DNA of 63,905 nucleotides, filler included, from 8 parts of 8 records of this genome joined end to end with filler, not necessarily neighbours in it, one strand, 5' to 3'; counted from the whole stretch's first letter, positions 1-63,905 are shown. Made by a program: numbers and translations. Notes: generated by a model not told the origin, from the sequence alone.

Positions 1-870
1 CTGATTTCCAATTGTAAAGGTTTTAGAATTGAGCAGGATTTCGCTTTGATGTTTTTTTTGCCCATTGATTGTTTGTGCTCGAATTGAAGCGGACTTATTG
101 ACAATGTCCACTTGGATTCCCGACAATTCGTATTTTTCTTTAGTCTCGTCAATTACAGACGATATGGGAAAAAGTCCGAAAATAAAACCGCCTAAGGATT
201 TATCGATTTCTTTCGGATGTTTCTCGGTAAAGAAGTTTTTCCCGAAAACGGGCAGAAAGACCATGTAAACTTTTTGATTACTTTCATTACCAAAAGGCCA
301 TGTTACTTCAACGGCCCCTATCGTCCGGTGTTTAGCTGAATGGTTCAATGCCTCATATATCTCCGGCGAATTGGCGATTTCCGTACCAACCCCCAGTTTA
401 TCCTTTTCAGTCCCTTCAAGGTAATAAACAGGGTAAAAACCCTGCCTTTTTTCAACATTCTCGGAAAACTCGTTTTTTTTGTCCGCTGCCCGATACCCTT
501 CTTGGGCTATTTTTTTATAAAAAGTTTCACGTTCTTCAGGTGTTACAAAAGGGATCCAACCAAAAACCAGAATATTGTGGTGTCGCTCTAGGACCGGGCG
601 CACAAATTTCTGGAACTCGCTCCGGGTGACGAATTCCGAACCTTGAAAAAGGGCATCTACTAACTGTAAGGTATCGATATCATTTTCAATGATATCTTTT
701 ATATCTGTGCTGAGGTTGTTAGTTGTAAAGTGAAAATCACTTCTTACCTGCTGGAGTTCCTTCTCTCGAACAGTAAAGAAGACTATGGTCGTAATAATTA
801 GGCCTGAGATTCCCACCAGGAGAAGGGGAAAGGTCTTCCGAGAAAAGGGTCTCTTGTTTAATGGCTCCAT
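1..870 (-). CDS. CHASE-domain membrane sensor protein, 5' part (runs off window start)
   Basis: Manual translation from ATG 870, not in the ORF track: N-terminal TM (FPLLLVGISGLIITTIVFFTV), then CHASE-like SEFVTRSEFQKFVRPVLERHHNILVFGWIPFVTPEERETF...FYPVYYLE; open to position 1. Confidence 0.75.
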   Translation of the reverse strand, partial: MEPLNKRPFSRKTFPLLLVGISGLIITTIVFFTVREKELQQVRSDFHFTTNNLSTDIKDIIENDIDTLQLVDALFQGSEFVTRSEFQKFVRPVLERHHNILVFGWIPFVTPEERETFYKKIAQEGYRAADKKNEFSENVEKRQGFYPVYYLEGTEKDKLGVGTEIANSPEIYEALNHSAKHRTIGAVEVTWPFGNESNQKVYMVFLPVFGKNFFTEKHPKEIDKSLGGFIFGLFPISSVIDETKEKYELSGIQVDIVNKSASIRAQTINGQKKHQSEILLNSKTFTIGNQ

Positions 871-981
871 GAGAGGACTCAAAATCTGAAGTTTGCATTC
901 AGCTTACTGCAAAAACGATCTTTCCAACAGGGAATCTTTTGAACCATTAAAGAAATCTAAACAATTGGGTTGCAGGAGGCG

Positions 982-1683
982 TCAGAAGCTGCCCCGGCGC
1001 TTTTTGGAAAATTTACCAAGGATCCATCCGAAAAAGAGGACACCTGCACCAGCGAGAAACCACTTGATAACGCCTGTCCGCAGCAAGTCAGAGTTTTCTA
1101 TCTTCAATTCTTCCGCTTTGGATGCAAGTTTTTCGTTTTCGGCGGCGAGTTGATCTCGTTCCGCAATAATGTTGACGAGGTTTTCGGATTTGCTTAATAG
1201 TGATGAATAGTCTTTGTTGACTGAGTCCAGTTGCTGGCTGGCTTGACGATATTTTTCCTGAACATCAGTGAGTTGTTGGTTCAGGCCTTTTTCGCTCATC
1301 GTACTGCTATTCTGCAGGTCAGTGATTTTCTGCTGTAAATTTTTTCGCTCGGTTTCCAGCTTTTCAATCTTTGAATTTAGTGTGCCCACTTCTCTTTCCA
1401 GATTGGCGATGACTACAGGTTTGGGTGTTTTCATGGAGACGTATTGCCTCAATACATAACCCTCGTCGCCTTTCCGGGTGCGTACCCGGAAATAGGTATC
1501 CCCTTTTTCCAGTATCTCCATAGGGGTTCCTGTTTTCAAGGTGCGTAGAATTTTGTATTGATTTCCCATCCCCTGGCGGAGAGTGATGATCAGTTCATCG
1601 GCAACATAACCGGTCTCGCCATAAGCCGGGAGGCAGAACAAAAAAACGAGGATGAGAATCGAAAGTGAGAACCGTATAAACAT
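982..1683 (-). CDS. SH3-domain protein (TIGR04211/YgiM-like) with coiled coil and C-terminal membrane anchor
   Basis: Signal peptide, YVADELIITLRQGMGNQYKILRTL SH3b pattern, coiled coil, KWFLAGAGVLFFGWILG TM, basic tail. Confidence 0.85.
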   Translation of the reverse strand: MFIRFSLSILILVFLFCLPAYGETGYVADELIITLRQGMGNQYKILRTLKTGTPMEILEKGDTYFRVRTRKGDEGYVLRQYVSMKTPKPVVIANLEREVGTLNSKIEKLETERKNLQQKITDLQNSSTMSEKGLNQQLTDVQEKYRQASQQLDSVNKDYSSLLSKSENLVNIIAERDQLAAENEKLASKAEELKIENSDLLRTGVIKWFLAGAGVLFFGWILGKFSKKRRGSF

Positions 1684-1928
1684 AAAATCCCTCCAAAAGG
1701 AGAAAACGGGTAGACAGGCCAGAAAATGAGGAAAATTATGAACCAGTGCCGAGAATCATTGAATCGGGAACGCTATTCAAACGGTACCAGCATGTGGAGA
1801 GCTTAGCATAAGGCGGGACATTAGAGAATAAAAATCGATTATTAAAATGTTTTCCTAAGGATTGTCTGATGATCCCAGTGTGATTCCCAGAAAATCAAAT
1901 ACTTAAGCAACAGCGAGGTTTAGCTGGA

Positions 1929-2153
1929 TTACCCTCGATTTTCCGGGAAATCTTCAAGAAAGCGGTCCATGAAAAGATCATCTTCACTACTGTTATGGCC
2001 GGACATAACAAGGCTGAGGGCAATCCCACCCATAAAAAGAAGCGAGACAATCCCAACACCAAGTTTTGCGCCAAAATAGGTGACAATCTGGTATCCCAGC
2101 AAAATTCCAACAAAAATACTGATAAAAACCAGAAGTTTCCCAAAATTATTCAT
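1929..2153 (-). CDS. Small two-TM hypothetical membrane protein
   Basis: 74 aa with two hydrophobic helices; AAGGGGGTG RBS upstream. Confidence 0.55.
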   Translation of the reverse strand: MNNFGKLLVFISIFVGILLGYQIVTYFGAKLGVGIVSLLFMGGIALSLVMSGHNSSEDDLFMDRFLEDFPENRG

Positions 2154-2191
2154 TTTTTCACCCCTTTTTAGAAAAATAATAAGTTGGAATA

Positions 2192-2688
2192 TCAGGGTCG
2201 GTTGAAAAATGCAAAACGATCAACAAGTGTTTTTTTGTATTCCGATAGTTCTATTTCTGCTTCGATTCTGTAGGTACCCGGATCTGTGCAGTATATGCCG
2301 GCGGCATAGCCACCTTGTAGCGGGAACCCTCCTGCTTCAAGAATATCCTTTTGAGGACCCACTATTTTATATGTAACCTTAGCATCAATAATTTCGTTTC
2401 CCAACGAGTCGGTTATGAAAAGAACCAGTTGCGGTTTTTGCGACCCTCCAAGGCGATCCTCCTGGTTTTGCTCGGCCAGTTGATAGGGGATATTCCTATA
2501 AAAGGAGAAGGGACCTTCCGTATTTACAAGCTGATAGGAAAACTCATAACCTTTTACCTGGCTTTCATGTATTGCTTTGGGTGCTTCAGCTTTTTTTCCG
2601 GAACATCTTTTCCATAACCAACTTGCCCTGCATAAACAACTATTGCCATAAATGCGCCAAGTACACAGATAGTTAAAGCACGGATCAT
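2192..2688 (-). CDS. Exported YtkA/FixH-like Ig-fold protein, frameshifted at T7 2591-2597
   Basis: ATG 2688 gives signal peptide MIRALTICVLGAFMAIVVYAG; one extra A in the A7 run joins it to the ORF-track frame KAEAPKAIHESQVKGY...LVLFITDSLGNEIIDAKVTYKIVGP...PGTYRIEAE. Confidence 0.6.
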
Positions 2689-2827
2689 ATCGTCTTCTTA
2701 ACCTATTGCAAAAAGGACAGGAAGGATTGTCAGAGTAGCATCCCACGCTTTGAGATGCTTACTTCTTTAATATTCACTATGGTTTACCGCTCGAAGTCCG
2801 ATCTTTTATTTACTGCGCAACAACCTT

Positions 2828-2843
2828 AGCAAACTGTGTACCT
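2828..2843 (-). promoter_or_regulatory. sigma54 (-24/-12) promoter
   Basis: Minus strand AGGTACACAGTTTGCT = GG-N10-GC with TTGC; lies downstream of a sigma54 activator gene. Confidence 0.7.
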
Positions 2844-2935
2844 TTTTTTAAAAAAATAAATTTGTAGTAAATTAAATAGAAAAAACGCCTCTGAGTTTTT
2901 CTGAGCGCACTTTTTTTAAAGAAAAAAGGCCTTTT

Positions 2936-2953
2936 TGTCTCAAAAAGCAGACA
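2936..2953. promoter_or_regulatory. GlrR/QseF-type activator binding site 1
   Basis: TGTC-TCAAAAAGCA-GACA, exact TGTC-N10-GACA. Confidence 0.7.
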
Positions 2954-3000
2954 CTCGGAGGGGTGTGAAAAACTTCCTTAAATTTAACAGACGATTGTGG

Positions 3001-3018
3001 TGTCTCAAAAAAGAGACA
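3001..3018. promoter_or_regulatory. GlrR/QseF-type activator binding site 2
   Basis: TGTC-TCAAAAAAGA-GACA, exact TGTC-N10-GACA, near-identical to site 1. Confidence 0.7.
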
Positions 3019-3117
3019 GTCGCAGATTCTTTTCTTCAAATAACTGAAAATAAATATTTTTCTATTTTTCAGGCAAAAAACAGATCTTTTGTCCATTAAG
3101 AACTTGAGCAATTCTTT

Positions 3118-4548
3118 CTAAGGCAGTCCATGTTCTTTAGTGCCGCCGGCGTCTTCCTGATTTTTAAAAAGGCTCGGAACAATATGGTGGCGATTTAACA
3201 GCTTATAAAATTCCGTCCTGTTTCGTCCCGCCAGCCGTGCTGCATGGGTGACCTTTCCGTTGGTGATTTTTAGCAGGCGCACCAGATATTCCTGTTCGAA
3301 TTTTTTGCGGGCCTCACTAAAAGTCGGGATTTTCTCAGAATTCTGCTCCAGCGCATTATTTACCAGGTCCGCTGAAATTACAGGCGTTGTCGCCAGGGCA
3401 ACAGCCTGCTCCACAACATTTAACAACTGTCTGATATTTCCGGGCCAAGGTGCATGGAGCAGGATTTCCATCGCCTCGGGAGAAAAGCTGGTGACCTGTT
3501 TTTCGGTCTTTCTTTCCATCTTCTGAAGAAAGTAATTGGCCAGCAATGGAATATCTTCTCGCCGTTCCGACAAGTTTGGAAGGGTAAATGATACAACGTT
3601 CAAACGGTAATAAAGATCTTCCCTGAAGTTGCCGTTTTCAATCTCTTTTTCAATAATCCGGTGGGTCGCCGAAATAATTCGGACATCAACATGAATGGGA
3701 GCTGTGGAGCCGACTGGACGAATCTGCCTTTCCTGAAGCACTCTTAACAGCTTGACCTGCAGCTGGGTCGGCATATCCGCAATTTCATCCAAAAACAGAG
3801 TGCCCCCATGGGCTGATTTAAAAAGTCCTGGGTAGTTGTGCAGAGCCCCGGTAAATGAACCTTTTGTGTGACCGAAGAGCTCAGATTCCAGGAGGGACTC
3901 AGGTATGGCCCCACAGTTTACCGCTACAAATGGTTGCTTGGCCCGGGCGCTGGCGCGATGTATGGCTCTCGCAAAAACCTCTTTTCCCGTGCCGCTTTCA
4001 CCGCGAAGCAGAACGCTTGAGCCGCTCTGAGCCGCAAGGTATGCCTTGCTTAGCAGGTCTTCCACAAGCGGACAACGGGTAATGACATCCTGACGCCATT
4101 CCCCGTCGCCATCCTTTGTTTCTCCTTGCATGCCGCTGTAATCAAGAGCCTTTTCAATATCCCGCAAGAGGGCCTTGCTGTTCAGGGGCTTGGTCAGGAA
4201 GGAGGAAACCCCTCTTTTCGTAGCTGCGACGGCATCAGGAATAGATCCGTGAGCCGTGAGAATTATCACTGGAACCGAGGAATTTATCCCGCGAATAGTA
4301 TCGAACAGGGCCATTCCATCCATGCCTTCCATGCGCAAATCCGTGAGAACCAAGTGCGGACGGAAAAGTGAAAACAAGGCCATGGCCTCTTCTCCACTTG
4401 CGGCCACACAGACCTCGTAGCCGGCGCCGTTCAGGCGGATGGAAAGAAGGCTCAACAGGTCAGTATCGTCATCAACCAGAAGAATGCGCGGGCGCGGTTC
4501 TTTTATGTTGCTGCTGTCACTCATTTTCTTTATTGGTTTCTCGCTCAT
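3118..4548 (-). CDS. glrR: sigma54-dependent response regulator, GlrR/QseF family
   Basis: REC (DLRMEGMDG), GESGTGKE, GSFTGA, FLDEIAD, WPGNIRQL, C-terminal AARLAGRNRTEFYKLLNRH typical of GlrR. Confidence 0.88.
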   Translation of the reverse strand: MSEKPIKKMSDSSNIKEPRPRILLVDDDTDLLSLLSIRLNGAGYEVCVAASGEEAMALFSLFRPHLVLTDLRMEGMDGMALFDTIRGINSSVPVIILTAHGSIPDAVAATKRGVSSFLTKPLNSKALLRDIEKALDYSGMQGETKDGDGEWRQDVITRCPLVEDLLSKAYLAAQSGSSVLLRGESGTGKEVFARAIHRASARAKQPFVAVNCGAIPESLLESELFGHTKGSFTGALHNYPGLFKSAHGGTLFLDEIADMPTQLQVKLLRVLQERQIRPVGSTAPIHVDVRIISATHRIIEKEIENGNFREDLYYRLNVVSFTLPNLSERREDIPLLANYFLQKMERKTEKQVTSFSPEAMEILLHAPWPGNIRQLLNVVEQAVALATTPVISADLVNNALEQNSEKIPTFSEARKKFEQEYLVRLLKITNGKVTHAARLAGRNRTEFYKLLNRHHIVPSLFKNQEDAGGTKEHGLP

Positions 4549-5068
4549 GAATTATTTTCTCTATATTTTTCAATTCTTTCAATTGATGTGCCAACTTGTC
4601 CGACTGCTCTTTTTCATCCGCCAGGGATTTGCGAAGGAAATTAATCTCATTCCTCTGCTTCATAAGTAATTCCAGAAGGCCGACCACTCCTTTCAACTCA
4701 AAATCATCCTCATACTGCTCTGTCTCCAGATCCTCTTTCAATTCAGAGATCAAAGCTGTTCCCTTTTGGCAATGGCCTGTCAGGATTGCCAGAAATACCG
4801 TTTCCAGGCGCCGGAAAATATCCGGTTGTTTTTCAAGTCTCTCCAGGGCTTTCTCGTATTCTTGCCCACGTTCTTCCTGGGGAAGTTTTTTCAGGTGATA
4901 AAAACGGGAAAATAACGATTCGGCCGGGGCATCTTCTTCGTAAACAGCTTCCCATTTATCGCCGGAGCCGTTCTTCTCGCCATAGTGTGATCCGGGAAGA
5001 CACCCGGAAATAGTAACCGCCAGGAAAAGTAAAAGCACTGAAACCCATGTTGTTTTTTTTATTTTCAT
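4517..5068 (-). CDS. Lipoprotein, positional QseG analogue
   Basis: Lipobox ISGC; helical with C-terminal coiled coil QLKELKNIEKIIHER; lies between kinase and regulator. Confidence 0.65.
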   Translation of the reverse strand: MKIKKTTWVSVLLLFLAVTISGCLPGSHYGEKNGSGDKWEAVYEEDAPAESLFSRFYHLKKLPQEERGQEYEKALERLEKQPDIFRRLETVFLAILTGHCQKGTALISELKEDLETEQYEDDFELKGVVGLLELLMKQRNEINFLRKSLADEKEQSDKLAHQLKELKNIEKIIHERETNKENE

Positions 5069-6509
5069 ACCTTCTCTTCCTCAATGATCAGGGGTAGGGA
5101 AACCTGGAAACACGCTCCACCTGACTGGCTGTTTTTTATAATGATAAGTCCTCCTTGTTCTAACACATATTCCTTCGTAATGGACAGACCCAGTCCCGTC
5201 CCTTTAATCATTCCATTCAATGGGGCTGCCCCTTGATAGAAAGGTTGAAAAATTTTTCCCCGTTCCGCCTCGGGAATGCCCGGGCCTGAATCCGCCACTT
5301 CAAAAACTCCCATTTTCCCCTCAAGGAAAGAGCGAATAATAATACGGCCGCTAAAAGGAGTATATTTTACTGCATTTGAAATAAGATTATCCACTATTAC
5401 TCGAATTTTGTCCTGTTCGCCCAGTAGTTCCACCTTTTTTAAGTTGGACTCAATATGGATCTCTTTCTTCAAGATTGCGGGGAGCTGGTCTTCCAGGACC
5501 TCCTCTACAACATCTTCCAAGTCTACTTTGGAAAAAAACATTTGAGATAATTTAATCTGATCCGTACTAAAGCCCAGCAGGTTTTCGATAAGTTTTTGCA
5601 GTTGAATGCTGTTTTTGCAGAGTATCTTGGAAACTTCTCTCTGCTGATCGTTAAGATGACCGACAAGTTCATCATTCAAAAGCTCAGCTCCCTCACGTAC
5701 AGAAGCCAGTGGCGTCTTGAGTTCATGGGATACTTGAGCCAGGAATTTACTCTTCTCTTTTTCAACATCACCCAGTCTTTCTCTCAGCCAGTCCAGACGT
5801 CCTCCCAATGCTTCGAGGTCCTTGGGGCCTTTCACCGAAACCGGGGTTGTATAATCCCCCTCACCAAGACGGCGAATTCCTTTATCCATCTCCCGGATTG
5901 GTCTCAATATGAGCCGGGCAAAAACCATCATGGACAGGATGGTCAAAAGAATAAAAACTACGGCTTGAATAATAAGATCCCCTTGTTTTTTTTCAGAGGC
6001 TTCCTGCATGGTATTTATTTCGCGGAGGATCAGGTCCTGACTGTCGGAATTGATTTTCCCGGCAAGCTGATTCAATTGGGCGAACTCCCCGAGAGATGCT
6101 TCCAGCGCCTGTTTTTCCTGAGGATCGCTTTGTAGAACATCAAGAATGCTATTCGCTCCGTTCATAATTGCCTGTAAAGCTTTTTTTGCTCCTGGTCTCC
6201 AAGAAGGCTGTCCAGAACATCTAATGTATTCACAAGTTCCGCGTGTTTTTCAGATAGGGTCTCCAGCATCTGCAAGTCTTTCAGAACCTGGAACTGACGC
6301 GCCATCCTTTCCATGGTCAGAACCTGTTCCACCAGATTGCCGCTTTCCTGTGTTACGGTCACCGAATTTCTGACCGCTTTTGTTCCTTGGCGGGCCAGGC
6401 GGGTCATGGAAATTTCAGCGTTGACCAGAACTACGATCAGCGGCAGTGCAATAACGGTAAAACCAATCAGGATCAGGTAACGAAAAGATTTGGGCCAGAA
6501 CAAGCGCAT
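5065..6509 (-). CDS. glrK: Sensor histidine kinase GlrK/QseE family, frameshifted at T7 6181-6187
   Basis: MRLFWPKSFRYLILIGF N-terminus; one extra A gives EQKKALQAIMNG, joining to HAMP, SHELKTPLASVREG and HATPase. Confidence 0.8.
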
Positions 6510-6513
6510 TTTT

Positions 6514-7884
6514 TTATTTTTCAGAAGAAACCTTCTGCTCCCGTGTGGAACCGGCAGGGATGGGCCAATCGTTTTCATAGCCCCGGGGGAAAAAGTTTTC
6601 CCGGGTCCGGTTGAAATAGCCGTATTGAATGCGAGGCACTTTTCTTTTGACATGCTCCAGCATCTTTTTCATGCCCATCCCCTCGTCCCCAAGGGATATT
6701 TCCCGGATATACTGAACGGGATCGATGCTCAGATTTCGCATCTGGATCATATCCAGCCCGGTTTCCTCAATGAGATGGATCAGGCTGTCTACCTCCGCCG
6801 GGTGGTCGTTGAGGCCGGGAAAAACTAAATAATTCAACATGGTGTAGAGATTATGTTTTTTTGCTCTGGCGATGGCCTCGATGACATCATTAAATGAGAA
6901 GTGCAGCGGTCGGTAATAAGCTTGATAATACTTCTCCTGAACAGAATTCAGGGAAATGCGGATAGATTCGATACCTGCTTCGGCCAACTTGTCCACCGCT
7001 TCCGGAATGGAGCCGTTTGTGTTGAAATTTATGGTTCCCCGTGATGTCTGACGGCGCATGGCCCTGACCGCGGCACAGATCTGATCAGCTTGCAGAATAG
7101 GCTCTCCTTCGCATCCCTGGCCAAATGAAACAATAGCATTTTCCGCCTTTTTCAGGTGGGGGACGGCAACCTCACAAAGCTCTTCCACCGTCGGAACAAA
7201 AGTGATACGCTCCTGACTGGCGGGACAGCAGTCCGACTCCTGCAGGGAAATGCAACCAAGGCAACGGGCGTTACAAACCGGTGACGTCGGCAAGGGTGCC
7301 TCCCAACGTTGTAGGAAAAGGTTCTTGGCCGCGAAACAATGGTAATCAAGAGCGCATCTCCCCAGCTGCACCAGAAGACGGTTGCTCGGATACTCTTTTA
7401 AAACGCTTCTCACCCTGGGTTCAATGACGCGGTCATCGAAATTGTCGGGATTCCATTGGTCGCTACCATCCACACGCACGGCAGCGGCATAAAAACGCTC
7501 CTCTTCCACGCACCAGCCGACCGCGCTATAAGCCCAGAGGGGAAAATTGCTGCTGCGGACGGCGCAATTCATTGCCGGCAGCAGGGTTCTCATGTAGGCC
7601 GGTGCCGGGAAGGCTGACACCGCCTGTATCTTGTCGCCGCCAAATCGGCGGGGCAGTCGATCGACGGTTTTTAAACCGCGGGTTTTTCGGTCAAAGCCGA
7701 TCGGGGCGGTTTTCGGAAGTGTAAAAAGGCGACTTCCCTCAGGAAGAGGGATCATTTCATCAGGGTGTGGCAGGCGAACTTTCGAGCCATTCATCCCGAC
7801 CATAAGAAGATCCGGATGCTCAAAAATTTCTCCCGTTGAGTTAGCCACAACAGTCAATATCGTCTTGTTTTCCGGCATGACCAC
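6514..7884 (-). CDS. Radical SAM protein
   Basis: CNARCLGC CxxxCxxC, SFGQGCEGEP, NTNGS. Confidence 0.85.
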   Translation of the reverse strand: MVMPENKTILTVVANSTGEIFEHPDLLMVGMNGSKVRLPHPDEMIPLPEGSRLFTLPKTAPIGFDRKTRGLKTVDRLPRRFGGDKIQAVSAFPAPAYMRTLLPAMNCAVRSSNFPLWAYSAVGWCVEEERFYAAAVRVDGSDQWNPDNFDDRVIEPRVRSVLKEYPSNRLLVQLGRCALDYHCFAAKNLFLQRWEAPLPTSPVCNARCLGCISLQESDCCPASQERITFVPTVEELCEVAVPHLKKAENAIVSFGQGCEGEPILQADQICAAVRAMRRQTSRGTINFNTNGSIPEAVDKLAEAGIESIRISLNSVQEKYYQAYYRPLHFSFNDVIEAIARAKKHNLYTMLNYLVFPGLNDHPAEVDSLIHLIEETGLDMIQMRNLSIDPVQYIREISLGDEGMGMKKMLEHVKRKVPRIQYGYFNRTRENFFPRGYENDWPIPAGSTREQKVSSEK

Positions 7885-8013
7885 TCGAATTTATCAATTG
7901 CTTAATTGCAAATAAAACATAACATATTCCGATTATTTAAACAATCAGGAGCACCTGATTGCAGGCGCAGAATCAAGGCCGTTTTTAAGCTTACGAAACC
8001 GTAATCTTTCCCT

Positions 8014-8309
8014 ATGCAAATAATTCTGACAACCCTTCACAGCAAGTTCATTCACTCTTGTCTTGCCTTGTCCTGTCTGGCGTCCTATTGCGGAGACCTC
8101 CCGGACTGCGAATTTATCATCCAGGAATATACGGTCCATGAGCCCAAGGAGACCATCCTGGCAACTATTCTCGCCTCGAACCCCGATGTGGTGGCTTTTT
8201 CAGTCTATATCTGGAACCGACGAGCTGTTTTGGAACTGGCCGATGCCCTGGCCGTGGCCGAACCGGGCATGGTCATCATCCTGGGTGGTCCGGAAATTTC
8301 CTTCGAGGG
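8014..8309 (+). CDS. B12-binding radical SAM protein, 5' fragment
   Basis: HSKFIHSCLAL...PDVVAFSVYIWN...IILGGPEISF; cut by linker. Confidence 0.8.
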
Positions 8310-8409
8310 NNNNNNNNNNNNNNNNNNNNNNNNNNNNNNNNNNNNNNNNNNNNTTAATTAATTAANNNNNNNNNNNNNNNNNNNNNNNNNNNNNNNNNNN
8401 NNNNNNNNN
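8310..8409. other. Artificial contig linker
   Basis: N-run, TTAATTAATTAA, N-run. Confidence 0.99.
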
Positions 8410-8544
8410 TTGATGTATGGAACCAGCCGCAACTTCCTTGAGCTTTTTGGATTGCATAGCTTGAGTGATTTGCCGACTCTCAAAGAGTTTTCTTCTCTGG
8501 ACCCCGAGCTTGTTGAAGCTCACCCTCTCACGCCAGAAGAATAG
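8410..8544 (+). CDS. scpB: Segregation/condensation protein B, 3' end
   Basis: LMYGTSRNFLELFGLHSLSDLPTLKE; upstream of rluB. Confidence 0.85.
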   Translation: MMYGTSRNFLELFGLHSLSDLPTLKEFSSLDPELVEAHPLTPEE

Positions 8545-8557
8545 TGAATCGCGGGTT

Positions 8558-9271
8558 ATGAAAGAAAGACTTCAAAAGCTGATTTCTCAGGCCGGGCTTG
8601 CTTCACGTAGAAAGGCCGAGCAGTGGATCGAAGAAGGGCGGGTCGAGCTCAACGGTCATCCGGCCGCTCTAGGTGATAAGGCTGACCTGGCAAAGGATGA
8701 TATCTTTGTCGATGGGAAACCTCTCAGTAGGGCTGAAGCCAAAATTACGGTCCTTTTGAATAAACCGCGAGGTTGTGTTTCGACTGTGAAGGATCCTCAA
8801 GGGCGTAAACTGGTCACAGATTTGATCAAGGATGTCTCCCAGCGACTTTTTCCTGTCGGGCGACTCGATTACAACACGGAAGGATTGCTGCTGCTTACGA
8901 ACGATGGTGAACTGTCGCAGTTGATGACCCATCCTAAATATCATGTTGAAAAAACGTATCTGGTGAAGGTTCGTGGCCCGGTTGCAGAGTCGATCAAGCG
9001 GCAGCTTGAAGAAGGTATCATGCTTGATGATGGGATGACGGCACCGGCAAAAGTCAATCATGTCAGGCCCTCCGGTCACAACAGCTGGTTCGAATTGAGT
9101 ATCCGGGAAGGTAAAAACAGGCAGGTCAGGAGGATGTGTGAAAAAGTCAACTTGCCCGTTGTTCGCCTTAAGAGGATTAAGCTCGGTTTCCTCTCTTTGG
9201 GAACTCTGCGTTCGGGTGAGTATCGGGTCCTGACTCTCCCTGAGATTAAAAAGTTAAAAAATATTATATAA
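8558..9271 (+). CDS. rluB: rRNA pseudouridine synthase RluB family
   Basis: MKERLQKLISQAGLASRRKAE S4 domain, PVGRLDYNTEGLLLLTNDG, EGKNRQVRRM. Confidence 0.9.
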   Translation: MKERLQKLISQAGLASRRKAEQWIEEGRVELNGHPAALGDKADLAKDDIFVDGKPLSRAEAKITVLLNKPRGCVSTVKDPQGRKLVTDLIKDVSQRLFPVGRLDYNTEGLLLLTNDGELSQLMTHPKYHVEKTYLVKVRGPVAESIKRQLEEGIMLDDGMTAPAKVNHVRPSGHNSWFELSIREGKNRQVRRMCEKVNLPVVRLKRIKLGFLSLGTLRSGEYRVLTLPEIKKLKNII

Positions 9272-9437
9272 ATATTGATTTATTAGATAAAATTCTTTAA
9301 AACTGTGATAATGTTGGTTGAAATAGAATGCATGTTTTCATGAAAGGCGAATTATGACCACTCTTGACAGAATTAAACGTCAATGCTTCACTACTGTCAT
9401 GTGTCATAATGATTCAATTATTGTTTAGGGGATATCC

Positions 9438-11564
9438 TTGGCTACAAAAAAAGATAAATTGCTGGAGTCCGCGCAAAAAAACCTGAAGAAAAAACAGGTT
9501 TCCAAGGCGATAAAGGATTACGCGAAGATTGTCGAAATTGATCCCGCAGATGTGCGTTCGCGCCAGAAGCTGGCTGAACTTTATGTGCGGAGCAATAAGA
9601 ACACAGAGGCTTACGAACAGTACGAATCGGTTGCTAAGTATTTTTCCAGCAACGGTTTTTATTTGAAGGCGATTGCGATCTACAAGCAGATGCAACGCCT
9701 TGATCCGAGCCAGATCTCCATCTTTAACCGCTTGGCAGAGTTGAATGAAAAGCAGGGTCTTCTCGGGAATGCGATGTCAGAATATCGTAGTCTGGTCGAA
9801 TACTATTCCAGAAACGGCATGCTGGCGGACGAGATCAAAACCCTTGAAAGAATGCATGAACTTGACACGGAAAATTTGAATATCCGTATCAAATTGGCTG
9901 AAGTCTATGCCAAGAATGATCGGAAAGATGACGGTCTTGAAGAACTGGAGTCGATCTTCGAAGTTCTTAGTGAGCAGAATGCTTTCGATAAAATTCTCAG
10001 ACTCTACAAGATGTTTCTCCCGCTGTACCCGGACAACAAAAAAATGCAAATGGGCCTCGCTCTGGCCTTTTATGAAAAGGGTGATTATGGTCGGGGTGTG
10101 ACGATTATCGAGAATCTTCTCAAGGACAAGCCAGAAGATCCCGATCTGCTGCGTCTGGTCGGGCGCGGCTATTCCGATACAAAAAGCTGGGATAAAGCGA
10201 AAAAAACGTTCCTGGCACTGCTGTCAATGGATCCATCTGACCTTGATATGCGAGAGTCTCTAATCCACTGTGAAATCGGCAGCGAACAGTACGATCAGGC
10301 GTTGTCAGAACTGGAAGAGTGGAAGGATACGTTCTTCAAGGCGGATCGTCTGTCCCGTCTCCGTGAGTTCTATGAAATTCTGAAAGACAATCTGGATCAT
10401 AATCAGGTTGTTCTGGAAACCCTCGATTCGATTTACGAATTAACAGGCGAGGGAGATAAACTTCTCGACATCATCTCTGAGAAAGAGGAGCCGGAAGAGC
10501 CTGTTGTTGAAGAGACGCTGTCCGATTCTCTGCTCGGTTCGGCTGAGTTGGATATCTCAGAGACTGAGCTTGAGCTGGAACTGACTGACGATCATGACAC
10601 CCTTGAGTTCGATGTTGTCGAAGATGAGATGATCGATCTTCAGCTTGAATCAATGGATGAAGAGATTGAAGAAGACGAAGTCGGTCGGGATGCTTTTATT
10701 GAGCTGGAAATCGATCAGGAGCTGAGCCTTGACCAGTCTTCTGAGGCTGGGGACGATGAATTTTCCTTCGACATGGCTGACGAGGAGCCTGAAGAAACTC
10801 CCGAGCCCGCCCGTAACCTGAAGGTCGATCTGGAAGAAGCTGAGTTTTACCTGCAACAGGGGTTGTATGACGAAGCTGAGAAGCTTTGTGATGATATCCT
10901 TTCCTATGCTCCCGACTCTGAAGAGTGCCGTCAAAAGATGGCAGAGATATCTGAGCATCGTTCCCGTTCCGATGTTGGAACCGAGGAGAGCGCTTCGAGT
11001 GAGCCCGCAGAAACCGCTTTTGATATTGGATTGTCGGCTGACGAGTTTGATTTCAATCTCGAAGATCTCGATACCGATGAGGAAACTGAGAAAAAAGTTT
11101 TCAAGACCGATGTCGATGAGCAGATTGCTGCTGATGATATGGAGTCGCATTACAATCTCGGGATCGCTTACCGCGAAATGGGCTTGTATGATGATGCGAT
11201 CAGTGAATTTGAGAAAGCAGAGAAAGAGCCAGCACGCTATGTTGATTGTCAGACACTGAAAGGCCTGTGTTTTTCGGACAAGCTCGACTATGACAACGCG
11301 GAGAAGATGTTTCAACAGGCATTGGCGTCAGAATACTTGGAAGAGATCCAGCGCCTGAGCCTTGGTTATGAACTCGGTCTTCTGTATGAGCGTGCCGACC
11401 GATTGAGTGATGCTCTGGCCAGCTATCAGACTGTTTTGGATTTGGACATCAATTATCGTGATGTCAGCGACAAAATTTCCCTTCTGAAAGATTCTCTGGG
11501 AATCGTGGATGACTCAGATGAAAGTTCAAGCGGGGAGAGCAAGGAACGGATCTCGTTCCTCTAG
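9438..11564 (+). CDS. TPR protein with acidic linker (SgmX-like)
   Basis: N-terminal TPRs, long D/E-rich linker, C-terminal SHYNLGIAYREMGLYDDAISEF TPRs. Confidence 0.75.
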   Translation: MATKKDKLLESAQKNLKKKQVSKAIKDYAKIVEIDPADVRSRQKLAELYVRSNKNTEAYEQYESVAKYFSSNGFYLKAIAIYKQMQRLDPSQISIFNRLAELNEKQGLLGNAMSEYRSLVEYYSRNGMLADEIKTLERMHELDTENLNIRIKLAEVYAKNDRKDDGLEELESIFEVLSEQNAFDKILRLYKMFLPLYPDNKKMQMGLALAFYEKGDYGRGVTIIENLLKDKPEDPDLLRLVGRGYSDTKSWDKAKKTFLALLSMDPSDLDMRESLIHCEIGSEQYDQALSELEEWKDTFFKADRLSRLREFYEILKDNLDHNQVVLETLDSIYELTGEGDKLLDIISEKEEPEEPVVEETLSDSLLGSAELDISETELELELTDDHDTLEFDVVEDEMIDLQLESMDEEIEEDEVGRDAFIELEIDQELSLDQSSEAGDDEFSFDMADEEPEETPEPARNLKVDLEEAEFYLQQGLYDEAEKLCDDILSYAPDSEECRQKMAEISEHRSRSDVGTEESASSEPAETAFDIGLSADEFDFNLEDLDTDEETEKKVFKTDVDEQIAADDMESHYNLGIAYREMGLYDDAISEFEKAEKEPARYVDCQTLKGLCFSDKLDYDNAEKMFQQALASEYLEEIQRLSLGYELGLLYERADRLSDALASYQTVLDLDINYRDVSDKISLLKDSLGIVDDSDESSSGESKERISFL

Positions 11565-11594
11565 AGATTATTAGAACAGACAGCTGGAGGCTGT

Positions 11595-12488
11595 ATGGGT
11601 TACACCGATTATTTCAACTTTGATCGCGAGCCATTCTCCAATGCTCCGAATGACAAGTTTTATTTTGACAGTGAGCAGCACAACCAGGCTCTGTTGCGGC
11701 TGAAGTATTCCGTTGACTCAGATAAGGGTCTTGCCGTTCTGGTCGGTGGTGTCGGAACCGGGAAAACGACTCTCGCACGGCGGATGCTGGACAACCTGCC
11801 GATTGAGAAGTACGAATCCTCACTGCTGGTCATGATCCACTCCGGGATAACGCCAGAATGGATTCTTTCACGGATTTGCATGCAGCTGGGCGTTAAGAAT
11901 CCGGACGTTAATCCGTTGAAGATGCTGAAGCAGCTTTATGAGCGGTTGCTGCAAATAGAAAAAGAAGGGCGTAAAGCGGTCGTTCTTATTGATGAAGCTC
12001 AGATGCTCCAGTCTCGCGAACTGATGGAAGAGTTCCGGGGGCTGTTGAATCTGGAAATCCCTGACAAGAAGCTGCTCAACATCGTCTTCTTCGGCTTGCC
12101 AGCCCTTGATGATGTGATGAAGCTGGACGAGCCTCTGGCGCAGCGGGTTGCTTTCAAATACACTCTCAAGCCCCTCTCTGAGGATGAGACAAGACGCTAC
12201 ATTGCTCACCGACTTCAGGTCGCAGCCTGTCAGGCCTCCCCGATACTGGATGAAGCGCTACCCTTGATTCAGAAGTATTCGGGCGGTGTCCCTCGTCTGA
12301 TTAATACGATCTGTGACAATGCCCTGTTTGAGACGTACCTCAGGCGTGGTCAGGAGATCACCGCGAGGATTATCAGCAATGTTGCAGAAGATCTCGGTTT
12401 GATCGCTCTCGATATTGCCCAGAAGGAAGAGGTCGACGATTCCGATATTTTGGACGATCTCGAGATCGTATTCGACGATCCTCAGTAA
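11595..12488 (+). CDS. ExeA/GspA-family AAA ATPase
   Basis: EPFSNAPN, GGVGTGKTT, VLIDEAQML, GGVPRLINTICDNAL. Confidence 0.85.
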   Translation: MGYTDYFNFDREPFSNAPNDKFYFDSEQHNQALLRLKYSVDSDKGLAVLVGGVGTGKTTLARRMLDNLPIEKYESSLLVMIHSGITPEWILSRICMQLGVKNPDVNPLKMLKQLYERLLQIEKEGRKAVVLIDEAQMLQSRELMEEFRGLLNLEIPDKKLLNIVFFGLPALDDVMKLDEPLAQRVAFKYTLKPLSEDETRRYIAHRLQVAACQASPILDEALPLIQKYSGGVPRLINTICDNALFETYLRRGQEITARIISNVAEDLGLIALDIAQKEEVDDSDILDDLEIVFDDPQ

Positions 12489-12514
12489 CAGTTTTTTTCA
12501 GATAAACGAACAAT

Positions 12515-12557
12515 GATAGCGGTTGGAATGAAGAATTCCTCCCGCTATCTTTTTTTT
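12515..12557 (+). terminator. Intrinsic terminator
   Basis: GATAGCGG...CCGCTATC stem followed by T8. Confidence 0.7.
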
Positions 12558-12580
12558 GTGTAACGCGACATAATACCGCT

Positions 12581-14416
12581 ATGAAATCGAAAATACATAT
12601 TCTGCCTGAACAGTTATGCAACAAAATCGCCGCTGGAGAGGTGGTTGAACGTCCTTCCTCTGTCGTTAAGGAGCTGGTGGAAAATTCCATCGATTCCGGC
12701 GCCTCAAGGATTGAAGTTGACCTCGAATCCGGAGGCAAGAAGCTTATTCGTGTCATGGATGATGGTTGCGGCATGAACCGTCAGGATGCGTTTCTTTCCT
12801 TTGAGCGCCATGCAACCAGCAAAATAGAAACAGATGAGGATCTGTTTGCATTGACAACCCTCGGGTTCCGAGGTGAGGCCCTTGCGTCCATCGCGTCTGT
12901 CTCCCGGCTTAAATTGTCGACCTGTGACAATGAGGACGGCTCTGGTCAACACATTTTCGCTGAAGGCGGACGGATCAAGAAATCTGAAGAAGCTGGTCTC
13001 CCTAGAGGGACGGTCATCGAAGTCAGGAACCTGTTTTTTAATCTTCCCGCGAGGAAGAAGTTTCTGCGTAAGGAGCAGACCGAACTGGGGCACGCGGCTG
13101 ATGTCGTCACCAAGCAGGCACTGGCTCATCCTCAGATCAGTTTTGTTTTGAGGCATAACGATCGGGTTCTCCTCGACCTGCGTCAGGAGAAAGCGTTGCC
13201 CGAACGGGTGGCCTCGTTACTTGGCCGGTCGTTGCTCAAAGATATGCATACACTTGATGTTGATGGGCCGGTCAGGGTGTCTGGACTCATTTCTCAACCT
13301 CATCTGAATCGCTCTTCAGCAACGCATATCTACACGTTTATCAATGGGCGCTATATCAAGGATCGAGTTGTCCAGCACGCAGTGATGGAAGGCTATCGCC
13401 ATCTGTTGATGAAAGGCCGCTATCCTGTTGTTGTACTGTTCCTCGATATGGATCCCTCACTTGTCGATGTCAATGTCCACCCGACAAAGCATGAAGTCCG
13501 TTTCAGGGACCAGTCTCTGGTGCACGATTTCATCGCCGAAAGCATTAAGACGATTCTGCGCCCGGCTCAGTGGGTTGAACAACCACAAGGAGTGCCAGAA
13601 GGCGGTTTCTCTGGAGGCCACGGGCAGGTGCCGAGCACTGTTTCTGCATCGGCTCCGGTCTCACCTCCGACGGCGTCACCCGGTTATGCAGATGCCTCCT
13701 CTGGACCACCTGAGATGAACTGGAGGGTTGGACAGGATCATTCGCCGGCACCAGCGCCGGGGCAGCCTCATTCTTATGTCAGGGAGAACGCGGATACCGG
13801 CCAGTATCGTCTTCCCGGGAGCGAGCCGGACGGTTTTTTTTCATCGCTGCAAATTCTTGGTCAGTACCACCAGAGCTATCTGTTGTGTCAGGATGGGGAT
13901 GATCTGCTTCTGATTGATCAGCATGCCGCCCATGAACGTGTCGGTTTTGAAGCCCTCAGACATTCCTTTCATGAAGGGACTATCCCCAGTCAGACCCTTC
14001 TGTTTCCTGAAATTCTTGATCTTGATTTCAATAGTGCTGCGGCTTTGAATGATCATATCGATCATCTGGGATCGCTCGGTTTTGTTGTCGAGCCATTTGG
14101 CGGGAATTCCTTTGCTCTGAAAGCCGTTCCTCAATTATTGTCCGGCCAGACGGTGACTCAACTTGTTGTCGATGTCGCACTGGATCTGGAGCGGATCGGC
14201 CGGACCGGGCAACTGAGAGATTCAATCGATGACGTTCTGATCCGTATGGCCTGTCACAGTGTTGTGCGCGCCAACCAGGCTCTGACGACACCGGAAATCA
14301 AAGCGCTCTTCAGGGAAATGGATAAAATTGATTTCAAGGCAAACTGCCCACACGGTCGGCCTGTCCTGCAGAGATTGACCCTGTCCGAAATTGAAAAGCT
14401 CTTCCGCAGACAGTAA
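12581..14416 (+). CDS. mutL: DNA mismatch repair protein MutL
   Basis: IAAGEVVERP, GFRGEALASI, DVNVHPTK, DQHAAHER, CPHGRP. Confidence 0.97.
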   Translation: MKSKIHILPEQLCNKIAAGEVVERPSSVVKELVENSIDSGASRIEVDLESGGKKLIRVMDDGCGMNRQDAFLSFERHATSKIETDEDLFALTTLGFRGEALASIASVSRLKLSTCDNEDGSGQHIFAEGGRIKKSEEAGLPRGTVIEVRNLFFNLPARKKFLRKEQTELGHAADVVTKQALAHPQISFVLRHNDRVLLDLRQEKALPERVASLLGRSLLKDMHTLDVDGPVRVSGLISQPHLNRSSATHIYTFINGRYIKDRVVQHAVMEGYRHLLMKGRYPVVVLFLDMDPSLVDVNVHPTKHEVRFRDQSLVHDFIAESIKTILRPAQWVEQPQGVPEGGFSGGHGQVPSTVSASAPVSPPTASPGYADASSGPPEMNWRVGQDHSPAPAPGQPHSYVRENADTGQYRLPGSEPDGFFSSLQILGQYHQSYLLCQDGDDLLLIDQHAAHERVGFEALRHSFHEGTIPSQTLLFPEILDLDFNSAAALNDHIDHLGSLGFVVEPFGGNSFALKAVPQLLSGQTVTQLVVDVALDLERIGRTGQLRDSIDDVLIRMACHSVVRANQALTTPEIKALFREMDKIDFKANCPHGRPVLQRLTLSEIEKLFRRQ

Positions 14417-15345
14417 TGGCTATGTCCGAAAAACAACGCCTCATTGTAATTTGCGGGCCGACAGGCTCCGGGAAAACATCCCTCGCACTCTCCCTTGCAA
14501 GCGAATTTCCGATAGAGATCATTTCTGCTGATTCACGGCAGGTGTACCGTTTTATGGATATCGGTACGGCGAAGGCCACCCCGACTGAGCAGGCGCAACT
14601 GCCACATCACATGATCGACCTGATCGATCCGGATCGGGAGTTTTCTGTGGCCCAATTCGTTGACCGGGCAAGGCCATTGATCGATGCTATTATTGAGCGA
14701 GGGTGTCTCCCCTGTATCGTCGGTGGAACAGGTCTCTATATCAAGGCCCTGCTTGGCGGCCTGGCTGAGCTCCCGCAGGGAGATGAAGAACTCAGGAAGA
14801 TTCTTCACGAACGGGAAGAGTCTGGTGGGCCGGGAACTCTCCATGGCGAGCTGAGAGCGATCGATCCGGTGTCCGCGGCTGATATTCACCCGAAAAACCT
14901 TGTACGGATCGTGCGTGCAATCGAGGTTTTTGAACTGAGTGGCCAACGGATGTCCGACCTGCAGCAAAACCACAGATTTTCCGAGCAGCCATACTCTGTA
15001 CTTCAGTTTGCTCCGAACTGGGAGCGGGATGTTCTTTATCAGCGGATTAATCAACGTGCCATCGAGATGTTGCAGGCTGGACTGGTTGATGAAGTCAAGG
15101 ATCTTGTCGAACACTATTCGATCGATCTGAAAGCGTTGCAGACGCTCGGCTACCGTGAAGTTGTCCGCTTTTTTAAAGGCGAGACGACTCACGCGGAAAT
15201 GCTGGATGATATTCAAAAATACACCCGTCAGTATGCCAAGAGACAGTTGACCTGGTTTCGTAAAGAGAAGGAAATAATATGGGTTGATTCCTCAACTGAG
15301 TCTGGTAAAGTGATACAATCTATTGATAATTTTATTAAGCAGTAA
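14416..15345 (+). CDS. miaA: tRNA dimethylallyltransferase
   Basis: GPTGSGKT, DSRQVYRFMDIGTAK, GGTGLY, TRQYAKRQLTWF. Confidence 0.96.
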   Translation: MAMSEKQRLIVICGPTGSGKTSLALSLASEFPIEIISADSRQVYRFMDIGTAKATPTEQAQLPHHMIDLIDPDREFSVAQFVDRARPLIDAIIERGCLPCIVGGTGLYIKALLGGLAELPQGDEELRKILHEREESGGPGTLHGELRAIDPVSAADIHPKNLVRIVRAIEVFELSGQRMSDLQQNHRFSEQPYSVLQFAPNWERDVLYQRINQRAIEMLQAGLVDEVKDLVEHYSIDLKALQTLGYREVVRFFKGETTHAEMLDDIQKYTRQYAKRQLTWFRKEKEIIWVDSSTESGKVIQSIDNFIKQ

Positions 15346-15355
15346 AGGAGCGGAC

Positions 15356-15589
15356 ATGCCTAAATCACCATTCAATATTCAGGACCAGTATCTGAATCAA
15401 GCGCGAAAAGAACGAGTAAAAGTGGCAATTATCATGATGTCGGGTGAAAGGCTGGAGGGGTATATCAAGTCATTTGACAGCTTCTGTATTCTTGCTGAAA
15501 GTGACGGTGATATCCTCATCTACAAGCATGCGGTCAGCACGATTACATCTTCGGATGGTAATTTCCGTCTTCATGGCGGGCGCGACTGA
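15356..15589 (+). CDS. hfq: RNA chaperone Hfq
   Basis: NIQDQYLNQARKE...IKSFD...IYKHAVSTI; AAGGAG RBS; follows miaA. Confidence 0.93.
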   Translation: MPKSPFNIQDQYLNQARKERVKVAIIMMSGERLEGYIKSFDSFCILAESDGDILIYKHAVSTITSSDGNFRLHGGRD

Positions 15590-15612
15590 TTTTGCTGAAA
15601 GTGATGATTTGC

Positions 15613-15643
15613 AAGGCGGTACCGGTTCGGTACCGCCTTTTTT
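15613..15643 (+). terminator. Intrinsic terminator after hfq
   Basis: AAGGCGGTACCG-GTT-CGGTACCGCCTT plus T-run. Confidence 0.85.
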
Positions 15644-15681
15644 CATGTTTTCAGGGCTCTTGTCAACGTATCGGCTGACAG

Positions 15682-15690
15682 TGGTATAAT
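15682..15690 (+). promoter_or_regulatory. Extended -10 promoter element
   Basis: TGGTATAAT 22 nt before the DUF512 ATG; immediately preceded by palindrome TGTCA-N10-TGACA (15661-15680). Confidence 0.5.
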
Positions 15691-15712
15691 CGAGAAAAAC
15701 AGAGGGACGTCT

Positions 15713-17035
15713 ATGTTGAAAATCCAGAACGTTGATACGGGTAGTTATGCTTCTGATATCGGCATTGAGCCTGACGATCAACTGGTCAGTATTAACGGAC
15801 ATACGGTCGATGATCTGCTCGATTATGAACGGCTCGCAGATACAGAGACACTGACCATTGAAATTCTTAAAAATGATGGTCAGCTATGGTTAGTTGAAAC
15901 GGTGAAAGCTCCAGGTGAAGACCTCGGTCTCTGTGTTGAACATCCTCCAGTGCGTCAGTGCGGCAATCAATGTATATTCTGCTTTGTTCATCAGTTGCCG
16001 TGTGGGATGCGAAAATCCCTTTACATTAAAGATGAAGACTACCGTTTCTCTTATCTGTACGGCTCCTATATCACCCTCACCAACCTCACCGAAAAAGACA
16101 TTGCGAGGATTATTGACCAGAAACTGTCTCCGCTCTACGTCTCTGTTCATTCCGTTGATCAACAGGTGCGGAAGAAACTGCTGAAGGCCGATGTGCCAGA
16201 CATTAAAGAGTTAATTCAGCGTCTTACCAGCCACGGGATCGATCTGCATTGTCAGGTTGTCTTGTGTCCCGGGGTCAACGATGGTTCGGTGCTGGATGAG
16301 ACCATAGAGTTTCTTGCGGGATTCCGTCCACGTATCAAGTCGTTGGCTGTTGTGCCGGTCGGTTTAACCAAGCATCGGAATGGACTTCCACCTTTAGAAA
16401 GTGTGACACAGACAGATGCCAGGGCCTGTCTTGATCAGATTAAACACTATCAGGATCGCTTCCATGCGCAGTCGGGTAGCCGTTTTGTGTTCGCTGCCGA
16501 TGAACTTTTCCTCAAGGCAGGTAGCGAGATCCCTGTCTATGAATTTTATGAAGACTTTCCTCAGTTCGAAAATGGCGTCGGAATGATTGCATATTTTCGA
16601 CAACAGGCGACCGAAGTCCTCATGGACGCCGATGAGCTTGACCTGAAGACCGTTTCGCTGATTACTGGTCGATCGTTTTATAGCGAAATGAAATCTTTTG
16701 CCGAACGGTTGAAAGTGCGAACCGGTGTCACCTGTCAGGTTCACGCTATTGAGAACAGTTTTTTTGGCGAGTCGGTCACTGTCACCGGCCTTTTGACCGG
16801 CTGTGATATCATCAATCAACTGTCCGGCAAAGACCTTGGCCAGGCGCTGCTGCTGCCCGATATTGTCATGAAAGATGGCCAGAACCTTTTCCTAGATGAT
16901 TCGGATATTTCAACGATTGAAAACGCCCTCGGTGTTCCCGTTGTCGTCGTGGAAAATTCCCCCTGGGGCGTTCTGGATGGTATGGAGCAGGTGGCTCTTG
17001 GGCCTGTAGAAGTCGTTCGATGCCATGACTCCTGA
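15713..17035 (+). CDS. PDZ-containing DUF512 Fe-S/radical SAM-like protein
   Basis: N-terminal PDZ, CGNQCIFCFVHQLP, KDEDYRFS, ENGVGM. Confidence 0.85.
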   Translation: MLKIQNVDTGSYASDIGIEPDDQLVSINGHTVDDLLDYERLADTETLTIEILKNDGQLWLVETVKAPGEDLGLCVEHPPVRQCGNQCIFCFVHQLPCGMRKSLYIKDEDYRFSYLYGSYITLTNLTEKDIARIIDQKLSPLYVSVHSVDQQVRKKLLKADVPDIKELIQRLTSHGIDLHCQVVLCPGVNDGSVLDETIEFLAGFRPRIKSLAVVPVGLTKHRNGLPPLESVTQTDARACLDQIKHYQDRFHAQSGSRFVFAADELFLKAGSEIPVYEFYEDFPQFENGVGMIAYFRQQATEVLMDADELDLKTVSLITGRSFYSEMKSFAERLKVRTGVTCQVHAIENSFFGESVTVTGLLTGCDIINQLSGKDLGQALLLPDIVMKDGQNLFLDDSDISTIENALGVPVVVVENSPWGVLDGMEQVALGPVEVVRCHDS

Positions 17036-19496
17036 TCGACCGATGGTCATACACCAACTCCCGGTTAAGGGAATGAAGTGTCAGAAGTGTGTTGCCCGTG
17101 TCACAGGGCTGATCGAAGCCTTTCCGGATGTCTCAGATGTCGCTGTCTCACTGAACCAGTCGCAAGCGTCCTTTCGACTGCCTTCCGAATCTCCTGACAT
17201 TATAGAGAATATCGTGAAAACTCTCACGAGAAGTGGGTTCAGCACGCAGAAAGATGTTGTCGTATCAGCTGAAACCCACCAGCAGTTGGAAGGACCGAGT
17301 GCAGAGGGGATGATGACACCACTCCGCTTCAACGTTGCGGGTATGAGCTGCGCGTCTTGTGCTGCTGCTATTGAAAAAAGGTTGTCGAAGATCGCGGGCG
17401 TCGAGGATGTTTCTGTCAATCTTGCTGGTCACTTTACCAGCCTCTCTTATCGCCCTGAACAGATTCAGGAAACTGATATTTATCGCGAAGTTGAGCTGGC
17501 AGGGTTTCAGGTTGTACGCGATCAGGACAAAACAACAGGCAATGAGTCTGATGCTGAGCTTAAGCAGGTGATCATTGCGGCGCTGGGTGCTGTTCCGATC
17601 ATGTTTCTCATGTTTGTTCCGCTCTTAGGTTCCTGGACTGTCTGGATCAATGCGGTTCTTGCCACAATGGTGCAGTTCACTGCGGGTCTCGGTTTTTATC
17701 GCAGTGGCTGGACGTCTCTGAAAAATCGTTCAGCCAACATGGACGTGTTGGTTTCCATCGGGATCACCGCCGCCTATGGTTATTCTGTACTGGCCTTGCT
17801 GGGTTATCTGGGCTCTGATACGACAATCTTTTTTGAGACCAGCGCTATGCTTATCCTGTTTATCCGTTTCGGGAAGTGGCTGGAGTCACGTGCCCGTGGC
17901 CGGGCGGGGTCTGCTTTAACAAAGCTACTCGCACTGCAGGTTGATACGGCAGTTTTATGGTCTGCCGGTCAAGCTGAACAGGTTCCGCTCCGTGACGTCG
18001 TGGCAGGAAATCTGCTTCTGATTCGTCCTGGAGATCGTATTCCCGTCGATGGAATTATCACGGAAGGGGAATCGGCTGTCGATGAGTCGATGATCAGCGG
18101 TGAATCTGTTCCGGTTGCCAAGGATGCTGGGTCTGAAGTGATTGGCGGTACGGTGAATCAAACGGGGCGCTTGATTGTTGAGGCGACCCGGATTGGTGAA
18201 CAGTCTGTTCTGGCCGGTATTGTTCGCATGGTAGAGCAGGCGCAGGGTGACAAGCCACCCATTCAGAGGATTGCCGATCAAGTCTCCAATGTTTTTGTGC
18301 CGGCTGTTCTGGTTTTCTCATTGATGACCTTTTTGGGGTGGTATTTTGCTGCTGGCTCAGAATTTCTGTTCGCCTTCCAAATGGCCATCGCTGTCCTGGT
18401 GATTGCCTGCCCTTGCGCTCTAGGGCTGGCGACACCGACAGCTATCATGGTCGGTAGTTCGGTCGGCCTTGAACATGGAATTCTGTTTAAAAAAGCAACA
18501 GCTTTAGAGCAGATATCCAAGGTTAAGACGGTGCTCTTTGATAAGACGGGAACATTGACGACCGGAACATTTGTTGTCGAAAAGGTGACGGTGTTATCTG
18601 CAGGGATGACAGCGGAGGATCTTCTGGTTCGGGCCGCGTCTCTGGAGCAGGCGAGCAGACATCCATTGGCGCTTGCTGTCGTCGCCGAAGCAGAAAAGCT
18701 CAACCTTGGTCCGATTGAGGTCGAACAGTTTCAGGAAATCGGTGGTCACGGTCTCAAGGGGATTGTCGCCGGACTGGAGGTTCTGTGCGGTAATCGACAA
18801 CTGCTGGTGCGCTACGGAATTGGGTCGGATTGCGGTGAAAGTCATACGATCAGTCAGGGCGAAGAGAAAACACAGATTTTCGTTGCTGTCGATGGTGTGC
18901 TCTGTGGTTGGATCGATCTGACCGATCAGGTCAAACCCGGGGCCCGGAATGCCCTCGATGAAGTGCGAGTCCTCGGAATAAAAACCGTCATGGTGACCGG
19001 GGATCGGCAGGGGGTTGCTGAACGGGTTGCGCAAGCCGTCGGCCTGGAGCAGGTTGAGGCGGAAATTGTTCCCGGACAGAAGCTTGAGATCGTTAAAAAA
19101 TATCAACAGGAGAGCGGTCTGGTCGCCATGGTCGGAGATGGGATTAACGACGCCCCCGCGCTGGCTCAAGCGGACCTTGGCATCGCTATCGGTAGCGGGT
19201 CAGATATTGCCAAAGAAACCGGAGATGTTGTACTTGTCGGCGATGACCTTGCGTCTGTTGCGCGAAGTATCAGGCTGGGGCAGCGAACCCTGTCGAAAAT
19301 CAAACAAAATCTGTTCTGGGCCTTCTTTTTTAATCTCTTGGGGCTTCCCTTGGCGGCGGGTCTTTTTTATCCTCTATGGGGGATCTATCTGAAACCCGAA
19401 TTTGCCGGCTTGGCGATGGCGCTTTCGAGTGTTACGGTAGTGACGAACAGCTTGCTGTTAAGGCGTGAACAACGATTCTTCAGGGAGCCGGAATAG
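17025..19496 (+). CDS. copA: Cu(I)-translocating P1B ATPase
   Basis: Two HMA domains (GMKCQKC, GMSCASC), CPCALGLATP, DKTGTLT, GDGINDAPAL, MALSS. Confidence 0.92.
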   Translation: MTPDRPMVIHQLPVKGMKCQKCVARVTGLIEAFPDVSDVAVSLNQSQASFRLPSESPDIIENIVKTLTRSGFSTQKDVVVSAETHQQLEGPSAEGMMTPLRFNVAGMSCASCAAAIEKRLSKIAGVEDVSVNLAGHFTSLSYRPEQIQETDIYREVELAGFQVVRDQDKTTGNESDAELKQVIIAALGAVPIMFLMFVPLLGSWTVWINAVLATMVQFTAGLGFYRSGWTSLKNRSANMDVLVSIGITAAYGYSVLALLGYLGSDTTIFFETSAMLILFIRFGKWLESRARGRAGSALTKLLALQVDTAVLWSAGQAEQVPLRDVVAGNLLLIRPGDRIPVDGIITEGESAVDESMISGESVPVAKDAGSEVIGGTVNQTGRLIVEATRIGEQSVLAGIVRMVEQAQGDKPPIQRIADQVSNVFVPAVLVFSLMTFLGWYFAAGSEFLFAFQMAIAVLVIACPCALGLATPTAIMVGSSVGLEHGILFKKATALEQISKVKTVLFDKTGTLTTGTFVVEKVTVLSAGMTAEDLLVRAASLEQASRHPLALAVVAEAEKLNLGPIEVEQFQEIGGHGLKGIVAGLEVLCGNRQLLVRYGIGSDCGESHTISQGEEKTQIFVAVDGVLCGWIDLTDQVKPGARNALDEVRVLGIKTVMVTGDRQGVAERVAQAVGLEQVEAEIVPGQKLEIVKKYQQESGLVAMVGDGINDAPALAQADLGIAIGSGSDIAKETGDVVLVGDDLASVARSIRLGQRTLSKIKQNLFWAFFFNLLGLPLAAGLFYPLWGIYLKPEFAGLAMALSSVTVVTNSLLLRREQRFFREPE

Positions 19497-19979
19497 GTGG
19501 CGAAAAAAACAATCATCGGTGTTATCGGTGCTGGAAGGCAGGTCTCTGCGCGCGGTCTGGACACTGCGGAAGAGGTCGGTCGTCTGATTGCCATGCGTGG
19601 ATGGACCCTTGTCTGTGGAGGGCTTGGTGGGGTTATGGAAGCAGCATCCCGTGGCTGTCAACAGGCTGGAGGGGACGTGATTGGTGTTCTCCCCGGAGTG
19701 AGTACTGATAAAGCCAATCCGTATGTCACCCTGCCGATCGTAACCGGGATGGGGCATGCACGTAATATCATTATTGCTCAGACGGCTCAGGCTCTTATTG
19801 CTATTGAAGGTGAGCATGGGACTCTGTCTGAAATTGCGATCGGCCTGAAACTAAACAAGTCGGTTATTCAGCTTGATAGTTGGCTACAGGTTGACGCGAG
19901 CTGTCAGGCTCAGAGCGCGGAGGAGGCTGTGCGTCTGGTGGACGATGCCATTAAAGGAGGATGTGAAAATGTCGGATGA
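19497..19979 (+). CDS. TIGR00725/LOG-like protein
   Basis: CGGLGGVMEAASRG, TGMGHARN, GTLSEIAIG. Confidence 0.85.
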   Translation: MAKKTIIGVIGAGRQVSARGLDTAEEVGRLIAMRGWTLVCGGLGGVMEAASRGCQQAGGDVIGVLPGVSTDKANPYVTLPIVTGMGHARNIIIAQTAQALIAIEGEHGTLSEIAIGLKLNKSVIQLDSWLQVDASCQAQSAEEAVRLVDDAIKGGCENVG

Positions 19980-20879
19980 GGGAAGAACAGTGGCGGCATC
20001 GCCGAACTGTCCACTGTTATCTCCTGATGGTGATTCTGTCGCAGAGCTAATCGAGTGGATCCGTGGACGTGGCAAAGTTCTGATCGTCACCCATGACAAC
20101 CCGGATCCCGATTCGATCGCTTCAGCGGTTGCCTTGAGGCATCTGATTCTGATGAAAACAGGACAGGATGCTATTTTAACCTACGGTGGAGTCATCGGCC
20201 GCGGCGAAAACCGGAAAATGGTTGAGTTGCTGGAAATCCCCATGGTCCCGATCTGTGATCTGGCCCTTGATCAGTTTTCTGTTGTTTGTATGGTTGATAC
20301 GCAACCGGCTTCCGGCAATAATTCGTGGCCTCCAGATCTGCCGGTTCACCTGGTCATTGACCACCATAGACCGAAGAAGGCTCTGGGCTCTATCTGCTGG
20401 GTCGATGTGCGTGAGCATTATGGGGCTTCAGCGACCATCCTGTATGAGTATCTGACCGCGCAGGATGTGTCGATCAATACCCGACTGGCTACCAGCCTTT
20501 TCTATGCAATTAAATCGGAAACGCAGGACCTCGGCCGCGAGTGGTCGAAAGCGGACCGTGACGCTTACCTTAACCTTCTGCCTCTGTCCAATAACAGAAT
20601 CCTGTTCGATATCATTCATCCCGAAGTTTCACGCGATTACTTTTCTGCCTTCCGAACAGCGATTGAAAATGCCACGATTCACGGTGAGGCGCTGGTGTTT
20701 AATCTGCGTGAAATTAAAAATCCGGATCTTGTCGCTGAACTGGCAGATTTTCTGTTGCGGCAGCAGGGGATCAATTATGTCCTCGGAATGGGCTGGTTCA
20801 ATGGTACACAGATTCTGTCAATGCGATCAGTCATGCCGGATGCAAAACTGGGCCTGGTGATTCAGGAAATGGTGAAGGG
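19969..20879 (+). CDS. DHH-family phosphoesterase, 3' truncated
   Basis: THDNPDPDSIAS, VDT, IDHH; AAGGAGG RBS. Confidence 0.88.
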
Positions 20880-20979
20880 NNNNNNNNNNNNNNNNNNNNN
20901 NNNNNNNNNNNNNNNNNNNNNNNTTAATTAATTAANNNNNNNNNNNNNNNNNNNNNNNNNNNNNNNNNNNNNNNNNNNN
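20880..20979. other. Artificial contig linker
   Basis: N-run, TTAATTAATTAA, N-run. Confidence 0.99.
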
Positions 20980-20980
20980 T

Positions 20981-23900
20981 ATGAGAAAATCATTTACTCA
21001 GCTTTTTAGTGTGTTTGCACTAATTTGTGTGTTCGGTTTCCAGGCATTAGCTGGCTGGGATGATGTAAATTCTATCCCTATGGATGAAAATCCCAATGTT
21101 AATCCTGCAGATATCGCCACACAATTTGTGGTAGCCTTTGATGATGCGCCTACCATTTCTGCCGCTGGTGGAACTATGGTCGTGTATAAAGAAGGTACAA
21201 TTATCACAACAATTCCGATTAATAATTCTAGCGCTGATGTGCAAGTTGTTGAAAAAACACTTGTAGTGACGCACGGAATTGCTTCTATTGATGAAGAAAC
21301 GGGATACAGTATTACCTTATCTGCTTCTGCTATTGATGATGAAGATGGAATTACTTCTTGGGACTTTATGACTGGAGATTTTACTGCTCCGATGTTGGTT
21401 TCTGAAGATGATGATCCATTAAGTCCAGTTGGTGCAAGCGTAGAGGCAACTATCTTAGAAAATGCGTTTGAGTTGGAATTAGTTTTCGACGAAGACGTAT
21501 TAGTTGGAGAAGGAAATATTGCAATTTATCAGGAGAACGGAACAGTTGTTGAACTCATAGACGTTACTGATCTAGTGCACCTAGGCGGTGCTACTGTCAC
21601 AGTTCCTGTGTCTGATGATGCTCGTTTTATCCCTGAAACTGTTTATTATGTGAAAGTTGATGCTGGAGCATTTACAGATGATGTTTCTGACTATAATGGT
21701 GAAGAAGATGCTGTAGCAAATGATTTTGCTGGTATTCTAGATAATACAACCTGGACGTTCACAACTCGTGATAATTCAGCTCCAGAAATTACTGCTTCTG
21801 TTTCAGACATTGCGTCAACGACTGCTACATTGAGTGTAACTCTTAGTGAAGATGGTTCTTTCTACTATGTTGCTCAAGATGATGCTGATGCTGATCCAAC
21901 TGTAATTGGAGATTACTCTGATGCTGTTGATGCAACTGCCGGAGTTCCTGTAGAAGTTGATCTTACAGGATTAACAGGTGGTGTTAAACAAGAAGTATTC
22001 ATTATTGCTGAAAATGAAGAAGATCCAATAAATATCACTGTAATTCCTGGTGAAGAAGTTAATTTCAATACCTTAGATAACACTGCCCCAATGGCATTGG
22101 ATCGTGGTACAATTGAAACAGACAAAAAAACTACAGGTGTTTATATTATCTTTGATGAAGAAGTATTTGGTGGCGAAGGATTACTTGAGCTTCGTAAGGA
22201 AGGTACTAACGAATTAGTTATTCCTGAGATGGCTCCAGATGCTTTGACTAGTACTCAAATTACTTCAGGTACTTACGAAGATGATTGGAAAGTAGAAATT
22301 GATTTTGATGTTGAATTGGACAGCGAAGTTGCTTACTATGTTGTTTTCCCTAAAGGATATTTTGTTGATGCTTTAGGAAATGAATATGGTGATGACGTAG
22401 AAGGAATTGCTGTTCCTCTGGCAGCAACAGACTGGCCAATTGAAGGATATGACTTCGAGGCTCCTGTTGTAACTTTTTCAACAGATACAAAATCAACTGA
22501 GACTTCTGGAAATATAACAGGTGCTGGAAATGATGATTATATTTATGTTCATTTTGATGAGTTAGTAACATTAGTTGATGGTAATGAATGGCCAGATTAT
22601 GATTATGACTATCCTGGATATCAGACAGAATGGGCAAAGTACCTTACTATTAAAAAAGAGGGAATCAATGTTTCTGCTGAATTTTATGTTGATGGTGATT
22701 TAGATGACCCAACAACAATAATTGAAATTAACCCAGAAAATGATTTAGCTAGTAATACAACTTATACTATTACTCTTCGTGCAGGTGTTGTACAAGATGA
22801 GAACGGAAATGTTGTAGAAGCTGAAAAAGTTATTACTGTTACTACTGACGATAACGATACTCCTGCATATGTTTTTGGACCTTCTGGGGACTTAGATGCT
22901 AAAACTCCACTAACAATTACATTTAATAAAGATGTATTTTTGGTAGATGGTGATGATACAAATCCGTTAGTTTCTGCTGATCTCGCAGAGCTTCTTACTT
23001 TGACAGTAGATGGTGATCCTGCTGAGTTTACTGCAGAATACGATGCTGCTACAATGGAAATTACAGTTACTGCTGCAGAAGATTTCCCAACTTCAGTTTG
23101 TGGAGATCCTGCTATTGCTGTTACACTAGCATTTGATGATACGGATGTTGAAGATTCTCAGGAAGCTGATTTTGATGGTACTGCAGATAACGACTGGAGT
23201 GTGTCAGATTATACGGCTCCTGTTGCAACTTTATTGGCAGGTGATATTGAGTGGTCAGATTTTACTGCTGTAACAATTACATTTGATGAAGCTGTTGCAT
23301 TATTGGGTTCTTATGAAGACGGTGAAGCATTGGCTGATCAAATTATTTTCAAAGACGGTAGTGCAAGTGGAGAAAATCTTGATTTTACTGCAGCAATTGA
23401 TCTTGCAAATGAAGTAATTACGATTACCCCAGATGATGCATTGGAAGTTGGTGATGTAATCTATTATGGTATTGGTTCTTCAATGGAAGACTGTGCTGAT
23501 AATGCAATTGCTGCTTCTTACGAAACATTTACTTTAATTGCTGATCCTGTTGATCCTACTGTAGAAGCTGTTACTTATACTGTGAATGGTGGTGCAGCAA
23601 ATGATATTGATGATGTTGCATTGGACGTAGTTGAAAAAGATGCTGGTGGAATCGATATTGTTGTAACATTCGATCAGGCAATTGATGATAAAGACCTTAC
23701 TACAGTAAATACAGTTGTAACTGATTTCTCTACTGGCAATGTAACAATCGTTTCAGGTGATATTGATGGTAATACATTAAAAATTGCTATTCCTGCTGCT
23801 GTTGAGCTTGCTAGTTTAACTACATATACAATTACAGTTCCTGCAGAATTGGTTGAAGGTAATGCTTCATACAATGAGGAAGGAGATTTTGCACAACAAG

Positions 23901-26900
23901 CTGCATTTGACATTGTTGTTAAATCAGCTGACACTGAAGCTCCAAGTATTACAGGAACTACTCCTGTTGATTTGGATACTGAAGTGCCACTTGATTTTGG
24001 TACACTTGAAATTACTTTCGATGAGAAAGTTGTTCTAGGTTCTGGAAGCATTACATTTACTGAAAATGGTGAAGCTAGCGCTGAACAAACAGTATCTGTA
24101 AGTGCTGCAAATATTACATTGGCTTCTGATGGAATGTCTGCTGATGTTGATGTTGATATGCTTGACCTTTATTACACAACTTATGATGTGGTAATTGATG
24201 CCGAAGCATTTGAAGATGAAGCTGGAAATGCTTTGGTTGAAGACTATGAATTCTCATTTGATACAGAAGTTAACCCTCAACCTGAAGTAGTTGAATTATC
24301 TCCTGCGGATGATGCAGATCAGGTTACTTCAGGAGAAGAAATTGACTTGACTATTGAATTCTCTGAAGAAGTTGTTCAAGCAAGTACAGTTGGAAGCCGC
24401 AAATTAGTTTATGTAGTGGAACATACTGGATCTGGTGACAGAGCTGAGTTTGATGTAGATCTTGACCTTGTTGTAAATGATGACATCTTGGTATATTTTG
24501 CTTACGTTGAACTTGATAAAGTTGCAGTATCTGGAAATATGATCACTATCTCTGGTGTTGAACTTGAAGCCAGTAAGAATTACTATGTAATGATTACTCC
24601 TGGAGCTTTCAAAGATCTATCTGAAGGTAACGGTGATGGAGGTCTTTATCCTGTGCCAGGAGAATTTGCCGGTATAACAGATTCAGAAACTTGGAATTTT
24701 ACAACGTCAAACGTAAATGCGCCAGTTGTTGAGCTTAGCTTCTCAGACCTAGGTGTTGACGAACTTCCATTGAAAGAATCTGATATTATTATCACGTTCA
24801 GCAAGCCTATTGTAAAGGCTGATGATTCTGAAATTACTGATGTTGAAATTCCAACATTAATTACTTTAACAAAAAATCCGGATACTTCTGGAGAAGTTGA
24901 AATTGAGTTTACTGCTACCATTAGCGATGACAAACAAACAATCACTATTGATAATTCTACATTGGTTATCTTAGGTGAAATGGAAGGTAGTACAGAATAC
25001 GAGGTTGCTTTTGAGTCTGGTACTTTCAAAGTAGAAGATGCATCGATCAACCTTGGAGATTGGGATGAAATATTTATGACTTCTGATTATGATGCACCAA
25101 CTGCTCCGTCTATTGCATTTGGTGGACCTGAAGTTACAGCTATTGATGTCGTAGATGGTGTACATACTGCAGATTTAGTTCTTGATAATGAAGATGAAGC
25201 TGGAGATGCAGTTAAGTTGTATTATTACTGGACTGCTGATTTAGATGTAGACCTTGCAGCACAAAACGTAATGGATCTTGGAACAGAAGTAGCAGTTGCT
25301 GATGCTCCTAAGTCTCTTACTTTTGATGAAAATATGGCAAGTGAAACTGAATACAGGGTTGTTGCAATTGCTGTTGATGCAGCTGGTAACATGTCTTCTG
25401 TAACTGATTTCACATACTGGACAGATGATAACAAGGCTCCTGAATTAGCCAATGATCTACCTACAGAATTTGGTGTTACTGATGATTTAGATCTTGTATT
25501 CGGAGAAGATGTAGTTCCTGTTGTTGATGCTGTTGCACGTGTTATTGATGCAAATGGTGTTACTTATTTTGCAGACATCGTGCAGGGTGAAGGTGACGAT
25601 GCTGAGATTACTGTTGTAATTAGTGCATTGGCTCTTCCTATTTCTGATGATGTGGCTACATATACAATTGAAGTAGATCCAGGAATGATCGTTGATGTTC
25701 CTCGTGTAACTGGTGATCCTGCTCCTGCAAATAATGTAAATGAGTTTGCCGGTATTTTAGGCGCTTCTTTCTCTGTTGTGTCTGATGATGAAGTACTTCC
25801 TGTACTTTTATCTGCTGTACCAGACGAAGAAGCTGTTAGCTTGAATCCAACATTTACTTTAACATTCTCAGAGGATGTTGATTTGAATGATACGTTCACA
25901 CAGTTTATAATCTTCGAAGATATTGATGAAGGCGAACCAACATTAAAATCTGCTCCTATTGAAGAAGGTGAACCATATGATATTCTTACTGCAGCTAATG
26001 TAAGTATTGATGGAAATGTTGTAACACTTACAACTAACCGTACTTTAGTTTCAGGGAAGTACTATTACCTAAGAATAGTTGATGGAACTTTCAGTGATAT
26101 AGCTGGAAATGTTTGGGACAATGATGGTGATGAAATCCTAGAGATCATGGGTGAAGATACATTACCATTAAATGTAACATTCCGTGTGCCTCAAGATGGT
26201 TATCCTTATTATTTACCTTCTGATGAAGAACTAGAATACGTACCTGATGAGCTATGTATTGTTTTCGGTACAGTTGAAGATGGTTATGAAATTCCAGAAG
26301 AAGGTGGTTTCAATGGAGAAGAAGGTGATATCTTTGATTATGAAGAATATTTTGTTAATCCTAACGATCCAATTAATGACATTACGGAATTAATGGAGCT
26401 AGTGTCTCTTACTGTTGATGGTGTTGCTATTCCTTTTGAGTTAAGAGTGAGCAAGTATCATAATCATAAAATTTGGTTTGTAGCTGATTTTGACGATTAT
26501 AAAGGACAAACGATAACTTACGGTTTCACAAATTTGTATGATGAAGCTGGCAACTTGAATACTGGAGAAGAAGTATCATTTGTTATTGCTGAAGATGCAC
26601 TTCCAGAACCAGATCCAATCGTATTTACTCCTGGAGATAATGATGATGATTCTGAAACAGTTGTAGGTATAACTGTAGATCAAACTTTCACTGTCGACTT
26701 TGATGGAATCATTTATTCATATGATAATGCTGTAGAAGTAAACAACAATTTGATTGTTGATGCAGCATGGTTGGAAGATAATAATGTATTCGTATTAAGC
26801 CCGATGCCTGTTGACGCAACATTAGAAGTTCTCACTTATACTGAAGGAGCTGAAAGTTCTACTGTAACTCTAAAAGTTGATACTGATCTTGATAGTGATA

Positions 26901-28705
26901 CTGAATACGAATTGATGGTTGATGGATCAATGATTCAATTAGGTCAAGGTAATGCTACATCTCTTGGTGATTACTATGAGCATTACTCAACAGGTGATGT
27001 TGATGCTCCTTATTTAATTATGGACGGTGATGAAGTAGACGAAGATGCATACCTTCCAACTAATGGTGGTATCGCTGTTAAAGATGATGAGTTAGGATTA
27101 GTATTCAATGAAGAAGTTGTTGGTACTGGTGTGATTGAAATTCACCGCTGGGATGGTTCATTGGTTGCTACTGTTGATATCACAGGTATCGAAAGTGGTG
27201 AAGGTGAGTTGATCTTTGGTGACATTGATGATATCATGGCTGCTAATGATGGTTTTGTAAGCGATGAAACTTATTATGTAATTGTTCCTGAAGGAGCAGT
27301 TGAAGATGAAGCAGGAAATGCTTTTGCCGGTATAACTGTAATCAATGAGTGGACATTTGAATTGCAAGATGATAACAACCCTGTTGTTACCTTCTTATAC
27401 AACGGAATGGATAATGTTCCTGTTAATACATTAATTGATCTTGCATTTGACCGTGAGGTTGTATTGAACGATGGAGAAATGGGATGGTTAGCTATTTACG
27501 AGGAAATGGATGGTGATGCTGTTCAATTGATCCGTATCAATAATGATGTTGCTCCTATTGATCCTTCAACAACTTACGGATTTGAAATTGATGAATTGAT
27601 GCCAAATACTACATACTATGTAGAGCTAGGAAAAGGTTCATTTATTTTGGCTGCAGATGGTGAAACAATGCAAGAACAAGTTGAAATTGGTGAATGGTGG
27701 TTTACTACTGAAACTAATGATGCTCCTCTAGCTATTGAATTCCAGCCTGCTAACGAAGAAGATCCAACTTACGGAGTACTTCCTGCATCTGACCTTGTGA
27801 TTACATTTGACCAAGAAGTTCAAGCTGGTGTAGGAAACATTCAATTGCACAACAAACTTGATGTTGGTGATGATATCATTAATAGTTTTGATGTAACAGA
27901 TCCTTCACAAGTTGTATTTGCTGGTACTACTGTAACTATTCCTGCTTCAGTTCTTGGATTAGTTGAAAATTCAGAGTACTATGTAATTATTCCTGGTTCT
28001 GCAATTATGAATACAAGTGTAACTCCAGAATACTATGCTGGTATTACAGTTCCTCTTGAGTGGTCATTCTCTACTGTTTTAGATGGAACTCCTCCAGCAT
28101 TAACTACATGGACTCCACTTGAAGAAACTATCGCTGATAATCATCCAACATTCACGATGACATTTGATGAAAATGTATTCTTGACTGAAGCTGGTGGTAA
28201 TCTGGTAGTAACTAAAGTTGATGAAACTGCCGCTGAACTTATTATTCCATTAACTGCTGAAATGATTGCTGATAACGTTGTTACTGTAACTTACGTTTAT
28301 GATGCTGATAATGCAGATTTAGATGGTTTAGATAAAAACACTGAATATTTCGTTACTGTTGAAGCTGGTGCACTTGCTGATGAGACAGGTAATCTGTTTG
28401 AGGGTGTAACAGACGCTACAGTATGGACATTCACTACAGGAGACAACTTTGTAACTGATAATCCAGAATTGGAACAAGAAGCAGGGTTCAAAGTTTATCC
28501 TAACCCATTTGATGGTTATGTAACTATTGATAATGCTGATCAGTTGTCTCGTATCGTTATTTCTAACGTAGCAGGACAACGTGTTAAAGACATTGTTAAT
28601 CCTACAAAAGTTATCAAAACTAGTGAACTACGCAGTGGTATTTACTTCATCACTCTTGTAAAAGATGATGTAGCAGTTAAAACTGCAAGAATTGTTAAAA
28701 GGTAA
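20981..28705 (+). CDS. Giant acidic Ig-like (SbsA/Big_5-type) repeat protein with T9SS type A sorting domain
   Basis: Signal peptide; recurring L.ITFDE.V..G.G.I...YYV.I..GAF.D..GN.FAGI....W.FTT modules; C-terminal FKVYPNPF...SGIYFITL...RIVKR. Confidence 0.88.
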   Translation: MRKSFTQLFSVFALICVFGFQALAGWDDVNSIPMDENPNVNPADIATQFVVAFDDAPTISAAGGTMVVYKEGTIITTIPINNSSADVQVVEKTLVVTHGIASIDEETGYSITLSASAIDDEDGITSWDFMTGDFTAPMLVSEDDDPLSPVGASVEATILENAFELELVFDEDVLVGEGNIAIYQENGTVVELIDVTDLVHLGGATVTVPVSDDARFIPETVYYVKVDAGAFTDDVSDYNGEEDAVANDFAGILDNTTWTFTTRDNSAPEITASVSDIASTTATLSVTLSEDGSFYYVAQDDADADPTVIGDYSDAVDATAGVPVEVDLTGLTGGVKQEVFIIAENEEDPINITVIPGEEVNFNTLDNTAPMALDRGTIETDKKTTGVYIIFDEEVFGGEGLLELRKEGTNELVIPEMAPDALTSTQITSGTYEDDWKVEIDFDVELDSEVAYYVVFPKGYFVDALGNEYGDDVEGIAVPLAATDWPIEGYDFEAPVVTFSTDTKSTETSGNITGAGNDDYIYVHFDELVTLVDGNEWPDYDYDYPGYQTEWAKYLTIKKEGINVSAEFYVDGDLDDPTTIIEINPENDLASNTTYTITLRAGVVQDENGNVVEAEKVITVTTDDNDTPAYVFGPSGDLDAKTPLTITFNKDVFLVDGDDTNPLVSADLAELLTLTVDGDPAEFTAEYDAATMEITVTAAEDFPTSVCGDPAIAVTLAFDDTDVEDSQEADFDGTADNDWSVSDYTAPVATLLAGDIEWSDFTAVTITFDEAVALLGSYEDGEALADQIIFKDGSASGENLDFTAAIDLANEVITITPDDALEVGDVIYYGIGSSMEDCADNAIAASYETFTLIADPVDPTVEAVTYTVNGGAANDIDDVALDVVEKDAGGIDIVVTFDQAIDDKDLTTVNTVVTDFSTGNVTIVSGDIDGNTLKIAIPAAVELASLTTYTITVPAELVEGNASYNEEGDFAQQAAFDIVVKSADTEAPSITGTTPVDLDTEVPLDFGTLEITFDEKVVLGSGSITFTENGEASAEQTVSVSAANITLASDGMSADVDVDMLDLYYTTYDVVIDAEAFEDEAGNALVEDYEFSFDTEVNPQPEVVELSPADDADQVTSGEEIDLTIEFSEEVVQASTVGSRKLVYVVEHTGSGDRAEFDVDLDLVVNDDILVYFAYVELDKVAVSGNMITISGVELEASKNYYVMITPGAFKDLSEGNGDGGLYPVPGEFAGITDSETWNFTTSNVNAPVVELSFSDLGVDELPLKESDIIITFSKPIVKADDSEITDVEIPTLITLTKNPDTSGEVEIEFTATISDDKQTITIDNSTLVILGEMEGSTEYEVAFESGTFKVEDASINLGDWDEIFMTSDYDAPTAPSIAFGGPEVTAIDVVDGVHTADLVLDNEDEAGDAVKLYYYWTADLDVDLAAQNVMDLGTEVAVADAPKSLTFDENMASETEYRVVAIAVDAAGNMSSVTDFTYWTDDNKAPELANDLPTEFGVTDDLDLVFGEDVVPVVDAVARVIDANGVTYFADIVQGEGDDAEITVVISALALPISDDVATYTIEVDPGMIVDVPRVTGDPAPANNVNEFAGILGASFSVVSDDEVLPVLLSAVPDEEAVSLNPTFTLTFSEDVDLNDTFTQFIIFEDIDEGEPTLKSAPIEEGEPYDILTAANVSIDGNVVTLTTNRTLVSGKYYYLRIVDGTFSDIAGNVWDNDGDEILEIMGEDTLPLNVTFRVPQDGYPYYLPSDEELEYVPDELCIVFGTVEDGYEIPEEGGFNGEEGDIFDYEEYFVNPNDPINDITELMELVSLTVDGVAIPFELRVSKYHNHKIWFVADFDDYKGQTITYGFTNLYDEAGNLNTGEEVSFVIAEDALPEPDPIVFTPGDNDDDSETVVGITVDQTFTVDFDGIIYSYDNAVEVNNNLIVDAAWLEDNNVFVLSPMPVDATLEVLTYTEGAESSTVTLKVDTDLDSDTEYELMVDGSMIQLGQGNATSLGDYYEHYSTGDVDAPYLIMDGDEVDEDAYLPTNGGIAVKDDELGLVFNEEVVGTGVIEIHRWDGSLVATVDITGIESGEGELIFGDIDDIMAANDGFVSDETYYVIVPEGAVEDEAGNAFAGITVINEWTFELQDDNNPVVTFLYNGMDNVPVNTLIDLAFDREVVLNDGEMGWLAIYEEMDGDAVQLIRINNDVAPIDPSTTYGFEIDELMPNTTYYVELGKGSFILAADGETMQEQVEIGEWWFTTETNDAPLAIEFQPANEEDPTYGVLPASDLVITFDQEVQAGVGNIQLHNKLDVGDDIINSFDVTDPSQVVFAGTTVTIPASVLGLVENSEYYVIIPGSAIMNTSVTPEYYAGITVPLEWSFSTVLDGTPPALTTWTPLEETIADNHPTFTMTFDENVFLTEAGGNLVVTKVDETAAELIIPLTAEMIADNVVTVTYVYDADNADLDGLDKNTEYFVTVEAGALADETGNLFEGVTDATVWTFTTGDNFVTDNPELEQEAGFKVYPNPFDGYVTIDNADQLSRIVISNVAGQRVKDIVNPTKVIKTSELRSGIYFITLVKDDVAVKTARIVKR

Positions 28706-28708
28706 TAC

Positions 28709-28808
28709 NNNNNNNNNNNNNNNNNNNNNNNNNNNNNNNNNNNNNNNNNNNNTTAATTAATTAANNNNNNNNNNNNNNNNNNNNNNNNNNNNNNNNNNNN
28801 NNNNNNNN
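28709..28808. other. Artificial contig linker
   Basis: N-run, TTAATTAATTAA, N-run. Confidence 0.99.
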
Positions 28809-29091
28809 TGTTATTAGTGGCGGCTCACATTTACTTGGCGACAAAATAAGAGAGATGGTTAACTTTTTCCTGGATGGCCAGAATGATAGCGCGTTAAAGA
28901 TCCATAATGAACTGGACCCGTTTTTCAGAGCATTGGCACCAAATGGTAGAATTAATCCAAATCCAGTGTTAAAAGCTGCTTTAGACATTGCCGGCCATCC
29001 GGTAGGTCCACCTCGTTTACCATTAAGCGAAGCCACACCTGACGAAAGAGAAAATATTAAAAAACATCTTATCCGGTTGGGCGTTATCTAG
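28809..29091 (+). CDS. DapA/DHDPS-family protein, 3' end
   Basis: VISGGSHLLG...NPNPVLKAALDIAGHPVGPPRLPL. Confidence 0.75.
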
Positions 29092-29640
29092 CTCGTTTGA
29101 ATTCCGTTAGCATCCTTTATTAAAAGATAATTCTGTGAGCCCCGGGACTGATCCTAAGGGCTCTCAATATCTATTGATCTTCTTCATAGACTCTCTTTGA
29201 TTATTTTACTCATTTCCGGCGGGATGCCGGGAATGTGCTTCCTGTGGGATTGCCTTTGTTGAGATATTGTCAGATAATTTTTATCTGGTTCCCAGCGTCC
29301 CTCAGGGAATGAAGATAATTGGTCAGCTATCTTACCGATTCTATCTAAATAAATTTTGCAATTACCATCCCAAAATTAAAAGCTGTGTGAAATGCCTGGA
29401 TACCGCACATCTAATTTTTTGTCCCTAACAGGATTAAATTGATAGAATTAACATAAAAACAACTAGATAGGTTCTTCTGCCCTGACCGACTTTTATACGA
29501 TCAGTCCATTTCTGAATCATTTTGATACTTTAGAATTGATCTTTTGCTGTGATTTACTATATTAAACCTGTTAAAGAATCGACACTTTGCAGGTCAATTA
29601 ACAGTATGCAGCGGCTGGAAAATTCAGAGGGAGACAGGTA

Positions 29641-31257
29641 GTGGGACATTTTATCAATGGTTTGGATTATGGTGTTATTGCACTGTATTTTATCGGAGTT
29701 TTTGCGATTGCCTGGTGGGCGACAAAGCGGGAGAGGGCCGGGGGAGAGACGTCCGCAGGATATTTTTTAGCTGGCAAAGAGGCTGGCTGGTTTGTGATTG
29801 GCGCGTCCCTGTTTGCGTCCAATATCGGGTCCGAGCATCTGGTGGGATTGGCCGGAACAGGAGCTGCCAGTGGTGTTGCTGTCGGACAGTTTGAGGTGTT
29901 AGCTTCACTCATTTTGTTAATATTAGGCTGGGTATTTGTACCGTTTTACCTGAAGAGCGGTGTTTTTACCATGCCGGAGTTTCTGGAGCGGCGCTATTCT
30001 GCTGGTGCCCGCACCTATCTGACCTGGGTGTCCATTCTTGGATACGTGCTGACAAAGATCTCGGTCACTATTGCGGCTGGGGGTATTGTATTCGAAACTT
30101 TGCTGGGTATTAATTTCTGGACCGGTACTCTGATCGTTGTGGTGGCAACCGGAATTTATACCCTGATCGGTGGTTTGCGTGCCGTTTTGTATACGGATTT
30201 AATGCAGATGTTTGTTCTTGTGGCCGGTTCTGTTGCTGTGACTGTTACCGGGCTATATGCTGTTGGAGGTTGGGGAACACTTTATGAATCCGCAGGCAGC
30301 AGTTTCTTTGATATGTGGCAACCCATGTCTCATCCTGATTTTCCCTGGACAGGCATTGTGTTTGGCGCACCGATTATGGGTGTCTGGTACTGGTGCACAG
30401 ATCAATTTATCGTGCAGCGTGTTCTGTCAGCACGCAATGAAGATCACGCCCGCCGTGGTACTATCTTTGGTGGTTTTCTTAAAATTCTCCCCATGTTTAT
30501 CTTTGTTATACCGGGTGTTATCGCCTATGTCCTGGCGCAAAATGGTCAAATTGAACTCGCCGAACCGGATCAGGCTTTACCGACGTTAATCGGAGCATTA
30601 TTACCAATGGGTTTTCGCGGACTGGTCGTTGCCGGATTGTTGGCTGCGTTGATGAGCTCGTTGTCGTCGGTGTTTAATTCCTGTTCCACGCTGTTTACCT
30701 TTGATGTGTATAAAAAAATGGATCCGCAGGCATCTGAAAAGAAACTCATTATGGTTGGTCGGATCGCTACTATTATTTTAATCGCCCTGGGAATCGTCTG
30801 GATCCCGCTGATTAAAACCATATCCGGAACGCTTTATAAATATATTCAAAGCGTGTCCGCCTATATATCACCCCCTATTGCCTCGGTATTTCTGCTCGGA
30901 CTTTTTATTAAACGGTTGAACGGTCGTGGTGCCATGGCTTCTTTGCTCACTGGATTTGTGCTGGGTATGGGGCGTCTTGTTGCCGAGATTAATAAAGAGT
31001 CGCTGAGCGGGTTATTATATAGCTTTGCGGATATTAACTTTCTGCATTTCGCGTTTTTCCTGTTTCTGATTTGCTCTGCTGTACTTATTCTCGTCAGCCT
31101 GACAGCGCCCGCACCAGCGGCCGAAAAATTGAAAGATGTCACCTATGGGACCGACCGTGTCTCCACCGGCAATCCGGTCTGGCGCAAACGGGATACGATT
31201 CTTTCTATAGTGCTGCTTTTGGCTATTGCAGCGGTTTATCTTTATTTTACCGGATAG
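29641..31257 (+). CDS. Sodium:solute symporter (SGLT-like sugar transporter)
   Basis: SLFASNIGSEHLVGLAG, TMPEFLERRY, WYWCTDQFIVQR, LAALMSSLSSVFNS. Confidence 0.93.
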   Translation: MGHFINGLDYGVIALYFIGVFAIAWWATKRERAGGETSAGYFLAGKEAGWFVIGASLFASNIGSEHLVGLAGTGAASGVAVGQFEVLASLILLILGWVFVPFYLKSGVFTMPEFLERRYSAGARTYLTWVSILGYVLTKISVTIAAGGIVFETLLGINFWTGTLIVVVATGIYTLIGGLRAVLYTDLMQMFVLVAGSVAVTVTGLYAVGGWGTLYESAGSSFFDMWQPMSHPDFPWTGIVFGAPIMGVWYWCTDQFIVQRVLSARNEDHARRGTIFGGFLKILPMFIFVIPGVIAYVLAQNGQIELAEPDQALPTLIGALLPMGFRGLVVAGLLAALMSSLSSVFNSCSTLFTFDVYKKMDPQASEKKLIMVGRIATIILIALGIVWIPLIKTISGTLYKYIQSVSAYISPPIASVFLLGLFIKRLNGRGAMASLLTGFVLGMGRLVAEINKESLSGLLYSFADINFLHFAFFLFLICSAVLILVSLTAPAPAAEKLKDVTYGTDRVSTGNPVWRKRDTILSIVLLLAIAAVYLYFTG

Positions 31258-31522
31258 GCTGAGTTTATATTCGAGTCCCAAATTGTCAGACTGTGTAAAT
31301 ACGCAGCCTGTACAGTTTGGGACGCAGATGGTTAAAGCGACAATGTACATGTGGCACTCGATACAAAAAACACCACTTTTACCTTTGACTCACATAATAA
31401 AAATCATATGTAAAAATGTGAATATCTGTTACAAAGCTGTTGCATTCCTGATAAAATTTGATTAATTATTGATCACAGCAGTCATTCACTTATTTTATTG
31501 TAATTATAAGGAGATATATAAA

Positions 31523-31621
31523 ATGGGAAAATCACGGGATACTAAAAAAGAAACAAAGAAAAAGTCTGAGAAATCTGCCAAAGAGAAAAAACAGGCCAAG
31601 CGCGAAAAGAAAGCAAAGTAA
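31523..31621 (+). CDS. 32-aa lysine-rich microprotein
   Basis: AAGGAGA RBS; MGKSRDTKKETKKKSEKSAKEKKQAKREKKAK. Confidence 0.7.
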   Translation: MGKSRDTKKETKKKSEKSAKEKKQAKREKKAK

Positions 31622-31772
31622 CACAACTTGCCCTGCCAGCCCTTGCCAGGTTCCCAGGGATTTAAAATAACCATGAATTAACAGCCACTTGTTCGATACA
31701 TGCAATGTTATATCTTGTATGATAACCTCTGTTGGGATTCAATTTACCAGAAAGAGAAAGAGAGAGAATAAA

Positions 31773-34340
31773 ATGCTACCATGTAGGTTGATAGCAACCA
31801 TATGCAAATATTATGTTTTAATAATATTTTTTACAGGTATCCTGCACGCTCAAATTGCGGAACTGCCGGTTTACAAAGATAAAAATCGTGACATTGAGGA
31901 ACGGATAGAAGATCTGTTGAGCCGTATGACTTTTGAGGAAAAGGTTGAGCAGGTCAGTGGCAACGGTTTCGAAACAAAGGGGAATGTGCGTCTGGGGATT
32001 CCTAAAATTATCATGTTTGATGAGATGGCTGAGCAAAAAGCGAAACGTCACACTGTTAATTTTTCCTGCGAGATAAACTGGGCTGCCACGTTTGATGAAG
32101 AATTGATTCAGCAGGTTGGTGTCCTGCAGGGTGAAGAAGCACGAGCGCTGGGTGCCAACATGATGCTGGATCCCTGTATCAATATTGCCCGTGTCCCTCA
32201 TGGCGGCCGGGCTTTTGAGGCGTTTGGCGAAGATCCGTATCTTGTTTCTCGCATGACCGTGGCCTATGTGAAAGGCGTTCAGAGTCAACGTGTTATCGCG
32301 TGTCCCAAACATTTTGTTGTCAATAACCATGAGTGGAACCGCTTTAGCGTTGATGTTCAGGTGGATGACCGGACTTTACGCGAGATCTATTTCCCGGCTT
32401 ACAAGGCAGCCATTCAGGAGGCTGACGCCCTGTCCCTGATGACTGCCTACAATCAGGCTCTGGGATACTGGTGCGGGGAAAATAAATATTTGCTCACGGA
32501 TGTATTACGACAGGATTGGGGCTTTACCGGTTTTGCTGTATCCGATTGGGGTGGTACACACAGCACAATACCAACTGCGCTCGCCGGTCTGGATCTGGAA
32601 ATGCCTGCCGGTCGTTTTATGGGCAAGGATTTGCTTGAGGCGGTTAAAAACGGTCAGGTACCCGAATCGGTTGTGGAAACAAAGGTTCGTAATATCATGC
32701 GAGCCATGTTTAAAATCGGTCTTTTTGATGAAGATGTAAGCTCTTATGGTGGATTTGTCAACACACCTGCAAGACGAAACCTGGCCAGGGCCGTGAGCCA
32801 GAAAAGCATTGTCCTTCTGAAAAATGAAAATAACTTTTTACCCTTGAAAATGGGGGCGATTAAAACAATTGCTGTCATCGGACCCAATGCGGCTGAGGCG
32901 CAGGTGACCGGTGGTGGCAGCGGTGCCTATTATGGCTATTACCAGATCTCGCCGCTGGACGGAATAAAGCAAAAAGCAGGCGATCAAGTAAATATAAAGT
33001 ATGAAAGAGGCATTCCTGAACAGCTCAAACAACTGTCCATTGCCGGAGAAGAATATTATCAGCTTCCCGATGGTAACGCGGGTATTTACGCGGAATATTT
33101 TAACAATCGTGACCTGGAAGGTGATCCCGTATTAACCCGGATTGAAAAAACGATTAATTTTGACTGGGGATATGGCCCAATTCGCTCGGGCAATACACCC
33201 GGATCTCCACAGCCAGGTGTTGTGAATATTGATCGATTTTCAGCACGCTGGACGGGTAAATTTCTGTCACCTGGTGATGGTTTCTATAATATCGGCGTGC
33301 AGGCAGATAATGGTGTTCGTTTGTATCTCGATGATCGCATGGTGATCGATTCGTGGACAGATTCTGCTCCTGGTGTATTCAAAATTGCCACTTTTAAATT
33401 TGAATCCGGCCGTAAATATGATATCAAGGTGGAATTTTATGAAAACTGGGGCAGCTGCCGATGTATTCTGGGACTTGATAAATACAATCCAGGCAATTCA
33501 TCTGAAAAGGCAGTTAACCTGGCAGCTGAATCAGATGCTGTTATCCTTTGCATGGGATTAAATGAAGACATGGAGGGTGAGGCCATGGATCGTGCCGATC
33601 TGGCTTTGCCGCAAAATCAGCGCGAATTGATTAAAGCTATTACGGCTGTTAACAAAAATACAGTGGTTGTGCTTAACAATGCTACTCCCATTTTGATGAA
33701 CGAGTGGATAGACAGCGTGCCAGCCATCATTGATGCCTTGTATCCGGGCCAGGAAGGTGGTAACGCTCTGGCCGATATTTTGTTTGGTGATATCAATCCA
33801 TCCGGAAGACTGCCTTTTACCTTCCCGAATCGCTGGGAAGACTCGCCGGTTTACGACACTTATCCTGGGGAACGTGACGTATCTTATTATAAGGAAGGTA
33901 TCTTTGTTGGATATCGCCATTTTGATAAACAGAATATCGAGCCTTTGTTTCCCTTTGGCTTTGGTCTTTCTTATACCACGTTTGAATACAGCGATATAGA
34001 AATCAGTCCTGAAAATATAGCACAAGAGGATACGGTCACAGTAGCCGTAACGATTAAAAATACAGGTACGCTGCCAGGAGATGAAGTGGCGCAGCTCTAT
34101 GTGCACGATGTAAATGCCAGTGTGGAACGGGAGGTAAAGTCGTTAAAGGGTTTTAAACGAGTGAGTCTCAAACCGGGTGAGAGCAAGACAGTTTCTTTTA
34201 AACTGGACAAAAGTCATCTTGCCTTTTATGACGTGAAAAGTAAAAAATGGGTTGCAGAACCAGGCACATTCACAGCACTGGTAGGCAGCTCGTCGCGGCA
34301 TATTCGGCTGCAAAAGGATTTAATGTTGAAAAACAAGTAA
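31773..34340 (+). CDS. GH3 beta-glucosidase with PA14 insert and Fn3-like C-terminus
   Basis: EAFGEDPYL, CPKHF, SDWGG, PA14 (FSARWTG...DNGVRLYLD), YKEGIFVGYRHFD. Confidence 0.92.
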   Translation: MLPCRLIATICKYYVLIIFFTGILHAQIAELPVYKDKNRDIEERIEDLLSRMTFEEKVEQVSGNGFETKGNVRLGIPKIIMFDEMAEQKAKRHTVNFSCEINWAATFDEELIQQVGVLQGEEARALGANMMLDPCINIARVPHGGRAFEAFGEDPYLVSRMTVAYVKGVQSQRVIACPKHFVVNNHEWNRFSVDVQVDDRTLREIYFPAYKAAIQEADALSLMTAYNQALGYWCGENKYLLTDVLRQDWGFTGFAVSDWGGTHSTIPTALAGLDLEMPAGRFMGKDLLEAVKNGQVPESVVETKVRNIMRAMFKIGLFDEDVSSYGGFVNTPARRNLARAVSQKSIVLLKNENNFLPLKMGAIKTIAVIGPNAAEAQVTGGGSGAYYGYYQISPLDGIKQKAGDQVNIKYERGIPEQLKQLSIAGEEYYQLPDGNAGIYAEYFNNRDLEGDPVLTRIEKTINFDWGYGPIRSGNTPGSPQPGVVNIDRFSARWTGKFLSPGDGFYNIGVQADNGVRLYLDDRMVIDSWTDSAPGVFKIATFKFESGRKYDIKVEFYENWGSCRCILGLDKYNPGNSSEKAVNLAAESDAVILCMGLNEDMEGEAMDRADLALPQNQRELIKAITAVNKNTVVVLNNATPILMNEWIDSVPAIIDALYPGQEGGNALADILFGDINPSGRLPFTFPNRWEDSPVYDTYPGERDVSYYKEGIFVGYRHFDKQNIEPLFPFGFGLSYTTFEYSDIEISPENIAQEDTVTVAVTIKNTGTLPGDEVAQLYVHDVNASVEREVKSLKGFKRVSLKPGESKTVSFKLDKSHLAFYDVKSKKWVAEPGTFTALVGSSSRHIRLQKDLMLKNK

Positions 34341-34506
34341 AAATACATAACAGAACATGGTTGTCATGCTGTATATCATCGTCCTGGAATGCACTGGAAT
34401 CATGCAAGGGGAAAGTGGTTCAAATATCCTGTTTTAGTGTTGACAACAATCGACATGGTGATGATTTATAAAGTTGTAAATAAACAAGGGAGGTGTTTAT
34501 TGCATT

Positions 34507-34556
34507 AAAAAAAGCACATTATGGGTTTTATTAAAGACCGATGGTGTGCTTTTTTT
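34507..34556. terminator. Bidirectional terminator-like hairpin
   Basis: A7-GCACATTAT...ATGGTGTGC-T7. Confidence 0.6.
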
Positions 34557-34621
34557 GTTGTTTGCAGGCTATTTAACTAACTCAATAAAATCCGATCCTA
34601 TAAATTTGAAAGTGATTTGAA

Positions 34622-35665
34622 ATGAAAAAAAGAATGTTAATTCCAGTTCTTATCTTGACATTTGTTTTTTTATCATGCTCTCGCACCATGTATCGTACTG
34701 TTTATCCTGAATTGAATGATGGAAAATACGATACCGAGTTTCCCTACAGAAATTGTTCCAAAGAATTGGAAGACATATCCCAGGCTGTTCATCGGGTGAT
34801 ATATACAGCCTATTATAAATCTTTTTCTTTTCCACCGGAAAGTAAATTAAAACGGGATCAGTTTAACAGGGAGGCCTTGAGAAAGGCAGAGGACGTCACT
34901 TTTTATACCCAATCCTTATCAGGAACGGCTACAACCATTTTTTGGGGATTACAAAAGATCGCTCTTTTAGCCAGCGCCCATAATATTAACCGACCGGATA
35001 CATTGATTACTTATTATTATAGCCATAACGCGAAAACAGAATATATCCAAAGTATTGCCATTAAAGAAAGGGAAAAGATATACATACCGACTTTGCCTGA
35101 GGATGGAATTGTAAACATACTGGTACAGGATAAAAAACTGGATATAGCGATATTGCATCAAGAATTATCGCAACCACCAGCAGGTAAAGTTGCTGTGGTT
35201 CAGTATCCTTTTGGCAAAGCAAAAGAGTTGCAGTGGGGCTCTTATGTTTATTTGATGGGATTTCCCAAGGCTTTTAAAATGGTTACCCGCGGGATCGTCA
35301 GTAAGCCGGAACGAGGTTCCAATAACATTTTTTTACTGGATGCTTTGTTCAACAGGGGATTAAGTGGCGGGATTGTTCTGGCAATCAAGGATGGTGTGCC
35401 GAATTTTGAAATTGTCGGCATTGGTGTTTCAACGCTTTCCGATGATGATTTTATCCTCGTTCCGGACAAAGATGAAGAGTTTGTTGAAAATATGTCTTAT
35501 CAGGGAGATGTTTATGTGGAGCGAAAGAGTACGATAAATTATGGTATTTGTAAGGCTGTTGCAGCCGAGGCAATTTTGGATATGATAAATGGTAATAAAG
35601 AATATCTGGCCAAAGAGGGGTATGATTTTTCCGGATTGTTTGATGGAAACGATACAATCGAGTAA
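34622..35665 (+). CDS. Lipoprotein, trypsin-like serine peptidase
   Basis: Lipobox FLSC; putative triad ASAHN / LDIAI / NRGLSGG; YLMGFP. Confidence 0.7.
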   Translation: MKKRMLIPVLILTFVFLSCSRTMYRTVYPELNDGKYDTEFPYRNCSKELEDISQAVHRVIYTAYYKSFSFPPESKLKRDQFNREALRKAEDVTFYTQSLSGTATTIFWGLQKIALLASAHNINRPDTLITYYYSHNAKTEYIQSIAIKEREKIYIPTLPEDGIVNILVQDKKLDIAILHQELSQPPAGKVAVVQYPFGKAKELQWGSYVYLMGFPKAFKMVTRGIVSKPERGSNNIFLLDALFNRGLSGGIVLAIKDGVPNFEIVGIGVSTLSDDDFILVPDKDEEFVENMSYQGDVYVERKSTINYGICKAVAAEAILDMINGNKEYLAKEGYDFSGLFDGNDTIE

Positions 35666-35749
35666 AATTACATGTCTGGCCTAATGAGAATATGTGGATG
35701 GATAAATGTTTTTTGTAAGGAAAGGCAATAACACAGTTATTGCACTCCA

Positions 35750-35849
35750 NNNNNNNNNNNNNNNNNNNNNNNNNNNNNNNNNNNNNNNNNNNNTTAATTA
35801 ATTAANNNNNNNNNNNNNNNNNNNNNNNNNNNNNNNNNNNNNNNNNNNN
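35750..35849. other. Artificial contig linker
   Basis: N-run, TTAATTAATTAA, N-run. Confidence 0.99.
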
Positions 35850-35913
35850 GTTTGATTTCATAAGCCTTATCCCATCCATTCCCTTCATCACTGTAAATAT
35901 TGCTTTTGTCTGT

Positions 35914-35984
35914 CTTTGCGCTCTTTGCGTTCTCCGCGTGAGACAGATTTTCACCTGTTAGTCGTCATGCGTCACATGTCACAA
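35914..35984. repeat. Orphan periodic repeat arms (9-nt and 7-nt period)
   Basis: CTTTGCGCT-CTTTGCGTT-CTCCGCGTG-AGA (35914-35943) and GTCATGC-GTCACAT-GTCACAA (35964-35984). Confidence 0.55.
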
Positions 35985-35988
35985 CTTT

Positions 35989-36797
35989 TTAGTAATACGA
36001 ATAATAATCATCATCTTTCTTGGAGACAAAGTGGGAATCATTGTACACAACACCTAAAATGTTGTTGTTTTTTTCAAACTATCCAGCGCCATTTTAACCT
36101 GGTGGCTCTTGGCCCGCCCCTCTCGTACAATAAAAACAATGCCGTCCATCACGGAGGCCAAAGAAAATGACTCGGCAAAGGATAGCACCGGCGTCGTGTC
36201 AAAAAGCACGTAGCGATCCGAATAGCGTTTTTTCAGTTCCTGAACCATTTCTTTCATCCGCTTGGATGAAAGCAACTCTGCGGGATTAGTGACAGGACTG
36301 CCCGCTGGTAGAACGACCAGCTTTCCAATCCCTGTTTTTATCAGAGCATCCTCCAGAGGCACATCTTGCGTCAGGCATTCAACCAAACCGACCTGAGGCT
36401 TTATCCCAAGATACTCATGTACGGAAGGCTGCCTTAAATCCGCATCCACCACCAGCACGGTATGGTCAAGTTCCTGAGCCAGGCTTATTGCCAGATTCAG
36501 CACTGTCAAGGATTTCCCCTCACCACTCATGGTGCTTGTAAACATCAGGGTGTTGAGAAACTTTTCTTTATTGGTCATCTGCACGATCACCGACTTCAAT
36601 TTCTTATATTCTTCGATGATATAACTTGTCTCTTCCTGGTTCATAAGGAGAAGCGGGTTGGGTGCCTTGAGGGGCTCAACCTGCAAAAGCCTATCGACCG
36701 GATGAGAATCTTTGACAAGTTCGGGTATGCATTCGGAAAGCGGTTCAATCCGCCGAGATTTGACCGCTTTTTCAATGGCTTTTTCTAAACGACTCAT
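35989..36797 (-). CDS. BY-type tyrosine autokinase (XrtA/EPS-associated), frameshifted at T7 36068-36074
   Basis: SGEGKS, VDADLRQP, FDTTP; one extra A restores ILGVVYND...DDDYYSYY* tyrosine cluster. Confidence 0.85.
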
Positions 36798-36856
36798 ATA
36801 CCTTTTCCCTCGTCATTACGAGCCAAACAACCAATTTTAAAACCAGCCCAAAGTCT

Positions 36857-38368
36857 TTACTTGAGGACTTCAAAAACCAAGACACAGACTATGCAGGAAA
36901 AATAAAGCCCCGAAGCAATAAAAATCTTTCTGTCCCTCAGTTGTACAGCGCGCGCCTGAACAGCCGTTGAAATACGCGGAATTACTGCAAGCACCTCAAA
37001 ATCCAACTCTATTATTTGTCGCACGTCCTTAACGGAACTATCCAACGTCTCCAAAAGGAGAATAACACCCAGTCCCCCTCCAAAGCCTGCAACTATTGCC
37101 AGAAGAATCATCCTGACCATGTTCGGAGAGACCGGAGTCTCTGGGAAAATTGCCGGATCAACAACTCTGAAAGTAGTTGTTTTATCGCCTATTTCCATCT
37201 GCTTTGAAACTTCAGACTGGCCCATACGGGCCAGCAGGTCTTGATAGATCCTGCGATAGGAATCCCTTTCCTGGATCATCATGCCAAGCTTTTTAGTATT
37301 TTCCGGAATAAACTTCAGCTCCTTCTCTTTTTCGAGAATCATATTCTGCAAACGCGCCTGTCTTGCCTTCAAAGCGCTTATCTCCGTCTCGGCATTCAGC
37401 ATGGCCTGCCTGGTTTCCTGATAAACCGGGTTGGCGGACCGAGTCTCCAGACTGGAGGGGGAAGGAGAAGCCCCTTTTCCTTCCTTTAAATTCCTTTTAT
37501 GCGCCTCCAGTTCCGCTTTCAGCTTGACCACTTCCGGATAATTCTCCGTATAAGAGATCAGAAGATATTTTATTCGCGCCTCCAGCACTTCAAGCCGATT
37601 TGCCCGCTCTCCCTCACTAAAAAGGGATATTTCAGGGCTGATCGTTTTCAGCTGCTTTGCGAGCTCGTTTCTCCGCGCGGTCAACGTGTCGATTTCAAGG
37701 TTGTTGTTATCAATCTGGCGATTATAATCCCTGATATTGGCAATTATTGCAGGCTCATCCAAGGAGAGAAAAACACTCTCCTGGTTTCGGAATTTAATGA
37801 TTCGATCTTCGGATTTATCCAGCTTGTCTTTGAAAACCACCAATTGCTCTTCCAGGAAGCGGTTTGCCCCGTAGGTTTCCTCACGGTTTGAAGAGGAGCT
37901 TTGTTCGAGGTATTTTTGAACAAGCGTATTGATGTACTGCTGTGCGAAATGTGGATCACGATCTACTATTGAGAGAATGAAAAGGTCATCTCTTCGCTGG
38001 GTCAACTGGGTCCTTCTTTGAAGGGAAGTTACATAACCCTGCATAGCCCCATCGGTCTTAAATTTCGCATCAACATCCAACTCTTTCAGGACGTCCGTAA
38101 TCAATCCGCGGCTGAGCAAGGCGTAGCGAAGAACCCGGATCTGATCGTCCATGTCCTGGGTCACAACCAGCCCTTCCACAAGGTCATTAATGACACTTTT
38201 CTCAATAAATACGGTACTGTCCGCTCGATACTTCTTCGGAATGAAGTAGCACCCTATAACCAGAACGGTCATCAGAGCAAAGGATACCGAAAAGAAAAGC
38301 CCCTTCCGTTTATTTAAAATAGAAAGATATCGAAATACTTGATCTAAATTATTTTCCATAATACTCAC
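36857..38368 (-). CDS. Polysaccharide chain-length determinant (XrtA-system Wzz/GumC type)
   Basis: Two TMs flanking a long coiled coil; YTENYPEV; FRVVDPAIFPETPVSPN. Confidence 0.88.
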   Translation of the reverse strand: MSIMENNLDQVFRYLSILNKRKGLFFSVSFALMTVLVIGCYFIPKKYRADSTVFIEKSVINDLVEGLVVTQDMDDQIRVLRYALLSRGLITDVLKELDVDAKFKTDGAMQGYVTSLQRRTQLTQRRDDLFILSIVDRDPHFAQQYINTLVQKYLEQSSSSNREETYGANRFLEEQLVVFKDKLDKSEDRIIKFRNQESVFLSLDEPAIIANIRDYNRQIDNNNLEIDTLTARRNELAKQLKTISPEISLFSEGERANRLEVLEARIKYLLISYTENYPEVVKLKAELEAHKRNLKEGKGASPSPSSLETRSANPVYQETRQAMLNAETEISALKARQARLQNMILEKEKELKFIPENTKKLGMMIQERDSYRRIYQDLLARMGQSEVSKQMEIGDKTTTFRVVDPAIFPETPVSPNMVRMILLAIVAGFGGGLGVILLLETLDSSVKDVRQIIELDFEVLAVIPRISTAVQARAVQLRDRKIFIASGLYFSCIVCVLVFEVLK

Positions 38369-38386
38369 AGAACCTGAATAGAGAAA

Positions 38387-39184
38387 TCAAAAGAGCCCTT
38401 CTTCCACCATAATATAATCCCCCGGCTTGAGGAAAAGGTTCATGGCGGAATCCTTCCCTTTCATGACCTCCTTGAGGCGGACTTTTATTCTCTCCTCGCC
38501 TCGAAGAATCGTTACATTGTTCAATTTGGCAAACTCGGTAAAACCACCCGCTTCGAGAATCGCATCCAGGACTTTTATCCCTTCACGGTAAAAGATATAC
38601 GTTGGTTGATTCACTGCACCGACAACATATATCTTATTATGCTCATTGGTCGGGAGAAAAACGATATCGTCTGCTTGAAGTTCAATGTCCTGGGAAAAAT
38701 CCCCTTTCACGAAAAGACCATAAACGTCTGCCTCTATTTTTTTCCCTTTTCGCATAATATAAGAACGCTTCAAATCGGCATTCTCCAGGCTTTCAAATCT
38801 GCATAGAAATTTGAAAAGCATGATTTTTCCCGGCATGTCAACAACTTCAGAAGGCACCCCGCCGCCGGAAACATAAATACGGTTGTTTGTAATTTGAGAT
38901 ACGGTAACGGTCACAATCGGCTGTTGAACATATTTTTTCAAAACCGTCCCGATTTTTTGGCTCAAACCGGCGGGAGTCTGACCAGACGCCTTGACATCTC
39001 CTGCTGCGGGCAACGTGATTTTTCCGTCGGGACGAACCGTCACCTGGACACTCAGTTCGGGCTCTCCCCACACGGAAACGCCAAGCACATCCCCTTCTCC
39101 GATAATATAGTCTTCCGCAAAAGCCTGAGAACTCATGAGAAAAAACAAGCTTAAAAAAGCAACAGCAAAATATTTCATCTTCAT
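38387..39184 (-). CDS. Polysaccharide export protein (Wza-like, SLBB domains)
   Basis: YIIGEGDVLGVSVWGEPELS..VTVRPDGKITLP; LDAILEAGGFTEFA. Confidence 0.88.
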   Translation of the reverse strand: MKMKYFAVAFLSLFFLMSSQAFAEDYIIGEGDVLGVSVWGEPELSVQVTVRPDGKITLPAAGDVKASGQTPAGLSQKIGTVLKKYVQQPIVTVTVSQITNNRIYVSGGGVPSEVVDMPGKIMLFKFLCRFESLENADLKRSYIMRKGKKIEADVYGLFVKGDFSQDIELQADDIVFLPTNEHNKIYVVGAVNQPTYIFYREGIKVLDAILEAGGFTEFAKLNNVTILRGEERIKVRLKEVMKGKDSAMNLFLKPGDYIMVEEGLF

Positions 39185-40558
39185 TTATCTGCCTCCTCTT
39201 CCAAAAGAAACAACCTTGATTGTCTCCAATATGATAAAAAAATCAAGTTTCAAGGAGTAGTTTTTGATGTAATAAAGATCATATTTGAGCTTTTCCAGGG
39301 AATCTTCCATGGACGCCCCATAAGGATATCTGACCTGAGCCCATCCGGTAATCCCCGGTTTTACAGAGTGCCTTTTGGAGTAATAGCTGTACTTCTCATT
39401 CAGTTTTTCAACAAATTCAGGTCGTTCAGGCCGAGGTCCCACAAAACTCATGTCACCCTTTAAAACATTGATCAACTGTGGGATCTCATCCAAACGTGTC
39501 TTGCGTAAAAACTTTCCAACTTTGGTAATTCTGGGGTCGTCTTCCTGAGCCCAGACGGCACCTGAAGACTTTTCGGCATCCGCTCTCATGGTGCGAAACT
39601 TATTGAGAAAAAATGGCTTTTCGTCGACTCCGACCCGAATCTGGCGAAAAAGAACTTTTCCAGGCGAGTCTATTTTTATCAGGATGGCAATAATCGGCAT
39701 TATAGGGAGAGCAACCATAAGACCGAGCAAACCGAAAACAATGTCAAACACCCGTTTGTTGAATCTGGTAAACAGTGTGAATGGAGTGACCTTGAAAGTG
39801 TTGGAAAACAAGAACCAGCTTGGGTTTGTCCTTTCAAGCATGAGCTTGCCTGTCATCTCTTCAAAAAATGTCGTATTTTCTACCACATCAATCCCGGCAA
39901 ATTTACAACGAAGCAGTTCCCGGACAGGCAGAATCCCCCGTCTTTCGGAAAGCGATACGATTATCCTGGAGGCCTTTTCCTTTTTTGCCACTTTAATCAA
40001 ACAGTCCTCCGAGCCGAGAATTTCTCCCTCTGGAACGCTCACCAGGTCTCCCGCCGGCTTGATATAACCTGAAAAGATACAATCCGGAGCCTTTTCTTCC
40101 AGGACCTCCCTCATTTCTTGCGCCATGGGTCCCACGCCAAAAATAAGAACCCGCTTGGCAATGCCGGGAAGTTGCAAAAAGGAGTAATAAAATTTATGCC
40201 ACCACAACTGGGCAAGGCCAAACAAAAACAATGCTATAACCAAAACATAGCGCCCACCGGTAAGCTGAGGAAAAACGTAGTAAACCCAGGAAAGAGCCAT
40301 GAAAGCCAGCAACAGGGAAGCGCCCAAACGAAAAAATATCTCATGTTTTGCAAATATTTTTTCCAGGTTGTAAAGCTCGGAAAAATAGGTGGTAATAAGC
40401 AACACCGTTATAAAAATCAGAATTTTTGCAAACTCCCTACTGAAAATCCCATCCCCGGGAAAAGAAACGGAATACGGTTGCAGAAAAAACCCACAGAAGT
40501 ACGCAAATCCCGCGAATAAAAAGTCGCCTCCCATCAGAAAAAGAGCATTTCGATTCAT
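39185..40558 (-). CDS. Priming glycosyl-phosphotransferase (TIGR03013-like, PEP-CTERM system)
   Basis: KFRTM, DDPRITKVGKFLRKTRLDEIPQ, VGPRPERP, KPGITGWAQV, DLYYIKN. Confidence 0.9.
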   Translation of the reverse strand: MNRNALFLMGGDFLFAGFAYFCGFFLQPYSVSFPGDGIFSREFAKILIFITVLLITTYFSELYNLEKIFAKHEIFFRLGASLLLAFMALSWVYYVFPQLTGGRYVLVIALFLFGLAQLWWHKFYYSFLQLPGIAKRVLIFGVGPMAQEMREVLEEKAPDCIFSGYIKPAGDLVSVPEGEILGSEDCLIKVAKKEKASRIIVSLSERRGILPVRELLRCKFAGIDVVENTTFFEEMTGKLMLERTNPSWFLFSNTFKVTPFTLFTRFNKRVFDIVFGLLGLMVALPIMPIIAILIKIDSPGKVLFRQIRVGVDEKPFFLNKFRTMRADAEKSSGAVWAQEDDPRITKVGKFLRKTRLDEIPQLINVLKGDMSFVGPRPERPEFVEKLNEKYSYYSKRHSVKPGITGWAQVRYPYGASMEDSLEKLKYDLYYIKNYSLKLDFFIILETIKVVSFGRGGR

Positions 40559-40586
40559 TGATGATTACAAATTCCTTATGGGTGTT

Positions 40587-40655
40587 TAGGCTGAAGGCTG
40601 AAGACTATCAGGAGAGCCCTTAAACTTCAGTCTTCGGTCTATCAATCTTCAACCT
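40587..40655. repeat. 7-nt-periodic inverted repeat (AGGCTGA / TCAGCCT family)
   Basis: TAGGCTGAAGGCTGAAGACTATCAGG ... CTTCAGTCTTCGGTCTATCAATCTTCAACCT. Confidence 0.65.
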
Positions 40656-40660
40656 TTTTT

Positions 40661-40791
40661 GCCGCTGATCTTCGCTGATGAACGCTGATTTAAAAACAAC
40701 CCCCAAAACCCCGAGTCTCTTTTCCCAATAGCCTTCAGCCTATAGCCTTTTGCATTAGTCTAATCATGCCTTTTCTGCGTCAATCTCTGGC
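40661..40791. repeat. 10-nt-periodic inverted-repeat unit A
   Basis: Left arm GCCGCTGATC-TTCGCTGATG-AACGCTGATT; right arm TAATCATGCC-TTTTCTGCGT-CAATCTCTGG-C. Confidence 0.85.
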
Positions 40792-40816
40792 CAAGTCAAG
40801 GTCTTAAAACCTTTTT

Positions 40817-40916
40817 GCCGCTGATCTAAAATGATTTTCGCTGATTAAACAAAACTTAAAACCACTGTTTTGTGGTTTTAAGGTCTGATCATGCCTTTTC
40901 AGTTTAAATCTGCGAC
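40817..40916. repeat. 10-nt-periodic inverted-repeat unit B
   Basis: GCCGCTGATC-TAAAATGATT-TTCGCTGATT ... TGATCATGCC-TTTTCAGTTT-AAATCTGCGA-C; internal perfect 11-bp stem CTTAAAACCAC/GTGGTTTTAAG. Confidence 0.8.
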
Positions 40917-40941
40917 TAACAACAAGATTCTAAAGGCATTT

Positions 40942-41364
40942 TTAGCCGTCGATTTGCTGCGGACTCAAAACCATCCTTTTTACTTGGGGTTTCGGTCCAA
41001 AATTCAACAGAAGACCAACCTCTAGTTGTGTTGCTTTCAGGTAATTCAACAGTTGCGGCTCGTGTTCAGGAGCAAGAGCTTTGACTGCCTTTATTTCTAC
41101 AATGACATTATCATTTACAAGAATGTCGGCAAAAAACTCACCCACACAGCGATGTTCATAAAAAACCTTTACCGGAGCTTGAACCTGAAATTTGACATTG
41201 TGTTTTTCCAATTCAATTGCAAGTGCATTTTCATAAACTTTTTCCAGAAAACCACTCCCAAGCCTGTTATACACATTATAAAAACTGCAAATAATAAGGT
41301 CCGTTGTTTCAGAGTATTTGTAGCGCTTATCAAAATGGCTGTTTCCCATCTTGAATTTTTCCAC
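40942..41364 (-). CDS. GxxExxY family PD-(D/E)XK nuclease-like protein
   Basis: LGSGFLEKVYENAL (GxxExxY), ADILV..VIVEIK, QLLNYLKAT..EVGLLLNFG. Confidence 0.93.
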   Translation of the reverse strand: MEKFKMGNSHFDKRYKYSETTDLIICSFYNVYNRLGSGFLEKVYENALAIELEKHNVKFQVQAPVKVFYEHRCVGEFFADILVNDNVIVEIKAVKALAPEHEPQLLNYLKATQLEVGLLLNFGPKPQVKRMVLSPQQIDG

Positions 41365-41423
41365 ATTAAGAATTATGCTTTTTCAGGGTGAAAGTGACCA
41401 AGACAAGATATTGAAACCTTTCA

Positions 41424-41542
41424 GCCGCTGATCTTCGCTGATGGACGCTGATTTAAAATCCCTAAAACCTCGAAGTTCTATTTCAAATGGCCTTCAGGCT
41501 ATACATTAGTCTAATCATGCCTTTTCAGCGTTAATCTGCGGC
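41424..41542. repeat. 10-nt-periodic inverted-repeat unit C
   Basis: GCCGCTGATC-TTCGCTGATG-GACGCTGATT ... TAATCATGCC-TTTTCAGCGT-TAATCTGCGG-C. Confidence 0.85.
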
Positions 41543-41585
41543 CATTAATATTTTTGCCTTTCCCTTCAGCCTATTTACCTTCTAT

Positions 41586-42710
41586 CTATTTGCTTTCTAT
41601 TTTTTTCAAAAGGCTTTTTGCTTCTTCTTTTTCAGGAAAGTCCTTGGCTGCAAGTGCTTTTTTTAAATACTCAACCGCCCTATCCTTCTCGCCGGCATCC
41701 AAAGCAGTCAAGGCTATATGGTATTCGATGGATGGAGAACCGGGCAGCAGAGTATTGGCTTTTTCCAAAAGAGTAGATGCTTCCTTGCTTTTCCCTTGCT
41801 TCAAAAGAACAAACCCCAGCGTATCCAGAACGTATGGATTTCCCGGCTCATTGCGGTAAGCTCTCATGGCCAAGTCAACAGCTTTCTCAAGTTCTCCGTA
41901 ATTCACCGCGTAAAGATAGGCCAGGTTGTTCAGAGTCGGGGTATGATTCCTGTTCTTTTTGAGAACCTCTTCATAATACTCCAAGGCTCTTTTTTTCTTG
42001 CCAATGCCATCATATATCGAACCGATGGCGTACATTGCGGGGTAAAAATCCGGGTTCTTGCCCAAAAGCTGTTGATAAATGTCCAAAGCCGAGTCCGGCT
42101 TATGAAGTTTCGCATAAATGGAGCCTATACCCATCAACAGGCTAGGATTTTCCTGGTTGCTTTTCAGACCTTCTTCCAAGGTTTTTAACGCAGCCTCAAA
42201 ATTCTTTTGCTGTTCATATATCGCTGCCGAAAGTAAAAATCCGTAAGGAGAATCAGGGGCAGATTTAATCACGCTTGCTGCCAGGTCTTCCGCCTTTTTG
42301 GTCTTCCCCTGAAGTTGGTAGATTTTTATCAGTGAGGGATATCCTTTGCCGGGGCTGACAGATTCCAGCGTCTTAAAAGCTGTTTCCGCTCCTTTAAAAT
42401 CTTTCTTCTTTGCAAGCATCTGACCCTGCAGATTCAGGAAGGTAACATTTTGTGGCTCCAGTCGCAGCCCTTCATCCAAAACCTTTAAAGCTTCATCAGG
42501 TTGCCCTCTTTTATTGTAATAACTTATCAAAGCAATAAACCCGAAGGCGTTGTTGGTCTCTTTCGCTCTTAGCAGATAAGCCAATACCTCTTCATCTTTC
42601 TGCTGCATTTCACTGGTGGTAGCCATCCCCATTAATGCTCTTAAATTCGCAGGGTCCTTTTCCAAAACCGCCAGGTATTGTTCCCGAGCTTTTTCCAAAT
42701 CCCCCTTTTT
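41586..42710 (-). CDS. PrsT-like TPR protein (PEP-CTERM system), 3' part
   Basis: Tandem TPRs; LNNLAYLY, VLDTLGFVL, IEYHIAL, FPEKEEAKSLL tail; upstream of the sugar transferase. Confidence 0.8.
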   Translation of the reverse strand, partial: KKGDLEKAREQYLAVLEKDPANLRALMGMATTSEMQQKDEEVLAYLLRAKETNNAFGFIALISYYNKRGQPDEALKVLDEGLRLEPQNVTFLNLQGQMLAKKKDFKGAETAFKTLESVSPGKGYPSLIKIYQLQGKTKKAEDLAASVIKSAPDSPYGFLLSAAIYEQQKNFEAALKTLEEGLKSNQENPSLLMGIGSIYAKLHKPDSALDIYQQLLGKNPDFYPAMYAIGSIYDGIGKKKRALEYYEEVLKKNRNHTPTLNNLAYLYAVNYGELEKAVDLAMRAYRNEPGNPYVLDTLGFVLLKQGKSKEASTLLEKANTLLPGSPSIEYHIALTALDAGEKDRAVEYLKKALAAKDFPEKEEAKSLLKKIESK

Positions 42711-42810
42711 NNNNNNNNNNNNNNNNNNNNNNNNNNNNNNNNNNNNNNNNNNNNTTAATTAATTAANNNNNNNNNNNNNNNNNNNNNNNNNNNNNNNNNN
42801 NNNNNNNNNN
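42711..42810. other. Artificial contig linker
   Basis: N-run, TTAATTAATTAA, N-run. Confidence 0.99.
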
Positions 42811-43694
42811 CGAAGGTGCCACCGGGCATGGCGTCTTTTCTCAAGCAGAACAATTGGACTGGCAGCAGAACGTAATAGTTCCGCTTCAGAGTCATTCATC
42901 ATACACAATTTATTAGCTGTATTCAGATCTTTAACCATAATGGCAAAGGGTTTTTCCCAGCGGTTTTTCCTTTGCCGCAATCGCTCCACAGCTTCATTAT
43001 TGGTCGCATCTACAGCTAATTGGAATCCACCAAGTGATTTTATGGCTACAATAAGCCCCTGTTTTAATAATTGGCTTGTGGATAAAATAACATCGGACTT
43101 TTTAATGCTTGATCCGGTGGAGTCATAAAGCTCCAGGTGAGGACCACAAGCAGGGCAGGCATTTGGTTGAGCATGGAATCGTCTCTCTAACGGATTATCA
43201 TACTCTTTTTGGCAGTCAGAGCACATTATAAAAGACTTCATCGACGTGTGCCGACGATCATAAGGCAGTTGAGATGTGATTGTGAAACGAGGCCCGCAGT
43301 GGGTGCAATTTGTGAATGGATAGTTGTATCTTTTATCTCCGGAATCATGTAGTTCCTGTCGGCAATTTTCACAGATAGACAAATCAGGGGGGATAGATGC
43401 CTCAATATCTGAACTGGAAAGGCTTGCACGGATTTGAAAGTCAGAGAATCCTACCGGCTCCATATCCTGTTCTTCTGTGCGATGAATCTTTGAGAACGGA
43501 GGTGCTAAATGATAGAGATCATGCAGAAACGATAAAAGTTGTCCATTATGACATTCAACGTGAATGATAACTTCTGAAGCCTGGTTAGCGACATAACCTT
43601 TCAAATCGTATTTTTGAGCCAGGCGATAGACGAATGGTCTAAAGCCGACACCCTGAACAATCCCGGATAATGTTATTTTTTTATGATGAACCAT
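42811..43694 (-). CDS. hypF: [NiFe]-hydrogenase carbamoyltransferase HypF, 5' part
   Basis: GIVQGVGFRPFVYRLA, CENC, NCTHCGPRF, RRFHAQPNACPACGP, KSLGGFQL. Confidence 0.93.
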
Positions 43695-44340
43695 TCTTTT
43701 TCGATTCAAGTAAAAATGTGATCCATTTATCAATCCCATCACCATTAGCGCAGGAAGTATTAAATATAGTTATATTTTTATTTAGGGTTTTTAATTCATC
43801 TATTACTTTAGATTTATTATAAGGTTGCATATGAAGAAAATCCATTTTATTCATAATCACGCATTGCGCTTTTTGAAATGTAGCAGGATATTTTTCAACC
43901 TTGTCATCACCCTCTGTTACACTCAGCACGATGGCTCGAATATTTTCACCTAAAGGATAACTTGCAGGACAAACCAGATTGCCCACGTTTTCTATGAACA
44001 AAAAATCGATTTCTGAAAGGTCGAAATCTTTAACCGCCTTTGCAATAATCTGTGCCTCCAAATGACAAGCACCACCTGTTGTCAATTGTGCGCAAGGGAT
44101 ATTGAATTTACTGACACGCTCCGCATCCCGTGTTGTGGCGATATCACCAACAAGAACGGCAGGCTTTTTTCCAATTTTTTGTAAAGCGGGAATCGTCTTT
44201 TCAAGAATGGACGTTTTACCAGCGCCGGGAGAACCCATCAAACCAACGACAAAGACATTGAATTTTTTAAAAAGTTTTTGATTTTCAGTTGCCAGGTGGT
44301 GTTGAGCCTTTAATACACCTTCATAAATGGGAATCTGCAA
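43681..44340 (-). CDS. hypB: Hydrogenase nickel incorporation GTPase HypB
   Basis: GSPGAGKT, GGACHLEA, ENVGNLVCPA, EGDDKVEKYP, NKMD. Confidence 0.93.
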   Translation of the reverse strand: MQIPIYEGVLKAQHHLATENQKLFKKFNVFVVGLMGSPGAGKTSILEKTIPALQKIGKKPAVLVGDIATTRDAERVSKFNIPCAQLTTGGACHLEAQIIAKAVKDFDLSEIDFLFIENVGNLVCPASYPLGENIRAIVLSVTEGDDKVEKYPATFQKAQCVIMNKMDFLHMQPYNKSKVIDELKTLNKNITIFNTSCANGDGIDKWITFLLESKKNGSS

Positions 44341-44682
44341 CTTCTACCTCCATATTTTCGATAAAGAGATCGTCTTGCGGATCAATTTGAACTTTGGTAC
44401 TACCACAATTGGGACACTTTAACAGGATCTGATTGGTATCCAGGGTATAAGGACCACATTTATGACAAACAGCGGAAAAAGGAGTCACATGTATACTAAA
44501 TTGAGCGTTTTCAGCAATGGTATTTTCAGAACGCATATCAAAAGCGGATCGCAATAATTCCGCATCCACTCCTGCCAGACAGCCAACACGGATATGAATA
44601 GAAATGATACGCTGTGCGCTGAACTCGGCTGCTTTTTTAGAAGGATATCAAATAAACTTTGCATGATTGAGAATTCATGCAC
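44321..44682 (-). CDS. hypA: Hydrogenase maturation factor HypA, frameshifted at T6 44633-44638
   Basis: MHEFSI start; one extra A gives KKAAEFSAQRIISIHIRVGCLAGVDAELL; CHKC...CPNC. Confidence 0.88.
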
Positions 44683-44744
44683 AACTTAATCCTTTTTTAA
44701 CATGAGTAAATGCAATATTACCTTAAAAACACATATAATGAGGA

Positions 44745-46231
44745 TTAAAATCCACCAATTGGTAAAAAAACACGAAATGTTGATCCATTCCCATGTTCAC
44801 TTTCAACTTCAATATAGCCATGATGGCGTTCAGCAATTTTTTTCGCAATAGAAAGGCCAAGACCTGTACCCGGAATTTTACGAGTTACGATATTTTCAGC
44901 CCGGTAAAACTCTTCAAATATTTTTTTATGATCTTTTTTAGCAATGCCAATACCCGAATCCTTCACCGTGATTACCAGGAAATGACTTATTTTCTCCAGA
45001 TTGATACAAATAGAGCCTTTTTCGGGTGTATATTTTATCGCATTATTCAACAGATTGCCAACGAGTCTTGACAGTTCTTCTTTATGTCCTCTGATTTCCG
45101 GAAGTGTTTTGGGAACAGTCGTTTGCAGAGAGATCGATTTTGTTTCTGCCTCATCCTTGTAATTGTCCACTGTTTCTGATATGACTTTTGCAATCGAGAC
45201 ATTGACAAATATTTTTCTGGCCTCAATGTGGTCGGTTCTGGATAAAGCCAAAAGATCATTGACAAGCTCAATAAGTTGTGCTGCTTTGTCCCGTGATCTG
45301 GCGATCATTTCACGTTCGCGTTCCGGATCATCCTTTACGTAGCCTTCCAATATCAGGTTCAGATACCCCTGAATCGCTCCAAACGGGGCTTTCAGTTCGT
45401 GCGCGACTAGCCTAACAAAATCAGACTTTGATTTTTCCAGTTTTTTTTCTTCTGTTACATCAGATAAAACAGTAACAGTCCCAAGGCACTGATTCTTTTC
45501 ATCGATGATGGGCATGATATGGGATTGCAGAATTCTTTCATCTTTTGTTTTGAATTCAAGTCTTGTTAATTGTGATGATTTTGTAACTTTTTCAAGCGTT
45601 TCCTTGATATGCTGCTCTAATTCGGGATTTGCTAAGAGCCCGTCAATGGTTTCGCCAATGATAATCGGTTTTGTTAACCGAATCATTTTGGTAGCAGCCT
45701 GATTCATTAAGACGATTTGTCCTAATCTGTTTGTTGCGATCAGACCCTCACTCATACAATTGAGAATGGTCAGCGTCCTGCTTTTTTCTTTGGAAATTTC
45801 CAACAGATTTCGATCTCTTTCTTCACGTAGCTGTCGTGCTTCTAAAATGAGTTTACGTTTTTCCAATCCACGATCGACTTTTGTTCGAAATTCGTCAACA
45901 GAAAAGGCTTGGGCAAATAATCATAAGCTCCTTTTTTAATAGTTTCCACGGCATTTTCAATAGTTGCGTAGCCAGTCATAATAATGGTTACAATGTCAGA
46001 GTCGATTTTTTGAATTTCATCGAGTAATTTCATACCATCAAGTTCCGGCATATAGAGATCGAGTAAAATAAGATCATACGCGTCAGGAGAGAGCTTTTCT
46101 AAAGCTATTCGACCATTTTCGGCCATATCAACGTTTAATTCCAGAGAGGTGAGAATGCGTTCACAGCCAGTACGAATAATCTCCTCATCATCCACGACCA
46201 GAACTCGTGTTTTTGTTTTAATTTTACTCAC
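44745..46231 (-). CDS. REC-PAS-histidine kinase hybrid, frameshifted at A4 45902-45905
   Basis: REC (DLYMPELDG); one extra T gives KPFSVDEFRTKVDRGLEKRK; PAS, AHELKAP, HATPase. Confidence 0.85.
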
Positions 46232-46234
46232 ATT

Positions 46235-46675
46235 TCAGTCCTTTTTCAAACCAATGCCTTTATCTTTCTCCTTTTTTTGTTTTAAATCATGAGCTTTTCC
46301 CAACAATTCTTTGACACTTGCCAGAAGCACATCCGGTGGAATAGGTTTTTCTGCAAATTTTTCCACCGGCAAATAATCGCCATCTGTTTCCGGAGAAAAT
46401 GTAAAATCACTTTTTTCATGGATTGAGGTGATCATCAGGATCGGAATTAACTTTGTTTCCTCATGTTTGCGTACTTTGTACGCAAAATGAAAACCTTCCG
46501 TGCCTGTTGGCATCATGACGTCCAGACATAACATATCTGGTTTCCATGTTATGATTTTTTCCCAGGCCTGCTCCGGACCATTTGCAGCCTGAACTTCATA
46601 GCCATTTTTTTCCAAAATGATACGGTTAATGGCTATAAAATCTTCGTCATCATCAATCAATAATATCTTGGCCAT
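46235..46675 (-). CDS. Stand-alone response regulator receiver
   Basis: ILLIDDD, LDVMMP, EKP. Confidence 0.85.
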   Translation of the reverse strand: MAKILLIDDDEDFIAINRIILEKNGYEVQAANGPEQAWEKIITWKPDMLCLDVMMPTGTEGFHFAYKVRKHEETKLIPILMITSIHEKSDFTFSPETDGDYLPVEKFAEKPIPPDVLLASVKELLGKAHDLKQKKEKDKGIGLKKD

Positions 46676-46730
46676 ATTCCATTTTCCTTTTAAATAGTCC
46701 TAATTTGCGGTGCACAAACAGTGCTCCAGT

Positions 46731-48806
46731 CTATTTTGAGGTTTGTAGTTCTATATCTTGAAACATACCAGAGTTATCCTTTTCATCATTTAATTTTTTA
46801 TAAAGATCAGCTGTAGGGAGTTTTATTATAAAAGTAGTTCCCTTATTTTCAATAGTCTCTACTAATATATCCCCTTTATGCTTTTTAATAATACCATGTG
46901 CAATAGCCAAACCCAATCCGGTGCCTTTACCTTGTTCTTTTGTTGTAAAAAATGGATCAAAAATTTTATGTAGAACATTCTCCTTAATCCCGGGGCCGTT
47001 ATCCTGAATAGAAGCTGTTACATAATCCGGCTCATCAGCCATCTGAGTAGTTATGGTTAATTTTCCACACCCTTCCATTGCTTCAATTGCATTCAAAATG
47101 ATATTAAGAAATACTTGTTGAATTTGACCAACGTCACTGAATACAGTGGGCAATAAAGGATAAAGATTCTTTTCCACTTTAATGTTTTGGAATTTTGCCT
47201 GGTGTTTTAAAAGAGATAAGGTACATTCTAAAATTTTATTCAAATCTGTAACAGCGGCAATTATTTTAGCCTGGCGTGAAAATTCCAGTAAACCTTTTAC
47301 TATTTCCCGGGAACGTTCGGTTTCATTCAGAACTCTTTTCAAATCATTGTAAGTTTCACTATCTCTGTTTTCTTTTTCAAGAAGCATACTTACAAATAAT
47401 AGAATACCTCCCAGAGGATTATTAAGCTCATGCGCTACACCAGCAGCCAATTGTCCCACAGAAGCCAGTTTTTCTGATTGAATGAGTTGGTTTTGTGTTT
47501 TTCGTAGTCTTTCCAGTAAAGATCTCAGTTCTGTGTTTGATTCTGTAAGTTCGTCTTGTATTTTTTCCAATTTTGATAGCATGTATGGTAAACACATTTG
47601 GGATTCAGCCAATCCCTGATAGACAGCAATAGCCTTTTCCTTGCATGTCAGGTATCCACAAGCGCCGCAATTAAGTTCATCCTCTTTGGTGTATTTACCT
47701 GTTTGTTGTAAAATGTTTTGAATAACATCTTCCGATGGAATAGGTAACTTCAGGGTTCGATTTGTAAAGCTTCGTTTCATTGAGACATCTTTATATAGAC
47801 GTCGGTCTTTTGCGGCCAGAGCCTGGTTTTTATCATCCATCTGCGATTTGAGATAGTTTACAACCTTGTCTTTTCTAACAAATACAGACAGGTTATTGGT
47901 CATTTGTGGTCCATTAATACACCCCTTGCAGAACAAAACATCCAAAAATGTGGCTTCAATCTCACCTTCGCTGGCTTTTTGTAGCACATCAACAGCCCGA
48001 TCGATGCCTTCAGTGACGATGATATCATTTTCCAGAATATCTCCCTGCATAGCTGCTGTTTTTAACAATCCACCGGAAACGGCAAAAATTCGACCTATGG
48101 ATGGATGTGGACCTTCTGGCTCACTATTCTCTAATTCGGAAAGTTCGATTTCATTTTTGGAAAAAAGTGTTTGTAATTCATCAAATGTTAAAACCTCATC
48201 AACCACCTCAATTATCTTGGGATCTTCTATCTCGTGCTTTTTAGCAATACAGGGTCCGATAAACACAATTTTTGCATCTGGCCGGTATTTTTGTTTTATG
48301 ATTCGTCCCAATGCAATCATGGGTGAGACAATCGGAGCCAGTAACAATAATAATTCCGGATGATATTTTTCAATATAGTTCACAACAGCAGGACATGGTG
48401 AGGTAATAATTAGCGGCATAGCCTCATTTTGAGTCAATGCAGTATAAGCTTGTCCTACCATGTCGGCACCAAACGCAACTTCATGAACTTCATCAAATCC
48501 TAATTTTTTAAGTCCTGTTACAATTTGAAGTGGTTTTATGCCATCAAATGCTGCAGGAAAGGAGGGAGCTAAAATAGCGATTACAAAATGGTCGCTGTCT
48601 AATAGCTCGAGAGTGTGCTCAGTGCCATCCTTTATTTTTTTAGCATTTTGTGAGCAAACCTTAATACAATTACCACAAGCAATGCACCTTTCAGCAATCA
48701 CCATTGCCTGTCCGTTTTCAACCCGAATAGCATTTACAGGACAGTTTCTAATGCAAGAGTAACATTGTTTGCATTTTGTTTCAATGGTTGTAACGATTGC
48801 CGTCAT
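46731..48806 (-). CDS. [FeFe]-hydrogenase-like (group C, sensory) Fe-S histidine kinase
   Basis: Two CxxCxxCxxxC ferredoxin motifs; H-cluster-like TSPCPAV, GPCIAKKHE, FCKGCING; LNCGACGY..C...MCLPY; AHELNNPL; HATPase. Confidence 0.88.
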   Translation of the reverse strand: MTAIVTTIETKCKQCYSCIRNCPVNAIRVENGQAMVIAERCIACGNCIKVCSQNAKKIKDGTEHTLELLDSDHFVIAILAPSFPAAFDGIKPLQIVTGLKKLGFDEVHEVAFGADMVGQAYTALTQNEAMPLIITSPCPAVVNYIEKYHPELLLLLAPIVSPMIALGRIIKQKYRPDAKIVFIGPCIAKKHEIEDPKIIEVVDEVLTFDELQTLFSKNEIELSELENSEPEGPHPSIGRIFAVSGGLLKTAAMQGDILENDIIVTEGIDRAVDVLQKASEGEIEATFLDVLFCKGCINGPQMTNNLSVFVRKDKVVNYLKSQMDDKNQALAAKDRRLYKDVSMKRSFTNRTLKLPIPSEDVIQNILQQTGKYTKEDELNCGACGYLTCKEKAIAVYQGLAESQMCLPYMLSKLEKIQDELTESNTELRSLLERLRKTQNQLIQSEKLASVGQLAAGVAHELNNPLGGILLFVSMLLEKENRDSETYNDLKRVLNETERSREIVKGLLEFSRQAKIIAAVTDLNKILECTLSLLKHQAKFQNIKVEKNLYPLLPTVFSDVGQIQQVFLNIILNAIEAMEGCGKLTITTQMADEPDYVTASIQDNGPGIKENVLHKIFDPFFTTKEQGKGTGLGLAIAHGIIKKHKGDILVETIENKGTTFIIKLPTADLYKKLNDEKDNSGMFQDIELQTSK

Positions 48807-48815
48807 AAAACACCG

Positions 48816-49304
48816 TTATTTTAATAGAATATAGATAAAAATAAATAAAATAATAAAACTAACCAAAACGCTAATAGCAATATGTAAAATATGCTTACGT
48901 TCCTTTTGCAGTCTAATATTTTCCTGTTTTAAGTTTTGATTCTCAATGACATGATGTAATACATTCGATAGTTTTTCAGGAGGGAAGGGTTTGGTAATAA
49001 AGTCATATGCGCCTTCTTTCATCGACTGTACAGCATTATCCACTGTTCCGAATGCCGTCATCATGAGAACAGGTATGTCCGGATTAATTGCTTTTATTTT
49101 TTTTAGTAATGTTACACCATCCATTCCAGGCATTTTGATATCTATAACAGCAACCTGAGGTTGATTTTCAGCAATAATCTTGAGGGCCTGCATGCCATTA
49201 TCGACTGTTTGCACACGAAAATTATCTGATTCCAACCACTCGGAAAGAGAATCGCGAATGATTGGCTCATCATCAACAATCAGGATATATTCATGAGATT
49301 CCAC
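48816..49304 (-). CDS. Receiver domain with C-terminal TM anchor
   Basis: IVDDE, DIKMPGMDG, KPF, then ILHIAISVLVSFIILFIFIYILLK. Confidence 0.8.
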   Translation of the reverse strand: MESHEYILIVDDEPIIRDSLSEWLESDNFRVQTVDNGMQALKIIAENQPQVAVIDIKMPGMDGVTLLKKIKAINPDIPVLMMTAFGTVDNAVQSMKEGAYDFITKPFPPEKLSNVLHHVIENQNLKQENIRLQKERKHILHIAISVLVSFIILFIFIYILLK

Positions 49305-49324
49305 TTTTGTTTCATCCTTTCATA

Positions 49325-50446
49325 CTAGTGTCTGCTAACAGGTAATTCGATTCTTACGGTTGTGCCTTTTTGGTATTCCGTATTTAGTTTCAAGCACCCG
49401 GAAAAGGATTCCACAATGCTTTTTGATACAATCAAACCAAGGCCGATTCCCTCACAATCTTCCCAGCCACAATAAAAGGGATTAAAAAGTTTATTCAGTT
49501 CTTCTTTTTTTATCCCACAACCATGGTCTTTTATTTGCAAAAAAGCATACTTTTGATTGTAAATGCCTGTAGATAGTTCAATGTGTCCTTTTGGGGTAGC
49601 ACGAACAGCATTATAAAGTAAATTGTTACAAACCTGAACCAGAGACCATAATCGTCCACACACGAGTGGCAGATTTTTTGCTAAATCGAGAGAAATATGC
49701 GCGCGTACCACCTCCGGTTTTCGTTTTGCCAATAACAGACTGTTTCTAACCACATCATTAAGGGAAATGTCTTTACGCAACGGTTCACAAGTATCGGTCA
49801 CTTTTTCAATATTTTTAGTCAATTTTAATATATTTTTAATTTGATTTGAAATAGGGGAGAAATCATCTTTGATGTCCTGATTAATGATATCGTTTATAGA
49901 GGCTGTGGCAAAGTTTGCAAGTTTTTCCAAATCGATGAGAGAGGCATTTAAATTTGAGGATGTCTGGGCAGCGAATTTGCCTAAATTCATGAGTCTTTCA
50001 GCTCGTTTCAAATAAATATCTGCTGAAGCAAATTGCTCCTTCAATAAGGTTTGAGATCTTTGCAAGTTTTGTAAGGCTAAAACATGATGGATTATGTTTG
50101 TCAATTTTTCCGGAGGAAAAGGTTTAATGACATAATCATACGCCCCTTTACGCATACATTCAACAGCGCTTTCAACAGTAGCATGAGCCGTCATCATGAT
50201 AACTGCGACATCCGAATACTTTTTTATAATTTCTTCCAACAGACTCACACCATCCATGCCTGGCATTCTGATATCAACAACACCAACATTAACAGGATCC
50301 TTTTTAAGGGTATCAAGTGCAGCAAAGCCATCTGCAGCCGTCAAGACAGAGAATCCTTCCAGCTCAAGCCATTCTCTCAGGGATTCTCGAACAATATGCT
50401 CGTCATCGACTAAAAGCACAGTACCTTTAGGTGTTGTTTCTAACAA
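49325..50446 (-). CDS. REC-HATPase hybrid with degenerate H-box
   Basis: REC intact; H-box reads GKFAAQTSSNLNASL (no His); N/G1/F/G2 boxes present. Confidence 0.8.
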   Translation of the reverse strand: MLETTPKGTVLLVDDEHIVRESLREWLELEGFSVLTAADGFAALDTLKKDPVNVGVVDIRMPGMDGVSLLEEIIKKYSDVAVIMMTAHATVESAVECMRKGAYDYVIKPFPPEKLTNIIHHVLALQNLQRSQTLLKEQFASADIYLKRAERLMNLGKFAAQTSSNLNASLIDLEKLANFATASINDIINQDIKDDFSPISNQIKNILKLTKNIEKVTDTCEPLRKDISLNDVVRNSLLLAKRKPEVVRAHISLDLAKNLPLVCGRLWSLVQVCNNLLYNAVRATPKGHIELSTGIYNQKYAFLQIKDHGCGIKKEELNKLFNPFYCGWEDCEGIGLGLIVSKSIVESFSGCLKLNTEYQKGTTVRIELPVSRH

Positions 50447-51285
50447 AAATAGTGTCCTTTCTTAATTTTTTGCTGTATTTAGGTAATTTTATTGTGAATT
50501 CTGTACCCTTGTTTACTTTGCTCTTTACAGTAATGTGTCCACCATGTTTTATGACAATGCTATAAGCTGTTGATAATCCCAGTCCGGTTCCTTTCAAATT
50601 AGATTTGGTTGAGAAAAATGGATCAAAAATTTTTTCCACATTTTCCTGCGGGATTCCACAACCCGTGTCTGAAATGTGAATTTCAATGTATGGATTCTGG
50701 TGTGATCCAGTAGCCCGAACATTAATGTTGCCGCCCTGAGGCATAGCTTGTGCAGCATTAATCAAAAGGTTTAATAGAACCTGTTGAATTTGCTTAAAAT
50801 CAGCAGTTACATAAAGGTGATCCCCTTCATATTGTTCATTTATGTGAATATTTTGCAATGATATTTGGTGGCCAATCAGGAATAGTGTTTTTTTAATAAT
50901 TTCAATTACCGACACTTTTGCCATAACAGGTTCAGATGGTCTGGCAAATTCCAGTAGACTTTTAACAATCTCTGAAACACGGGTTGTTTCCGATTCCATA
51001 GTATCTAAATATGTGTAAAATTTTTCCAAAATTTCTTTTGAAAAATGGTTCATCTGCATTCTTTTTTGCATCAATTTAATATAAGTTAATACGCCTGCCA
51101 GGGGATTATTAATTTCATGTGCAACTCCGGCGGCCAATTCTCCCATTGAGGCCAGTCTCTCAGATTTTAGCAACTGTTCATGCGTTTCCTGCATATCTTT
51201 ATTCATTGTTTCCAGGCGTTCTATCAGATAAGGTAGACACATTTCAGCTTCAGCCAAGCCCTGGTAAACGGCTATTGCTTTTTCC
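50427..51285 (-). CDS. Second Fe-S sensor histidine kinase, 3' part
   Basis: EKAIAVYQGLAEAEMCLPY is paralogous to 46731-48806; AHEINNPL; HATPase. Confidence 0.82.
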
Positions 51286-51385
51286 NNNNNNNNNNNNNNN
51301 NNNNNNNNNNNNNNNNNNNNNNNNNNNNNTTAATTAATTAANNNNNNNNNNNNNNNNNNNNNNNNNNNNNNNNNNNNNNNNNNNN
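51286..51385. other. Artificial contig linker
   Basis: N-run, TTAATTAATTAA, N-run. Confidence 0.99.
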
Positions 51386-51451
51386 CGGCCGAGCTTTGCT
51401 CCGGGGAGAGTCATTCCGTGCATTACCAATAGGTAAAAGGTGAGAGGTTGT

Positions 51452-52429
51452 ATGCATAAAAAAATTCTATTCTCTTTATTGATTTTTCTGACTGTGATTT
51501 TCGATTCTGCATCCCATAATTCTATATCAGAATCCCGCGGTAATACCGCACACGTACGTATCGTGGTTACCGACAGGATTGCTATTGAGGGGATTGAACC
51601 TCTGGGATTAAATCTTACTACCGTGGCTGGCGGGACAAACTTTGCCACCAACAATCTTATAGTTGGTAGTGGAATGGAGCCTGCAGTCGGCCGCTATCTC
51701 GTCAGGGTGGAAGAGGCCGGTGCCGGATGGATGAGCTGGACTGAAAGTCTGGGCGGAGTTCACATGTGGGATATGAATTCTTCCGGGTAGAGCTGGAGAG
51801 TTCTCCGGCCCTCAGGTTCGGTGATTATGCTTTTATCACGGTGGAAAAATCAAGGCTGGATCGTGAAGAGGTGCATCCACGGCTTTGGGAGTGGTTTGAG
51901 AAGGATGTGAATCTCCTTTCCATGATGGGTGAAGGGAGCCAGGAGCTTGTTCCCCATCCCGGCTTTCTGCCCGGTGATTTTGAGAATGCCGGAGAAACCT
52001 GTTTAAAAATTACCTTTGACGAGGAGTGGAGCTGGGCCGGCCAGTGGCTTTTTCATGGTTATGACAAGGGCGAAGGGCTTTATTATGGACAGCTGGTTCC
52101 CGGAGCCGATTACCGTGCCGAGTTATGGCTTCGTCAAGAAGGGATGGAGGATCCGTCTGTTTGGTTCACCGGTGTTCAGGCCTGTTTTGATAGAGCTTCC
52201 GGAACGGGACTATCGATCGATCGCCCTCTATGGTCTGACGGCTCCTGATGGGACCCCGGCGGACCCCCGGGATAATAATCGGGAGGAGGAAAAGGTTGTC
52301 ATAAGCCGACGGGAACTCCCTCTCTCCCTCCTCTCCGGAGAGCCCGGGTTTGAGATCCGCGGAACAACAGGTGCAGGGGCTGCCGGTATGCCGCCCGGGA
52401 CGGTTCTTCTTTACGTTTTGGAGTGGTAA
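51452..52429 (+). pseudogene. Fragmented secreted protein gene (three protein-like segments with two frame changes)
   Basis: Signal peptide segment to ~51787, then VELESSPALRF...SVWFTG, then VFRPVLIELP...LLYVLEW*. Confidence 0.5.
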
Positions 52430-52443
52430 TATTCTGTTGACTT

Positions 52444-53283
52444 CTATTCTCCGCCAACCGATTGGGATGCGCCTTTCTCTGTAAAATTGTATTTGCATAG
52501 GTCAATAACCGCAAATCGGTTATCCACTCCCATCTTCTGATAAATATTGTAAAGGTGCAGTTTGATCGTCGATTCCGCCAGGAACAGTCGTTCGGCGATC
52601 TCTTTGTTGCTGGCCTTGTAGAGTGTCAAAACTTCAATGACCCGGGTTTCAGCAGCACTGATTCCCACGGTCTTCAAGTCATAGGGTTTATGTTCGGTTT
52701 CTATCAGATTAACCTGGGCCGAAATTTTCTTATAATTAATTTGCAGTTCCAGGTTCTCTTTTTCCAAAGCCGCCTGCTGTTTAATCATATCTCTCCATAT
52801 TATCAGCAGCATGGCAACCAGAAACAGTGTGTAGAGGAGGGTGCTCATTCCCGCATAGGCCCCTTCATTATTCAGGATGGCGGCTGTTTGTGATACGCCC
52901 ATGAATGAAATAAAAATCAAAACATTTTTTATTTTCTTATGCCGGTCCAGAAAACCGTATTGACGAAGCAGGAGCCAGGCCACAAGAAACAGGGCGGGGC
53001 CATAAAACTCCTGATAATTGTCCATAATATTCAGCACTCCGGTAATGAAAAAGCCGAAAATCTGGGCTATTTTCAGTGAATTCCCTTCTATAAAAACACT
53101 GATAATGAAGGGCATGGTAATCAGCAGGAGGGCCCAGACTGTAAGGCCACTCAGGGCGTAGAGAATGTCTCCCTGGGCGAGGCGATATGAAAAATTCAGG
53201 ACGACCATCGAAATCCCGATGAAACTGATCAGCAATCCCACCTGCTTTTGCACTGAATTTGAAAACTGTTTTGTTTTTATCAA
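52444..53283 (-). CDS. Multi-TM membrane protein with C-terminal LuxR-type HTH
   Basis: TTG start after GGAGG; about 5-6 hydrophobic helices, coiled coil, SNKEIAERLFLAESTIKLHLYNIYQKMGVDNR. Confidence 0.8.
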   Translation of the reverse strand: MIKTKQFSNSVQKQVGLLISFIGISMVVLNFSYRLAQGDILYALSGLTVWALLLITMPFIISVFIEGNSLKIAQIFGFFITGVLNIMDNYQEFYGPALFLVAWLLLRQYGFLDRHKKIKNVLIFISFMGVSQTAAILNNEGAYAGMSTLLYTLFLVAMLLIIWRDMIKQQAALEKENLELQINYKKISAQVNLIETEHKPYDLKTVGISAAETRVIEVLTLYKASNKEIAERLFLAESTIKLHLYNIYQKMGVDNRFAVIDLCKYNFTEKGASQSVGGE

Positions 53284-53284
53284 C

Positions 53285-53800
53285 CTATTCCCTCCAAAAA
53301 CCCCGGAACGCCTCGTCAAGTGTATAGAAGCCTTCAATTTCAGGAGTTATAGAATTTTTAATACTTTCAATGAGTCTTTCGGATTTTTCCGAGTAATCCC
53401 ATTTCCCTTCATTCAGGGGATTGTATTTCCCCATCGCCAGATCCTTGGCGGCGTCTTTTTTATAGTTTGATAACATCGTTAGGGCGATGAGATCCATACA
53501 GCATTGAATGATCGAATTATCGCCACCCTTGAATCCGCTGATGGGAGACAGGCGGGAGTAGATATCCCCGTCGTCTTCGGGCTTGTGGAAAAATACCTCC
53601 CGTGCCGATTCATCTATAGACAGGATATAGATTGCCAGGTGAGAGAGGGCGGTCTGGATGGTTTTGTCACATTGAGCCAAAAAAGGAACAGCCGCGATAA
53701 AGCGGGCCATGGCGCAATTCTTTAACCACTCTTTTTTCAATACCAAAATTGAATATCACTCCGATCCTGTAGAGAGCATATCCCAGGTTTCTTTTGTCAT
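53285..53800 (-). CDS. Helical hypothetical protein; 5' end interrupted (in-frame TGA at codon 15)
   Basis: AAGGAG RBS and ATG 53800 in frame with ORF 53285-53746; stop lies 1 nt before the LuxR-TM start. Confidence 0.65.
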
Positions 53801-53880
53801 GATAGGTCTCCTTACTTTCTTTTTTAACATATTATACCTGTGAATAGAGAGGATGGAAAGAAAGGGTTTGGGTAAGGGAT

Positions 53881-53917
53881 AAAAAAAGCCACTCGGCACA
53901 GATCCGCCGAATGGCCT
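53881..53917 (-). terminator. Intrinsic terminator
   Basis: Minus strand AGGCCATTCGGC-loop-GCCGAGTGGC-T7. Confidence 0.7.
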
Positions 53918-54301
53918 CCACTTTGTTTTGAATATGCTTTTTAGATTTCAACTTTCATTTATTTCTTTTTTCAACTGCCCCAATTTTACCCCATTGAGCC
54001 CAAAAAACAATATAACTTAAGTATTAATCGGTCTTTCAGAGCCCGATTTGTCTCTTTGGATCAGTGTTTTCCGGAACTAATGAATAATTCTGAACGATGT
54101 AAACCCGGGATGGCTCTGATTCATATATTTATATTCCCCTGAACGGGGACGGGCTGAATAACGGTTGCAGTGGCGGATTATACTCATTGGGCTTTATTGA
54201 GTTGGGCGTTGGTGCGATTTACGCCGGCTGGTATCTTGCTTCCGGTAGTTCGGGAATCGGGAACAGCGGTAGATATCGGGGCTTTCGAAATGGCGCCTTA
54301 G

Positions 54302-55384
54302 TTACGGCCCCGCAGTTCCGGTTCCTCTCAGCATACTCTTCAGAAAGGCCGCCTCCTCCTGACTGAATGCCGACCCATCGGATCTGAGGATGTCATGGAA
54401 CCAGACTTCCGGTTCCGATACACCGGGTTTCCCTGGTTTAGACCAGGGGAAAATCGTTTGGGTTTTTCCGCTGACCAATCCCCAATTGAAACAGTCGATC
54501 TCTTCTTCTTTGAAAATCGGCAGAAACGAACCAAAGGTGCTGCCGGTCAAGCGGTTCAGATACTCGGTGCAGAGAAGTGGCCGACCGTGTTCCCGGAGTC
54601 GTTTGATTTGTTTTTTAAGAGCTCCAGGATTAGTGTAGTCATGAAAGGAGATCAGGTCGGAGGCTTCGATTAAGGCTCTGTTCAGCTTCCTGTGATTGAT
54701 GTAGATCCCCGCGGTCAGAGGCTGGAGCGGTCCGCATTGCCGAATCCATCTAACCGTTTCCCGAAAGAGGGGAAGAGTGGGGATGGGCAGGAGGTGGAAC
54801 CGGAGGAAGAGAAAGAAAAGCCTCGGTGCCTTGATATACCGGGGTTTCGCCAGGGTGGGGAGAAAGATATTGCCTAATTCGTTGTACACATCCCAAAGAA
54901 GGATACGATCGTCCTGGCCAAACGAGGTGACCACATCTTGAACATAGGCTTTGAGCCGGGGCCATTGATTCCTGTCTCTGGCTGCGGCGGGACCGGGTGA
55001 GTTGAGCCATCGAGAGTTATGGACCCCGGGGAAGGGCTCCGGTTGGGGACCTTTCCGGGGATTCGGATGCCAGCAGTCGTCAAAGAAGACGAAGATGACG
55101 GCGATGGCACGGGCGGCAGCCAGCCGAAGAACGGTATCTATCCTGTTTTTAAAACCTTCCGGATCCGCCTGCCAGGCCAGATCGTGGAGGTAGATACGTA
55201 CCGCATTCATGCCCAGCTCTGCTGCCATCGTCAGTTCTTTCCCGATAGTGTGCGGATCGAAGGTTTCGGACTGCCACATCTCCAGCTGATTGACCGCCGT
55301 GCTGGGGATAAAGTTGCATCCGACTCGCCAGGGCTGACCTGCGTGCCAGGTCTGGGCTTTTTCTACATTCCATTTTCCTGTCAT
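54302..55384 (-). CDS. Clan GH-A glycoside hydrolase (GH5/GH2-like)
   Basis: GCNFIPSTAVNQLEMWQ, WDVYNE acid/base, LCTEY nucleophile, NWGLVSGKTQT. Confidence 0.85.
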   Translation of the reverse strand: MTGKWNVEKAQTWHAGQPWRVGCNFIPSTAVNQLEMWQSETFDPHTIGKELTMAAELGMNAVRIYLHDLAWQADPEGFKNRIDTVLRLAAARAIAVIFVFFDDCWHPNPRKGPQPEPFPGVHNSRWLNSPGPAAARDRNQWPRLKAYVQDVVTSFGQDDRILLWDVYNELGNIFLPTLAKPRYIKAPRLFFLFLRFHLLPIPTLPLFRETVRWIRQCGPLQPLTAGIYINHRKLNRALIEASDLISFHDYTNPGALKKQIKRLREHGRPLLCTEYLNRLTGSTFGSFLPIFKEEEIDCFNWGLVSGKTQTIFPWSKPGKPGVSEPEVWFHDILRSDGSAFSQEEAAFLKSMLRGTGTAGP

Positions 55385-55418
55385 CTTGTCATCCTTCCAC
55401 AGGGCCCCAAGTCAGTGT

Positions 55419-55658
55419 TCATTGATAATTAACCCGTCCCGACCGAAGCAGATTTTTCCCAAGATTGATCCCTTCCTTATCTGCTTCGACCTCGAGGATG
55501 TACTCAATCCCGTCGTCGGCGAAGAAACTGCGGCTATCGGCCTCACTCCCGGGGTCTTTCTCCAATCGGATTATCCTGACCGTCGGCACCCACCGGCCCC
55601 GGGCGGTTTTCACCGCCGCCGCTTCGAGGCGATATCCTTTATACTCTTCGATCAGCAT
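55419..55658 (-). CDS. Small hypothetical protein
   Basis: 79 aa protein-like sequence; AAGGA RBS upstream. Confidence 0.55.
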   Translation of the reverse strand: MLIEEYKGYRLEAAAVKTARGRWVPTVRIIRLEKDPGSEADSRSFFADDGIEYILEVEADKEGINLGKNLLRSGRVNYQ

Positions 55659-55738
55659 CTTTTATCCTTTTTCAACATTTTGGTCATTTTTATTTATTAT
55701 AACAGAGGATGGACGAATTGTAGTACTGTCAATGTATA

Positions 55739-56941
55739 ATGAATCCTCACAATAAAGAATCAGGCACCATGGATGCAGTGGAAATCGTCAGTGTTTTTCA
55801 GCCGCTGTACTCGGTTCATGAAAAAAAATATATAGGTGTTGAAGCCCTGTCCCGCGGTCTGATCCGGGGAGAACACCTCAATGCTGCCGAGTTGTTCAGT
55901 CTGCCTGAAAATGGGCGGGAAACCCTTGAATTGAACCGGAAATGCATCAGCAGTTCCCTTCATAATCTGAAAAGGCAGCCTGATTCCGGACAGTATTCCA
56001 TCTTTCTGAATATAGATTCGGGGCTGATGGATACCGGCTTTTTTGATACCCGGGATTTCTGTTCTTCAATTGTTGCTTCCGGAATACAGCCTCAGCGCAT
56101 TGTTGTGGAACTTATTGAAAGCCGGGTGAAGGACTTTGACAGGCTCCTTGGTTTTGTCAAACACTGCAGAGAGTGTGGATTCCTCATTGCTCTCGACGAT
56201 GTGGGAGCCGGTTACTCCAACTTCGAGAGGATCGTAAAGATTAAACCCGATATCATAAAGATCGATCGGGGGCTCGTTGATGGTGTCTCCGAGGAATTTC
56301 ACAAGAGGGAGGTTTGCCGATCACTGATCGAGCTTGCCCATAATATCGGGGCCCTCTCTCTTGCCGAGGGTGTCGAATCTATAAACGACGCCCTCGAGTG
56401 CCAGGACCTCGGTGCGGATATCATGCAGGGATTCTATTTTTCCAGGCCGAAATCGGATGTTCTTCCTGTCGACATCACCTCGGGTAAAATCGCACGTCTT
56501 GTCGAGACCTGGAACTTTTCCTCGAAGGAAAGGAGCAAGAAACTGCAGCTGAGTCTGGACCGGGTCAAGAGATATTCGGATACTATCCATAAGGCCCTTT
56601 CTTCCGAAGATGATGCAGATCGGGATAGAATTCTGGCAACCTGTGTGGAGGAGATGCCGGATATTGAGTGTGCCTATATCCTGAACCGCGATGGAATCCA
56701 GATTTCGATCTCTGCCGTCAGAAACAACCTTGTATATAAGAAACATCTCCTTTTTACCCCGGCCCGTCCCGGTGCGGATCATTCACAGAAATACTATTTC
56801 AGCCGTAGGGCCGGAGGCTTGAAATGGTATATCTCCGATCCCTATATCTCCCATGCTACCGGAAATATCTGTAGAACCGTAAGCATGCAATTCGCAGACG
56901 AAGAGGAGCGGACCTGCTATCTCTGCCTTGATATAAGATAA
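55739..56941 (+). CDS. EAL c-di-GMP phosphodiesterase with YkuI-like C-terminal sensor domain
   Basis: GVEALSRG, ALDDVGAGYS, IKID, AEGVE, QGFYFSRP; C-terminal ISDPYIS. Confidence 0.88.
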   Translation: MNPHNKESGTMDAVEIVSVFQPLYSVHEKKYIGVEALSRGLIRGEHLNAAELFSLPENGRETLELNRKCISSSLHNLKRQPDSGQYSIFLNIDSGLMDTGFFDTRDFCSSIVASGIQPQRIVVELIESRVKDFDRLLGFVKHCRECGFLIALDDVGAGYSNFERIVKIKPDIIKIDRGLVDGVSEEFHKREVCRSLIELAHNIGALSLAEGVESINDALECQDLGADIMQGFYFSRPKSDVLPVDITSGKIARLVETWNFSSKERSKKLQLSLDRVKRYSDTIHKALSSEDDADRDRILATCVEEMPDIECAYILNRDGIQISISAVRNNLVYKKHLLFTPARPGADHSQKYYFSRRAGGLKWYISDPYISHATGNICRTVSMQFADEEERTCYLCLDIR

Positions 56942-57034
56942 TCCCCTTTAAAAGGCTGTTTAAAATTTTTCTTTTTCCTTAACTTATTGACCCGTCTTTT
57001 CATTTCCTGTAATGTTTCTTTGAAGAGAAACGCT

Positions 57035-57959
57035 ATGGAGAATACAACAGCATTAGCCATTACCGGCCTGGAAAAAAGTTACCCCGGGGTGAAGGCCCTG
57101 GACGGGGTATCCATTGCTTTCCGACGAGGAGAGGTTCACGGCCTGGTTGGAGAGAACGGGGCCGGAAAATCGACATTGATCAAGATCCTCGCAGGGGCGG
57201 TAAAGGCTGATCGGGGAACCTTTCGGGTCGTAGAGGAAGAGTCCCGTGAGCGTTCGGTTCACGATGGTTGTGCTGCCGGTCTCTGCTTTATCCATCAGGA
57301 ACTCAATCTCGTTACCTACTTCAATGCCATGGAGAATATCTTTCTGGGTCATAGTTACCCCCGGAAGTTCGGTCCTCTTATCGACTGGAAGGCTCTGCGT
57401 CGCAGGACTCTTGAGATTCTGGAACAGCTTCAGATGGATATTCCTCTGGACCGGCCGGTGATGTACCTGTCGGCTGTGGAGAGGGCAATGGTTGCCATTG
57501 CCCGGGCCTTTGCGGAATCGGGAGAGGTATACTTCATGGATGAACCTTCCACAGCCCTGACCGATGTGGAGAAGGAAAAGCTGTTCTCCGTTATCAGGGC
57601 TCTGAAGGATCAGGGGAAAACAGTAGTCTATGTTTCCCACAATCTGGACGATGTTCTGCGGATCGCCGACCGGATAACGGTTATGCGTGACGGCCGGGTT
57701 ATTGGAACCGAAGAGGCCTCAGGACTGTCCCGTGATTCTCTGATTGCCTCGATGATAGGCCGGAACCTGGATACGGCTTTTCCCGGGAAAAACGGATCCC
57801 CCGGAGAAATCGTTTTGCGGGTACAGAATCTGACCGGTGGAATGATCCGGGGAGTCGGCTTTGAGGTTCGGCGCGGAGAGATTCTGGGACTGGGAGGACT
57901 GGTCGGCTCCGGAAGGACTGAATTGCTGGAGCTCCTTTTCGGTATGGAAAAGCTGGCGG
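57035..57959 (+). CDS. Sugar ABC transporter ATPase (RbsA/MglA-like), 3' truncated
   Basis: GENGAGKST, HQELNL, MDEPSTAL, GLVGSGRTEL. Confidence 0.9.
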
Positions 57960-58059
57960 NNNNNNNNNNNNNNNNNNNNNNNNNNNNNNNNNNNNNNNNN
58001 NNNTTAATTAATTAANNNNNNNNNNNNNNNNNNNNNNNNNNNNNNNNNNNNNNNNNNNN
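57960..58059. other. Artificial contig linker
   Basis: N-run, TTAATTAATTAA, N-run. Confidence 0.99.
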
Positions 58060-58077
58060 GGGGAGCTTCGCACCATA

Positions 58078-58641
58078 TTACTCCATGGGCCCGTTTCCAG
58101 CAGGCTCAAGTTCTCTGAGACTCAGAATGATACCATCAAAAAGCTTTGTCATTGAGTCGGTTGCTCTTTCTTGCGGATAGGAAAATGTCATCGTCAGATC
58201 ATTCCATTTGCCTGCAATAAGTATAACCCAGAAGATTTCCCCCGAGCCTTCCCCGATATATTTGATGGCCTGTCCCGCCGGATGTTGAAGAGGGACAGTC
58301 TGACTCATTTCTATCTCTGGATGGGTTTGCAGAAAGTCAGGACCATTAGAGAGAAACCCTGCTTGCTTAGGAGCACTCCGGACAGACAATGTGCCCGTAT
58401 TTTCAATATCAGCGATATTCCAGTAAACGGTTCCATCCTGATGGGCGGGAGACAGACTATCGAAGGTTTTGCGATGCCAGTCGAGGGGGTGCTTAATACT
58501 AAAGCCGAGCTCGGCATTGACATAGAGCTGTTCGTTAAACTCGTTTTCGGGGAACTGTTTCATGATAGCTGCTGTGCAGCCTGCCAAAAGGAAAATCAGC
58601 AGGATGCACAGCAATGACGATAAAACTCGCAGTTCCCGCAC
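58078..58641 (-). CDS. Hypothetical lipoprotein
   Basis: Lipobox LAGC; YVNAELGFSIKHPLDW. Confidence 0.7.
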   Translation of the reverse strand: MRELRVLSSLLCILLIFLLAGCTAAIMKQFPENEFNEQLYVNAELGFSIKHPLDWHRKTFDSLSPAHQDGTVYWNIADIENTGTLSVRSAPKQAGFLSNGPDFLQTHPEIEMSQTVPLQHPAGQAIKYIGEGSGEIFWVILIAGKWNDLTMTFSYPQERATDSMTKLFDGIILSLRELEPAGNGPME

Positions 58642-58644
58642 GAA

Positions 58645-58836
58645 TTAATCTTCCCAGTTGATGCAGGCGACCGGGCAGTTATCCATGGCCTCTTCGATCT
58701 TTTCTTCGGTGTCTCCTGCCGGGTTGAGAATGCCAGCTTTGTGTTCTGATACCATGTGGAACACGTTGGGGCAGATGCGGGTACAGGTTTCGCAGCCGAT
58801 GCAGGCATCACTATCTAAAACTGGAACTTTACTCAT
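58645..58836 (-). CDS. Single-cluster 4Fe-4S ferredoxin
   Basis: CIGCETCTRICP...DNCPVACI. Confidence 0.92.
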   Translation of the reverse strand: MSKVPVLDSDACIGCETCTRICPNVFHMVSEHKAGILNPAGDTEEKIEEAMDNCPVACINWED

Positions 58837-58985
58837 GTTCTAATCCTTTCAGATTTTGTTAAGAGGTTGTGAAAGTAAGATTATCCTATATTTAAATGAT
58901 GAAAACAAACCTCTGGTTCTTTTTTTTGATAAAGTATGGTAATGAAGAAAAATCAATGAATGGTTTTGGCATTTAAGGAATTCTT

Positions 58986-60484
58986 TTGGCAAAAACTGTT
59001 GGTTTAAGAGCGGAAGTTTTAATTACGTTGTCCCTGTTGCTTGGTGCGGCCCTGTTGTTTGGTGGCCTCGTCATGCTGCGTTTTACCGAGGCGAGCCTTC
59101 TCGAGGAGCGCGTTGGGCAGCTTGATGCCTACGTTCATCTTGTGGAACGGTTGTCCGCGGACAGCAGTTTAGACGCAACGTTTGCAAGTGAAAAAATAAT
59201 TGGTCTAATCTTCAGCGGGGCTGTCCAGTGTAGAACCTGGCGGTTGTATGATCGCGACCTGAACATGACAGGACAATGGCAGTCTGATGAAGGAAAGCAA
59301 CATGATACCCCCCATCTCTTCTGGAATTAAATCAGGTCAACAGAAGTCGCTCGCTCCAAAAACGGGTTGTTATTCCTTCGTTGCTGCATATTTTCACAGG
59401 GCAAGATTCCTACGCGCGATACTTGGTTCCGCTGAATCAAAATAATCGCTTTTCTGGTTTGCTTGATCTCAGGTTTTCTCTCAACGATATTACTCAAAAA
59501 CTATTTCAATCACAGGTGCTGATTGTCGTTTATATTTTGCTGTACGGGGCGGTTTTAATCGCAGCAGGGTATTATCTTCTTTTGCGTAATATCATCAAGC
59601 CCGCTCGCGCCTTATTGACGGCTACAGATGCGGTCGGCAAAGGAACCTTCGACCAACGGTTGCCGGTCGCAGGGCCGACCGAGATAAGACAGTTGGCAGA
59701 GGCGTATAATGGGATGGTAGTGGCGCTGCAGCACAGCCGCTCTGAGACAGAAGACCATATCAGAAACCTTGAGGGTGCGAATCAAAAACTCGCAGAGACA
59801 AGAAATGAGCTGGTGCAAAGAGAAAAACTGGCATCTGTCGGGCAACTGGCTGCTGGACTGGCCCATGAGCTCGGTAATCCATTAGCGGCTCTGATCGGAT
59901 ATCTGGAACTTCTGAAATCACAGATTCAAAACGCAGGCCAGAGCGACTTGATTGAGAGGTCACTGACGGAAACAGGGCGGATCGATTTCCTGGTCAGAGA
60001 ATTGTTGGACTTCTCCAGGCCGGATAAGAACAATGAGGAAGAAGATGTCGACCTTGTCGCCACCCTCATGTTTTCCGTTAAGCTCCTTGAAAATCAGGGT
60101 GCTTTTCAAGATGTATCAGTTGCAACCTCTTTCCCTGAAGAGCCTATAGCCTCTGTGAGGATGAATAAAAACAAGCTGCAGCAGGTGTTTATCAATATTC
60201 TGCTCAATGCGGTGCAGGCGTGCGCTAAGGAAGGCCGAATACAGTTGGCAGCAGGACAGGGAGCAGAGGGCGTTTGGATCAGTATTAAAGATAATGGACA
60301 CGGAATCCCCACCTCCGAAATAGATCGAATCTTTGATCCGTTCTATACGACGAAAGAGCCAGGCCAGGGAACCGGCCTTGGCTTGGCAATCTGTCAGAGG
60401 ATTGTGGAGGAGTCGGGGGGCAAGATTCTTGCGATGTCTGAGTTTGCATCGTGGAGTTGCTTTAAGCTTGTGTGGATCTTGTAG
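58986..60484 (+). CDS. HAMP sensor histidine kinase, frameshifted at C6 59308-59313
   Basis: One extra C gives DTPPSLLELNQVNRSRSLQKRVVIPSLLHIF; HAMP, AHELGNPL, HATPase. Confidence 0.82.
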
Positions 60485-60582
60485 GTCTGTATGAGTGCAG
60501 TTTTTGCACTTTTTCTTTGTGCAGTGGTTGCGTAGTTCAGATGAAAGCTTTCAGGGCAGCCTATATAGACGCCTTTCGGGGA

Positions 60583-60598
60583 TGGCAGGGTTTATGCT
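60583..60598 (+). promoter_or_regulatory. sigma54 promoter of minor-pilin operon
   Basis: TGGCAGGGTTTATGCT = GG-N10-GC, 40 nt before the ATG. Confidence 0.6.
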
Positions 60599-60637
60599 GG
60601 TTAGTCTGGCGTTGTGTGTTTTTTGAGGAGTTAGTCG

Positions 60638-61168
60638 ATGAGAAATAATGACGGGTTTACATTACTAGAGGTTATCGTTGTTGTGGCAATCATTGGTATT
60701 ATGTCTGCAATCGCGATTCCTTCGATTATCAGCCGGGCGCCGGATACAAAGCTCAAGGGTGCGGCACGCGATATTTATTCCTCTTTGCAGAAAGCCAGAT
60801 CGGTAGCTGTAAAAATCAACGGAGAGGCGCGTGTGTTTTTTGATGTGGCGAATAATGAATATGATTTCTGTGATGACTGGAACACTGCGACGACAACTTG
60901 CGATGGAAATTTACAAACATCAAGTTTGACTTCTCTGGGTTACGGTATTGGTTATGGACACGGGAATGCGACAAGTGCGGTCGGAGGTGGTTTTGACAAT
61001 GAAGTCACGTATGCAGGAGATGATGTTGTGTTTGGCTCTCGAGGCTTAGGTAACGCTTCAGGGTATGTTTATATTGACCATCAGAAGAGCACAACAACTT
61101 ATGCAATCGGCAGTTTAACCAGTGGATCGATACGGATATTGAAATGGAACGGGAGTGCTTGGGAATGA
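60638..61168 (+). CDS. FimT/FimU (GspH-like) minor pilin
   Basis: GFTLLEVIVVVAIIGIMSAIAIP prepilin motif. Confidence 0.85.
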   Translation: MRNNDGFTLLEVIVVVAIIGIMSAIAIPSIISRAPDTKLKGAARDIYSSLQKARSVAVKINGEARVFFDVANNEYDFCDDWNTATTTCDGNLQTSSLTSLGYGIGYGHGNATSAVGGGFDNEVTYAGDDVVFGSRGLGNASGYVYIDHQKSTTTYAIGSLTSGSIRILKWNGSAWE

Positions 61169-61932
61169 GAGTTAACCATGGATTAGGACGAGGCGGATTC
61201 ACGCTGGTCGAGGTTCTGATTGCTCTTGTTATGTCGAGTATTATCATGACAGGTGTTTTTACGGCTTTTTTAACCCAGCAGGATAGCTACACTGAGCAAG
61301 ATCAGGTTGCGGAAATGCAACAGAATATCAGGGCGGGACTGGACTTTATGGTGCATGAGATACGGATGGCTGGGTTTGACCCTACAAGAGACGCTGATGC
61401 AAGTATCACAACAGCCACCGCTGGTCGTTTAGGATTTACTCTAGACATAGCAGGTGCTGAGCCTGATGGCATTGATAACGATAGTGATGGGACGATTGAT
61501 GAGACTGATGGAACGGAACCTGACTATTCGGACGGAGATACCGGAGATGCTAATGAAACCGTGGCCTATGGTTTCTCGGTGGCCAATGATGCTACCTCAG
61601 ATGGTGTTGTCGACGATCTTGATGGTAATGGTGTTTTGAGTGATGTTGCGTCGTTGGGACGAGATACCGGTGGCGGTTTTCAGCCTGTCGCAGAAAATAT
61701 TCAGGCGATTGAGTTCAATTACTTGGATGAAGATGGGAATATCACAACAACCCTGGAAAACATTCGCTCTGTCGAAATATCTATTTTAGCGAGAGCCCGG
61801 CGGCCGGATTCCGACTATACCAATTCCAATACCTATACAACAGCTGCAGGAATGATTTGGGGTCCTTATAATGATCACTTTCGCCGCCGTTTTCAAACCA
61901 TGATGGTGCAATGCCGAAATATGGGGTTGTAG
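61165..61932 (+). CDS. pilW: PilW-family minor pilin
   Basis: GFTLVEVLIAL; QQNIRAGLDFMVHEIRMAGFDP; VAENIQAIEFNY. Confidence 0.8.
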   Translation: MRVNHGLGRGGFTLVEVLIALVMSSIIMTGVFTAFLTQQDSYTEQDQVAEMQQNIRAGLDFMVHEIRMAGFDPTRDADASITTATAGRLGFTLDIAGAEPDGIDNDSDGTIDETDGTEPDYSDGDTGDANETVAYGFSVANDATSDGVVDDLDGNGVLSDVASLGRDTGGGFQPVAENIQAIEFNYLDEDGNITTTLENIRSVEISILARARRPDSDYTNSNTYTTAAGMIWGPYNDHFRRRFQTMMVQCRNMGL

Positions 61933-61936
61933 TGCT

Positions 61937-62446
61937 ATGAGATACCTTACAAATAATAATGGATTTACTCTTCTCGAAATTCTCGTGGCATTGGTGATCT
62001 TTGCTGTCGGGATTTTAGGGGCCTATTCATTACAGATTACTTCGATCAAAGGGAACAGCAACAGCAGACTTATCAGCGAAGCCACCAATGATGGTGCAGG
62101 TCGCATTGAACAGCTTTTGTCCTGGGATTATAACCATCCGGCATTGATTGATGATGATGATGGGAAAGACGAAACAGATGCAGACGCAGATGTTGATAGT
62201 GGTGACGGAACAGGAGAAGATGCGAACAATGATGGCATTGATGATGATGGCGGTTTTTTTGGCCTCGATGATTTAACAAATCCGGATGGGGCAGCAGACC
62301 GAAATGGTGATGGAATAAACGATATTTTCTGGAACATAGCTATCGATCATCCCATGCCAAATACGAAGACAATCAAGTTTCACATAAGACCGTCAGGAGC
62401 CGGTGAAGCTGTGGAGTTGGAGTATGTAAAAGCAGATGTCATATAA
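61937..62446 (+). CDS. pilV: PilV-family minor pilin
   Basis: GFTLLEILVALVIFAVGILG..LQITSIKGN. Confidence 0.78.
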   Translation: MRYLTNNNGFTLLEILVALVIFAVGILGAYSLQITSIKGNSNSRLISEATNDGAGRIEQLLSWDYNHPALIDDDDGKDETDADADVDSGDGTGEDANNDGIDDDGGFFGLDDLTNPDGAADRNGDGINDIFWNIAIDHPMPNTKTIKFHIRPSGAGEAVELEYVKADVI

Positions 62447-62463
62447 ATAGAGGGTTGGATCTG

Positions 62464-63018
62464 ATGAAAAATAAATTAAAGAATGAGCAGGGGTTTGTTT
62501 TGATAACCTCGCTGATGATGCTCACCGTCTTAATGATTATTGGTATTGCAGCAACCAATACCACTGAAGTTGAGTTGCAGATAGCGGGTAATGATAAGGC
62601 CGGTAAAATGACTTTTTATGCGGCTGAAGCTGGGAATGAGATCAGCAAAGAGTTGATAGAAGAATCGGTTTATGAACGAGGCTGGCAAGATGAAGTCGGA
62701 ACAACGAAATCTTTGGGGCTTGTCACGATTCGGAATAAGGATTTTTGGTTAAACCCTGACCTCCAAACAGTCGAAGTTCCTACCGCGACAAACAGGGATG
62801 TTGATTTAGCTTTTGGTCGAGGGGACACATATCTACGAATGGGTACGAACAGTCGGCTTTCATCCGGTGGTGCTATTCAGATGGCTGCCGGTTATGAAGG
62901 GATCGGTAAGGGTGCTGCTGGCGGAGGTTCTTGGCTGATTTTTGATGTGCGTTCGCGTCACGAAGGGGTTAACAGCAGTCAGTCCCAGATTCGTGGTCAA
63001 TGGCGTCACGTTAATTAA
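62464..63018 (+). CDS. pilX: PilX-family minor pilin
   Basis: NEQGFVLITSL (no Glu5), IAGNDK, FYAAEAG. Confidence 0.8.
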   Translation: MKNKLKNEQGFVLITSLMMLTVLMIIGIAATNTTEVELQIAGNDKAGKMTFYAAEAGNEISKELIEESVYERGWQDEVGTTKSLGLVTIRNKDFWLNPDLQTVEVPTATNRDVDLAFGRGDTYLRMGTNSRLSSGGAIQMAAGYEGIGKGAAGGGSWLIFDVRSRHEGVNSSQSQIRGQWRHVN

Positions 63019-63030
63019 TAGGAGTTTGAA

Positions 63031-63354
63031 ATGCTAAAAACAAGCGTGCTTCTGGTGACGTTGGTCTTGCTCTCTGGGATGTTTGTTGTGAGCTTTGCCG
63101 ATGGGAATGGCTGGCGACAGTGGGTGTCTGGAGAGGTGACTGCGGAAGTTTTTAAAGAGGGAGACTTCAATCGGATAGAAGTTAACAATATTAGGTATAC
63201 GTTTATGCCTGATGCACGAGTCTGGCGAGTTAGCAGGCAAAGCCATGGTGGATATATCGAGACGCCAATCACGTTGCTTAATGTCTACAGAAGCCAAAGT
63301 GTCGAAATGCTTGTCCATGGTTTTCGCATTCATCAATTAAAAGTGACTCCGTAG
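63031..63354 (+). CDS. Exported hypothetical protein in the pilus operon
   Basis: Signal peptide; AGGAG RBS. Confidence 0.65.
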   Translation: MLKTSVLLVTLVLLSGMFVVSFADGNGWRQWVSGEVTAEVFKEGDFNRIEVNNIRYTFMPDARVWRVSRQSHGGYIETPITLLNVYRSQSVEMLVHGFRIHQLKVTP

Positions 63355-63363
63355 GAGGGTCGT

Positions 63364-63905
63364 ATGGCATTTTATAGGTTCGTGCTTTGTATGGTGTTGG
63401 TGCTTCCGTTAAGTTTTTATCTGCCCGCTGAGAGTGCTGCTGAAACGGTTGATGATTACAGTATTCTGCCTCCATTCGTTAACTCTGGCGTCCCGCCTCT
63501 GGTTATGTTGACCATGGCTCGGAATCACAAGCTTTATTACGAAGCATACAATGACATTACAGATCTGGATGGCGATGCTGTTATTGATATTGGATATAAA
63601 GGCTATCACACGGCTTTAGATGGTAGCGATCACTCTGCGGATGCCATTGATTATTATGGCTATTTTGATTCGTTCAAATGTTACGAATATGACTCAACAG
63701 ACAGCCGGTTTAATCCGTCCAGTGTGTCAACAGATAAATCCTGTTCCGGCGTAAATGAGTGGAGTGGTGATTTTCTAAACTACGTCACCATGTCACGTAT
63801 GGACACACTGCGAAAAGTCCTATACGGGGGATATCGTTCGACTGATACAACCTCTGCGACAGTCCTTGAGCGGGTTTTTATCCCTCAGGATGCGCATTCT
63901 TGGGG
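63364..63905 (+). CDS. pilY1: PilY1/PilC pilus adhesin, 5' part
   Basis: Manual translation: PPLVMLTMARNHKLYYEAYND, YYGYFDSFKCY, WSGDFLNYVTMSRMDTLRKVLYGG, IPQDAHSWG. Confidence 0.82.
   Translation, partial: MAFYRFVLCMVLVLPLSFYLPAESAAETVDDYSILPPFVNSGVPPLVMLTMARNHKLYYEAYNDITDLDGDAVIDIGYKGYHTALDGSDHSADAIDYYGYFDSFKCYEYDSTDSRFNPSSVSTDKSCSGVNEWSGDFLNYVTMSRMDTLRKVLYGGYRSTDTTSATVLERVFIPQDAHSW

What the first reader, a model, noticed from the sequence alone, without database searches (positions are those of the whole stretch)
40661..41542. GxxExxY nuclease gene embedded in a tandem array of 10-nt-periodic hairpin elements: candidate REP/RAYT-like system
Seen: three complete units (A 40661-40791, B 40817-40916, C 41424-41542). 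Each has a left arm of three imperfect 10-mers (GCCGCTGATC-TTCGCTGATG-AACGCTGATT), a variable spacer of about 40-70 nt, and an imperfectly complementary right arm (TAATCATGCC-TTTTCAGCGT-TAATCTGCGG). Units are joined by a conserved linker (CCAAGTCAAGGTCTTAAAACCTTTT-like). The nuclease gene itself fills the spacer of a fourth, degenerate unit: linker plus left-arm start GCCGTCGATT (40945-40954) abuts its stop codon and encodes its last codons (IDG*), and a right-arm/linker remnant (AATTATGCTTTTTCAGGGTG...CCAAGACAAG, 41371-41408) lies just upstream of its start. The whole block separates the PrsT-like gene from the priming sugar transferase. Established: GxxExxY proteins are PD-(D/E)XK-fold proteins of unknown function. 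Inference: this is an autonomous nuclease plus non-autonomous hairpin elements, analogous to RAYT/REPIN but using a different fold, possibly mobilising or recombining cassettes in surface-polysaccharide loci.
Basis: partly seen in the sequence, partly recalled or inferred. Interest (0 to 1): 0.85.

Follow-up and report, generated by a model that had tools for sequence, protein, structure and literature searches.

The report
Hairpin-repeat array carrying GxxExxY nuclease gene
Three hairpin repeats and a small nuclease gene of unknown function fill a gene junction that is normally tight, and they belong to a repeat-plus-nuclease family found in many bacterial phyla that is likely a selfish DNA element not yet described in print.

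Summary
Units A, B and C are real. B and C fold far better than shuffles; A is decayed. The gene between them is an intact GxxExxY / PF13366 PD-(D/E)XK protein. The right-arm-plus-linker remnant next to its start is significant (0 of 2000 shuffles). The left-arm remnant at its stop is not (354 of 2000).

The CGCTGAT-word arm is not local. It occurs in at least 123 loci of many phyla, often as a hairpin, and PF13366 is the only family that recurs beside it. Of 13 PF13366 genes in four genomes, 10 have significant inverted tandem-word arms, against 0 of 25 control windows.

In Algoriphagus the hairpin-gene-hairpin block is present or absent as one unit at one junction: 10 genomes filled, 11 empty with no hairpin. 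There the gene is under strong purifying selection, and both arms changed words in concert while staying complementary.

The block is best read as a REPIN/RAYT-like or IVS-like selfish cassette with a different enzyme fold. Mobility and substrate are not shown. One genome holds 135 arm doublets but no matching gene.

This scan has noted the same class on other DNA many times. I found no paper describing it.

The parts
40661..40791 (.). Unit A: gene-less hairpin unit. Left arm is 3 x CGCTGAT at period 10; right arm is decayed.
   Evidence: The fold is not better than shuffles.
40792..40816 (.). Linker A/B (CCAAGTCAAGGTCTTAAAACCTTTTT), repeated before unit C.
   Evidence: family D3 (73% over 73 nt with 41395-41467).
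40817..40916 (.). Unit B: shorter hairpin unit. Its loop holds a terminator-like stem (40855-40882) followed by a T tract on the minus strand, just downstream of the nuclease gene.
   Evidence: z -5.4 / -6.3.
40942..41364 (-). GxxExxY / PF13366 PD-(D/E)XK nuclease-fold gene, 140 aa. E41, D80, E90 and K92 are present. The start may instead be the ATG at codon 6.
40945..40964 (.). Possible degenerate arm remnant of unit D, encoding the C-terminal tail SPQQIDG. Weak.
   Evidence: not above chance alone. In relatives the ORF end does run into the ATCAGCG arm (L087).
41371..41423 (.). Arm remnant of unit D (41371-41392) plus the D/C linker, directly upstream of the gene start.
   Evidence: 0 of 2000 shuffles, family D4.
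41424..41542 (.). Unit C: the best-preserved gene-less hairpin unit.
   Evidence: (z -4.0 / -3.8).
40588..40613 (.). GGCTGAAG word repeat. It pairs with AGCCTTCAGCC in the spacer of A (40723-40748). Copies also lie in C's spacer and at 41563-41574.
   Evidence: I1, I6, I15, D8.
39185..40558 (-). Flanking gene: TIGR03013 XrtA/PEP-CTERM priming sugar transferase.
41586..42698 (-). Flanking gene: 3' part of a PrsT-like TPR gene. The ORF runs into a masked N stretch at 42711.

Best explanation
The 1027-nt block between the PrsT-like gene and the priming sugar transferase is a tandem array of four copies of a hairpin element whose arms are tandem CGCTGAT words, and one copy carries an intact GxxExxY (PF13366) PD-(D/E)XK nuclease-fold gene in its loop. 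The block belongs to a cross-phylum family of hairpin-bounded GxxExxY cassettes with gene-less hairpin copies.

Inferred mechanism: the cassette likely behaves as selfish DNA. The nuclease would act on the hairpin or palindrome, either as an extruded cruciform or as a single-strand stem. That action would promote copying, recombination or retention of hairpin units. The gene-less units A, B and C would be non-autonomous copies made by local duplication. This resembles RAYT with REPINs, but with a different enzyme fold.

Shown: the architecture, the association of gene and hairpin, presence or absence as one unit, purifying selection on the gene, and compensatory change of the arms.

Inferred: that the nuclease acts on the hairpins, and that the element moves.
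For: 1. Spread of the arm. The triple CGCTGAT arm occurs in at least 123 loci of Verrucomicrobiota, Planctomycetota, Acidobacteriota, Chloroflexota, Bacteroidota, Cyanobacteria and others. Of 135 arm blocks, 49 have an inverted partner of at least 19 of 27 within 260 nt, against 1 of 135 for a reversed control.
2. Neighbouring family. PF13366 is the only family that recurs next to the arm. An ORF abuts it in 5 loci, and a sixth lies 1.4 kb away, out of 127 loci scanned.
3. Genomes where the word is rare. In G004, 5 of 5 CGCTGAT doublets flank a PF13366 gene. In G005, 3 of 4 do. The reversed-pattern control gives 0.
4. Arms around the gene. Of 13 PF13366 genes in four genomes, 10 have significant inverted tandem-word arms, against 0 of 25 shifted control windows. 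Each gene copy has its own word.
5. Presence or absence as a unit. In Algoriphagus the hairpin-gene-hairpin block sits at one junction in 10 genomes. It is missing, with no hairpin left, in 11.
6. Selection on the gene. dN/dS is 0.02-0.04 in the 3 pairs where dS could be computed. dS is saturated in the other pairs, with dN 0.16-0.29. E41, D80, E90 and K92 are at least 90% conserved in 62 sequences. The model has the PD-(D/E)XK fold with pLDDT 92.
7. Arms change in concert. Orthologous cassettes switched words from CGCTGAT/ATCAGCG to CACAGAT/ATCTGTG in both arms and both flanking hairpins. Of 13 predicted pairs, 4 show two-sided changes.
8. Match to dispersed copies. Genomes with ATCTGTG-armed cassettes hold 17-46 dispersed ATCTGTG doublets, against 3-6 in the others.
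9. Turnover. Copy number among 41 congeners is 0-8, and 14 of 111 matches carry stop codons.
10. The junction here. In 8 of 12 sampled relatives PrsT lies directly upstream of the transferase, with an extrapolated gap of about -6 to 45 nt. The window has 1027 nt.
11. Other copies in the likely source sample. At least 4 other contigs carry the arm.
Against: - G002 has 135 CGCTGAT doublets, yet none of its 4 PF13366 genes has CGCTGAT arms. G001 has the arm and no PF13366 match. Both genomes are MAGs and may be incomplete.
- CGCTGAT-armed proteins are not one clade: 5 fall in a 10-row clade and 1 in the other major clade, among 17 rows.
- The Algoriphagus pattern fits a single old gain or loss followed by vertical descent. 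I did not polarise it, and I saw no recent insertion and no target-site duplication.
- The window's own gene-bearing unit has lost arm complementarity, and its left remnant is not significant.
- The test for the functional strand was inconclusive: 4 sense against 3 antisense, among 21 hairpins.
- There is no biochemical evidence of any kind. The structural matches are generic nuclease cores (best Z 8.2, a level the tool says is common).
Confidence: 0.5

Rival explanations
1. The hairpins are host-serving signals, such as transcription terminators, mRNA-end stabilisers or operon insulators. The GxxExxY gene is an ordinary small gene that merely carries such signals at its ends. In this reading the nuclease has nothing to do with the hairpins.
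For: - The hairpins sit after gene ends: 9 convergent junctions against 3 divergent, among 21 hairpins.
- Unit B holds a terminator-like stem plus T tract right after the gene.
- One genome has about 65 hairpins and no matching gene.
- The gene is vertically inherited under strong purifying selection, like a host gene.
Against: - Plain terminators need neither tandem words nor 30-nt arms.
- The same word recurs across phyla.
- In G004 and G005 the word occurs almost only at PF13366 genes.
- Ten of 13 genes lie inside one long inverted repeat rather than being followed by a hairpin.
- Empty sites lack the hairpins too.
Confidence: 0.22
2. It is an RNA-level element like the intervening sequences of 23S rRNA. 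The long stem formed by the arms would be cut out of the transcript by RNase III, which makes insertion inside operons harmless. In this reading the protein's role is separate or unknown.
For: - The architecture is the same as ORF-bearing intervening sequences: an ORF inside a long terminal stem. The Coxiella element is described as a 428-nt selfish element with an ORF (abstract of PMC4990558, seen in the listing).
- The block here sits inside an operon, on the same strand as both neighbours.
- All three units fold more stably on the transcribed minus strand: -32.1 against -18.0, -37.7 against -30.9, and -40.1 against -35.0 kcal/mol.
- Arm pairing is kept through compensatory change.
Against: - The three units are copies of one another, so the strand bias counts as one observation. 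Across independent hairpins the bias is 4 against 3.
- There is no Rfam match and no rRNA context.
- This reading does not explain a conserved nuclease active site.
- It is compatible with the main explanation rather than exclusive of it.
Confidence: 0.15
3. It is a toxin-antitoxin or anti-phage module. The nuclease would be a toxin or effector, and the repeat RNA would control it, as in type III toxin-antitoxin systems.
For: - It is a small nuclease next to repeats.
- Copy number varies among congeners.
- There are weak PADLOC hits to PDC-M36A (E 0.001 and 0.006).
Against: - The PADLOC hits are marginal and partial, and there is no PHROG hit.
- The repeats are inverted arms around the gene, not a tandem direct-repeat RNA gene upstream of it.
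- Many hairpins stand alone, far from any nuclease gene.
Confidence: 0.08

Closest known systems
REP / REPIN elements with their RAYT (TnpA-REP, HUH Y1) genes
   Same: - A single small nuclease-type gene is flanked by inverted copies of a palindromic repeat.
- Many gene-less copies lie at gene ends, sometimes in tandem clusters.
- The gene is inherited vertically under purifying selection.
- The repeat type of the flanks tends to match the dispersed copies in the same genome.
   Different: - The enzyme has a PD-(D/E)XK fold (PF13366), not HUH/Y1.
- The arms are about 30 nt of tandem 7-10-nt words, not a short REP with a conserved 5' tetranucleotide (that REP feature is recalled, not tested).
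- The gene sits inside the loop of one long hairpin.
- The range covers many phyla rather than mainly Proteobacteria.
ORF-bearing intervening sequences (IVS) of 23S rRNA, such as the S23p-encoding elements (PMC4990558, abstract seen in the listing)
   Same: A small ORF is enclosed by long terminal inverted repeats that can form one stem. The element is inserted in the same sense inside a transcription unit and is regarded as selfish.
   Different: - It lies between protein-coding genes, not in an rRNA helix.
- The ORF family is PF13366, not the four-helix-bundle S23p family.
- Gene-less copies and tandem arrays exist.
Free-standing homing endonuclease genes, and MITE-like non-autonomous elements
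   Same: A small nuclease gene with variable presence at orthologous sites, alongside short inverted-repeat elements that lack a gene.
   Different: No intron or intein host, no transposase, and no target-site duplication was seen. The gene persists intact under strong purifying selection through long vertical descent, unlike the usual decay of homing endonuclease genes (recalled).

Membership tests
PF13366 PDDEXK_3 / TIGR04256 GxxExxY | Profile match above the curated cut-off | tested here: met
   Pfam 140.1 bits (cut-off 22), E 5.4e-41. NCBIfam 137 bits (cut-off 35), E 3.4e-40.
PF13366 PDDEXK_3 / TIGR04256 GxxExxY | GxxExxY motif and a D...ExK catalytic core within a PD-(D/E)XK fold | tested here: met
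   G38, E41, Y44, D80, E90 and K92 are at least 90% conserved in 62 sequences and are present here. AF2 model has pLDDT 92. Best structural matches are Cas4 SSO0001, the BpuSI nuclease domain, lambda exonuclease and Hjc.
REP/RAYT (REPIN) system | HUH Y1 (TnpA-REP) transposase gene | tested here: not met
   The only Pfam match of the ORF is PF13366.
REP/RAYT (REPIN) system | Gene flanked by inverted copies of the repeat | tested here: inconclusive
   Met in 10 of 13 relatives. In the window the gene's own arms are degenerate: one side is significant and the other is not. Complete units B and C flank the gene in direct orientation.
REP/RAYT (REPIN) system | Many gene-less copies of the same repeat in the same genome | tested here: inconclusive
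   No genome is held for the window. At least 4 other contigs of the likely source sample carry the arm. G002 has 135 doublets but no matching gene.
23S rRNA intervening sequence (IVS) | Located in a 23S rRNA helix | tested here: not met
   It lies between two protein-coding genes. There is no Rfam match in 38000-44000 at E up to 1.
23S rRNA intervening sequence (IVS) | Terminal stem cut by RNase III | not testable with these tools
   Stems are predicted. No RNA run holding this DNA was listed.
Transposon / MITE | Transposase gene and target-site duplications | tested here: inconclusive
   No transposase family was matched by the ORF. By eye, no duplication stands out at the Algoriphagus filled and empty junctions. 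The exact boundaries were not resolved.
Type III toxin-antitoxin system | Tandem direct-repeat RNA gene upstream of an endoribonuclease toxin of the ToxN/AbiQ type | tested here: not met
   The protein is PF13366, with only marginal PADLOC hits. The repeats are inverted arms.

The most novel reading that the evidence does not exclude
GxxExxY nucleases with their tandem-word hairpins form a large, undescribed class of selfish DNA in prokaryotes, with more than 15,000 protein clusters across many phyla. A PD-(D/E)XK enzyme cuts its own palindrome. The arms are rebuilt by fold-back or copy-templated repair, which makes all words of both arms change in concert. Gene-less copies multiply into arrays inside operons such as this exopolysaccharide locus.
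Probability: 0.35. Interest if true: 0.9.

Novelty: new variant of a known kind. Interest (0 to 1): 0.68.

Why it matters
PF13366 is one of the large protein families of unknown function, with 15,092 clusters at 50% identity. Tying it to a specific DNA partner would give it a testable role: hairpins built of tandem words, found with and without the gene. It would also explain a very common kind of intergenic repeat in environmental bacteria. If the partnership is real, it is a second, independent case of the REPIN/RAYT lifestyle, built on a different enzyme fold. It would also be a source of insertions and tandem arrays inside operons.

Tried and rejected
- Whole genome of the window: none is held, so no genome-wide count in the source organism was possible.
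- Rfam scan of 38000-44000 at E up to 1: no match.
- Sequence search of solved structures: only a chance-level hit, E 0.77.
- Homodimer prediction: no verdict, score 0.00. This is no evidence either way.
- RNA runs: no RNA holder was listed, so expression and processing could not be examined.
- Contigs of four marine or salt-marsh metagenome runs: only short pieces of related units and genes in other arrangements. They show neither an empty site nor a habitat.
- Close relatives of the window's organism: the best transferase match among 301 sampled genomes of one phylum was 50-53% identical. A strict empty-site allele for this locus was therefore not found.
- Strand-asymmetry test for an RNA-level role: 4 against 3, inconclusive, and based on crude ORF calls.
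- Word-versus-protein tree test: 17 rows, no clean sorting, too few rows to decide.
- Protein Atlas: gave family names but no useful taxonomy.
- PADLOC: only marginal hits. PHROGs: none.
- CRISPR-like reading rejected: the units are 100-130 nt internal palindromes without spacers.
- Chance adjacency rejected.

Full report
THE OBSERVATION

The region 40560-41600 holds three related units. Their left arms agree at 75-86% over 51 nt, and their right arms at 66-90% over 41 nt. A linker is repeated between units (73% over 73 nt).

The word CGCTGAT stands at 40663, 40673 and 40683, and at 41426, 41436 and 41446. It occurs twice more in unit B. These are 8 of the 21 occurrences in the whole window. 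The triple at period 10 occurs nowhere else in the 63.9 kb.

Units B and C fold far better than dinucleotide shuffles on both strands (z -5.4/-6.3 and -4.0/-3.8). Unit A does not (z 0.5/-0.1), so it is a decayed copy. Strict arm complementarity is only 17-19 of 32.

The ORF 40942-41364 on the minus strand matches PF13366 (E 5e-41) and TIGR04256 GxxExxY (E 3e-40).

The stretch 41371-41423, just upstream of the gene start, is clearly a copy of a right arm plus linker: 0 of 2000 shuffles reach its score against unit A, and 5 of 2000 against unit C. The proposed left-arm start at the stop codon is not significant on its own (354 and 732 of 2000). The two remnants no longer pair. The 'fourth unit with the gene in its spacer' is therefore well supported on one side and only plausible on the other.

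THE SETTING

The neighbours are a TIGR03013 XrtA/PEP-CTERM sugar transferase and a PrsT-like TPR gene. Both lie on the same strand as the nuclease gene.

I sampled 301 genomes of one phylum. No close relative turned up; the best transferase match was 50-53% identical. In 8 of the 12 best loci a PrsT homologue lies directly upstream of the transferase. The gap, extrapolated from the tblastn ends, is about -6 to 45 nt. The other 4 loci showed no PrsT within the 1.5 kb held. The window's gap is 1027 nt, so the block is extra DNA in a normally tight junction. This is not a strict empty-site allele.

THE ARM IS NOT LOCAL

A scan of metagenome contigs found the arm in four unrelated contigs. These lie in Verrucomicrobiota, Planctomycetota, Acidobacteriota, Chloroflexota, Bacteroidota, Cyanobacteria, a Desulfobacula MAG and others. 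A few hits in G+C-rich Actinomycetota look like coding coincidences.

Of 135 arm blocks, 49 (in 40 loci) have an inverted partner of at least 19 of 27 within 260 nt. A reversed-sequence control gives 1 of 135. The median loop is 29 nt. Tandem arrays of units also recur, for example in L021, L052 and L114.

THE LINK TO THE GENE

I scanned all six-frame ORFs of the 127 loci with the window protein and with a profile built from the hits. Six loci hold a PF13366 ORF. In five of them it abuts the arm; in the sixth it lies 1.4 kb away and has its own hairpins built of CGCGAAT words. Only 80 of the loci had 2-kb flanks.

I found 140 ORFs next to the arm and gave Pfam the 56 shorter ones, dropping 84 longer ones. 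PF13366 appeared five times. No other family appeared more than twice (OsmC, NUDIX, GNAT and ABC, each twice).

In gene orientation the layout is: CGCTGAT words, then the gene, then ATCAGCG words. The ORF often runs into an arm at either end.

Whole-genome counts make the link firmer:
- In G004, all 5 CGCTGAT doublets flank one PF13366 gene.
- In G005, 3 of 4 do.
- The reversed-pattern control gives 0.

Of the 13 full PF13366 genes in G002-G005, 10 have inverted arms that 0 of 300 shuffles reach. Shifted control windows give 0 of 25. Each copy has its own word, such as CACGGAG, CATGAAG, CGCAAAG, CGCAGAT, CGCGAAT or CACAAAAGG, at periods of about 8-10. The 10-nt period is thus a feature of this word, not of the family.

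AGAINST A SIMPLE ONE-NUCLEASE-ONE-REPEAT MODEL

G002 has 135 CGCTGAT doublets, about 65 hairpins. Yet its four PF13366 genes carry other words. G001 has the arm and no PF13366 match. Both are MAGs and may be incomplete.

In a tree of 17 proteins, the six with CGCTGAT arms are not one clade.

A NATURAL EXPERIMENT IN ALGORIPHAGUS

The cassette of L049/G005 carries CGCTGAT arms. It lies between an OsmC gene and another gene.

Among 41 genomes of the genus:
- Ten have the gene at this junction.
- Eleven have the two flanking genes 108-235 nt apart. I read all eleven junctions, and they hold neither gene, nor hairpin, nor the words.

Hairpins and gene therefore come and go as one unit. I did not polarise gain against loss. 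The filled genomes tend to be the closer relatives, which fits a single event.

Six of seven orthologous copies examined are intact. dN/dS is 0.02-0.04 in the three pairs where dS could be computed. In the other pairs dS is saturated, with dN 0.16-0.29.

The arms of these orthologous cassettes differ by species: CGCTGAT/ATCAGCG in some, CACAGAT/ATCTGTG in others. The change is in every word, in both arms and in both flanking hairpins, so pairing is kept. Four of 13 predicted pairs show two-sided changes.

Genomes whose cassette has ATCTGTG arms hold 17-46 dispersed ATCTGTG doublets. The other two hold 3-6. ATCAGCG doublets are few in all five genomes, 1-7. These five genomes are related, so this is a hint, not a test.

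Copy number in the genus is 0-8, and 14 of 111 matches carry stop codons.

THE PROTEIN

The family has 15,092 clusters at 50% identity with E up to 0.001. The nearest is 62% identical. In an alignment of 62 sequences, G36, G38, E41, Y44, D80, E90, K92, Q104, N121, F122, G123 and R130 are at least 90% conserved, and all are present here.

The AlphaFold model is confident (pLDDT 92). It matches generic PD-(D/E)XK nuclease cores:
- Cas4 SSO0001 (Foldseek E 4e-4; Z 7.7)
- the BpuSI nuclease domain (Z 8.2)
- lambda exonuclease
- Hjc

None stands clear of the rest, so the fold names no substrate.

THE SOURCE SAMPLE

One run holds the whole stretch and may be its source. Besides the full contig, seven contigs of that run match parts of the stretch. 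At least four of them carry the arm in other contexts, three at similar depth. This is compatible with other copies in the same genome but does not prove it.

READING

What is shown:
- This is a member of a widespread family of hairpin-bounded GxxExxY cassettes with gene-less hairpin copies.
- The hairpin and the gene are gained or lost together.
- The gene is kept by selection.
- The pairing of the arms is kept while the words change in concert.

What I infer, at about even odds: the nuclease acts on the hairpins, and the system is selfish DNA of the REPIN/RAYT kind with another enzyme fold. Units A, B and C, which share linkers, would have arisen by local duplication.

The rivals are a host-signal role for the hairpins, an IVS-like RNA-level element, and a toxin or defence module. 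The IVS-like reading is not exclusive of mine.

KNOWN OR NEW

I ran four literature searches: GxxExxY (3 papers), PF13366/PDDEXK_3 (2 papers), IVS terms (164 papers, 12 listed) and names of the IVS protein family (27 papers, 15 listed). None gave a paper that links this family to repeats.
- PMC3424549: passages read. It lists PF13366 with function 'Unknown' and 'multiple transfers'.
- PMC8934634: one passage read. It mentions the domain only in passing.
- PMC4990558: abstract only, seen in the listing.

Earlier notes of this scan describe the same class on other DNA many times: 801 notes hold the search words. I took them as a lead and tested the central claims here myself.

Noticed in passing
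window 40588-40613, 40723-40748, 41487-41502, 41563-41574: A second word family (GGCTGAAG / CTTCAGCC) is interleaved with the CGCTGAT units. A 26-nt arm upstream of unit A pairs with A's spacer (81%). Copies also sit in C's spacer and just after C. The same two word types lie side by side in the unrelated metagenome contig L002.
   Followed up: partly
window 40855-40882 (minus strand): There is a terminator-like 11-bp stem with a T tract inside the loop of unit B, directly downstream of the nuclease gene and upstream of the sugar transferase. If it is active, the transferase needs its own promoter.
   Followed up: no
L015 2001-2145 (Akkermansiaceae MAG): One arm of this hairpin holds about 12 tandem CGCTGATCTT words while the other arm holds 3. 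The arms expand like microsatellites.
   Followed up: no
L128-L140 (G002-G005): The arm words of different PF13366 cassettes differ, but nearly all begin C-G/A-C on the 5' arm and end G-C/T-G on the 3' arm (CGCTGAT, CACGGAG, CGCAAAG, CGCAGAT, CGCGAAT and others). The outermost base pairs are often CCGC...GCGG.
   Followed up: no
L155-L162 (Algoriphagus orthologous cassettes): The arm words switched from CGCTGAT to CACAGAT in every word of both arms and of both flanking hairpins, while the enclosed gene stayed orthologous. This points to concerted copying between arms and words.
   Followed up: partly
proteins P0001-P0005, P0030, P0059 and others: Some relatives are 250-270 aa long with two matched stretches. 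These are tandem double GxxExxY domains in one protein.
   Followed up: no
window 8310-8409, 20880-20979, 28709-28808, 35750-35849, 42711-42810, 51286-51385, 57960-58059: There are seven paired runs of N (44 N, 12 bases, 44 N), which are masked stretches. The one at 42711 cuts the PrsT-like ORF, so its 5' part cannot be read.
   Followed up: no
G323:C19:21187-21534 (L157) and 13 other Algoriphagus matches: 14 of 111 PF13366 matches in the genus carry in-frame stop codons, including the copy at the orthologous junction in one species. Some copies are decaying while most are kept.
   Followed up: partly
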